Source of the DNA: Anthoceros angustus
Lineage: Eukaryota; Plantae; Anthocerotophyta
Direction of reading: 5' to 3'
Length of the DNA stretch: 64,000 nucleotides
Assembly (NCBI GenBank): GCA_010909165.1
Contig: MU008166.1
Span: 1,488,001-1,552,000, forward strand
A program made the translations under genes and the position numbers. Under the pieces are notes generated by a model, which saw only the letters and a program-made list of their open reading frames with translations, was not told where the DNA came from and ran no database searches. The first letter of the stretch is position 1, and each line of letters starts with the position of its first letter. Below are positions 1 to 64,000 of the stretch, one piece after another.

Positions 1-1393
1 AGGATAAGGATGGCCAGGGCAGCTCTGCAACGTCGATATAGCCGGAAACAGAAAAACGTGCCACTTCAAATTGCTCAACGCCAGGGCGTGCTCTTTGGTC
101 CGAGACTCTGAGTTGACCTAGGGCAGCAACTGGGCTACTTGCTCCTCATCTTGCTCCAAGTTCTCTCAACCAGTTCGAAGTTGGGCCCGGGGGAGCTGCT
201 TTCACGACACTTACCTCTCATCAAAGCTGCTTCCTCCATAGCCGTCTTTATTGCTTCTTACATTGTTCTCACATGATAACCTCAAGTGAAAACCCTAAAT
301 GGAAACAGGTACCAAAGATTTTGGCTCCAGCGTTTTAATCTCCTTGCTGCTCAACATTCTTGGCTTCCCTTCTCAGTGGCAAGTGGACATCATCGGAAAG
401 GCGTCGATCGGGGTGGGTGCAAGGAAGATTTGTGGATGATATATCTCATATCCTGCATCACAAGATGGCCACCGTATGATGACTCCCCGCTTCCTGTCAC
501 GGGCAGCCGTCACCTTAGAACGAACTCGCCAAAATAGGCATCCGCAAGAGATGAGGTATGCAAAACGTGTGCCGTGGGGTGGGCTTTGTGTACTGCGGAG
601 GCAACCCAGTTAAAATGAGCAGACACAGTTGTACTGTGCCTGCCGGTTTCCTTTGGACGAGCCTGTAATTTGTCTGTATCTTCCGCTGATGTCTCGGCTT
701 CATTCACTGACATCCTCTCCCGGGTAAAGTCGGAGCAAATCCCACGTCCTCCATGAATCCATGATGTTGTAGCACGGTTTTCTTTCGATGGACAAGAAGA
801 AAATTCTGATGATGAAGTTTATGAGCAGATGGAAAAATCCCCAGATCTCAGCGTCTACCAGTCACTCCCGGGCTGCTCAATTTGAAAAGACTGCTGTTGG
901 ACATAAAGAAGTCTAGTGCCACTAGCCTCTCGCCGAGGTGGAGCTTCCACATTTTCTGCGCCAAGACGGTAAAGTAAGCAGAACAGAAGGTTTCCTCCAC
1001 CAGCACATGCTGCGGCCGCTTCCTCGATGTCTCCGTTCGCGTGCCACATCACCATCATCTATTCCGCTGGCAGCCTGAAGCTTACTCCACACTCCAGTGC
1101 ACAACTTCCAGCAGAGGAGGTTTCGCGATTCCAACACGCAACGCGATTTCCAGCACGTGTATCAAGAAATCCGTAGACGTCATGACTCGGCCGTGTTATA
1201 CTCGTCTCTGTTATAGACGCTTTCCACACCTATCTGCCCCTCTCTCACCAGCACGGTGGAAGAATAACACATCCATCTCCAAGCTGCAGAGGCCAAAACC
1301 AAGCTCTTAGCCTACAGACACCATAAACCTCAAAGTGACGACGGCCGCCCGACTCGTGCACATTCTTTGATGAACCAACATTGGTATGTGATA

Positions 1394-5162
<3,769 letters not shown>

Positions 5163-6119
5163 TGCCGTGCAGGCTATGCTAATTCAACTGGCTGACTTCC
5201 TATCATCCATCCCCCACACCAGAAGCAAACGATGATACGAAGCTTGGATTCCACCCCTTCAGACTGCAGGTCACGCCAGTGATCGCAACACAGCTGGCTG
5301 AGAAACCCAAAACACAAGTCGTCACCTTCCCAACCAGAGAAAGCAAACGCCCTGAGGCTGGTGAGGATCACATCTCGACCTCCCGAATCGAATCGAATCG
5401 CTTCCAGGGCCTAAGCTGTCTACCACTTAGCTCGCAAGCAGACTGACGAGCAGACATCCCAGCGAGATCCAGGAGCACAAGGTGACAAAGACAGTTGTTC
5501 ACGAGGGGCGAAGTACGCGGAAAGATCCCTCTTCTCACACCCGAAGTTCCGCATTCCAATTCTCTGAAATTAAAATATCTATGCGGGAATGCACAGCAAC
5601 AGGCTGCGAGTTCCGTGCACAAGACTGGGTCTGGGATCTGCAACTGGGAATTCGTCCCTGTAAAGCAACTATGTCAGCGGCCAGGTAAAACGGGATGGGA
5701 TTTCATCTCATTTGCAGCCTTACAATAGCAGCCTAAATTCATAATGTAGAAGAAGAAGAAGAAGTATACCTATTAGATTCCACTGGAGTAGAATTTTTCC
5801 TATCATTCATGGGACTTGGTACTTCAACTGTAATATGGTGTGCCTAAACTACTTTGCACCGAGGGCATCCACTCCCTTCAGGCACCCCATGTTAACTACC
5901 GATGGAAGCGCAGATGACTAACAGCCACGTACTTATAGCCGTTCAGACACACAACGTCAGTAGATTTCACTGTGAAGAACACTGGTAAGTCCGTGTACAA
6001 TGGGTTCAATAGGCAGGTAGGTACTTCTCAATATTGCGGCTTCGCAGAAAGAAGAACCTCCCTCAAACAAATTTGGAACAACTCTGCTCATCGAAAATTG
6101 AAATACACCTCACTCGAGC

Positions 6120-8604
6120 CTATGTGTAGGCCAGCTGTTGCCTGCCAACCGTTCTCCGGTGGCGCGCAAGCTCATCAAGGTCCCGTACTATCTTAAAAAC
6201 AGCATCAGGTCGGGCGAGTTTGGCGGCGTTCGCAGCCATTTCGCTTAGCTCCGCAGCCTTGGGTCCGAACCAGTCGGCCACGATCCTTGCAATTTCCTTC
6301 GGGTTATCACAAAATTTCCCGGCTCCGTTATCAACCACAAAAGGAACATTCCCGGCTTCCTGAAAGAGTAGACGAGTGGATTAGGTCCATGCACACACAT
6401 CGAAGGGATGAACCAAATTGGCTGATGAGAAATCGCAGACCTGGCCAGCTATGTAATCGCTGAGAAGCATTGGCAATCCTCTGATCATTGCTTCTGCAAT
6501 TGTCCCAGGGCCAGCCTGCAAGACCATGTAGACGCAATGATGCAATGAGAAACATAACCACAATTGGGCAAACAGATGTCCATCGGAATCAGCGAGATAC
6601 CACAGATGACAGACCTTGGTGATGACACAGTCACAGGCTCCCATCCAATCCGACATATTGGTTACAAAGCCCTTAATCTGCACGGCACAAGAACCCCCAT
6701 CAGAACAAAGCGTGCCCAGGACAACAAGCAACAATTTTGACCGGATAAAATCACAGGTGTAAATGACAGAAGTTCATAACCTGCACAGGCATAGGCCATT
6801 TAACGCCTTGAAGCTTGTTCACAAGTTTTTGGTTCCGTCCACAAATCACCACCAGCTGTCCAATAGCCTTTCCGCTTTGTGCATCATACAACGAATTGCC
6901 AAGAGCTCTAGCAGTTGACTCCACGGGACCCATACCTTCTCCTCCCCCCATCAACAACACTGCCGGCAAATCTTCGTCCATGCCCAGCTCTTGGCGGAGT
7001 TCATCCTTTCAATGTCGATAACATATATCAGGAAACACTTCCAACAACGTAGGTGGATTTTCCTTGCAACAACACTTCACAACAAGGAATGCACGCAAAG
7101 ATCATCATACGAGTCCTAAAATATGGACCGACCTGAACAATATGGCAAATACCTTGGAGCGAGTAGACTTGCAGAAATTGGGTCGAATTGGAAGGCCATG
7201 TACTCGGATTTGAGAGCTTTGAAGACCTGCCTTTTGTGCCCTTAGGGCAACCTCCTTCGTTGGGCAAAAGCAGGCAGTTACTAGTTTGTGGAACCTGCGG
7301 TGTAAGACAACAGAAGGACAGCAGACTCAGACAATCAACATAAAGGAACGAGGGAGAACGAAAACCAAGAGTAGCGGATCGGACAACCTCATCCTTACCA
7401 AGTAGGATGGCAGGTACTCAAGTCTGTAATAACAGTTGTGAAGGGTATCTTATGAAGGAGACCTCTAGCACGCAACACTCTGAGTGGAATATGCTGCATC
7501 AGTGGATGTACACTGACAATAACATCCGGCTGATACTTCATCAGCCCCTTGGCCACCTCTCTGCAACCAGCCACAGGAACTGCAGCGTTAAGTTAGGCGG
7601 CCATCGTACACTGAGCTAAACTTAGAAAACCTAGCCTGATGACAGCACAGAAAGTTCTTTGCTTAGAGCTGGTTCTCTCCAGATGGCAAAATCACATACC
7701 TAGCCACAAAAGCCGAAGTTGCAGCCATCTGAGACTGATGCACAAAACGAGGGGCGGTCCCGTGAAAAGTCATCTTCCAGAGGGCCTCGTGTTTCACCAG
7801 GAAGCTGTAACTCCGTGGAACCTGATTGAAAGGCCAGGGCGTATGCTCCTTCCAGAGGTCGATAATAGTAACCTGAAATCACAAACCGGAATCGTCAGCT
7901 GACACGCAGTCCACTCCTACTCCATCAGAAAGGACAATGCGCAACAACGACACCGCCTACATCACGCCACAGACATCAGGGCCAACGAGTAGGATACAAA
8001 ACCTATCACAGAGCATGAATTTCCATCCAAGATCGCCTGCAGGAAGAAAAAATGGCATCCAGAAATGAGAAGAAAATTTGGTGCACGACATACAAGAGTG
8101 GCCCGGCATCGCAGGAAGCAGACGAACCTTGTACAGGTCCCCATACTCCAGCTCAAAAGTTGCTTTAATCGCCTCCGCCGACGCGCGATGGCCCCCGCCA
8201 GTGTCACTCATGAGAATCAAAACCCTCTTGTGCGGCGCGGCAGCCACGAGCTCAGCCGAGCCATCCCCCGCCTCTTGCACACCGTCATCACCGCCTCCCA
8301 GAGAACTGCTATCATGTTCCACAGAATGTGACAACGCAGGCAGCCGCTCGCAGTGGCGCCGGATGTGGCAGTGCAGCTGATCCAAGATGCGGCTACGCTG
8401 GTACCGGGCCCGCGAGCCGAATCCCGGCAGCGAGAGAAATGCGACGGGGCGCGCGACGGCGTAGGCCGCCACGGCACTGTCATCCCGACCTGAGGAGCAG
8501 CATTCTGGCTGAAAAGGGGATGCCGATGGAGCGGGCCGGAAGGAGGCGGCCAGGCTGGGGGAAGTGGATGCAGCGCTCCCCAGGCGCTCCGCTGCGCTTG
8601 GCAT
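6120..8604 (-). CDS. MGD1: Monogalactosyldiacylglycerol synthase (type A, with transit-peptide-like N-terminus)
   Basis: Exons encode [117 protein letters not shown]. Confidence 0.97.
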
Positions 8605-8914
8605 TTTTGCTCCAAGAACTCGATGCTGGACTCACGCGACTGCCATGCCTTCGCTTGTCCGCTAGGACACTAGAACAGCCACAACACGCCGGAGCCAGAG
8701 AACAACGGAACAAGACAACGAAGCAGATTGAAGAGCGGGAAGGCTGTGTGAAGGTTGGCTTGCCTGTCCCACTTATCCACAATGCCGCCGGTGACTGGTC
8801 GAGTCCCTTCAAGTCTTAAATTAGATATCTATGTATTGGTTCTTTCATCTTGGCCAAATAATCATCGATTCATCGTCGGTCAGAGCAGGAAACATAGGTG
8901 GTAGAGAAGCATGT

Positions 8915-10990
8915 TTCTGTTTTATTTATTTTTAAGTAATAAGGATAAAGATTATACAGTCTGGGGTTTAAGGTTCCCTAAGCAGTTTTTACATCACTAT
9001 CATTTAGTTCTTGTACCAGGGGGTGGGCTAGAAAACTCTCATGACAAAATCCAAACTTCTGGAGCCAAGAGGAAGACTGGGCATACCAGCAGGTCTTGTT
9101 ACCTGAAGAGGCTAATTTCCGGGAGGACTGAAAGGCAAGGAGGAGGTATGAGGGAGTGGATGTGGGGTGATTAGACTGAGCTTCTTCTAAAGAATAGAGG
9201 CGGTATAAGAAGTTGGTTAGGCAAAATAGACCCTCAAGTTCAAGCGGGAAGGTGGCAAATTCTGCAAGAAAGATGGCAAGGGGGAAGGACTTCTTACATG
9301 CAATGTGAGCTCGAAGAAAGGATGTCTGGACCTCTTCCACCTTGTACCAGTCGTCCAGCGAGAGATAGGGTCCCCAAAACGCGGCCGCATACATAACCGA
9401 AGGAACGACAACTGTGTTGAACAGCCATTGCTGAGTGGGGATGTCCTTCATGTGCATCCTAGAGCTATGTCTTCGAACCCCACACGCCCATGCCACCCCT
9501 TTGACAATGCGAGCAGAGGTAGAGAGCCGGGCCATAGAGAGTGCCACCTAGGGAGATGTAAGATGGAACAGTCTCCATATGCTGCCCATTATAGAAGAAC
9601 TTCAAGTTGTGATGAACTAGGTCCTGCCGGTTGAAAAACATGATCTTGGTCTTCTTCAAGTTCACTTCCAAATCTCTTGCCTCGCAGAAGCGGGACAATA
9701 TATTCAATTGTCGTTGGAGGCCCTCAGGAGGGTGAGACAAAAGGGCAATGTCATCTGCATACAAGAAGACAACTATGTACACCAAGGAGAGTAGGCAACC
9801 AGGATCCCCAGACTCCGCAACCCAAGACTCCAGCTCATCAATGTAGAAGCCAAATAAGTTAGGAGAAGATGGATCTCCCTGCCGCACTCCTATATTGCAA
9901 AGCAAATCCAAAAGGGCAAAGGTGGCATAGGGAGTGTGGGTCCTGACCTTCACCTTTTCATAGAGGATCCCAATAGCATGTAAACGATGAACAGGCATCC
10001 CCAACCTATGAAAGCCAGCAAAGAGCTTCTCCCGGGAGATTGAGTCAAAAGCCCGTTTGAAGTCAACAAAACAAACATAAACATGTCTATTACCCTTCCG
10101 TCTGCTTTTCGGCTCCTGAATAATAGCAATGAGGATGAAAAGATTATCCTGAGTATTCCGCTCCGGACGAAACCCAGGAGAGCCCCTTACCCCAGTGCCA
10201 CCTTTCTCGGCCCAAGAAGTAGTGAGGATCTCCAAGCAAGAGCTAAAGATCTTAGCAAATATGGACTCAACCATGACTGTAGGTGGGCGAGAGTTGAGAA
10301 TCAGCTGTCTTCAAAATGGAATGAATGTCATTCCAACACTATTCCTCAGGAAATCCATGGACTAAAACCTCATTGAACAGAGCAGTTAAGGGAGGAGCAA
10401 TAATGGTAGGAGCCGCATAAGAGAATAGCTCTCTAGGGATATCTGCAGGGTTATATGCTCTCCCAGATTTGAGGTTGTTGATGGTGGCCAGGATGAGGTC
10501 AGGAGTGAACAACTTGATCCCAGGATCCTGAGACCTAGAAGGAGGGGAAACAGATTCCTGGAAGAAAAGTGTTTGCACATAGTTGATAAGCTCAGGAGAG
10601 GCCTGCAACAGAATGGTTTGATGAGAGTGGAATTCCTTCTAAAAAGTAGCAGCACCCGGAGATTCCTTGAGGAGCCTGAAGAGGCGATCACGTTGGGAGG
10701 AAAAAAAAGCAAACTTTTTGACAGCAATGAGAGGTTTGTAAGGCTTAATAATTGCCTTGTACAACGGAGAATGATGGGACTTGGATCGCACATTGAGAGC
10801 ATAGAGGCACTTGTGGGAGTGGGATCGAAGGCGTTTGCATTCATCATCGAACCAATAGTGATGAGGGGCAGTGTTGGAGAGCTTGATAGCATGACAAGAT
10901 TTAGGGGCCCGCTTGGTCTCTGGAGAGTATCGTGCGCTAGGAGCTTTAGGTTAAAGTGCATATAGGCATTGAAGTTATTTAGGGCGTAAT
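8915..10990 (-). mobile_element. 5'-truncated, frameshifted non-LTR retrotransposon (LINE, RTE/RTEX-like RT)
   Basis: ORF pieces 10339-10608, 9465-10274 and 8978-9547 carry RT motifs GFRPERNTQDNLF, FVDFKRAFDS, GVRQGDPSSPNLF, LYADDIAL, VNLKKTKIM and the thumb region LFNTVVVPSVMYAAAFWG. A-rich 3' tail (AAAAATAAATAAAA on the minus strand) at ~8917-8935. Clade assignment is tentative. Confidence 0.9.
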
Positions 10991-11099
10991 GTAGTTGTAG
11001 CAGTTACGACGGTTAATCACCAACTGATTCCACTGACTTAAGTGCGTAGGCACCCTATCAATCTATTATTCTTCTTCTCTTCCTAGCGTTTCTCCCCTG

Positions 11100-13102
11100 G
11101 CTCTCGATCCTCGGCATCTATATCTGGCGTATCTTCAAGTCCTCGATGTAAGCAATGCCGGGGAAGATGAGTTCAGCAGTTTGCCTCAAAGTACTGTAGT
11201 TCTCAAGTTGACAGCTTTGAGAAGCTTGTACGTCACTTTCCAAATTGACAGCTTTGAGAAGCTTGTACCATGTGCCACTGTCGCCCTTCCTCTGCTTTTT
11301 ATGTACAGCAGGTGATGCCCCGTGTGTTACAGCTCGCTGGAATGTGTTTTTCAGAAATTTGAGCACCATACCGTGGAACTCGCCGTTCCCCAATCAGATT
11401 GTGAAGCTGGCGAACCTGGAGGAATTGTGAGCACCTTCTCGAACAAAGCCTCCTGGGTCGTTTGAAAGTCATACGAGAGGTTGCTCTGCCTGCCTTTATT
11501 GCACAGCTCCTGACAACCTTCTATGTCTTTGCAGTGAGATCTCGGAAGCTAATATTACTGAGAATCTCCCAGATGATTTCTTCTCTCTCACAAAACTCCG
11601 AGTTCTGTAAGCTCGCTAGTCACCCTTGACTGAGAACCCCCAGCTTTAAATGGAGTCAGTGCTTATTCGGTTCTCCTGATTGCAGGTATCTGGGAGGCAA
11701 CACCCTGAATGTGACTTTGGCCGAATTCAACAAACTGATTCAGCTCGAGAAATTGTGTGACGTCAAATTGTGTGACGCCCAATTTGCCTTCCTAGACAAA
11801 TTCGGGCGTTCCAGAAATGGTGGAATACTAAATTCCATATTCCTGTTTTCTTCAACGTTTTGCTGATGCCAGTCCTCATGGTTGTCATCTGATGTTTATG
11901 GGCTTGGGAGACTCGGAGGCTACACCAGGAGTACAAAGGTTTACACTGGAAGAACTATCCAGGATCACAAACAACTTCAGTGACTCTCATGTGCTAGGTG
12001 CTGGTGGTTTTGGGAAGGTCTTCTATATATATGGAAGTATGGATGATGGCAGGACGGTGGCCATCAAGCGTGCATCTCCTGACCGCATGCATGGCCTTGG
12101 TGAATTTCGCAACGAGGTCATGCTTCTAAGCAGACTGTGGCCAAGCTGGCTGACTTTGGAATCTTGAAAAAGTCACTGCGGAATCCGAAACCCATGTCAC
12201 AACCAGACCCGCTGGTTCTGCAGGGTGAGCATGACCAGCACGCACTGCAGAGTTGATCGCCCGAGCGCTTGTTTCCCAGTTTCTTGCCTTGCTCAAACAT
12301 GCATCCTTACTGTGCAGATACCTGGACCCGGAGTAGTTTCTGAGAAGACAGCTAACCACAGCCAGCAATGTGTATGCCTTCGGAGTCGTTCTGCTAGAGC
12401 TGGTTACCGGCCAGGAGGCACATCAAGAGAGTTGAAGAATACAACCTCATTGCATGGGTTAGTGTCCCTAACGTTGTACTGGAACCTCACAAGCTTGATT
12501 CTGAATTTGCACTGAGGGATTGCTTGTGGGAGATTCGGCTCTGCAGACCAAACAGAGGTTCAGAACCGCTGGATTCGAGTCTATCGTGGACCCACTTCTT
12601 AATTACGATTATCACGAAGAAAAGCTGGCCAGGCACCCTCGACATGGACATGGACATCTGAAAAGCCACAAAAAGCAGCTCCAAATCCTGAATGGCCATC
12701 GAGCTCTGAAACCACACAACGAAGCACGCCAACAGATCCCAACGTAGAGATCTGTCTAAGTCTGCTGGCACGGACGATGGATCCCGGTGATCTAAGGCAG
12801 GACGATCAGATCAAGGAACAGTACATGGCAGTCCTATAATCAGGATACATCCCTGCACGGTGAAGTACAGGAATCATTCCGCCAGCAACCGCCGGCCTGA
12901 ACCGCTTCTGGCTTGGTGGCTAAGGCCCAGCAGCAGCGGAAGCCAAAAAGGATTGGGAAGGTATCCACTCATCCAGCAGATCCCTTCAAGATTCAACCGG
13001 AGGGCCCGGCTGAACGGCCTTCGTTGCCCTCCTAGAAGCAGCCATCCGGGTCGTGATGGTTTTGCACCCAGTGCTCTAGATGAGACCATAACACCTAATT
13101 AG
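11100..13102 (+). pseudogene. Decayed partial paralog of the LRR-RLK at 13890-18148
   Basis: 11100-11760 aligns by eye to RLK2 LRR exons at 14310-14950, and 11880-13100 to its kinase exons at 16500-18148. Signal peptide, most LRRs, TM and several kinase exons are missing; there are frameshifts and a stop (GAATTGTGA). Confidence 0.9.
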
Positions 13103-13889
13103 GCGTTGTTATAACAACGCCATCCTCGACAGTCAGTGCTTGGTGCTTCTCCAGTGGGCAACGCTTGGTGCCTCTGCAGTCGTATGTACATCCTCCTCGC
13201 CTTACTAGTCAACATTACTTGGAAGTTGGAAGCACAGGACATCTATTTGGGCGCCATAACTGCACATGCCTGCACATGCTGATGTCTTGAATTCCAACGA
13301 CTATTCTGAAATCGTGAATTGTTATTCCAACCACCAAGGCCAAGCCTGCGTCAAATACAAATCCTCCAGGAGTTCCACTGGATAGGTTTCCTATTGGTAG
13401 AGTCGGTCTATCCTTCCTATTAGTACTGGGGGAAGGGAGTGGAGTCTGTCGAATGACAGTACATGAGGTACACACAGTTGTAAAGCAAACAGAAAGCTCA
13501 CTCTTCCCACTGTTCTACAAAACTTCTGGTTTCATGTCTCACATCATGCTGCACTACGTACGTTGATTTCGACTGTCCTACACACACCGGACGAGAAAGA
13601 ATTATAAAAGGCGGCACAAGAGGTGCGTCACGAAGTACTTTACACTACGGGACAACGACGTGAAACGCAATGTCGTGTAGGCTGGAGACAACGCAACGGC
13701 TTACACCGAAGTGGGTGAGTGCAGGACAAAGAATGAGGAAACGTCCAGCACATCTGGTCAGTCATGCACAAGACGCGTCACATGAGGAAAGCGAATGAAC
13801 CACATCGAAATCGCAAATAGTGGTTTGTGCATTTTGCAGCTGTTGTTCAATTTCCGGGTAGATCTGCCTCCAGTGAGGGCAGGCCTCCA

Positions 13890-18148
<4,259 letters not shown>

Positions 18149-18408
18149 TCTCCGACAGGACGGTCAGGGCACGGTTTTCTACTTTCCTGCAGGTCTGGCA
18201 AATTAGCATTCCACCAAAGGCAATAGGAAATACAAGTGCAAAATGTTTCAGGTTGCCCGTACAAGTGTCGAGTTCCGACAGCCTGAAGAACTGGCGCATA
18301 GAATAGCAAGTCTATCTTGAAAGCCACACACGGCGAGAGGCCTGTCTTTCTGCCGGCATTTGTACAATCGAGGCCGAGGAAAATTCGTGTTCCCCAGGGC
18401 TTCACGCC

Positions 18409-20492
18409 ATGGGCACTATTTGCAGCAGATGCCTTCCCTTCTTGCCGTTCTTCAGCCAGGAGAGCGAGGACCAGCAGCGGCCGCTGCTGAACGGGAAAAG
18501 GAGCGGCGACGGTGGCGGCGGCGGCACGGCCGCTGCGCCGCGTCATGGTGCCACATCTGGGAAGCTGGGATGGCGGAGACTCGAGTTCAAGATCCGGGGA
18601 AGGGAATTCGGCTTGGAGCTACCTGCAGGATGCACGCAGGTGGAATCCGCGGATCACAAGCTGGCCGTGTTCGAAGGCGCGGAGTTCGATCGGGAGCTGG
18701 TGGATCTGCTACGGTTTGAGAATCCGGAGCTGTGCTTTGTGCCAATCTTCCAAAACAGGCGGCTGGTGGTAGGGGACTGCATCCCGGCGGGATCCAGACC
18801 GGACAACGTTGCAAGCTTCTTCATCCCGCAGCTGGACACCGCGCAGGCGCGGTTCGGGCTGGGGCACAGATGGATGCGGTCCAGCCCGGGGACGCTGTAC
18901 GTGTATCGGGAGCGGAGGAAGCAGTTTTGCCCCGATCTCGATGTCACGGATTGCGAGGCGGCTTTGGCTGCGGACAGGGAGCTGCAGGCCGCGGGAAGCG
19001 AGGCTTTGGTGTACTATGATTTGCCGGTGCTGCTGGCGCTGGAGGTGATGGCGGAGTCGGATGATCCGGGAGACATTGATAGTAAGTGCAGAGGGATGGT
19101 GGAGGCCGGTGCTGCGCGAACTGCGGTCGGGCTCTTCGTGTGGGATCCTGCGAAGCCGCGGGAGTTCGACGGGACTGTGAAGGTGTATCAACGGCGTGAG
19201 GATTCGGATTCGAGGTTGGAATTGGGAGCGGAGGCCGGGGATCTAGATGTTGCGGTGGAGGAGTATCATCGGCCGAGATTCGTGCCGCTGGATGGCTTGC
19301 ATGAAGGCATGCGGCTCTACTTGTCTGCGCTGCCGGAGTACGCGTGGCCGTCGCAGGGACTGTCGCAGGTGAAGACTGGGGACTGGCAGATGCTCCTCAG
19401 TGCTTGCTGCGACGTCCGACATCCGGAGATGGTGAAGGAAGCCATCAACTATGTAGGATCCCTGAATTTGCAGGACAGCAACGGGAGGCTTTGCATGGTG
19501 GAGGCCGCGAAAGCTGGCGACGTGAGCCTTCTTGATTACATGCACCGGCATGGCGCATCACTCGACCGGGAAGGTAAGCACAATAGTGATGCAGCAGTTT
19601 CTTGTTCTTGGACGTGATGGTGACAGTGCTTGCATGCATTTTACGACCCGATGTCGACAGTCACCGGTGATGACATTACCTGCATGTATGTATTCATTTT
19701 TACGACCCGAGATGGTGACAGTACGGTGATGGTGTGTCTGGCAGACGCGGAGGATGTTTCTCCTTACCTGGCAGCCAGAACGCAGAACCGTGCGGAGGCT
19801 TGTAGATGGCTGGAAGAGCGGGGGTGTGTGCTCCATCCGCAGACGGCCTTGGATCAGGCGATACGAAGTCGGAAAACAAGAGTTGTGGAGTACCTCCTGC
19901 GGGCAGGGGAAACGGAGAAGTTCACTGTGAGTAAAATCTTCCTTTCTTCCCGTGCACTGAGTTGCTGTGCAGTCCCTCTTGTGGTCGCAAGGGCATTTCG
20001 ATGAATTGTTCGTGCTCAGAGTCTGCTCGAACGTTTTGATAGGCGGGAGAGCAAGGTAGCTGGAGTCCAGCGTCGCTCTCTCGACCTTTGTCGACTGCAA
20101 TGAGAGTGTGGAATGAGGACGCAGTGAAAATGCTGCTGGACAAGGGTTGCAAGCCAACGGATAACGTGTTAAACCTGAAGCTGTTGTTGAATGTGAAGGC
20201 TGATCAAGAGGCAGGCCAGACTAGCTGGAGCCCGAGATCGCTGTCGACGTGCCTGTCCACTGCCATCAAGGTATCCAACGAGGGGCTTGTCAGATCGCTA
20301 CTGGCCCAAGGGTGCAAGCCCACGCTTCAGGATCACTACCGAGCTGCCCTGTCCTCCGACCCCTCCATTGTCAACCTCCTTCTGGATGCTCATTCACTTT
20401 CCGACGACGAATTGTCCGAATTTCTCCTTGAGAAGGAGAACCTGGCCCAGGGGAGCCTCTCTCTCGTTGCTGGGGCCTCCCCTGCTGCGTGA
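18409..20492 (+). CDS. Uma2/DUF820-like (PD-(D/E)xK fold) domain fused to ankyrin-like repeats, 3 exons, 598 aa
   Basis: Exons 18409-19573, 19745-19926 and 20043-20492 join in frame via GT-AG introns. aa ~92-308 contain ENPEL, FCPDL, LALEVMAESD, IDSK, FVWDP, VKVYQR. The C-terminal half has ankyrin-like units (EAAKAGDVSLLDYMHRHGA, LDQAIRSRKTRVVEYLLRAG, LSTAIKVSNEGLVRSLLAQG). The gene model is firmer than the domain call. Confidence 0.82.
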
Positions 20493-20787
20493 ATGGTTAT
20501 TGAGACATCTCGGTCAGATCAACCCTGTTGTATGTAGCGTATGTTTTTAGTCTTCAGGATTTATTACCTGTACATAAATATCCAGTGACAAATGGTTTTG
20601 CGTGTCGAGGGGCAAGTGTAGTAGTGTGACAATTTTGGGTCATTGCCCGATACGTAGGTACCTAGTCTAATTGTGGGTAAGTAGGAGACCCTGATTACCA
20701 TCATGCACCGCAGGTTTTGTACCACAGATCTCGAATTTAGGAAACGACGGCAATAAATAAGTACCTATCAAAAAGAAAAGACAATCA

Positions 20788-23700
20788 CTAAGTATCTACT
20801 GACGTTCTACTCCCGGTACCAATGACGGCAACAGGTCGTTTCTCCACCTGCTTATGGTCGCTGTTTTCGCTCTCTGTGGCGTCGGTAGACGACGTCAGGT
20901 TAGCATCTGTGGACAGCAGCGCTCTCTCCAGATCCGTGGAGCTTCTGAAGCCATCTGCAGACTCTGTCCAGCGAAGAATGTCTGTGAAGCTCTCTCCAAG
21001 GGGAAGAGAAAAAGACGATATTGGAGTTGGTAGCTGAGACGGGACTTGTTGGATGTGGGCTTCCAAGACCCCAAGTACAACCTGCAAAGTGGGAGGTATT
21101 TTCCGTTGGTAAGCCTCTGTGCCAGTCTTGGGAAATGCATGAGGAAACCGTGTGTAGGAGGGGTTCTCAGGCAAGTACCTTCATTGATGGGCGCTCTTGT
21201 CTTTCAAACGTGGTACATTTGATGGCGATATCAGCCATGGCGAGTAAAGCGTCGTGCGAGTACTCCCCAAAGGCAGGATCTACAATCGCTTCAATGCCAC
21301 CATCCCTGAATCTGGGCCTTGCCTGCAACCAACACCTTGGATTAGTGGACTCAACTCAGCCGCCTGTCCTAGGTCCGGAAGCTGCATCCAGAGAAGTAAC
21401 TTACCCATTCAACTAGGTTGTATCCGTTCTCTCGTTCATGGTCTATGGCTTTCTGACCAGTAACGAGCTCAAGCAACACCATCCCAAAGCCATACACATC
21501 GCTGGCCGCGGTTAGCTGCCTCTGCAAGAAGTACTGCGGATCCAGATATCTGCAATAGCCACCAAAGACTGTGAGCCACAAGTAGCAGGTGTTTGAGGAC
21601 CAGATTAGGGATGGGCTGTACTGCTTACCCAGCCGTACCAGCTGGCCTGGTGGAGATGTGAGTGTCAATCTCTTTGCTCACTCTTGAGATGCCAAAATCA
21701 GATAGCTTTGCGTTGAACTTGTCATCAAGTAAGATGTTGCTGGGTTTCACGTCCCTATGGATGACAGGAGGATCCTGCGGAAGAAGCCAAGCAGGAAGCA
21801 AATCGGGATCTTGATGTAGGATACTAATCAAGATTCGTGGAGGTGAGAATATGGTACCGCATACGAGTGGAGATACTCCAGGCCTTGAGCAACGCCGACT
21901 GCTATCTCCAGCCTCTTGTACCAGTGCAAGGGTTTTGCCAGTCTCGTCCCTGTGACGAAGAAGCCAGTCAGGACGAGGGATGACACCACACATACATGTC
22001 GGAAATGTAGAAAGGATGATTAATCTCACCAAATAGAAGCGAGAACAGGTTCCCGTTCTTCACAAACTCGTACACAAGTATCTGGAGTTGGTCGAGGGTA
22101 CCACGTTAGGGGGAAAATGGTGCAAATAGGAGAACTAAACAGGTTCCCACGATACCTACTTGCAAGCCTAGATCATCACAGAAGCCCTCCAGACGAACAA
22201 GATGCCGGTGATGTAGCCGGCTGAGAAGAGCAATTTCGTTGTGGAACTCGTGAAGCCCTTGCATACTCGTTGTGGAGGCTCTCTTTATTGCTACCAGCTT
22301 GCCGTTTGGAAAGGCACCGAGGAACACCTTGCCGAAACCCCCAACTCCAATTTCGTTCTTTGCGTCGAAGTTGTTGGTGGCCTTTGAAAGCTCTTGGAAG
22401 GTGTATCTGTGGACACCTTGAGGGATTTCCCACAGTTGCTCGGATTCTGTCACATGTTGCAGTGTAAGACCAACTTTGCCACTCGTAATCAGAATTCATG
22501 CGAAAACTGCAATGGAATACATGGGAGCTTACCTCCACCAGGATTAGTGCTTCCTCTTGTCGGCTTTGTAGAGAAAACATCCACGAACGTACCTCCTTCC
22601 GTACGGTTTCGCCACAGAAAGAAACCGATTGCCAGGCCTAGGACAACTATTACGGCTAAAGCAGCACCCAGCACTGGAGCAGCAGGGAAACTTGATGACG
22701 ATTTTGATGATGCTGCTGGCGAGGATACTTCTGCAATGGCAAACCCACCAGTGTTAAATCACACAGCTTCTGCTCTTCACCTCACGATTGAAAAAGAAGT
22801 AGTGGATGCAACTGTGTACATACCCAGAGGGCTGCAAGTACAGTTGGCATTTGCCACAAGCACCGCAATCGAAGGGGGACATGGGGCACAAGTCCCTGAA
22901 AGCCCGTGCAAGTGAACCATAAGGATGCAGCAGATCCGCACCATGGACCAACGGCATCAAGGACAACAGCTGACCCAAAAGGACTACTGTAATGGAGCGA
23001 ACTTCAACCTGGTGGATAGTTTTTCAGGAATGCAGCGCACGCAAGGTTTCTTTGACAAGTTCGGCCCGAGTTATCAGCATTGTTGTCGGTGATGTTTGTG
23101 AAACAGTTCCCATCCACACTGCTGGTCCATAATAAAGGATATGAGCTATACGTTAAACTGGAATCATAGCTGGTCAACAGCTAGACAAAGTTTGGAGAGA
23201 CTATAGAATGCAGCCATTTCAACAGAGAAAGCCAACATAAGTGCAGACCCCTCTTGAGTTAAGGGCGAAAGACTTTACATATCCAATGAAGCATTTGGGT
23301 AAGGACCAAAGAAGTAATTGCATTGAAGATCTCTGCAACCAACAAGAAACACGAACCATCAACCATCGTGATTTTCGGGGACACGAGCAGGATCACAACA
23401 CTGAGGTCTACCAGAACAAGTGAAACTTGAGTCTTGAGTTACAATGAAAGCTTGAGAGAGCAGGACTTACAGTCTTGCAAAATGTCCAGCGCCCACCAAG
23501 GAGGGAAAAAACCCTTGAAACTGATTTTGCTCCAGCCTCCTATAACCCAAGAGGTAGAACAAAATTGAATCAGAACACTGGCGGCTTTGCTTTGCTCTCA
23601 GACAGACTGTTGGCAATTAACTTACAGTTCTGTTAAATTTGGTTGCAGTAAGAGCCATGAAGGAACAAGTCCTGAGAGATAGTTCTTTTGCAGGGACCTG

Positions 23701-25486
23701 GGCAGCCAAACAGACGAAATCAGCTCTAATGTAGACGAACATGCAATCAAATCCTTCTGCCAAAAAGACTTGAATGGGAGAAGTTGAAGGTTTCATACAG
23801 TTGCTTCAAGCTGGTCATATCTTGCCATTGGTCAGGGATGAATCCAGTGAGCTGATTGTCATAGAGCAGCCTGTCCAGAAAATGCACCAATTTCACTATG
23901 ATCAACAGAGTCTCCACTTCAAATGTTAATTACAGAACCACGTATGTGCCAGCAGCATACAATCTTTGCAGATTCTTCAGTTGCCCAAAGGTAGCAGGGA
24001 GACCACCCCATACTCCAGTGTCATGTATATTCCTGCATAAATCATGGAGAGAAAGCAAACTTGATGTCAATACAGTCGAGGCACTTGTCAGTAAGAATTG
24101 ACCCTTCATACAATTGACTCTCTATACTTGCTACCTCGGTGACTGTTTCCCTCACATGTACGTAAGTTGAGACAGGTTCCCCAGGTTAGCAGGTAGAGAT
24201 GAATCGAATGGGATATAAGATAAACTCCTGTAGCCACAAGTGTTTTGCCAGATCAGTACAGAGTAGCCTGTAATGCGTGCTAGCTGCTTTCTTGTAGAGT
24301 TTGAAAGAGGAGATATTGACGACAGCTACTGGTCGTTTGCTGGTTTTGAGTGCATACAAACTTGACAGATCCTGCAATGTTCCAATCGCTAAAGGAATTG
24401 CCCCTCGGAAGCTGTTGTTGCTCAACCACCTGGAGTAAACTGTTTACCGTGAGAACAAGAGCAATGACCACACAAAGTAAGTGAACAGCAGTACAGCTGA
24501 TCTTACAACGTCTGAAGCTTTGAAAGTTGTCCAAGCTCTTCAGGCAAAGTCCCACTCAAATTTGCATTCCCCATGTTTCTGCAAGCACACCGTCCGTGAA
24601 TGCTACTATCCAACACCGCACCAGCTACGCATGAAATGCTACTATCCAACACCGCACCAGCTACGCATGACATCAAATGAGTAAGGTGCGTACAGAGTTA
24701 TAAGGTTCGGTAGTTTCAGCACGACCGCCGGGAATGGGATATTCAGCTCCAAGTAATTAAGGTTTCTGCATAAAGAAACATCGTTTCAGAGTAATGCAGA
24801 CCAGTACAGGGCTGTCAACCGGAGCAGCTGACAGCAAGGAAATGAACTGCTGGGTGGAACAGAACTCCAAACACAGCAACAAAAGGGAACAAGGACAGAA
24901 GGGAGAACATACAAAGTTTGCAAAGACTGCAAGTTGCTCAGCTCTTCAGGTAGATTGCCAGTGATAGTATTCCAGGGCCCAACAGCTGTGAAGTTCACAA
25001 GATTATTGCTTATGTCTAGACTGGTAAGGTACGTGAGCTGGCCGATCGCACTTGGTATTCCTCCACTCAGACCATTATTAGTGAGATTTCTGCAAACCAA
25101 AAGCATTTCATCCATTCAATTCCGAGAACCAAGTGCCCCGCTCAGTGACTACCAGGAGAGCAAACCGTCAAGAAAGACGAGCTTACATTCCGGAGACATG
25201 ACCATCTACACAACTCACACCATGCCACTGCCCTTGGCAAGGGTCTTCCGCAGAGATCCAAGACTGGAAGTTTACCCCCCAGCTTCGCATCAGCTGAATG
25301 AGGATATTTCCTGCGGCACAAAGAAACATCCAGTCAGGAAGATAAGAAAGCGAGGCCCCAGGGCCTTCACTCGGGGAAGGCGCCCAGCGGTACCCACCTT
25401 CTTCCACTGTCGCGGTACACACAGACGCTGAAGCTGCGAGGAGACAGAAAATTGAAACCAAAATGGCGCACTGCCCTGCTTGCCAT
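20788..25486 (-). CDS. LRR receptor-like Ser/Thr kinase (RLK3); start codon 1 nt out of frame with the signal peptide
   Basis: [22 protein letters not shown]; about 10 LRR exons; GNCF..C..C and CAPCPP..CTC segments; [23 protein letters not shown]. Kinase motifs [37 protein letters not shown]; stop at 20788. The nearest ATG (25486) is 25 nt upstream of the signal-peptide frame. Confidence 0.9.
24599..24670. repeat. 36-bp tandem duplication in an RLK3 intron
   Basis: AATGCTACTATCCAACACCGCACCAGCTACGCATGA occurs twice in tandem. Confidence 0.9.
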
Positions 25487-26767
25487 CAATGACCCACAAA
25501 GGCGAGCTCGCATCAGTAACAGCGATAGGTGAGCGTGGACTAAACCCAACTCCTCATCAATCCTTCCAATGCCGGGAGATCTCTTCTCCTATCTTGAACA
25601 AAACCAAAGACTCCCCCCCACGGCCTCCATGCTCATGCACCTGAATTTCTACTACACAGCCCCGGACTCGACTGTCTCCGCTCCATGGAGAAACACTATC
25701 GTTCTCCTCCACTTCACTTTCCCCTGCAGTCGTGCCCCATGCCAAACCACGTCCCCACATTATCCGTTGCCCCCATCGACTCTCGGATCAGAATTCCGGA
25801 CAGACATTCCCGCAGTCTCCACGTTGGGTCCGAATTCCACCAGCTGTCAGAATGCCAGCACCACGCCCTCTACCACTCCAAGCCCGAAGGAATCGACCCA
25901 ACTCTGGCCTTCCTCCAAAAACCGAGAGCCAAGCTACAGGAGATCATCGCAAGGGGAACAGAATAGCCATTTCACTCTTCTTGCTCTTGCCCCTAAGACG
26001 ACCCGAACCTTGATCTTCTTTCTTCAAACTCATTCCCGCACCCCAGAATCCCAACCACCTCCTCCCCCAAACTGCCCAACACCAGGCCCAAACCCAACAA
26101 AATCCCGCCACTGCCAGCACAATCAGCCCCCTGTCCCATCCAGCGAGAGCGACCCACAGCCCTCCTCCGATTCGCCAAAATGCAGGTACCCATCCTCAGC
26201 AGGCACAGCTCGCAACCATCCCTCTAACAGCTTTCCAACTCAGGCTCTGGCCCGGGCCAGGAGCTTTCCGTCCTTCCGGTGCGAAAGTCCCTCCCCTGTG
26301 GCTGCGAGCAGACACCAGTGTACCTACCTGTACCCGGCTTCTCTCTCCTGCTTTTGTCTGCTCACAGAGCGTCCTGTGCAACGGCAGGGGAAATTGGAAG
26401 GCATCTCCCAGGGCCACCAGTCTTATCCTCTCTCCGGACCGACCCTGGCCGGCGCCCCAGGCGCCCAAGGGCCAATTGCAGCCCAGATGAGCGCAATCTG
26501 CCAGCCGCTGACCGGGACGCAGTGATGAGAACCAGCAACGGAGGCATCATCATGATGTGCGAAATGCGAGCGCTGGGTGTGCCGGGGAGCACGGAACGGA
26601 GCCTGCAGAGCACGGGCAGCGTCCCACGGCCATCACGGCCAGACTCAGGCTCTCTTGTTGTGCATCCATGCTTTCTTGGCATGGGCCGGGCCTTGAATCT
26701 CACGTTGTTTCGTACCATGGTTGCGGCTGGTACAGCCACTGCCCTGACAGAACTGGACACGAGACTC

Positions 26768-29555
26768 CCCCAGGCTCCAGCCATGCACCTTGGCCCCGCC
26801 CGGCCCTGTCTCTGGAGTCTGCACGCCAGCCACTGCCTCCTGTCAGACCTCCACGACTGATTGGCTCCTCATGACACACGTTGGAATATCTCTGCACATC
26901 TATGCACAGAGCAGTTTCTCCATCGACTGCTAGCTCATCTTCACAGAGACGTGTTGTTCACGACTAGTCTATGCATGTATGCCGTCGAACCACATGTCGA
27001 CTGCTGCCCCGCCGCCCAGGACCCCAGCCTTACATGGGACTGGTGTGTGCCGGCTCCTAAAACTAGGATTGTAGGTATCTGAATTACTTGGATTTGTGGT
27101 AGAGGATTTGTGTATCCGTAGATACATATGTAGGTACATAGGTACGTAGGGCATCTGCTCCCCGCAGGTATAGCTGTAGATAGTCGTGCTGTAATGAACC
27201 CCTAAAGGACGAAGCCCGTTTTCTGGTTTTTGGGCTGAATTTCAGGTATTTATGCATGTTTAAATTAAAAACAAATCGGGTGAGCCTGTTCTCACTCCCG
27301 AAATTATCATCACGCAAAGTTGCATCCGCTCATATGTTATGAAAAAAAGACAGTGGCTCATATGCCTCTTCCACAAATTTGCACTATTGTGTGACCCTGA
27401 ACAGTCACGAGGACACGAGCGAGCATCTTCTCTGGAGGAAATTGGCAAAGAGGTACATTGAGCAAAATTTATCACGGATGCGTGACAAGTCCATGGACAT
27501 CTTCACAAAAAATCACCATAATCGCATTCAGGAACATGCCCTTTCTAGACAGAAAATTGGGCCATTCACACTAAGCACTTCCCTCCCGACTAAGCACCAC
27601 TCCATTGCAGAAAACAAAATGGGAACAGGCCGGTTACCTACGAAACCGGCCTCAGGCACCCGTGCAACCGCCTCTTGCTGGGCCCTGCCATGGGCTAGCG
27701 GGGGATAATGACTAGGGCAAGAAGGATGTTGGAAGGGACGTTGCAAAGGCCATCCATTAGGATATAGTCTGACCTTGTTTCAGGGCATCTTTCAGGAATC
27801 TTGCCATACATACTTGCATATCTTTACACCACTTTTCAACATGGCTTCTAGCCCTATAGCCAGTCCTCTAAATAACTCCACTAACATGGTACCCCTGTCC
27901 TACATCTTCCAGGGAAATCACTGTGTTGTTTACTTTCAGCATGCCTTCTACTCTACTGTGATCTATACAATATGCTTCAAGCTCATATTGCATGTGTGGC
28001 ACTGTGGAGTGTAACCTTGTGCCCAGGGACACCGTGAGGTCCACATTTACCCTCAATGTCGTTGTAGTCTTGGGATTCGCTTCCAAGGGAATGATTTGTG
28101 CCAAGAGACACTAACTTCTATTGCTACTGACCTTCACCTAAGTCAGGACTTTCCTGCTATTCCTCCTCTTACCTATCTATTCGTCTACTACCTCCCCAGG
28201 CTCCAGCCATGCACCTTGGCCCAGCCCTGTCTCTGGAGTCTGCACGCCAGCCACTGCCTCCTGTCAGACCTCCACGACTGATTGGCTCCTCATGACACAC
28301 GTTGGAATATCTCTGCACATCTATGCAGAGCAGTTTCTCCATCGACTGCTAGCTCATCTTCACAGACGTGTTGTTCACGACTAGTCTATGCATGTATGTC
28401 GAACCACATGTCGACTGCTGCCCGCCGCCCAGGACTGACCTTACATGGGACTGGTGTGTGCCGGCTCCTAAAACTAGGATTGTAGGTATCTGAATTACTT
28501 GGATTTGTGGTAGAAGTTTGTGTATCCGTAGATACATATGTAGGTACATAGGTACGTGGGGCATCTGCTCCCCGCAGGTATAGCTGTAGATAGTCGTGCT
28601 GTAATGAACCCCTAAAGGACGAAGCCCGTTTTCTGGTTTTGGGCTGAATTTCAGGTATTTATGCATGTTTAAATTAAAACAAATCAGGTGAGCCTGTTCT
28701 CACTCCCGAAATTATCATCACGCAAAGTTGCATCCGCTCATATGTTATGAAAAAAGATTGGCTCATATGCCTCTTCCACAAATTTGCACTATTGTGTGAC
28801 CCTGAACAGTCACGAGGACACGAGCGAGCATCTTCTCTGGAGGAAATTGGCAAGAGGTACATTGAGCAAAATTTATCACGGATGCGTGACAAGTCCATGG
28901 ACATCTTCACAAAAAATCACCATAATCGCATTCAGGAACATGCCCTTTCTAGAGCAATTGGGCCATTCACACTAAGCACTTCCCAGCTAAGCTCCATTGC
29001 GAGAAAACAAAATGGGAGCAGGGTTACCTCTGAAACCGGCCTCGAGCACCGTGCAACCGCCTCTTCTTTGGGCCACCTTGGGCTAGCGGGGATAATGACT
29101 AGGGCAAGAAGGATGTTGGAAGGGTTGCAAGGCCATCCATTAGGATATAGTCGACCTTGTTTCGGGGCATCTTTCAGGAATCTTGCCATACATACTTGCA
29201 TATCTTTACACCACTTTTCAACATGGCTTCTAGCCCTATAGCGATCCTCTAAATAACTCCACTAACATGTACCATCACCCTACATCTTCGGAAATCAACA
29301 TGTTGTTTACTTCGATGCCTTCTACTCTCATGATCTATACAATATGCTTCAAGCTCATATTGCATGTGTATGAGTGTAACCTTATGCCGGGGACAGTGAG
29401 GTCCACATTTACCCTCAATGTCGTTGTAGTCTTGGGATTCGCTTCCAAGGAATGATTTGTGCCAAGAGACACTAACTTCTATTACTCTTGACCTTCACCT
29501 AAGTCGGGACTTTCACCTATTCCTCCTCTTACCTATCTATTCGTCTACTACTACC
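26768..29555. repeat. ~1.4-kb direct tandem duplication, second copy indel-rich
   Basis: Copy A ~26768-28193 and copy B ~28194-29555 both start CCCCAGGCTCCAGCCATGCACCTTGG. B lacks many single bases relative to A. Confidence 0.92.
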
Positions 29556-32500
29556 TCCCAGCTACCCCAGACTTTACTTCCCGACCACGGATCTTATTCC
29601 CCAACTGTCGTTCTTGATCTACTACATGGTGCCACCACTCTGGGTGGTTGGCCCGAGGTGGGTCCCACGCCGAACCCTAGCGACTTATTTCCGGCGCACG
29701 GCGCCGCGAATCTCTGCCACGGGCAGCTATCACCGCTCACCGACCAAATTTTATTTGGCACTCCATACTTCATGCACACACCAATTCCTAGGGACTAAGG
29801 CTCCACAGGTCCCTTTCAACTACTTTCACACACACACAAAGGGGGCCGCCTTCACACAATTCCGGAAGGAATGATATTTCCTCTTGTGCTCACTTTCACG
29901 AACAGCACCGTTTTGGATCCTCTCTGATCCGCGTAATTTCCACTGTTAGTCACTCAGTTAGTTCTCCTTCCCAACTTCACCACACCGCCTTACACCTCGC
30001 ATCGCGTACAGTGCTCAGCCACTCTTCCTTCTCCTCCTCGATTCGCTTCTTCCACTTTTTTCTCTCTCTCTCTCTTTCGACACGCCCTCAGGCTTTCATC
30101 CACACACACCAACATACACTCTTAATTTCGGAACACAGCCAGCAGGAAAAAGGGTAAGGGGAGGAAGAACTCTCGGCGTCACGGGCGTTCTGAGCAAGCT
30201 CCGGACCGCCCGCCAATCCCTCGATTTCCCCTCCTTTCGTGAGCGCTCCTCACCCCTCTCCGCCGTCTGCAGCAAGCTCGACCACCTCTGGGCGTCTACG
30301 CCTCCGTCAATCGGACGTCTCCTACAAGCCACAGGCGGCGTGGGGATCTCAACGAGAAATTATCTTGGGAGAGGCATAGTCGCCCCTCTTATACATCAAT
30401 TTGAGGGCTCCATGCCCGGATTTTAGGTCCCTAAGATGGCTATCATGAAGGGCCGCCCACAATTCGGGCGATCCTAGGTCGGTCGACATCCTAACCAAAT
30501 TCTATCCCTAGGATGCTATCACTTATACGCCTCGCTGTCTGCGCGCCCCCTCGACTTGGCCGCTGGCCCTTAGTCCTCCATTCTGCCGCCACGAGCCCTC
30601 ACCTTGCCGGTCAGCGGGGTTTTCCCACAATACTTCCACCTCACTGTCACTGCTGGACGTCCTAATGTGAGGTATACCCTGCCCTGGAGCTTCCGCATCT
30701 TCCGGTTGCCGCCTATTGCTGAGGATTATTACCGGTTCCTCGTCCACCCAAGCCTGGACCTCCTCCTCACTTAACTCCTCCAAAGTCGCCTCCGCATAAT
30801 AGGGGGCCAACCCCCACACTCGGGCGCAGTGGTAGAAGTATCCACTTCGAGTCCTCACTTGCGATGGGTAGGCCACAGTCCCTCCTATTTCCACGCACAT
30901 GGGCGGTGAAGTTAAGCACGCGTTCCCCATTCACATATAGACCGAGAACATAAGTTTCCTCATCCATGGGCGCAACATAATAGGACCTCCTAGCATGGTG
31001 AGGTGCTTACCCCTCCTCCGTAGGCTACACCGGTTGCTTGGTCCATGTCCTCGCGGGGTGCAGCGTCGCATCTGTCGCTCCGCTCATGGCGCTTGAGTTG
31101 GGCTCGCCAATGTCGATGCTGACTTCCACTACGCGGTGGTGGACTCCACAGTAAATGCATTCGGCAACCCGGTAGGTGTTTGACTACATGATTCTTTGCT
31201 TCCTTCCTCGGTAGTTCCTTCCACTACCCCGTCGTGGTCTTGCTACCTCGCTTCCCTTTCCCTTATCCTTTACGGCGTACGTGCCTCATCCGCTCCGTTT
31301 ATACGTTCCTTGACATGGGCCTTCTCCACAGAGGCCGCCTCTTGCTCCTGGGCCCACAACAACTCCCCCTGCATCTCCTGGTTTGTCTCGTGGGCATCCT
31401 TAATTTGAGCCATGGGCGCTTCCTGCTGATTCGACATGGCCTGTAACTTCTCCTGAGCCCTGCACAAATCCTAGTGAATCTTGGCCCTTTTTGCCTCTAG
31501 GTCCCGCTTGTCTTCCTCCAGTTGCTTGCGCTTGGCCTCCCCCTCGTCAAACCTGGCCTTCACCACTTCCTCCCGTCGCCCTTGCACACTGAGCCATGTG
31601 AGAGCCAAGGCCGCTTGATCTAACAAATCCGCTTGGGCCGGATCATCGATGTGGTCGGCTCCAAACAAGCCACAGGCGGCGTGGGGATCTCAACGAAGTG
31701 CTCTGCTGGGAGGCATAGTCGCCCCTCTTATACATTTGGGCTCCATGCCCGGATTTTAGGTCCCTAAGATGGCTATCATGAAGGGGCCCACAATTCGGGC
31801 GATCCTAGGTCGGTCGACATCCTAACCAAATTCTATCCCTAGGATGCTATCACTTATACACCTCGCTGTCTGCGCGCCCCCTCGACTTGGCCGCTGGCCC
31901 TTAGTCCTCCATTCTGCCGCCACGAGCCCTCCACCGCCGCGATCGTGAGGTTTTCCCACAATACTTCCACCTCACATCGCTGCTGGGCGTCCTAATTTGA
32001 GGTATACCACCTTACAGCTTCCGCATCTTCGCTTGCCTATTCTTTGAGGATTATTCGGTTCCTCGTCCACCCAAGCACTTTGGACCTCCTCCTCCTCACT
32101 CCTCCAAAGTCGCCTCGCATAATAGGGGCCAACCCCACACTCTCGGTGTGATGGTAGAAGTATCCACTTGAGTCCTCACTTGCGATGGGTAGGCCACATC
32201 CCTCCTATTTCCACACGCACATGGGCGGTGAAGTTAAGCACGCGTTCCCCATTCACATATAGACCGAGAACATAAGTTTCCTCATCCATGGGCGCAACAT
32301 AATAGGACCTCCTAGCATGGCGGTGCTTACCCCCCCTCCTCGTAGGCTACACACAGTTGCTTGGTCCATGTCCTCATGTGCAGCGTATCCTGTCGCTCCG
32401 CTCATGGCCGCTTGAGTTGGGCCATGATGCTGACTTCCACTACAGCGGTGGTGGACTCCACAGTAAATGCATTCGGCAACCCGGTAGGTGTTTGACTACA

Positions 32501-34490
32501 TGATTCTTTGCTTCCTTCCTGCGGTAGTTCCTTCCACTACCCGTCGTGGTCTTGCTACCTCGCTTCCCTTTCCCTTATCCTTTACGGCTTGGCGTGCCTC
32601 ATCCGCTCCGTTTATCTGTTCCATGACTTATGGGCCTTCTCCACAGAGGCCTCTTGCTGGGCCGCAACAACTCTCCTGCATCTCCTGGTTTGTCTGTGGG
32701 CATCCTTAATTTGAGCCATGGCGCTTCCTGGCGACTTGACATGGCCTGTAGCTTCTCCCGAGCCTGCACAAATCCTCCACAGATCTTGGCCCTTTTTCCT
32801 CTAGGTCTCGCTTGTCTTCCTCCTCTGTTGCTTGCTTGGCCTCCTCTTGTCAAACTGGCCTTCACCACTTCCTCCGTCGCCCTTGCACAGAGCCATGTGA
32901 GAGCCAAGGCCGCTTGATCTAACTCGTCCGCTTGGGCCGGATCATCGATGTGGTCGGCTCACGCAAATCCACTGTTGTGGCGGCCCGCGCGGCGCCATCC
33001 CCTGTCGAGCACTTTCCTTCCCGGCAAAGTGCGCACCCTCACCATTTGCATCCACATTGCGGTGGAGTCCCTTGAAAATCTCCTCCCATCTTTGAGGAGG
33101 TCCGCTTCGAGGTCGGCCCTAATCCCTCGGGGTTGGTTCATCATCTACATCCAGTCGCAAGTCTTCCTCGGACGCGCCTCTTCTTCCGCCACCTCAACTG
33201 CTTGATTGGCCTTCACTTTCGTGCGCCTTGTGCCGACTGGTGCGTCCACCTTCACCTTTTTATTTGAGGCCGTGCCACCCCGGTCTTCCTCTTCTTCTTG
33301 GTGAAATTTCCTTCTCTTCCTCAGGCTGTCATGCACGAACTCCCGGTGTCCAGATTCCTCCTCGATTTCCTCCTTGGGCTCCTCCGCCTTCCACTTCACC
33401 TCCTAAGCGGCTTCCACATGTGAAGGAGGCCACAATTCTACCTGGCGGGCGGTTAGCATGCGCATAAAGATGGACGAAATGGTGAAATTAGAGGCGAGGT
33501 AGGAGAAATCGAGTTCAACCTCTCTTCACACAACTTGTCGAAGAGAATTCGTCCCCAATCGATTTTCGCCCCCTTGACAACTTCATGGAGGAGGCAAGTG
33601 AGTGGTCGGACAAATAATCCACGCTTCTGGCAGAAAACATAGGAGCCATCTGGCCAGGCCCATCAACGCTGTTCCCTCGTACCACCAAGGTTCCTTGACA
33701 CGCCTTAACCAGGGCGGCTGCTGCTGCTGCTGTGCTCCTTTTCTGAGAAGGTTCCATCACCAAACCACCTGCCTCCTCCTTGCTGCGCCCATACACCCTC
33801 CTAACCAATTCCAGATTCCAATCCTGAGGCTTCGCTCTAATTCCCTCGCCCGGTGCTTGTCTTTCAGATGGCGAGCGCACTCCTGCACCAGTCCCAGGTT
33901 CACGTAATTCCACCACTTCTCCATGAAGCCAAGCCCCAGCTCTTTCACCAATTCCCCAGCTCGGACTTTCCAATGATTCATGTTTGGCCATTGGGCGAGT
34001 GCAATTTCAGCTGTGACTTTGGGCGCCATCCCTCTACAGCAGTCCCCCTGGCCTCGGCGCCTGGAATGGGTGGAGTCTTGCCTCGAAATTCCCGCGAAAT
34101 TGACCGTCGATGTTCCTTCCTTCTCAACAACTCAAGGCCACAGGCCGCCCTTCCGCCGGGGTTTGCGACCTCACTGGTGAGGGTTTGAGGCTGCCCTCCT
34201 CCGCGGTTGCGCTCTCTCGCTCTCCAGCAGATCGCGGTACCCCCCCGGATGCAGCTCCTCGACGTCCTCGCGCTCCAGCCGCCCTTGCGCTCCGCTGCTC
34301 ACTCTCGCTCCAGCCGCCGTTGCGCTCTGCCGTTTGAACACGCTTCTGTCACTTTTCCCGGTTTTCTTAGGGTTAAGTTCCCCGGGCTTCCCCTACCGCC
34401 GGTGGTCTTCTACGACCATCTCCTCTTTCCACGACTGCTCCCCCAATCATCCCATTCCGCAACCTCTCACCTCATTCCAGCGAACCTCTC
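28003..34490 (-). mobile_element. Gypsy (Athila/Tat-like) LTR copy with upstream accessory ORF remnants, minus orientation
   Basis: 28003 onward is the reverse complement of the LTR end at 36932 (..GGTTACACTCCACA). TATA-like GTATAAGAGGG at ~30390 and ~31728. Frameshifted acidic/coiled-coil ORF ~34030-31200 and a small ORF 30967-30523. No PBS follows 28003, so this is a 3' or solo LTR. The right boundary is uncertain. Confidence 0.78.
30324..32960. repeat. ~1.3-kb direct tandem duplication inside the gypsy copy, second copy indel-rich
   Basis: Copy A 30324-31664 and copy B 31665-32960 both start ACAAGCCACAGGCGGCGTGGGGATCTCAACG and end GATCATCGATGTGGTCGGCTC. Confidence 0.92.
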
Positions 34491-35891
34491 CTCAAAGATG
34501 GAGGAGATTTTCAAAGGACTCCAGCAGCAGCAGTGGATGCGGTAGGGTGGTGAGGTGCGCACCTTGCTGGGAAGGAAAGTGCTCAACAGGGGGATGGTGT
34601 CTGGCGCGGGGCCGCCACAACAGGTGGATTTGCAGGAGCTGACCACATCGATGATCCGGGCCCAATCGGATTTGTTAGATCAGGCGGCTTTGGCTCTCAC
34701 ATGGCTCAGTGTGCAAGGGCGACGGGAGGAAGTAGTGAAGGCCAGGTTTGGCGAAGGGGAGGCCAAGCGCAAGCAACTAGAGGAGGACAAGCGAGACCTA
34801 GAGGAAAAAAGGGCCAAGATTCAGGAGGATTTGTGCAGGGCTCAGGAGAAGCTACAGGCCATGTCAAGTCAGCAGGAAGCGCTCATGGCTCAAATTAAGG
34901 ATGCCCATGAGACGAACCAGGAGATGCAGGGAGAGTTGTTGCGAGCCCAGGAGCAAGAGGCGGCCTCTGTGGAGAAGGCCCAGAAGCTGGCGGAACGGTA
35001 TAAACGGGAGCGGGATGAGGCACGTGGCCGAGCCAGAAAGGATAAGGGAAAGGGGAAGCGAGGTAGCAGGACCACGACTGGGGTAGTGGAAGGAACTACC
35101 GGGGAAGAAAGAATCAGGTAGTCAAACACTCAGGGTTGTCGAATGACGACGGTCGTGGAGTCCACCACCGCTGTAGCGGCCGCCAGGCATTGGCGAGCCC
35201 AACTCAGGCGGCGGGAGGCGGCGAGGATGCGACGTGGCGCCTCGCGAGGACATGAGCCAAGCCACCAGGTGTAGCCCGGGAGGAGGGGGTAAGCACCTCA
35301 GCTGCAGCAGGAGGTCCTATTATGTTGCGGCACATGGATGAGGAAACTTATATTCCTGGTCTATATGTGAATGGGGAACGTGTGCTTAACCTCACTGTCC
35401 ATGTGCGTGTGGAAATAGGAGGGATCAGGGCCTACCTACTGCAAGTGAGGACTCGAAATGCATACTTCTACCACTGCGCCCGAGTGTGGGGGTTGGCCCC
35501 CTATTATGCGGAGGCGACTTTGGAGGAGTTAAGTGAGGAGGAGGTCCAGGCTTGGGTGGGCGAGGCGTGTAATAATCCTCGGCAATAGGCGGCAAGCGGA
35601 AGGCGGAAGCTCAGGCGTACACCTCAAATTAGGGCGTCCAGTGGTGTGAGGTGGAAGTATTGTGGGAAAACAGTCGGATCGGCGTGGCGGAGGCTCGTGG
35701 CGGCGATGGAGGCGAAGGGCGGCGGCCAAGTCGAGGAGGCGCGAGATAAGCGTGGCGAGATGGTGATAGCATCCTAAGGGCGATTTGGTTAAGATCTTGC
35801 CTGGACCTAAGATCGCTCGAATTGTGGGTGCGTCCCTTCATGATGGCCATCTTGGGACCCAAAATTCAGGGGCATGGCGCCCCATCCGATG

Positions 35892-35899
35892 TATAAGAG
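35892..35899 (+). promoter_or_regulatory. Putative LTR TATA box (TATAAGAG)
   Basis: The same GTATAAGAGG motif occurs in both minus copies of this LTR and in the related solo LTR (~46655), each ~0.7-1 kb from the LTR 3' end once duplications are discounted. Confidence 0.55.
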
Positions 35900-36935
35900 G
35901 CGGTGTGCCTCTGGCGGATAATCTGGTTGAGATCCCACACCTGTGGCTGGTTGGAGCGTCCGTCGGCGGTAGGGTGTGCGAGGCAGCTCCTAGGGGTGGT
36001 CGAGAGCTTGCTCCATGAGGCGGAGGGAGGTGAGTGGCGATCCTCGGCGGAGGAGGAAATCGAGGATTGGCGCGGGCGGGTGCAGGCTTGCTCGTGCTTT
36101 CTTTGTGGCCTTGGTCTTCCTCCTTACCCTTCCTTCTGCTGGCTGTGTTCCGGAATTAAGAGTGTATGTGGTGGGTGTGGGTGAAAGCCTGAGGGCGTGT
36201 CGAAAGAAGGAGAGAAGTGGAAGAAGTGAATCGAGAAGGAGAAGAAAGAGTGGCTGAGCACTGTACGCGATGCGAGGTGTAAGGCGGTGTGGCGAAGTTG
36301 AGGATGAGAACTAACTAAGTAACTGACAGTGGAAATTGCGCAGGTCAGAGTGGATCCCGAAACGGTGCTGTTCGTGAAGGTGAGCACAAGAGAAAATATC
36401 ATCCCTTCCAGAATTGTGTGAAGGCGGCCCCTGTGTGTGTGTGGGTGTGTGTGTATGAAGCGATTGAGGGGGACCTGTGAAACGTGGGTCCCTAGGAACC
36501 GATGTGTGTGTGAGTACGAGGTGTGGAGGCGAATAAAACGACACAGGCAGTGAGCCGCCGTGGCCAGGACCCTTGGCCGTCGCGAGATGAGTCGCTAGGG
36601 TTTGGTGTGGGACCCACCTCGGTAGTCGTAGCAACTACCCGGTAGTGGTGAGAGCCACTGCGGCAGTAGCTCGGGAAGGAGGTTGTGGAATAAGTTTGAG
36701 GTCGTGGAAAAGACCCGTGGTAGTCAGACAAGTTGGGAAGTAGTAGTAGGCGAAAAGATAGGTGAGAGGAGGGATAGTAGGAAAAGGCCTAACTTAGGTA
36801 AAGGTCAGTCACGATAGAAGTTAGCGTCTCTTGGCACAAATCATTCCCTTGGGAGCGAATCCCAAGACTACAACGACATTGAGGGTAAATGTGGACCTCA
36901 CGGTGTCCCGGGACACAAGGTTACACTCCACATTT

Positions 36936-36953
36936 TGGCGCCTTTGCCGGGGA
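36936..36953 (+). promoter_or_regulatory. Primer-binding site complementary to the tRNA-Asp 3' end
   Basis: TGGCGCCTTTGCCGGGGA, 3 nt after the LTR-terminal CA; one mismatch to the Athila-type PBS TGGCGCCGTTGCCGGGGA. Confidence 0.85.
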
Positions 36954-37711
36954 ATGAAATCGCTGTCAAGGACGTAGGTAGGACTAACCTCGGCTTACGT
37001 AGAGTCTAGCATTATTAGGTTGATAGATGGATGCCTCGGGTGAGGCAGGCGAGCTTCATTGTGGGAAGCGCCTTTGGTAAGCGACAACGCCAAGCGAGAA
37101 GGTTGCGAGAGTTACGAGGAGGGCGCAGGTCACAACTACTGGACAAGGGAGAGGAGCGGGGACTCGATTCGAATCGAGGCGGACCTTATCAATTGATTCG
37201 GCTATCGGCTCTGAAGCGATACAAGGGCGGTACCCGATTCCACCTTGCCTTTTGGTCTTTGTTCCAGGTTGCCGGAATCAGCTGCGGTCCAGTCGAACTT
37301 CGTGGATGTGGAGGTCAGTCCAGACGTAGTGGCCGGGTCAACTACCGCAGTCGTCGAAAGTGCTACCACGGTAGTTATGGCCAGTACTCCGGTGCTTGTT
37401 ACTACTAAGCAATCTTACCCGTTGTATGGAGAAAAGAAGGGCCATGAGGATCCTGACGAGTTTGTTGAGCGTTTTGAGCAGTTGACGCTTGCCAATCGGG
37501 AGGATGCATAGCGTGCCCGGTATTTTATGGGGTCTTCTGCGGGCCAAGTGGTACAAGCGGGAGTACATAGCTTCTTCCACACCCCCAGCCACCTTTGGGG
37601 CCTTGAAGAGAGCTTTTTGCGAAAGGTTTAGAGGAGTCGATGTGGAAGGATATGTCCTGTCAAAACTCGAGGGATTACGGAGAGGGAAGAAGGAACGTGA
37701 AAAGGTTTCAC

Positions 37712-39037
37712 AGCCTGCGGGATCGTGCTGGTCCTCACTCAGAATTAATGGCAATCCGTTGGTTCGCAAGAGGTCTGGGCACGGAGACCCAACAGCACAA
37801 AACGTTGAGTGTCAGTTGTCGCCGTGTAGGAAGTAAACATGTGCTTGGAGCTGCAAATATGGGCAGTGGCCGCGGAGTCCAGCAACCAGGAGGTCCTGAA
37901 CTCTGAAGCTACCAAGCACACGGCTAAAGCAATCTCAGACTTGGACTGGTTCTTGGCCTTGGAGGCAGCAGTGTATTGCGATCTGATCTCACGCTTAGCC
38001 TCATAGGCTGCTTCTTCCTGCACTCGCGCTCGGTGGCGGGTGGCCCGGCACCAGTGCCGTCCCTTGGCGTTTTGCGAGCTTGGAGGAGGAAGGCGGAAGG
38101 CAGCCTTTGATGGCGGAGTTGTTGTTCCTCCGGGGTTATTCCCTCTCTTGTTGTTGATTTTGTGACCGTCCACGAGTCACAAACATCACTAAACTCTCCA
38201 CCATGTTTAGATGTGCGTTGTGGCGGGATGCCTCCTCCTGAAGGTGCGTGACTCGGTTTCTGATTAGGTGGATTGTCCACCAGACCGCTCGTTGTGAAGT
38301 CCGGACCGGTTTTGGGAAGAGACGAGCGGTGATAACTAAGCCGGAGGCTAGCGGGAAGGCCGCGACATCAAATTGAGACATTGTAGTCCAGTGCAGCCAA
38401 TTGTGCCCGAAGGTACAGATCGGCTCACGTGATGGGCAATACTATCACCTTGTTGCATCCAAGAGTGTAAAACTCTTGTCGGACGGTGACCAAGGTCATC
38501 ACATTCGTTGACTGATAGATGTCATTGATCTGCTTCCAGGCCTCTGCTGAAGTAGTCGCACCGTCGGTGTGATGCAAGGTGGTTTCGTCAAGGCGAAACC
38601 GGCATTTGCATGGCGATCCAACGAGCCACGCATCAATCGCCGACTGAGGTGCGGTAGGCTTTGGGGAAACACCCTCCACCAGTGGGAGAAGATCGCGCGT
38701 GTTGAGAGCCGTCTTCATCCGTCGAGACCAAATCTCATATTTGGTCCCGTTGAACCTATCTCTCTCTTTGAAGTCAGTAGAGACGTTCATAACATTAATT
38801 ACAGGAGCTAGAGATGGCGGAGGTGGCGGTGGTGGTGGAGTGCCTCCTGACATGGTCAAATCCTTGGCTCCACAATTGTGTAAACGAGCAGCGTGTTGTG
38901 ACACAAGGCTCAGAAAAACACAAATGTAGTGTGAGCAAAAATTTTCGAGAGAGTTCAAAGCAAACACACTCACACCACCTAGCGCATCGGCCGGATCACA
39001 TGCTCCAAAATTGTTTTCCAGTACACTCGCCCTATCA
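37712..39037 (-). mobile_element. Ty1/copia remnant 1 (gag, degenerate zinc knuckle, protease)
   Basis: FKERDRFNGTKYEIWSRRMKTALNTRDL..AEAWKQINDIY (copia gag); WLLDSAATAHICSSKHMF (copia protease); several frameshifts. Possible short TG..CA LTR at 38877-39037 (weak). Confidence 0.88.
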
Positions 39038-40777
39038 AAGCTTGACTCAATTCTCCGAACAGTTTCAGCAACATTCACAAGATTAGTGCTAAGATTGTGA
39101 TCGACTGCCAGAGATTTTGATAATGGAGAGAGCGTTGCTCTGGAGCAGAAGCTTGGGCTTGGGCCTTGTTGTACTTGAACTCCTTGTAGGCAGCTTCCAA
39201 AGTCTCAAAAGCAGGAGAGGACAATCTTGGTTCCTCCTTAACAGCTACGACGGTAGGTATTGACGATGTCCCAGTGTTGAAATCGTGTGCAGGAGGCACA
39301 CTTCGCATAGCCAAGAGCCGTTGGAGTTGAGAAGGATCGCCACCAAAATCGCCACTAATTTCTGATGGAAAAGAGCCCGAAAAACAACTAACGAGCGAAA
39401 AGAAAACGAGCCGGTAGGGTGACGGGTCGCCGTTCGCGGGGGCACACTGCCGTTCCTGAACGGGCGCCCGTTAACCGAGCGGGTGGCAGCCGTCGCGGGG
39501 GCACCGCTTCAGCGGCGCCCAACTTAAGGGCACCGCCCGGCCAGGCTGCCCTCGGCGGTTGCCCAACAAGTTGGGCACCGTTTGTGGTGGCGCGACCCCT
39601 GGCGCCGGCCGCGCGGCCGCCTCCAGCGCGGTGGCCTTTCGCTGCCTCTCCCGCGACGCGCCGCTCGCGACCTCGGTATGGGCCGTGGTTGAGGTGGGCC
39701 ACCTCGTGTCTCGGCCGGCGGATGGGCGGTCGGCTGATCGAATCGGGCTCCTCTCCTCTCCTGATTGCAGCCTGGATGGGGGAAACTCGGTGATGATCAA
39801 ATCGTCGTCGCTCTCCCCAAGCGAAATTTCCAATTGAGGCCGCATCGGACAAATCCTTCTGGAAAGACGTGCTTGCTTCTTCATGGCACCTTGAGGATGT
39901 CCTGCAAGGTGAGGAATTGGGCTGGGAATCAGCAGAAGAACCAAAACGCCTGCATCTTTCCTGCAATCTCCTTCGTTGGCGATTGTTGTGACTTGGAGAT
40001 CGATTGGATCCCAATTCTCGAAGATTGTGAGCCGCATCAGGCTGGGGAGTCCACCCTCTGTTATCCAAAGCTTGGATCAAAGCTTCCAGGAAGTTGTCGC
40101 CCAAGGATTGATAGTAGCGAGGTGCATTCTGCCATCCGAATCCCCGTGAATTCCTATGTTGAATTGATCGCCCTTGAGCACGCTCCACATCGTCACCAAA
40201 TCGTCGAGAATGAGCAGCGTTGCGCCTATTTTTGGCCATGTTGGTGTGTAGAAGTGAGACTTGCTTGAATTGGTGGAGGAGTAAAGCTTAGAAGAGCAAT
40301 GTGTAAGAAGGAGCAAGGCTGAATGCCTTCCCCTAGAGACAAAGCCATGCTTATAAACCTATGTAGAGAACCCTATCAAATCTCCTTTTTTTTAAATAGA
40401 TAAATATGATAAAAATAGAAACATGCTTTTCTATTTTTTACATCTTGGCATTATCTACATCATTCAAGGAAGGAGCAATGGATCTTCTAAAGGAAAAATT
40501 GTAGGACACTAAATCTAATCCTATAAGAATAGTGAGTCTAGATTTAGTGTAAGACATGGGTGAGCCCAGCTACATAGTTGTATGAAAGCGACGACAAAGA
40601 TATCGTCGTAACTTCCAATGGTGGTCTTGTCATTCCAATCTGCTATCAAGAACGACGTATCTAATGCTTCTATCCATAAGCGAGCACGTAGAGCTTCATG
40701 CGTCCATTGCTCACCTAGATAGTGATACATTACGTAATCTAGCCATTGGACCTAGAGACCATGGTAAGAGCCCTGTG

Positions 40778-40789
40778 GCTCTGATACCA
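40778..40789 (-). promoter_or_regulatory. tRNA-iMet primer-binding site of a further degraded LTR element
   Basis: TGGTATCAGAGC on the minus strand. No recognisable gag or paired LTR could be confirmed. Confidence 0.55.
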
Positions 40790-41449
40790 AGTTAGAATTG
40801 CATGCGGAAGCGTCTTAAGCAAAGATGCTATATTAACAATGAATCAAGTGTGTTCAAGACGTATGGTGGGCGCCGGTCAGCCGGCGTCCACCTCAGCACC
40901 TGTCATTGGAAGCGGGGGGCATTATAGGTGGTCTCGTAAGGGGTATGTCCTTTCGTTAGCCTAGCTAACTACCTATACTAACTACTAGGTCTAGCTAACT
41001 AACCATATTGGTACAGAACCAACGTGGTCTGCTATTATTTCTAACTGGGTCGCGCGCAGGAAGCCTCCGAGTCGCCCAAGCGTGCTCCCAAGTTTGGCGA
41101 TAAATTTCCAGGCACTTTGTCGCCCAGCCATCCTGGTTGGTGGGGGCATTTCCTCCAAACATTGGGGAAGCCGATGCTTGTAGCAGTAGGCGCGCAACCC
41201 TGAATCGGGCCAACAAGCCAGGAAATCTCACAAATTCACAACCAGGGCAAGGGAGCAGGCGCGCTTCATGGAAAACTAGGAGGACAGTCTATTAAGAAGG
41301 AGGCAATTCGCACTCTGTGAGAGGCCGAAACGTTGGCATGCAAAGCTGAAGTCAAGTTTGCCAAGCAAGCAGTGCCTCCTTTTATGCCCATATAGTACCA
41401 ATAGATGCTTGCTACACAGTCGGGAAAATTGGGTGAGTTCAGGGATATC

Positions 41450-42200
41450 CATTACAGAGGAAAAGCCTGCATGCCTAAGGGCATGTGCCAGGGGACTGAG
41501 GAAGCTTGAATGGTGTGCGCAAAACTTGAGTGGTCAACAAGATTCGTATCCCCAATCAGAAAGTCAATAAAGTCCGGGGGTCCTACTGGTACCCCTAAGA
41601 CGCGAAGTCCTTGCGCGGAAACAATGTTCCCCCCAAGATATTGAAGAGAGGGAGTGATGCTGAACGGGGACCAAACCTCGCACTTCAAGATCTTGACCCT
41701 CAAACCCAAGTGGGAAAACCTCCCTGACCTTGTTCTCTAGTCCTAAGATATGAGAGTCATCCACCACGGACGAAAAGAGACACTCCTCAACCGCGGAGGC
41801 AGTAGTGGACATGGCCCAGATGTGCGCTACGGCGAAGAGGGCATCCGCGAAGGGGTCGCCCCCTGTCTCGTGCCCATTGCCAAGTCAAGTACGGAAACCC
41901 CATCCGTAGATGGCCCATGCTGAAAGTAGAGGTTAGACGGAGAACCATAGAAAGAACGGACAAATGAAATAAGACTTGCCAGCTGCCCGCCCGCATCCTT
42001 GAGCTCCATAAAAATAGCCATTCTAGAGACAGTTTAGAAAGCGTTCTCGACGTGCACCTGCAAGGCGACCCAATCCGAATAAGACTACATAACCGCCTCG
42101 ACTCCAAAGGCTACCTTGTGCATTTCTACCTGGGCTCATCTTGGAGTGGCTATTCAATTACGGGAGAATCATATCACCCACGATACAAGATTTATTAGGA
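41450..42200 (-). mobile_element. CRE/R2-like non-LTR retrotransposon RT fragment (pseudogenised)
   Basis: Across frameshifts: GVEAVM*SYSDWVALQVHVENAF*TVSRMAIFMEL, GTRQG-DPFADALFA, VDDSHILG, GLRVKILKCEVWSP, GLRVLGVPVGPPDFI. Confidence 0.7.
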
Positions 42201-43096
42201 TTATAAGGTCTGGAAGGCAGCCCATAATATTGCATGGTGATATTACAGGTTGTCTCGATGTTGATGCGTTGGTGTCTAAATGTTGATCTTAGACATAGCT
42301 GATCTTGGAATCACACCGTTCCTCTTATAAGGCCAAGGGCTCAGTGGTTATCTCATCGCTTTAGGAGACCTCACTGTGCATTGCTGTTGTGCTTATTTAC
42401 AGTCTTGGAAAAAACTGACGTGATGCTTAGCTGCAGGTGCAAACCTGATCCATGGACCCAAATCAGTGTGGCAGAGGAAGATGATGTGACGTACAGCTGT
42501 AGAGTATCAAGTAAAACAATCATGCCCTTCTGCATAGTTCGTTTTAGTGCGAATATGGTAAACTTGGTTTTGATTGACTTTGCAACCTTGCAATGATGAA
42601 TCAAGGATTTTGCTCCTGGAGGAGCTAGTAGAAGCCTTTAGTGTGAAAGCTCTATGATCATTTTCTCATGCTGTTAAACGACGGCTTGAGAAATTTAGCG
42701 AAGCCAAGGCTTTGGGGTAGACATTTTGGTGGAAGGTGTGCTCAAGTCCCGACTTTTCTTAACCATTTTGGTGGAACTGCTTGTAGTGTGTCAAATATCT
42801 GTTGTCGTGTAAGCTAATCCCATTTTTGACTTGCATCTTATATTCCTTTTCACAGGCATTAACATGCATGTTGCTGCTGACCCTGCACGCATGACAACCT
42901 TCAAATCCAGGAGAATGTCTCGTAGGAGGATCATCACAGCCTTTAAGTGCGAACGCATTCTATAATGCACCGCTTTGTAAAGTTCGCGTGAAAAATTTAC
43001 AAGGCGTTACATTGTAACGCGTTGGCGGATTATGTTACAATATATATTGTCCTTATTTATCTCATTTTAAGATATTATATATGCACTATTTTATGT

Positions 43097-43126
43097 AAAT
43101 TTGGTCCCAACTTAGGGACCAAATTT
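43097..43126. repeat. Perfect 12-bp-stem hairpin in an AT-rich tract
   Basis: AAATTTGGTCCC-AACTTA-GGGACCAAATTT. Confidence 0.85.
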
Positions 43127-43299
43127 GATTAAAATAACGTGCACATATACTGCCTAAAAATTAGGATTTAAATGCAATGGATATAATGTTATTACATAAT
43201 TAAATTCATATATTTATGATCTTAATCATAAATAGATTTATAGATATTTTATTTAATTAATATAATAATAATTTTTATCAATATGATCATTGAATAAAT

Positions 43300-45345
43300 A
43301 CTCATTTATTTATTTATAGATCATTAGGCGTATGCAACCGTGAGGCTATGACACCTGAACAGGAATTAAGAACATGAATGAAGTGACATTTGGGAGAGCG
43401 TAAACGCAAAGAAAGTAGATCAAACAAAGATCAGAAGACTAAATAGCTTTGCTAAGGAACCTACACCAAAAGTAGTCGCCAATCAGCTTGAAGTAAGAGA
43501 TAAGTTTCCCTCTGAGTTTGGAAATACAGAGGAGTTGGCGCATATCATAGTAAGAGCCCTGAAAAATCCGGTCCCACTTGTTGCGGGTAGCCGAGCACTG
43601 ACCAAGGATGTGCTGGTGGGTTTCTTCGGAAGACATACATTTCCGACAAAATGGGTTTCCAGCGATGTTGAATCATCTGAAATAAGCCCCAATAGCCATA
43701 TGCCCAGTCCGTAACTGGGTGAAAAAGGATGAGACCTTACGATCATGAAGGCCAAGACGTTGTAACACCAACGCCGAGGGGCCACCAAGCACCACTCGCT
43801 TTAGCACAGAAGCTTTAGTAGATGAAGCCCACTGTACATGCCACTCCTGCAAACTTGCCACATGAATCTGTTGACGCGCTCTGGACATAGATAAGGTACA
43901 ATCTTCACTGGAAATTGGAAGAAGAGTGGCTGCCTTAGCAGTTTCATCTGCCAGCACATTGCCGACTACATTATTATGGCCCGGAATCCAATGGAGGTTT
44001 AGGGAAACTTGAGGGTGAGCAAGAGAAAGGGCATGGAGAGTGGCCCGAGCCCGTATTGAGATAGCCTGGGAGGAGCGCGCAAATGTGTCAGTTAAAGACA
44101 AGATAGCTGCTTGGTTATCAATGAATATGTTAACTGAGCGAACCCCAGAGAGTGTGGCTAAAAGAACAGGTAGGTACGAGATGGCCTTAACCACAGAAAG
44201 AAGTTCTGCCTCAAAAATCCCATAGTAAGTCTCTAAACCAAAAGACAATTGATGCACATGATCCCTGTTGAAATAGAAAACTGCCGCCCCTCCAACTTTA
44301 CCATCCATGAGGGAACCATCAGTGTAAATTGCAAGAGTATTAGGAGCAAGTAGATACTGAGAATGTGAGGCAATGGCTAACTCAGGAGATGGTAAAATCA
44401 CAGCGGTTGAGAGTAAAGACAGGGGGGGGGAGCCCAAGGGGGAACAAGGCGAGGGAAAATGGTCTCAATGACAATAGGGGTGGGCAACTGTGACACCAAG
44501 TAGAGAGGAGCTTGGGAAAGGAGGGTGAGTCGGCTACGGTTAGATTTGTAATACCATTTTTTGTGGTAAGAGGCCGGTAGAAAGGCTTGGTGCATTGGTT
44601 GGGAAGGAGGGCAAGAGAGGTTACGGAGAAGAGGGTGGAGAGAATGGCGTTGAAGACGGATCTCAATGGGCAGAAGGAAAGCTTCAAATTCAAGGGCCTC
44701 AGTGAAAGTGGTTCGAAGCGCGCCAATAATTGCCTTACAAGTTAGACATTGAACCCGTTGAAGATGTTGAATATGCGTGCGCCCGCCATTAAACCAAACA
44801 CCGCAGCCCTAATGGAGTTTAGGCAAAAGAACGGTAACATATAGTTGTCGCAGGAGGTTAGCTTTGAGTCCCCAAACAAAGGTACCAAGAGAGATAATAG
44901 CTGATAGAGTGCGCATAGCTGAAGCCCGAAGCCTGTTGCACATGGGTGTTCCAAGTTGACTTGGAGTCTAAGTAAAAGCCCAAGAATTTAACACACTCTG
45001 AGGGAGTAATAAGGAGCCATCGGGCAGAGAAAGAGTATACTCCTTAATATTTTCATTGCGCTTGAGAGAAAAATGAATGAGCTCGAACTTGTTGAGATTA
45101 AAGTCCGCGAGGTGCGTAGAGGCCCACTCTGAAGCTACATGTAGCATAGCTTGAAGCTTTTTTGTGGATTTCTAGTACGAAGGAGCAGTGGCATGTGCCC
45201 CAGTGTCATCAATCCAACCAGTGTTGCTGCCCATAGATTGAAGTTGAGAGATAAGGACAAAGGTGAAGAAATGTAGCAACTATCTGCATAGAGTGTAACT
45301 TGCAGAGGATGTTCTTGACGGAAACTAGCATCAGACACATGGATG
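43300..45345 (-). mobile_element. 5'-truncated Tad1/I-group-like LINE with RT C-terminus, RNase H and CCHC knuckle
   Basis: GWIDD and VKFLGFYLDSK..WNTHV (RT/thumb); IETIFP..PPW; RNase H motifs IYTDGS, FEAEL, FIDNQAA, LHWIPGH, GNVLADETAK; QLRTGH; after a TGA, FCRKCMSSEETHQHILGQC. Possible (TAAA)n tail at ~43302-43315. Confidence 0.88.
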
Positions 45346-45374
45346 GCACTTGGATGGTACATGAAGGACTTGGT

Positions 45375-46528
45375 TGAGGAGTAAAAGATGACATGAATTA
45401 CATCCGAGAACAACATGACCTACTGTGGCACTACTTTTGCTGACGGCCAGCCGGGCGTGCACCGGACCCGTGTCGTTGCAATATGGGGTCCGTCCCAAGG
45501 GAATGACTGTTCCGTTTGCGCACGTTTTCGTACTCGACACCCTCCGTCGTCGAGGTACGATTGCTTGCCCACGGTCACCTCACCCGACCTTACGCGTCAG
45601 CCCACACGGACTGCGGTTTATCCACCCTTCACCTCGTCCTGCAACCCTCACATCTGACAGCCCGGTATGGCCAAATGTTTAAGGACCCGTTCTCGTCCGA
45701 AATCTTTGTCTCCTACCACTCTCGCTCGCACCCAAGGTGCCTAGTTGAAGTTCACGGTCGGGTGTATGTAGGTTACAAACCTTCGCGTCGCGTCCACCAG
45801 GTCGTCCTCTCCGGGCTATACACGCCCTTCTTGGAGTCTGGCTAATCGCGCCCACTCCGATCCGGGCCGAACCTCGCCTGGAGGCGGGGTCCCAGTCCTC
45901 CGCACTCGCACTCACCACCACGTTTGGGTCCGTCACCGGGACTGGATCGATCTTCTGAGGAGTAAAAGATGACATGAATTACATCCGAGAACAACATGAC
46001 TCATCGTGGCACTACTTTTCTTTGGCCACCGGGCGTGCACCGGACCGTGTCGTTGCAATATGGGGTCCGTCCCAAGGAATGATCCCTGGCAAGACGCCAG
46101 ACTCGACACCCTCCGTCGAGGTACGATTGCTTGCCCACGGTCACCTCACCCGACCTTACGCGTCAGCCCACACGGACTGCGGTTTATCCACCCTTCACCT
46201 ACGTCACCCTGCTTACTCACCGTACAGGCCCGGTATGGCCAAATGTTTAAGGACCCGTTCTCGTCCGAAATCTTTGTCTCCTACCACTCTCGCTCGCACC
46301 CAAGGTGCCTAGTTGAAGTTCACGGTCGGGTGTATGTAGGTTACAAACCTTCGCGTCCACTGTGTCGTCCTCGGCTATACACGCCCTTCTTGGAGTCTGG
46401 CTAATCGCGCCCACTCCGATCCGGCGGCCGCCGAACCTCTGCCCTGGAGGAGCAGGGGTCCTGAGTCCTCCGCACCTGCACTCACCACCACACGTTTAGG
46501 GTCCGTCACCAGGACCTGGATCAGTCTT
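45375..46528. repeat. ~580-bp direct tandem duplication spanning the solo-LTR junction, second copy indel-rich
   Basis: Copies start TGAGGAGTAAAAGATGACATG at 45375 and 45956. The TSD and LTR end are garbled in copy 2. Confidence 0.9.
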
Positions 46529-47110
46529 TACGGAGTAGTCTACCCGCTCAGTGACTCGGGACTGGCGTTAGCAATAGACACACAAGGGCCTGCAAATGTA
46601 ATGCGGCATCAACCCCAAAAGAAGGATCCCTTTACTCGATGGCAATCTCCCTCTTATACTCGTCCTGAGGGAGTGCCTTTATTACACCCCAAATTCAGGC
46701 TAATGGCTAGCTCACTATGCCCAAGCAAGTGGCTCTCCTCTTTCCGTATTTTCCTACCTACGTCTACGGCGGTGGGGCTGTGGTTGACTACGATTTCCCA
46801 CAGCAACCCCAATCCCGGCTACGCACAGCACCCAATCCCGGCTACGCTGCAGGCACCAATCGATGATCCGTGACCCCCGGAGTCCCACGGAGGCTCTTCC
46901 CCTACCCCTAATCCTATCAGGCTGTGCCACTGGAGGTGGACTGACAACTGCTGTTACCACTAAATCCTCCTCCTCGCTATGCACTAGCGCGCTGGTTGGA
47001 CCTCGCCCTTCGGGTCCGTCCGGAGCCCGTTCTTCCTGGGCTGGTCGAGGCTGACTCTCGACCACCCTTACCTCCACTCCCAGGGTCCGAACTACTGGGT
47101 TCGTTCCCTC

Positions 47111-47250
47111 CTCCTGAGTCCGGACCTCGGGGTCCGTCCTCGCCTCCTGAGTCCGGACCTCGGGGTCCGTCCTCGCCTCCTGAGTCCGGACCTCGGGGTC
47201 CATCCTCGCCTCCTGAGTCCGGACCTCGGGGTCCGTCATCTCCTCCTGAT
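47111..47250. repeat. 33-bp tandem repeat x4 (encodes DPEVRTQEAR[T/M] on the minus strand)
   Basis: Unit CTCCTGAGTCCGGACCTCGGGGTCCGTCCTCGC starts at 47111, 47144, 47177 and 47210; no spacers. Confidence 0.92.
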
Positions 47251-47757
47251 TCCGGGTTGCTGGACTCGTGTCCTCCACCGGTCTCCGGATGTCCAAGTTC
47301 GGATTCTCTCCCAAGGGTCTGGCTTCCAAGCCCGGACCCACTCTCCCTTCATCCCCCTGCCTCATCTCCTCCGGCGCTATGTCCCCTACCCGTTCCTCCG
47401 GGGCTCTCCTTCCTACGTCCTCCTCCGAACGTCTCTCTTCCATTCTCTCCTCCGCAGCTCTCTCTCCCACTTCCAGCGTTAGGTGCGACGGACCTACCTC
47501 TAGTCTTGTTGTCTCCGCCGCTCCGCCCTCCTCTCGCCGACGTCCCTCTTCTGGGCCCTCCTCACGCCGACGTCCCTCCTCTGGGCCCTCCTCACTACTG
47601 CTCTCGTCACTGAACAGGGCTCCCAGATTCCCTGTGGCTGCGCTCTCCCCTAGGCCTTTGTCTCTGTGGACAAGGAGAGAACTGTGGACTCCCCCTTAGG
47701 AAGGTAATAGGCGGATTTTTTTGGTTTTTCTTTAGTGTGTGTGTGGAAAATAAGGCG

Positions 47758-48424
47758 GCAAAGGGGAAATAAGGTTGAATAGGGGGAATTGCGATGGACA
47801 AGAGGACGGGAGAAAGCGACCGGGTCGGACACACACGACGCTCCGGAACAGGCCACTCCGGACTAAACTCCGGAGTAGGTCACGGTAAGTCCGATGGAAA
47901 AGGTAACTGCGAAAAAGGGGTGGAGCGTAATAAGCAAGCGGGTCACGTGTACGGTGCTGAGAGAAGGACGGGCATGCAGGGGGCCAGGACCGCAGAGTTG
48001 TCAGCGGCCGTTATAGGTAGGTAACCACGACCCAAGGACATGCGCCAAGAAGGCGGCGGCGTAAAGATAGAGTACACGATGCAGGACTCTAGTAGTGACT
48101 AGCGCAAAGGGAAATAAGGTTGAATAGGGGAATTGCGATGGACAAGAGGACGGAGAAAGCGACCGGTCGGACACACACACGACGCCTCGGAGCCACTCCG
48201 GACTAAACTCGAGTCACAAGTCCGATGGAAAAAGCTGCGAAAAAGGGGTGGGCGTAGTAATAAGCAAGCGGGTCACGTGTACGGTGCTGAGAGAAGGACG
48301 GGCATGCCGGGGGCCAGGACCGCAGAGTTGTCGCCGTTATAGGTAGGTAACCACCAGGACATGCGCCAAGAAGGCGGCGGCGTAAAGATAGAGTACACGA
48401 TGCAGGACTCTAGTAGTGACTAGC
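47758..48424. repeat. ~345-bp direct tandem duplication, second copy indel-rich
   Basis: Copies start GCAAAGGG(G)AAATAAGGTTGAATAGGGG at 47758 and 48104, and both end CTCTAGTAGTGACTAGC. Confidence 0.9.
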
Positions 48425-49822
48425 AGCAAAAGGACGTCTTCCGCGCACGCCCGCCCACGCCGACGCTAAGAAGACCATCCTCTCGGTGACTTCTCGGCGG
48501 TTTTAGCCGGTGCTTAGACATCCCGCTCTTTGGGGCCTTCTCTTCCGACACCCAAGCGCAGCGCCGAGCGGTCTTCGCCTTCGAACAGCACGCTCATCAC
48601 TTTGGAGGAGTCCACAGTTCTTTCCTTGTCCACACCTACGCCGTCTATGGGGAGGTTGTGATCATCGCCCAAGAGAACAGACTGGTATCTTGTGGTTGGG
48701 GAATAAGACTCAAAAGAGTTTTTGTTGAGGCAGATGTGTGAAGTAGCTCCACTGTCTAAATACTAGGAGGGATCATATGATTTTGATGATGCCAGGCAGA
48801 TAGTGAGGGCTGATGGAGTTACTGTAGACTGTCTCTTTACAGCAATATATGCTGCAGGTGGGGCCTCTTTCCTAGGCTCGCCGTTCTTCTTTTTCCTACA
48901 ATCCTTCTCTATGTGGTTAGGAATTCTACACCAATTACAAAATCCTTCTTGTTACCTCTTGCAAGTGTGGAAGAAGATGGTGACTCTCCTATAAGAGTGT
49001 GCTCTATGGGATTAAATAGTCTTGAAGAGAATCCTCTGCCATGGCCTCGGCCTCTACCTCTTCTTGTATACATCACCTTCTGCTTGCTTGGTCGGGAGTC
49101 ATGACGCCGACTTGACTCCTGTATCAATGCTCTAATCAACTCAGTGATACTTATACCCAAGCGATCTTCTGAGTCGTACTTGTCCATATTCTTCTGAGTA
49201 GTCCTCAAAACAGCATTTTGAGTTGTTACAAATGATATGTAGGAGGGTGGTAAGGAGGATAATAGAGCAACAAAACAATTTAACTCGGATAGTTTTGGTG
49301 TTGGATGCAGATTCAAGTTGGGATGGGATCTTGCCATACGAAAAACACTAATATGGTGTTTGATGATGTCACATTCCCTCATCTTGAGATTGTGAAAATT
49401 ACGAGTAGCCGTCATCAAACTCATAACATCCTTGGAGGAGTATAGTTGTGCGAGATGGTCCCACATCTCCTTGGAGGATCCTGCTTTGCTGATTTGCCTC
49501 ACCATGTGTAGTGATAGGCCACTGATCAACATATCTTGGGCCTTCTCGTGGTTGGCATCCCAGGTACGTTTGCCTTTAGTGCCCCAAGTCGGGCGCTCTA
49601 TGTCTCCATTGACAATGTCTCATAGGTCACGGTTGTGCAGGACTCCTCTCATTCGCAGGCGCCAGACGTCGTAGTCCTTGACGTTGAATCTATCCTTCTC
49701 CTTGAAGCCGTCTCCAGAATTATTGACCACTGTTGATTTTGATTCGAGTGAGTCTTTGTTTTTGTTGATTTCCTCGTCGAGTTGCTCTTCCTCTTAACCC
49801 CGATCAGCCATGGCAGGTGAAT

Positions 49823-50215
49823 TCATAGGGCATGACTATAGTGTGCGCGTGCTGGTTTGGAGAAATTCATATACATCGGATTCTCTGCATCTTCATCGGA
49901 GTCAAAAACTACAGCCTCAATGTGAGACGGATGAGGAGAAATATTAGCAGATGAGAGAGAAATTGTACAATTTAATTCATCAATTGTATTACTACGCTGA
50001 CAGACTTCATTGGTTAATTGAGAAATTCTGTCTTCAACAAATTGTGAAATTTGTTTTATATCAAAATTGATAGAATTAATACTATTTTGAATTTCTTCAG
50101 CGCTTGAATGCAATTTCTTTTGGAGTCTATGGTTGTGATCCTTATGTTGTTTCTCTTGTCTTGCCGCTCTGAATTTCCTCCAATATCCTTGTTTACCAGG
50201 ATTGATGGAATCCAT
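49823..50215 (-). CDS. Uncharacterised 130-aa ORF with a coiled-coil-like middle, immediately upstream of copia gag
   Basis: ATG-initiated and uninterrupted; heptad-like EEIQNSINSINFDIKQISQFVEDRISQLTNEV; stop is 11 nt before the gag ATG. No family recognised. Confidence 0.4.
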   Translation of the reverse strand: MDSINPGKQGYWRKFRAARQEKQHKDHNHRLQKKLHSSAEEIQNSINSINFDIKQISQFVEDRISQLTNEVCQRSNTIDELNCTISLSSANISPHPSHIEAVVFDSDEDAENPMYMNFSKPARAHYSHAL

Positions 50216-50609
50216 GGTAAATGAACAAGGATTGGATGCACAAATTGTGCATCATGTAATTGCTAATTTGAGCATCTTGCAATTGCTGCTGAAATCCCAA
50301 TCTTCATAAAACATACGTGAAGATTAGATAATCTAGAATAGAAAACACATTAGGCATTTGATGAATTCATGGGAACGGCGATCCTCCACAAGGCGGCGAC
50401 AGTAGGTGACGCATCTTCCTCTACCTCCGTGGTTTGCAGGCCATTTATTCTTCCTGCATATGACATTGTGGGTGCAGTAGGTGACTTTAGGTAGGGAGCT
50501 GAGTTGCTCCTCTCCACCTCGACCCCCTGGTCCCCTTTGGTTGTCCCCTTTTGGATGGGCTTTTCCCATCGCTTTTTCACCTGAATAAAAACCTTTCTCT
50601 TTTTCAGAG

Positions 50610-50652
50610 ATATATATATACATATATACATATATGTATATATATATACACA
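50610..50652. repeat. Imperfect (TA)n microsatellite
   Basis: ATATATATATACATATATACATATATGTATATATATACACAC. Confidence 0.85.
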
Positions 50653-50877
50653 CTTATATAGCTATAAGCTTAGCATTTGCTTACCTAAACCTATCCTTGC
50701 ACAGCTATTCTGGAAGTCAGTATTATCAGCTTAGCTATCTATATATGTACCTAAGTATCCATCAAACCTTCCGTGGTAAACGTGAGATTTGAACTTCGGT
50801 ACCTCTTTGCCATCGCGTACCCTCTGAATTTGTCCTTCTGCCTCTGGGAGGTGCCAGGTGCCTTTCTCGGGAGAGCC

Positions 50878-52028
50878 ATGACAACAGCTGCACGGCCAAC
50901 ATGGGCGCCGGCCAAGGGTGGCCATGAGCAGGGGGGAGTGCGCATGTTCGGGCCGTCCCAGAAGTTTTCTTCGCGGGATCTCGCTTCTCACACCGCTCTC
51001 AAGCTCAGGTATGGCTGCAAGGTGTTGATAGCGATTTAGTGATCAATGTGTGTCTGGTTGTGGAGTGTTGTGGTGCACGCTGGGTCAATTCTCGGAGCGA
51101 TGGTATTCCCATTGCTGGTTGCCCTAATTGGGGATGAAAACTGTTTTGCTGCGCAGGAAGGATGGGCAGGACACAACTGAGGAGTTGAGGAAGCGGAATA
51201 TCAGGGAAGAGCTCGAGGATCGGGAGAGAAGGCACTTCTCTTCCAAGGACCGGAGTTACGCCTCGTCAAGCCTGAAAAGAGAGGAGGAAAAGCTCTTAGC
51301 CATCAAGAACATAGATGCAGACGACTCGGATGTGGAGGCTCAAGCTTCGGACGAGAGGTATGTGTGTGTGTGCCTGTTGTGAACGATTTGCTAGCTCACC
51401 TGGATGACGGATTGATGGTCGTCATGGTAAGTATCTCCCTTGACAAATTAGGGTTTCGTTTCGTTTCTGCAATTGATGACGATGCAGTGATGACGATGAC
51501 GACGAGGATGAGACTGCTGCCTTGATGGCGGAATTGGAGCGAATAAAAAAGGAACGGGCTGAGGAGGCTCTGCGCAAGGTCAGTTGTTCTCGTCAGTTGT
51601 TCTTGTGACAGATGTGGCAAGGTGCTTGTTGAGACCCTGGACGCTCATACCGGGGTCCAGGGATACAAGGGTTTAGGGTGATGCGCAAGGGTTTTCTTAC
51701 ACTGTTTCGTGCATGCAGGAAAGGCAGCAGCAAGAGGACGAAATGAAAGTCAAGGAAGCTGAGATGATTCGAGGAAACCCTCTGATGAATTCCACATCCT
51801 TTGCAGTCAAGCGGAGGTACTGCCATAGCTATTGCTTCAGTGTTTCTGTTAAGGACTTTCGTCCTTCATTTGTGTCTCACTACCTTCTCTGCCTTGGTGC
51901 ACAGGTGGGATGAGGATGTTGTGTTCAAAAATCAAGCTCGAGGGGAACCAAAGATGTCCAAGCGCTTCATCAACGACACAATACGAAACGACTTCCACAG
52001 AAAGTTCTTGAACAAGTACATGAAGTAG
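50878..52028 (+). CDS. CWC15: Spliceosome-associated protein CWC15, 5 exons
   Basis: [106 protein letters not shown]. Confidence 0.97.
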
Positions 52029-52089
52029 GAGGCCTGTCATACCCCTTACTGGCGGGGAATCTAGGAAGCTTGTTCCTTGAGACTGGGAT

Positions 52090-52360
52090 GGTACATCCTT
52101 TGCAGTAAAGCGGAGGTACTGCCATTTCTATTGCTTGAGTGCTCCTGATAAGAATTTTCGTCCCTCATTGGTGTCTCACTGCCTTCTCTGCCTGGGTGCG
52201 CAGGTGGTATGACGATGTTGTGTTTAAGAATCAAGCTCGAGGGGAACCAAAGGTGGCCAAGCGCTTCATCAGTGACATAATGCGAAACGACTTCCCCAGG
52301 AAGTTCTTGAACAAATACAAGCCTCTTACTGGTGGGGAGGCTAGGAAGCTTGCTCCTTGA
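52090..52360 (+). pseudogene. Partial tandem duplicate of the CWC15 3' end (exon-4 tail, intron 4, terminal exon)
   Basis: Second ACATCCTTTGCAGT.AAGCGGAG|GTACTG...CAG|GTGG block encoding [51 protein letters not shown]; differs mainly by substitutions. Confidence 0.8.
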
Positions 52361-53072
52361 GAGTTCTTGAAATGCGGACCGTGCCTCCTATTCTTGGAGG
52401 CTCTGTTCTTTGTACAGTAGCGAATACAGTCAGAACAGAGTGTGACGGTAGCTCTACCCGTGCGCTTTTCCCTTCTGTGCGTATCGTGTGTGCTTTTCCT
52501 TGTCTACCTTTTGTGTGCACTTGACAGTAGCTCTAGCCGTGCCCCTTTTCCCATCTGTCTGCATCGTGTGCGCTTTCCCTTGTCTGCTTGTTGGGCGCGA
52601 ACAGGAACATGGGGATGGTTGACACGGTGGAGAAAAAAAGGGGGCCAGTTGCCGGCGAGTTGGTCGCCCGGAAAGGAGAGCTGGGTATGGTGAGCAGGCG
52701 GTTTAATTTCTAGATGACGTTTAGGCGACGAGGCAAGTTCCGGCCAGCAAGCTGCTAGCATGCAACCCAGGAGGTTCGACCCCAGTAGTTACCTTTCGTA
52801 CGGATCGATGAATTGACGATCGAGAATTTGTGGGCGAATTTGTGGGTCCACCTCTGCTTTCAGGGGTCTTGTTCTGCTGGGTAGCCTGTTGCTGTTGAAA
52901 GAGATTTCTCATCGCACACTGGCACCTTTAGGCACGGCATTGCAGCACAGTTCACACTTGACATGACGGGATCGGTCGTGGGGTTAAATGCCGAACAAAC
53001 GTAAGACAGACATGATGAAAAGCTTCCATTCTTGCCTAGGCATACGCAGACACACTGGCCCTCTCACCAGAG

Positions 53073-55981
53073 ATGACAAGAGGAACGCGGGGATCTTGTT
53101 TCAGATATGTGTTCACTCAGGTTCTCAAGTTTTCTATGGGGGTGATATTGGTCTGGTGGCTCGCACTTTGGGTGCTGAGGCTATTTGCACGAGGATGGAA
53201 ACCTATAAGCATTTCAGTGACTCAAGCGACGGATTGGAAATCGGTGTACGGGAACTCAGGTGATGGATCGACCTTCTCTCTTGAAGTTGCGTTCGATTCA
53301 TGGTACAATTTTTGAGCACTTGTGATGACTTCAAGAAAGTGGTCACTGAGTTCATCACACTTGTCATATCCTACAGCTGGCTACTTCCTCCTGTTCGATG
53401 CTCCCGTCTTTGCAATTGTATTATTGGCTGCTCTGTACCTGGAGCTCAAGCAAACAACATGTGCCCCACAACTCAAGCTGTAAGCTGCAACGGAGTTGAG
53501 ATCATTCTATTTCACTCTTCCAGATGAAATCTGCTGCCTTGTTGGGAATGTTCCACACAAGAATCCTTAATTGCTTGTCAGGCCTGATTGGAGGAGGGGG
53601 CAACGTCGAGTAAGCACATTCACATACCCATTGATCATTCATGGGCCTCTAGGCATTGTGACAGCAGCGGAGTTCCTGGCTTTGGTGTCCTTTCTCATCT
53701 TGCTTACTGTGATCGAGAGCTTCTACTGGAAATACGAATTTGAGGGTGTGGCCCCCAGAATTGTCAGGAAAACGTAATTCTTAGTATAAACCTCTCTTCC
53801 AGCTATGTTCCAAACTGTTCCGCAGGTTTCTGTCCTTCATTTCCTACCTAACCACTTGGCGCAGTCCCACATTGTTGTATTCTCCTTATCGAACACTCTC
53901 AAAGATATAGTAAGTACCTGTTGTCAAGCTGAAGGCCTTGTTCGCATTCAGGTGGCAGGCAAAACTGGACAGTGCGAGCCATAAAACAGGCCACGCGGCA
54001 TTGGTGTGCCTGGCATTCATCTTTTTCCCAGTCACCAGAGGATCCATGCTTCTGCGGCTCATCGACATTCCATTCGATCAAGCAGTCAAGTACCACAAAT
54101 GGTTGGCCAACATCATGATGGTCGCCGTCCTCGCCCACGCCATAACCTGCTCGATGTACATGCACATGGTCGGCCACAATCTCTGGGCCTCGGTGAGGTT
54201 CTCCGCCATCGCTTACGAGAGTGTCTTTCAGGAATACTGCTGTATTCAGAGAACTCCTAAGTAACACCCTACTGGTTTCAACACGCAGCTCTCCGAATGG
54301 AACAAGACCGGCTTGAATAACCTTGCCGGAACCATAGCTGCCCTTACAGGAATTCTCATATGGGCCACAAGCCTGTCACAAACTCGGAAACAACTGTTTG
54401 AGGTTTTCTACACGGTTCACCAGCTCTACATAATCTTTGTGGTGTTCACTGCGCTGCACGTAGGGGAGAAAATGTTCGACTTTGTCATGGCTGGCATCTT
54501 CCTCTTCTTTCTTGACCGCCTCCTTAGATTCACACAGTCCCAAAAAGCTGTGGATCTGCTGTCAGTCCGCAGCTATCCAGATGACACAGTGGAGTTGGTT
54601 CTCGCCAGGCACCCAAGTACAACCTCCCCGGTCTCCATGCTAATCATTGCCTTGGACCTGCATCTATCTCACTGATCATGTTCCGCAGGTCTCGAGTACA
54701 CTCCAGCCAGTTTTCTATTCGTGCGAATCCCGACTATATCCCGATGGCAGTGGCATCCCTTCACAATCACCTCAAGTTCCAGTAAAGATGACCACGTTAC
54801 CATCCTTGTGAAGGCTGTCAAGCGGCAAGGGGCCTGGACACGCCAGCTCAAGCACATGGTGGATTCTCATTTCTCACCATCTTCTTCCGAATTGCCACCT
54901 TCTGTCTCTGTCGAGGGTCCCTACGGCCACCACCAAAGCTACTTTCTACGGTACTTTCCCTCCATCCTTCCACCACCTAAAGTTGAGAGCGATAGCTCGG
55001 CTCAAGCCACCACAACCACAATACAGAACTGATGAAGTGTCCCTGTTCTGAGCCAGCAGGTACCGATCCTTGATCCTGGTGGCTGGAGGAAGCGGCATCA
55101 CACCCTTCATTGCCATACTACAAGACATTCTCCAGCGACCCCAGATGCAACAGCCTTGTTTACCAATAGACGTGACTCTTACATGGGCAGTGAAGACATC
55201 CTCCGAGATCCAGGTCCTGACAAACTCTCTGACGCTGCCAGCCACTGACCACAAAACCCCAATCACCTTAGACCTGCAGGCGTTCGTGACCGACAAGGTG
55301 TGCCCGGATTGGGAAGGCCACCACGTGCAAAAGGTGGACTTCAAGCTCAAAGGCAATGCCCAGCCAGCAGGTCTTAACTCTGCAGTCTCCAACTGGGGTG
55401 CGGTAACCATGCCAGCAGGTTGCGTGCTAGGTTACCTGTGCATATGGGGGGCCATCTCACATTACCACATCCAGCTGTGGGAACCCGAGTGGGCACAAAC
55501 CCTGCTCAGACTCTTGTCCATAGCTCTGGCTGCCGCGATCTTTGGAGGAGTTAGCCTTCTACTCTCCTTCGCCGCCAAACTGCCTGAGAGATCAGCGGAC
55601 AAACTGCCTGAGAGATCAGCGGACAAACTGCCTGAGAGATCAGCGGACAAACTGCAGCAACGCGGCGTACTTAGCAAGCCAGTCCTGCGAGTCCATCACG
55701 GACAGCGGCCTAATTTAGAAGGTAAACGCAGCACTGACATGAACTAAAAATTCAGCTGGCTGAAAAGACGCCGCTAATCGGCACGACGTAACACCATTGA
55801 TTACTTGTTTGCAGAAATATTCGAACAGGCGGCAAAGAGACTGGGGGGGGAACATGTGGGAGTGTTGGTGTGTGGACCTGTGAAGATGCAACAGTCTGTG
55901 GCCGAGGAATGTCGAAGGCACAGCTCCTTGCTGGGAAGCAAGATTGCCTTCCACTTCCACTGCCTGAGCTTCCACTTGTGA
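53073..55981 (+). CDS. FRO: Ferric reduction oxidase (ferric-chelate reductase)
   Basis: GPLGIVTAAEF, FFPVTRGSMLLRLI..YHKWL, FEVFYTVHQLY, FLDRLLRF, FAD motif WQWHPFTITS, VEGPYG, NADPH motif LVAGGSGITPF, GVLVCGP, FHFHCLSFHL*. The exact start codon is uncertain. Confidence 0.95.
55577..55655 (+). repeat. In-frame 24-bp repeat x3 in FRO (KLPERSAD)
   Basis: AAACTGCCTGAGAGATCAGCGGAC occurs three times perfectly, plus a partial fourth copy. Confidence 0.95.
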
Positions 55982-56253
55982 TGATACAGGGAAGAGCAGA
56001 CAATCTTAACAAAACAGTAGACGGATGAAGGGGACGCTTGCGAGGAAACTGGACGCTTTCAATTGAAGCAAAAAATGATGTGCCGACTTGTCTCAATCTG
56101 TCAAAACCGCTGCCTAGACAAGTAACCTCATCCCAACTTATTCAATTGCCCCTTACTGAAGAGCCGGTAAAGGGATAATGTAAAATCAGCCTCTTCTCTG
56201 CGTGACGCCTTTAGAACAACAACATGGGAGCTGCCAAGGCTTCCTCACCTGCC

Positions 56254-56604
56254 TCATTCAGAGGTGGACTTCTTCAAGTAGGCAATCAAGTCTGCACGCT
56301 CCTGAGGCTTCTTCAGCCCTGGGAACACCATCTTCGTGCCCGGAATGTACTTCTTCGGGTTCCACAAGTACTCGTACAGAGTGTCTTCATCCCAGTGCAC
56401 GGCCTTGGTTTTGTTGGCGCTCGAGTAGGAGTACCCTTCCGCCGTCCCGGATTGCCTACCAATCAGGCCGTGGAGATTCGGGCCCTGCCGGTGGCCGGCA
56501 CCTTTCTCCACGACGTGGCATTGAGAACACTTGGTCTTGAAGATTTTCTCTCCTGCCTTCTCGTTACCCTCTGGTGCTTCCTTGAACGAACCGCAAGACG
56601 CCAT
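56254..56604 (-). CDS. CYTC: Mitochondrial cytochrome c, intronless CDS
   Basis: 116-aa ORF with heme motif [48 protein letters not shown]. Probable 5'-UTR intron donor GTAAGT at 56754. Confidence 0.98.
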
Positions 56605-57949
56605 TTGTAATCAAGGACAACCTAAGCAGCCGTGGACTGAGCGTCAGTCACCACCTAGGGCTCCCCGAACAACACGAAGCGGAAAGCGGCAGCTGAAGCC
56701 TCCAGCATCCAGCATCCAGCTGCCAGTGCAGAATTGATCATAAGAGAAACTTACCTCGACCGAACCCGGCCGACCGATTCCCCGCTCGCAAAAGCCAAAA
56801 TATCTGCCTCCAAAATACCAAAACCTGCCGACAGCCAACTCGTGCAGCTCAGTCCTCCATGTTCACGGTCAGCTCCGAATCAGCAGGCAGCGAGACTAGT
56901 GTGATCCAGCAGTGCAATACAGGCCTCCGTGCCACACACAAGCAAGCTAATTTCGTATCCACAGCCTCAGATCCAGGCGATTCCAGCACCAAGTCCCGAC
57001 CTCCGACTAAGCCAACACCGCTCAACACAGCATTCCCCGCTGCCTCGCAGCTCAGAGACAACAACGCCACCGACATCCCTAAAACCTGCGTTTCAAACCT
57101 TGAGCACGTACCGTGGTCTAGCAGCTACTGTCGCGACTGCCTCCTCGTGGTCCAGAAAGCCGCAGCCACCAGATGAAAAAGATGCGGTGCGTCGAGCTCC
57201 GCCACCGCTCGATCACCAGCTCCTTCCGCAGATGTTCCAGCAACAAAATAAGTCTGCACGGATCCTTATGGGCGGCGAGAAAGCAGAGGCAGAGGCAAGC
57301 AACTGCACCGAAGCGAAGCCACGCGCCGACGGTGGTCCTGAATTATGTTTAGAGAGAGTATGTTGGAATATACCTAACCAGTTGGGGTGTGGAATTTTGC
57401 GCACACATCTGTACAATTGGGGCGTGGAATTTGCGCACACATATATGCATATGCCAATTGGGGCGTGGAATTTGGCCACATTAGAAAGAGGATGCGAAAT
57501 ATAATACACATATATATACTATGTACTGGAAACGTGGAGGGTGGAAACCCAACCTGCCTGGTCCCAGACGTGGAAGCCGCGTGGCCCTCTGTTTACAACC
57601 ACACGTAGCCTTGCTTGACAACTTCCAACATTTGCGTCATGTCCGCTTGGAGCTTCCGGGTTGCAACATTCCAGCAGAGACAGACTGCCTCGAATCGGGC
57701 CAAGGCACCTGCAGCGCGTTATAACTTCAGCATACACTGTGCACTGCGGAAGAGGCAGTGAAGGAGAGCCGTGAGGGATAATCTCACCGACGGCAAAGAA
57801 ATTCAACACCCTATTCAATCCAAAACTACTTTGGGTAGTTGCGTCTCTGCGGCTGTACAAAATGCAAGATCCGAGGAATCAACTAAGCTACAAAACTGGA
57901 CAGACGATGCTGCCCAAACCGGAGAAGGCCCATGTCCATATTAGTCTAC

Positions 57950-59461
57950 CTACTCAAAAACAACTGCAGCGGGTCCCTTCTTTGACCCGCCGTTTCCAGC
58001 TTTCTCATCATCGTTATCTCGGAACCGCTTGTGCGAATTCCTCTTCCCTTGGTACCCGTTATCTTGCCGATCATCCTTGCCGTGAAACCCCCCTCTGAAT
58101 CCACCTCGCCCACCTCTGTACCCAGAATGGTGGCCACCCCTGCCTCCACGCCCTCTGTGGTCCCCTCTGCCTGCGAAATTCCGCCTTCTAAGTTGCCCTT
58201 CCCTGAGCTTCTTCCAATACTCCTTCTCCGCGTCTCCATCAACAGACTCCACTGTCATCAAGAAGCCCTTCAGTACTAGGCCACCCTCCTCTGCTATGAT
58301 AGCCGCTGTCCTAGCTTTCTGCGCTTCTTCGGGGCTCTCAAACCTGACAAACCCAGAAGTCGCGCCCCTAGTAAAATCGACGAATCTGACAACGCCGAAC
58401 TGCTCCATGGAAGCCTTGATGTCCTCGCGTGCCAAGCCGTTATCGCCGCTGCTTTTATCTCCCTCCTCCGACTTACTTGCAGCAGGAGCACCTTCCGCTG
58501 CACTGTCGGAGGAAACTCCCTCCGGCTTGCTTGCAGTAGGGGTACCTTCCGCTGCACTGCCGGAAGCATCACCTTCCTCCTCAACTGCAGCAGGAGCAGC
58601 GGCCTCCGATGCAATATCAGACCCTACGTCCTCCGCCTTGCTCGCATCAGGAGCGCTTTTGACTGCATCTCCCTCCGCCGGAACCTCTGCTGCATTTGCA
58701 TCACCGCTCTCCTGCGTCTCCGGATTTTCCTTATCTATCTCGGACAGATAGAAGGCGACAATAAGTCCCTGAGGATAAAACATCTCGCCTTCAGCCTCCG
58801 CTCTCTCCCGCTCCAACTTGGCCTCCTGCTCCAACCTCGCATCCCGCTCTGCATACAGCTTCTTCATCCGCTCATCGAACGCCACCTTCGGCTCCACCTC
58901 CAACTCCACACCAATTTCCTCATACAAAGGCGTCGACCCGATCAACTTCTTCGCCTCCTCCTCCGTCGCAAACTCGATCAACGCCGAGCCACAAAACACC
59001 TTCGCAACCGGGCTCCGCGGCAACCTAACACTATTCACCTTCCCAAACGCAGCAAAGAAAGACTCCACCATCTCCAAGGTGGTGTCATAGGGCAAGGGCC
59101 CGGCAGCCACAGTCCTGGCATCAACCTCCGCCTGCACAACCTCCGGCCTCTCCAAATTCTCCAGCCTTCCCACTCTCAATCCATCCTCCGACAAACGCAA
59201 CAAGGCCGACTTCCTCAGAACCTCGGCAACTCCCTGCGTGATGTCCCCAGTCACAGCCTCCAGTCCATGCTCCTTCAGACCTAAATGACTCCGCATTCTG
59301 GAGAAAGAGCACACCACCTGGAGACTGACCAGTCCATCGTCGCTCGTCTCAATGGACTTCAACAAAAACTTGTCCCGGGGAAGATTGCTGTCGCTGAAGT
59401 AGAACTCCACCTGCCTCAGGATCTTGGCCGCCGTGTCCTCGCTGAAGTCCAGAGGTGCCAT
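57950..59461 (-). CDS. La1: La/SSB RNA-binding protein (La motif, RRM1, RRM2), intronless CDS, 503 aa
   Basis: KILRQVEFYFSDSNLPRDKFL (La motif), VNSVRLPR..FCGSALIEF (RRM1), VRFVDFTRGATSGFVRFE..EGDAEKEYW (RRM2), RGG-rich tail. First ATG is at 59461. Confidence 0.96.
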   Translation of the reverse strand: MAPLDFSEDTAAKILRQVEFYFSDSNLPRDKFLLKSIETSDDGLVSLQVVCSFSRMRSHLGLKEHGLEAVTGDITQGVAEVLRKSALLRLSEDGLRVGRLENLERPEVVQAEVDARTVAAGPLPYDTTLEMVESFFAAFGKVNSVRLPRSPVAKVFCGSALIEFATEEEAKKLIGSTPLYEEIGVELEVEPKVAFDERMKKLYAERDARLEQEAKLERERAEAEGEMFYPQGLIVAFYLSEIDKENPETQESGDANAAEVPAEGDAVKSAPDASKAEDVGSDIASEAAAPAAVEEEGDASGSAAEGTPTASKPEGVSSDSAAEGAPAASKSEEGDKSSGDNGLAREDIKASMEQFGVVRFVDFTRGATSGFVRFESPEEAQKARTAAIIAEEGGLVLKGFLMTVESVDGDAEKEYWKKLREGQLRRRNFAGRGDHRGRGGRGGHHSGYRGGRGGFRGGFHGKDDRQDNGYQGKRNSHKRFRDNDDEKAGNGGSKKGPAAVVFE

Positions 59462-59805
59462 CTCCACGCCACAGAAATTCCAGAATCCTTTCACGCTCTC
59501 CTTCTCCAAAATTGATGTGATCCAGTCGTGAATTCCGCTTGACACTCGACCGCTCTGGCCTGCCAACAGCAGCTCAGAGCATCCCGAGCCCTAGCAGCTT
59601 GACCTAATCCGATGACCGCTCAACGGTCACCGGAATAAACGGTGCCCGGTGGTAGGGAAGCGCTCACATGCAAATCTCAAATAGCGTGCATACATACATA
59701 TATGGAAGCTTCCATGCAGCACGAGATATCTGCCCACAGTATTTCATTGTTGTCCGGTTTTTACGATGAGGAGCCCCGCCTATTCTTGGCGGCCTGAGCG
59801 GGGCC

Positions 59806-61444
59806 ATGACATTTGAGCGAGGCAATTTCGAGGAGAATGCGATCATGCGAGAGCGTCTGCAGATCCGGAATCGAGACGTATGCAATTCTGCGCAGGGCGG
59901 GATTCGAATGATCAGCGGTGGAGCTGGCCATGAGGATGGGACGGCCAGGAGCATGGTAGTTGGGAGTGGAGCAAGCTCGGGGCTCCAGCATCGGGGGCAT
60001 GACACGAAATTGTGCTTCTCACGGCCGGATGCCGAATGTGGAGAAGAAATTGCCGTTCTGGATGAGAAGGAAATTAGGAGGATCAAGAGAAACAAGGCCA
60101 TCAAGACTTCCAAGCATCTGTTTGCGGGCGCGATGTCGGCTATAGTTTCCAGGTTTGGATTCTGCGGGCACAATTCTGGGGTGGGGGGGGCTGATGTGCT
60201 GTTTCAGGGGTTGGATTGGCTTTTAGGTTTCGGATTTAGATACGGGGTGTGTGTATGAGTTGATTATGTTCGGGTTGCGGTGATAACCTTGGCTGGCGTT
60301 ATTTTTGGTTGCCTGATCATGCAGTGCTGCTTTGCAGAACTGTTGTTGCTCCGTTAGAGCGTCTTAAGCTCGAGTACATTGTTCGTGGGACAACCAAAAA
60401 TGTGCTAGTTACAGTTCAAGACATTTTGTGTGATGAGGGCTTGAGAGGGTTTTGGAAAGGCAATGTCGTCAATCTGATTCGAACTGCACCCTTCAAATCA
60501 GTGAATTTTTTCGCTTACGACACTTATCGGAAGCAATGGCTGCTGTTGATGGGCAAGAAGGAGGTGTCAAATTTTGAGAAGCTTTGTGCAGGGGCAGCGG
60601 CAGGGATAACAGCTACTCTCATCTGTTTCCCCATGGATACTGTATGTTTTTTGTATACCCTCTCGTTGTGTGCTTCGGATTTGGTTCTTGTGTATGTCAA
60701 GCATGGATTGATTGTGCGGTGATATGTGATAGACCTGCAAGAACCATTTTGTATAAATAAGCTGCTAAAATGTTGCTTGCAGATCCGAACGAGAATGGTG
60801 GCTCCAGGAGGGGAAAAATTGGGCGGTATAATTGGATGTGCCTCCCAGATGATCCGGAACGAGGGCTTTACTTCTCTGTATAAGGGTCTGTTGCCAGCTG
60901 TTGTCAGTATGGCTCCTTCTGGTGCTGTATTCTATGGAGTATACGATATCTTGAAGACAAACTATTTGAAGTCACCCAAGGGACAGAGGGACACCAAGGA
61001 ACGACTTGAACGGGAGAAGCAATTCCGTCTGTCCAGTCCAGGAGGGTCAGACCCGATGAGGACTTTGGAGATCGGGCCACTGAGAACACTGTTGTTTGGA
61101 GCTATAGCTGGGGCATGTGCTGAGACAGCAACCTACCCTTTTGAAGTTGTACGACGCCAATTGCAAATGCAGGAGGCTGCTACAAAGCTTGGCATCATAG
61201 GGACGACCCGTGCGATTGTGGAAAGAGGGGGAGTGGGTGCTCTGTATGCTGGTCTCCTGCCCAGCACGTTTCAGGTTGGTTCTGTCCTCGGCTTCCGAAA
61301 ATGTCCTGTTTGCGGAACTCAGCCGTTGTGTGTGGTTGTGGGCTGAGCAGTTAACCGTACTGGGAATTCTTGCAGGTTCTTCCATCAGCTGCTCTGAGCT
61401 ACTTCGTGTACGAGACTATGAAGATCGTTCTACAGGTAGATTGA
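59806..61444 (+). CDS. Mitochondrial carrier family protein, adenine nucleotide transporter BTL2/BTL3-like
   Basis: KHLFAGAMSAIVSR|TVVAPLERLKLEYIVRG, FWKGNVVNLIRTAPFKS, AGAAAGITATLICFPMDT|IRTRMVAPGGE, TYPFEVVRRQLQMQ, Q|VLPSAALSYFVYETMKIVLQVD*. The true start may be 59702. Confidence 0.95.
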
Positions 61445-62497
61445 TGTGCTAGATGGAAGTAGTGTAAACGCTTACCAATGGGCGTCTTCCCCAGTAGCGC
61501 ATCTGACACGGTACAATTCTTGTGCTGCGTTAGCACGTGGAAATATTGATCCAAATGGACGCTTCTTTTGAGGACGAGGACTCCAGTCATTTTTTTTTAT
61601 TGGCCAACCACATTTTTTTAAAAGTTAGCAATCAAGTGCCACGGAATTTGAAATTTCCGCACAGCATAATAGGTTTAAACAGATGCAGTGTTCAAGATAA
61701 ATCGTAAAAAATTGTGGCCCTTAAATCGTGAATATTGTTCAGTCGTCCTGCAATCACTAGGAAGCAGTACACGTCCTTTTCCCCCATCCCTGTCCAGAAA
61801 CATGACCCACAGCTACTTCATCCAGCGTTTCCTTGCACCCCTTAACAGTGTTGGTGATCTTGAGATTCCGAGGAGCACATCGTCCGAAATTCGGGTTGCA
61901 GGCCTGTGCTTTAGCAGTTATCTCACGTTAACCGTGAGCTCACCTCGTCTCCACAATCCTCTCGTCCTTGCCACTGAGAGGAGAACTAGGAGCAGTAGAC
62001 CATCGCCTTCCACACTAAGCAAGTGAGTGCTCTGCGCCAACAAGTGCGACTGTTACAACATTTCTACACGGCACTAAAAGAACGTGCTTGCTTAAAGAGG
62101 AGATAACCTCAGGAGCGTACTTGCTCTGTGCCTGAAGATCCATAATATGCGGCCCGAATGTGCTCCACTCCATCCTGCGCGTTGTCAACATCGTGGAAGT
62201 CCAATTGCATGGAAGCAGATGTTCCGTTACTGCAGCTCAGGTGTGAGGCCATCTGCCGAGGACTGTGACCATCCGTCAGCGCATTCCCCGAAGCCCTGTT
62301 AGGTCATCGAGCACAACAGAGCAACGGCTCCCGGTGAGTCAGCTGCAGATCCTGCACGCTCGTCCTCCTGGCTTGCGTCCTCGTGCGAGAGACTGCTCCG
62401 TGAAGATCTTCAAGAGTAACGGAGAATATCCCGCATCTGCTGAGAGGCCAACATCCTCTCTCATGCTTCCAGCGTCTCTTTCGAGACAGCAAAGCAG

Positions 62498-63528
62498 CTA
62501 AGGGTGTATAGAAGGCTTGGTTGCCGGAGAGGCAGGAGGCCCTAGCGAGCTCGGCACAGGCATCGGCTCTCTGGCGGCGTACGGGCCCATGGGAACCGTA
62601 GGCGACGGAAGCATAGGCGAGCCGATGGCCACCACCGGCTGCCCGATCACCGTCGACTGCCCTGTAATAGGCCCCTGCTGCTGCATCATGGCGTCTCCAT
62701 TCGCCACGCTGGTGATGTCGTGAATACTGGTCCTCTTCCTCTCCTTGTTGATCGAGTTCAACCGAATGAAATACTTCTGCGCATGGCTCGCAACCTGCGT
62801 CGGCGTCCGGGACAGCACAAAGTTCCTCGATATATTCCTCCAATCTCCCTTCCCATACTTGTTCAACCCTAGCAGGAACAACCTGCTCAAACAAACACGG
62901 CAAGCAACACCAACACCAGCAGCTCATCAGACACATCCATCCATAGCACCAAAGTTGTCCCTCCCGCAGAGACCGGATCACACATATCAACTTCCACGCA
63001 CCGGTGCTCCTCCTCGCTCCAAGGAATGCCCTTGCGCCGCTCCTGCTCCGCGCTCTTCAAGCTCGGAGGCGGCTTGGGACTGCCTCCCACGATCCCCGCG
63101 GCCCCGGCCGGCTGCGAGGCCGCGAACCCGGGGCTCTTGTTGTTCTTGCTCCTCCCCTTGGGATCCACCGCGCCCGCCGCGGCCGCGGAATAGCTAGGGA
63201 TTGCAATCCTGCCCGCGGTGATGCTCTTCACATCCTCCACCAGCAAATCGTAGTGGCGCCGAATCTCCGCCGCGTCCTTCCCCGGCACCATCCCCGCCAC
63301 CTTCTCCCACCTCCCCTGCGTCCCCTCGCCATGCACGGTGAGCGCCTTCTCGAACAGCTTGTCCAGCTCCAGCGTCCACAGGCTGCTGCTCCTCTCCGCC
63401 TTCTCCACCCCGGCCGCCCCCGCCCCCGCGACGGCGGCAGGAGCAGGGGCCGCGCCGGAGGCAGGCGCCATACACATTGCGGTGGTGGCGCTGCTGGACA
63501 CAGCCGGCGCGGGAGAGCAGGCCGCCAT
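62498..63528 (-). CDS. SRM1: Two-SANT/MYB-domain transcription factor (SRM1/DIVARICATA-like), 2 exons
   Basis: [35 protein letters not shown]; [14 protein letters not shown]|[46 protein letters not shown]. Intron 62883-63001; ATG at 63528. Confidence 0.95.
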
Positions 63529-64000
63529 CGCGTCGCAGGAAGCTCCGGAGCGAGGGGTGGTAAAAGGCACTTGCACAGTGTGCCACGCTCTTTTTATACC
63601 CTCCCAAAATTCGAGACGTTACCAAAACCCATTGCACTATTTTCGCCTAATCCACATATCCATTCCCTATAACATCCCTTTTCACCCTCATACTGTGCAT
63701 AACATAAGACGTGGGCCCTTTTTGCGCGGCCTGTGTGTGGCCGTGGGGGTACTTTGCCGGAAATATCTACAAGCCGGGCCGTTTCCTCTAGCAACACCCG
63801 GATTGGCGAGTCCGGCTACGTCTTTCCAAGCGCTGCACTTTCTGACTTGTTAGTCAAAGGAGATGCCAATTGACAATTCTCTTTTATAATTAAATTTTAT
63901 CAATCAAATATTTTCTCATTCGCCAGGATTGCTGGCCGAGGTCCAGGAAGAAAGGAGGGGCACCCACCCATATATGCCCTCTTTAATCTATTGCTCGGAC

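Follow-up and report, generated by a model that had tools for sequence, protein, structure and literature searches.

A lineage-restricted Anthoceros gene probably encoding a highly diverged Uma2-like domain and ankyrin repeats

The window, the whole stretch of 64,000 nucleotides of Anthoceros angustus DNA that we analyzed, contains a 598-amino-acid (aa) gene that is a genuine plant gene, spliced and expressed in sister species, under purifying selection and restricted to its lineage. From N to C terminus, its product probably has a putative acylation motif, a linker rich in Gly, a Uma2-like domain of the PD-(D/E)xK fold that has diverged strongly, and ankyrin repeats.

Gene structure, constraint, and neighborhood

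We read the gene on the forward strand from 18,409 to 20,492, starting with an ATG at 18,409 and comprising 1,797 nt of coding sequence without an internal stop. Exon 1 (18,409 to 19,573, 1,165 nt), defined by its open reading frame and the donor GGGAAG/gtaagc, encodes aa 1 to 388 and the first base of codon 389. This exon runs from the acylation motif through the Gly-rich linker and the putative Uma2-like domain into the first of the ankyrin repeats. Introns 1 (19,574 to 19,744, 171 nt, phase 1) and 2 (19,927 to 20,042, 116 nt, phase 0) both have GT..AG boundaries. They enclose exon 2 (19,745 to 19,926), a stretch of ankyrin repeats with weak matches to Pfam Ank_2 and Ank_3 and with coverage by RNA contigs. 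Exon 3 (20,043 to 20,492), based on a Pfam Ank match and the translation, encodes further ankyrin repeats and the C terminus, ending in a TGA at 20,490 to 20,492.

Two related species, X1 and X4, have RNA contigs (~94% identical; word depths of 39.5 and 96.1) with exactly the two predicted joints (19,573/19,745, skipping 171 nt, and 19,926/20,043, skipping 116 nt). The relatives' contigs are colinear with the window from 18,200 to 19,571 (+2) and then jump to 19,743 (+2). The source organism's own RNA run gave no RNA contig over the gene. The earlier note had described a spliced 598-aa gene with both introns in the ankyrin part, and we confirmed its exon coordinates and reading frame, the placement of the introns, and, in the relatives, the transcript joining exon 1 to the ankyrin exons. 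The gene belongs to a family: X4 has a second spliced RNA contig at lower depth, and the source organism also has diverged DNA contigs.

The 31 coding differences listed against the relative divide into 20 synonymous and 11 non-synonymous changes; for the Uma2-like part alone, the counts are 10 and 3. The listed coding indels (6, 3, and 6 nt) are all multiples of three, while those in the leader are 1 to 2 nt.

The first residues of the protein, MGTICSRC (18,409 to 18,432, forward strand), resemble an N-myristoylation signal (G2, S6), and Cys5 and Cys8 could be palmitoylated. They would fit the PROSITE consensus, G-{EDRKHPFYW}-x(2)-[STAGCN]-{P}, and the sole change in the relative is I4V. At the other end of the protein are about six to eight ankyrin repeats. 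Pfam Ank (PF00023) matches exon 3 with an E value of 5.2e-5 and 23.8 bits, against a curated cut-off of 21.1, and weaker Ank_2, Ank_3, and Ank_5 matches extend across all three exons. A PDB search matched DARPin chains (E value of 3.7e-11) and KIDINS220 chains (2.5e-5), so the ankyrin repeats named in the earlier note are borne out by both sources.

A leucine-rich repeat (LRR) receptor-like kinase gene lies on each side, as the same note had seen. The upstream gene (14,510 to 18,148, forward strand) has LRR_4 and Pkinase matches, and its transcript contig (X21) stops at 18,397, 12 nt short of the ATG. The downstream gene (20,788 to 25,115, reverse strand) has Pkinase and LRR matches, and its X21 contig extends to 20,567. 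The two kinase genes are arranged tail-to-tail. An inverted repeat (17,022 to 17,100 and 21,855 to 21,933) is also present in this part of the window.

Evidence for a Uma2-like domain

We assign aa 85 to 315 (18,661 to 19,353, forward strand) to a diverged Uma2-like domain, based on protein-language-model neighbors, hhalign, and the register of a MAFFT alignment; it has no Pfam or HMMER match. For the Uma2 reference, we scanned bacterial genomes with a degenerate DNA pattern and obtained 92 open reading frames, all verified as PF05685. The set is biased to the motif PD[LF]xVEVLSP, and part of its invariance is therefore by construction.

With hhalign, aa 204 to 265 (19,018 to 19,203, forward strand; E212, K226, D246-P247) aligned to columns 107 to 159 of the Uma2 profile, a span of 53 columns covering the beta3-alpha2-beta4-beta5 core and the block PDLvVEVLSP..D..K..Y..GV.E.W.VDP..TV.VY. 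This match is weak but specific (P of 4.9e-4, hhalign probability of 32%, score of 28.5 to 28.8). None of 600 shuffled sequences (maximum, 25.5) and none of 464 natural open reading frames (maximum, 23.2) reached that score, which stands ~6 standard deviations (SD) above these 1,064 controls. The N-terminal half of the domain gave a collinear hhalign alignment to Uma2 with a P of ~0.07.

In the protein-language-model search, PF05685 accounted for 95 of the 100 named clusters that lay nearest, with top scores of 0.91 to 0.93 and 163 to 177 shared features; on this atlas, shuffled proteins score 0.9 in 4 to 10% of cases. When the PF05685 clusters were excluded, the best score fell to 0.80/0.69. 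What remained was chiefly DUF4058, together with a few clusters of HSDR_N and PDDEXK_3; all three are likewise PD-(D/E)xK-type families. Uma2-like PD-(D/E)xK is thus supported as the best reading available for aa ~90 to 310. With moderate confidence, we place this region among the Uma2-like members of the PD-(D/E)xK superfamily, as a very diverged one.

Each motif listed in the earlier note occurs in the translation at the residue given there: L101.F103.N105PEL108, P175-D176, E212, K226, G241..FVWDP247, VKVYQR at 257 to 262, and G300.RLYLS306. MAFFT places P175-D176, E212-V213, K226, G234, and D246-P247, as well as G122, in conserved Uma2 columns. Several family residues are absent from the domain: the near-invariant His that follows the P-loop-like turn of Uma2 (P131/N133 here), the second PD, which precedes the E-V strand (V207-L208), the S-P of E-V-L-S-P (A215-E216), and the W (F243). 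The Glu of the Uma2 ELIxGE motif falls in a gap of the MAFFT alignment. Whether the catalytic D, E, and K are retained varies with the alignment method: D176, E212, and K226 occupy conserved columns with MAFFT, but the register of the first PD differs between methods, as hhalign pairs it not with P175-D176 but with S159-P160-G161.

It is quite possible that the protein is a pseudo-enzyme, in which the same fold has lost catalysis and the Uma2-like head serves as a binding or decoy surface on a membrane-tethered ankyrin scaffold. The replacement of the His, the second Pro-Asp, and the Ser-Pro is consistent with such a loss, as is the hhalign register, in which the PD aspartate is matched by Gly161 rather than Asp176. 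A lipid-anchored protein would also be badly placed for cutting nuclear DNA. Retained catalysis is instead suggested by D176, E212, and K226 in three conserved MAFFT columns, none of which is touched by any listed difference from the relative. Purifying selection is compatible with an active enzyme and a pseudo-enzyme alike.

Within the favored reading, a Uma2-like head on ankyrin repeats, myristoyl and palmitoyl groups may anchor the protein at the inner face of the membrane, as the N-terminal motif would tentatively suggest. The ankyrin repeats might draw in partner proteins. The nuclease-fold head could then be a metal-dependent nuclease restrained at the membrane or, after the loss of family-invariant residues, a non-catalytic binding module.

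Negative searches and remaining alternatives

The HMMER comparison with Pfam that the earlier note proposed gave no Uma2 match: hmmscan did not list Uma2 even at an E value of 10, and the gathering threshold of 27 bits was not reached. The NCBIfam profile search, up to an E value of 10, likewise gave no Uma2 match. A custom hidden Markov model (HMM) of the 92 Uma2 members scored 0.7 bits with hmmsearch, a value equalled by 40 of 2,000 shuffles. When aligned to the Uma2 alignment, the real sequence agreed with 17 of 38 conserved columns versus 12.7 +/- 2.4 for shuffles, and 17 columns were attained by 13 of 300 shuffles (P of ~0.04). The HMMER and motif-count controls were thus marginal (P of 0.02 to 0.04), and because shuffles reach the same column count, the collinear order of the listed motifs by itself exceeds chance only marginally.

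An exhaustive phmmer search with aa 60 to 320 against 1.84 billion proteins found no Uma2 protein and no true homologue. Its six matches, all long bacterial He_PIG/Big_9 Ig-repeat proteins, were rejected as spurious, since many weak 50-residue matches add up in such proteins. These matches fall on aa 207 to 260 at chance level and so show that a match of 50 residues is worth little. Word-indexed protein searches (with the whole of exon 1, with region 62 to 322, and with region 85 to 315 at an E value of 10), a metagenome scan, and tblastn of plasmids were all blank, and the word-indexed searches thus gave no orthologue or paralogue for a family alignment. The first 50 kb of each of two Nostoc plasmids had no annotated Uma2. 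As a whole, the Uma2 assignment of the earlier note is partly supported: hhalign and the language-model search favor it, and Pfam, NCBIfam, and phmmer gave no match.

Structure prediction from the single sequence with AlphaFold2 gave a pLDDT of 41 and could not be used over the greater part of the domain. It contained a helix at aa 95 to 104 followed by a hairpin at 108 to 123 (pLDDT of 60 to 83), which by our own reading presumably corresponds to the start of the Uma2 consensus. A model guided by the Uma2 alignment reached a pLDDT of 70 and a pTM of 0.68. Foldseek matched it to 1WDJ, 9Y1L, 6OKH, and 3OT2 (TM scores by target of 0.59 to 0.72), and a structure-only atlas matched it to a cyanobacteria-rich Uma2 cluster. 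Because the model was built on the Uma2 alignment, these structure matches are circular, and we gave them no evidential weight.

An N-terminal domain unrelated to Uma2, with another or new, lineage-specific fold and with Uma2 signals that are a short-stretch coincidence, is unlikely. In its favor are the absence of a Uma2 match in Pfam, NCBIfam, and phmmer, the marginal controls, the low hhalign probability over only 53 columns, the chance matches of the core stretch to Ig-repeat proteins, the circularity of the sole usable structure model, and the rate at which shuffled proteins reach 0.9 on the language-model atlas. On the other hand, two largely independent methods choose Uma2 among thousands of families. 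The language-model signal is specific, with its 95 neighbors and its drop once Uma2 is removed, and the hhalign score lies far above its controls. In addition, a helix at aa 220 to 232 is predicted in both AlphaFold runs and is ill-suited to an Ig fold.

Also unlikely is a reading that adds a function: a hornwort-lineage, membrane-tethered family in which a domesticated, still active Uma2/Crinkler-type restriction-endonuclease-fold head on an ankyrin scaffold would join the two neighboring LRR receptor kinases in immunity or symbiont control, serving there as executor or guarded component.

The earlier note had called the domain cyanobacterial-type and horizontally acquired, and this part of its account found no support. 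Uma2 is recorded as bacterial, with a genomic context that is well conserved in cyanobacteria (Steczkiewicz et al. 2012, PMC3424549). Exon 1 is, as that note had it, intronless and GC-rich (61.7% GC and a GC3 of 0.74, in a window of 51% GC). Within exon 1, GC3 is 0.74 in the non-Uma2 N terminus, 0.75 in the Uma2-like domain, and 0.71 in the ankyrin part. High GC3 thus extends into the non-Uma2 parts, and we rejected the argument from GC for a foreign origin. No bacterial protein similar to the domain was found by phmmer (1.84 billion representatives), Pfam, NCBIfam, word-indexed searches, plasmid tblastn, or the metagenome scan. Thus, no phylogeny is possible, and a recent transfer from a Nostoc partner is effectively excluded; a Uma2-like domain that lies past HMMER detection would be old in the lineage and not a recent cyanobacterial import. 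The nearest language-model neighbors are eukaryotic Uma2-like clusters (Mucoromycota, Oomycota, and Ascomycota), and the section on horizontal gene transfer in a published hornwort paper mentions neither endonuclease nor ankyrin (PMC7027989). Movement of a cyanobacterial Uma2 gene into the plant, with a Nostoc partner as a possible donor and with later fusion to ankyrin repeats, is therefore very improbable, even with the bacterial record of the family, the character of exon 1, and the cyanobacteria-rich match of the circular model in its favor.

Significance and comparison with known systems

These results correct an attractive story of transfer from cyanobiont to host, which has no evidence behind it. 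What they leave is a gene family for which searches of very large protein collections detected no homologues. If the fold assignment is true, a land plant has a Uma2-like nuclease-fold domain, from a family listed as bacterial (Steczkiewicz et al. 2012, PMC3424549). This would be another prokaryote- or toxin-type enzymatic domain recruited into plant signaling or immune proteins. We found no description of an architecture in which a Uma2-like domain is fused with ankyrin repeats and an acylation motif, and if the reading with an active head in immunity were true, it would be a plant immune architecture without a described counterpart.

Plant ankyrin signaling proteins such as XB3/XBAT and ACD6 act in immunity or together with receptor kinases. 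They resemble the present protein in using ankyrin repeats as a protein-binding module, here in a gene that lies between two receptor-kinase genes, but they carry RING or transmembrane domains rather than a nuclease-fold head. The PDB search returned only designed and generic ankyrin proteins. A PD-(D/E)xK family native to plants, as our reading would also have it, is the plant-specific DUF506 (PF04720) (Steczkiewicz et al. 2012, PMC3424549). DUF506 had no Pfam match to the 598-aa protein and was absent among its language-model neighbors.

The nearest proteins by language-model features are ESM Atlas clusters named restriction endonuclease domain-containing from Mucoromycota, Oomycota, and Ascomycota (190 to 306 aa; scores of 0.92 to 0.93; 170 to 177 shared features), a likeness that comes from these features and not from an alignment or tree. 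Like the plant protein, most members of these clusters go unrecognized by the Pfam Uma2 model, which matches only 23% of one cluster. None of them is reported to carry an ankyrin fusion. A link may exist between these clusters and the Crinkler-type REase toxin domains that Zhang et al. reportedly described in 2016.

Bacterial Uma2/DUF820/TT1808 proteins (PF05685; 1WDJ, 3OT2, 6OKH, and 9Y1L), in which Uma2 is itself only a "predicted endonuclease" (PMC3424549), are typically stand-alone proteins of ~190 aa, whereas the plant domain lies in a spliced gene with an acylation motif and ankyrin repeats. Compared with them, the plant domain has insertions of 4 to 11 residues, is ~40 residues longer, lacks the conserved His, second PD, and S-P, and falls under every HMMER and Pfam threshold. 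In both, with the PD taken in the MAFFT register, the core motifs follow one another in the same order and at the same spacing, PD...E-V...K...G...[FW]xxDP...TVxVY, with the K 14 residues after the E and the G 8 residues after the K.

Gene structure, expression and constraint

The gene starts at the ATG at 18409, from which our ORF reading gave a 402-aa open frame on the + strand. Splice sites read from the sequence on that strand place the first donor (GGGAAG/gtaagc) after 19573 and its acceptor (...ctggcag/ACGCGG) before 19745, and the second donor (TTCACT/gtgagt) after 19926 and its acceptor (...ttgatag/GCGGGA) before 20043, with the stop codon at 20490-20492. The three joined exons make 1797 nt with 0 internal stops and encode 598 aa, exactly the structure claimed in the earlier note.

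We compared public sequencing runs with positions 18200-20700 of the window. RNA contigs from two related organisms, X1 (6050 nt) and X4 (2771 nt), were colinear with the window over the gene, and mismatches between the relatives' RNA contigs and the window amounted to 84/1372, 11/184 and 51/610 nt. Both splice joints were present in both contigs (171 nt and 116 nt skipped, each GT..AG), so transcripts in which exon 1 is spliced to the ankyrin exons, whose absence was to count against the fusion, are present in the relatives' RNA. The equivalent joint in a diverged copy of the gene was found in a second, lower-depth X4 RNA contig. No contig on the gene within 18200-20700 came from X21, the RNA run of the source organism itself. 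The organism's DNA run, X22, contained numerous contigs with 85-95% identity to the gene, which is therefore a member of a small family.

The 31 listed coding differences from X1, a subset of about 245 differences, were 20 synonymous and 11 non-synonymous; those listed within aa 85-315 were 10 and 3, respectively. This distribution points to a dN/dS well below 1. Listed indels were of 6, 3 and 6 nt inside the coding sequence versus 1-2 nt in the leader, and the gene is a maintained protein-coding gene. At 18486-18576, one source-organism DNA contig skips 89 nt and carries 28 other letters instead, and the relatives are without 6 nt at 18511; this Gly-rich linker region is, from the contigs compared, length-variable between copies.

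Identity of the two domains

The ankyrin repeats proposed for the C-terminal part were borne out by a Pfam Ank match above cut-off (E 5.2e-5), by weaker Ank_2/3/5 matches in every exon, and by designed ankyrin proteins in the PDB (E 3.7e-11). Over aa 1-320, the N-terminal domain was assigned neither to Uma2 nor to any other family (hmmscan, Pfam to E 10; NCBIfam), and it falls short of formal Pfam Uma2 membership. No match to this domain came from tblastn of plasmids, from a metagenome scan or from any of three word-indexed searches. Run exhaustively on aa 60-320, phmmer returned six matches among 1.84 billion representatives, all bacterial He_PIG/Big_9 Ig-repeat proteins. Whole-sequence E-values on repeat proteins can mislead: the repeat-summed E for aa 207-260 (positions 19018-19190) reached 7e-29 against these giants, and we rejected the relationship because the sum pooled as many as 23 weak matches to about this stretch, each at chance level. 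To ordinary sequence search the domain is an orphan, and these searches showed no bacterial donor.

Other comparisons pointed to Uma2. The nearest ESM-Atlas feature-space neighbors of aa 60-320 were eukaryotic "restriction endonuclease domain-containing" clusters from Oomycota and Mucoromycota (0.93-0.91, 170-177 shared features), with bacterial Uma2 next. When aa 85-315 were compared with named clusters only, 95 of the 100 nearest belonged to PF05685; with that set excluded, the best score dropped to 0.80, then 0.69, and the remaining neighbors were mainly DUF4058 (72/100), with some HSDR_N and PDDEXK_3, all of which we take to be PD-(D/E)xK-type families. For profile alignment, bacterial genomes were scanned for Uma2 reference genes with degenerate DNA encoding P-D-[LF]-x-V-E-V-L-S-P as the pattern, and 92 extracted ORFs, with a PF05685 match in 92/92, were aligned. 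With hhalign (query aa 56-322), aa 204-265 fell on the Uma2 block PDLvVEVLSP..D..K..Y..GV.E.W.VDP..TV.VY (probability 32%, P 4.9e-4). The score of 28.5 compares with a mean of 13.4 (SD 2.6, maximum 25.5) for 600 shuffles and 12.9 (maximum 23.2) for 464 segments of unrelated natural ORFs matched in length; the N-terminal half alone was collinear and weak (score 15.5, P ~0.07). Because language-model features and profile alignment, which are largely independent, single out the same family, and because the profile score exceeds all 1064 control sequences, the domain is probably a Uma2-like PD-(D/E)xK domain.

MAFFT alignment of the query with the 92 proteins independently set G122, P175-D176, E212-V213, K226, G234 and D246-P247 in near-invariant Uma2 columns, an invariance partly by construction, as the reference proteins were picked by motif. 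The motif list of the earlier note is unconvincing by itself, since the query matched 17/38 conserved columns (shuffles, 12.7 +/- 2.4) and 13/300 shuffles reached 17; the query's 0.7 bits against our own HMM of the reference alignment (hmmsearch) were equalled by 40/2000 shuffles. Of the catalytic residues said to be retained, D176, E212 and K226 occupy the expected MAFFT columns, but hhalign paired the first Uma2 PD with S159-P160-G161 instead of P175-D176, so the identity of the aspartate is alignment-dependent. Other residues stand in place of the Uma2 His, second PD, S-P and W.

A single-sequence AlphaFold2 model (pLDDT 41) had moderate confidence only at aa 56-125, where a helix (95-104) and hairpin (108-123) suit the beginning of the Uma2 consensus. 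A second model (pLDDT 70, pTM 0.68), built from the MAFFT alignment, had a beta-alpha-beta-beta core and matched TT1808 (1WDJ), 9Y1L, 6OKH, DUF820 (3OT2), and Uma2-type clusters in AlphaFold DB and the Atlas; as that alignment is made of Uma2 proteins, the model and its matches carry no evidential weight.

Genomic setting and origin

Profile matches on both sides upheld the setting among LRR receptor kinases: an LRR at 14510-15019 and kinase pieces at 16367-17633 upstream (+), and kinase pieces at 22453-21369 and an LRR at 25115-24786 downstream (-). An inverted repeat (17022-17100/21855-21933, 84% complementary) lies within the kinase domains of both genes, which are diverged paralogues arranged tail-to-tail; the gene described here takes up nearly all of the space between their 3' ends. 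X21 RNA contigs place the 3' end of the upstream kinase at 18397, 12 nt short of the ATG, and carry the downstream kinase to 20567, 75 nt past the stop. Since the former ends at 18397 and the relatives' gene-bearing contig extends 715-775 nt further upstream of 18200, either the UTRs overlap or transcription of the kinase gene reads through. Elsewhere in the window are retroelement remnants (RVT_1 and RNase H ORFs at 9465-10274 and 43673-44437, both -) and, at 57950-59566 (-), a La or LARP7-type protein gene, apparently intronless over that stretch, whose single 538-aa ORF encodes La, RRM_1 and RRM_3/xRRM domains.

Horizontal transfer from cyanobacteria, the main source of the gene's appeal in the earlier note, is unsupported. 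A recent transfer from a cyanobacterial partner should have left clear sequence identity, and none was detected; any transfer would have been an ancient one. The closest clusters in feature space are eukaryotic. GC3 was 0.74 in the N-terminus outside the domain, 0.75 within it, 0.71 over the ankyrin part of exon 1 and 0.60-0.66 in exons 2-3, a 5'-to-3' gradient with no foreign island. The GC richness of exon 1 was rejected as a foreign mark, as GC3 is equally high outside the domain. The main text of the hornwort genome paper, HGT section included, mentions neither endonuclease nor ankyrin (PMC7027989).

Predicted function and comparison with known families

We take the N-terminal MGTICSRC to fit the N-myristoylation consensus, with cysteines nearby as candidate sites for palmitoylation. 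Because of this fit, and because G2, C5 and S6 are unaltered among the listed differences from the relative (the motif differs by I4V alone), we propose that putative acylation would tether the protein to the cytoplasmic face of a membrane. The ankyrin repeats would bind partners, for which the flanking kinases are obvious candidates, and the Uma2-like head could be a restrained nuclease or, about equally, a catalytically dead binding surface.

We found in the literature no functional study of Uma2/DUF820 and no description of a plant Uma2 member or a Uma2-ankyrin fusion. Steczkiewicz et al. 2012 (PMC3424549) list Uma2/DUF820 as bacterial and its members as predicted endonucleases. Uma2-like clusters exist in fungi and oomycetes (ESM-Atlas).
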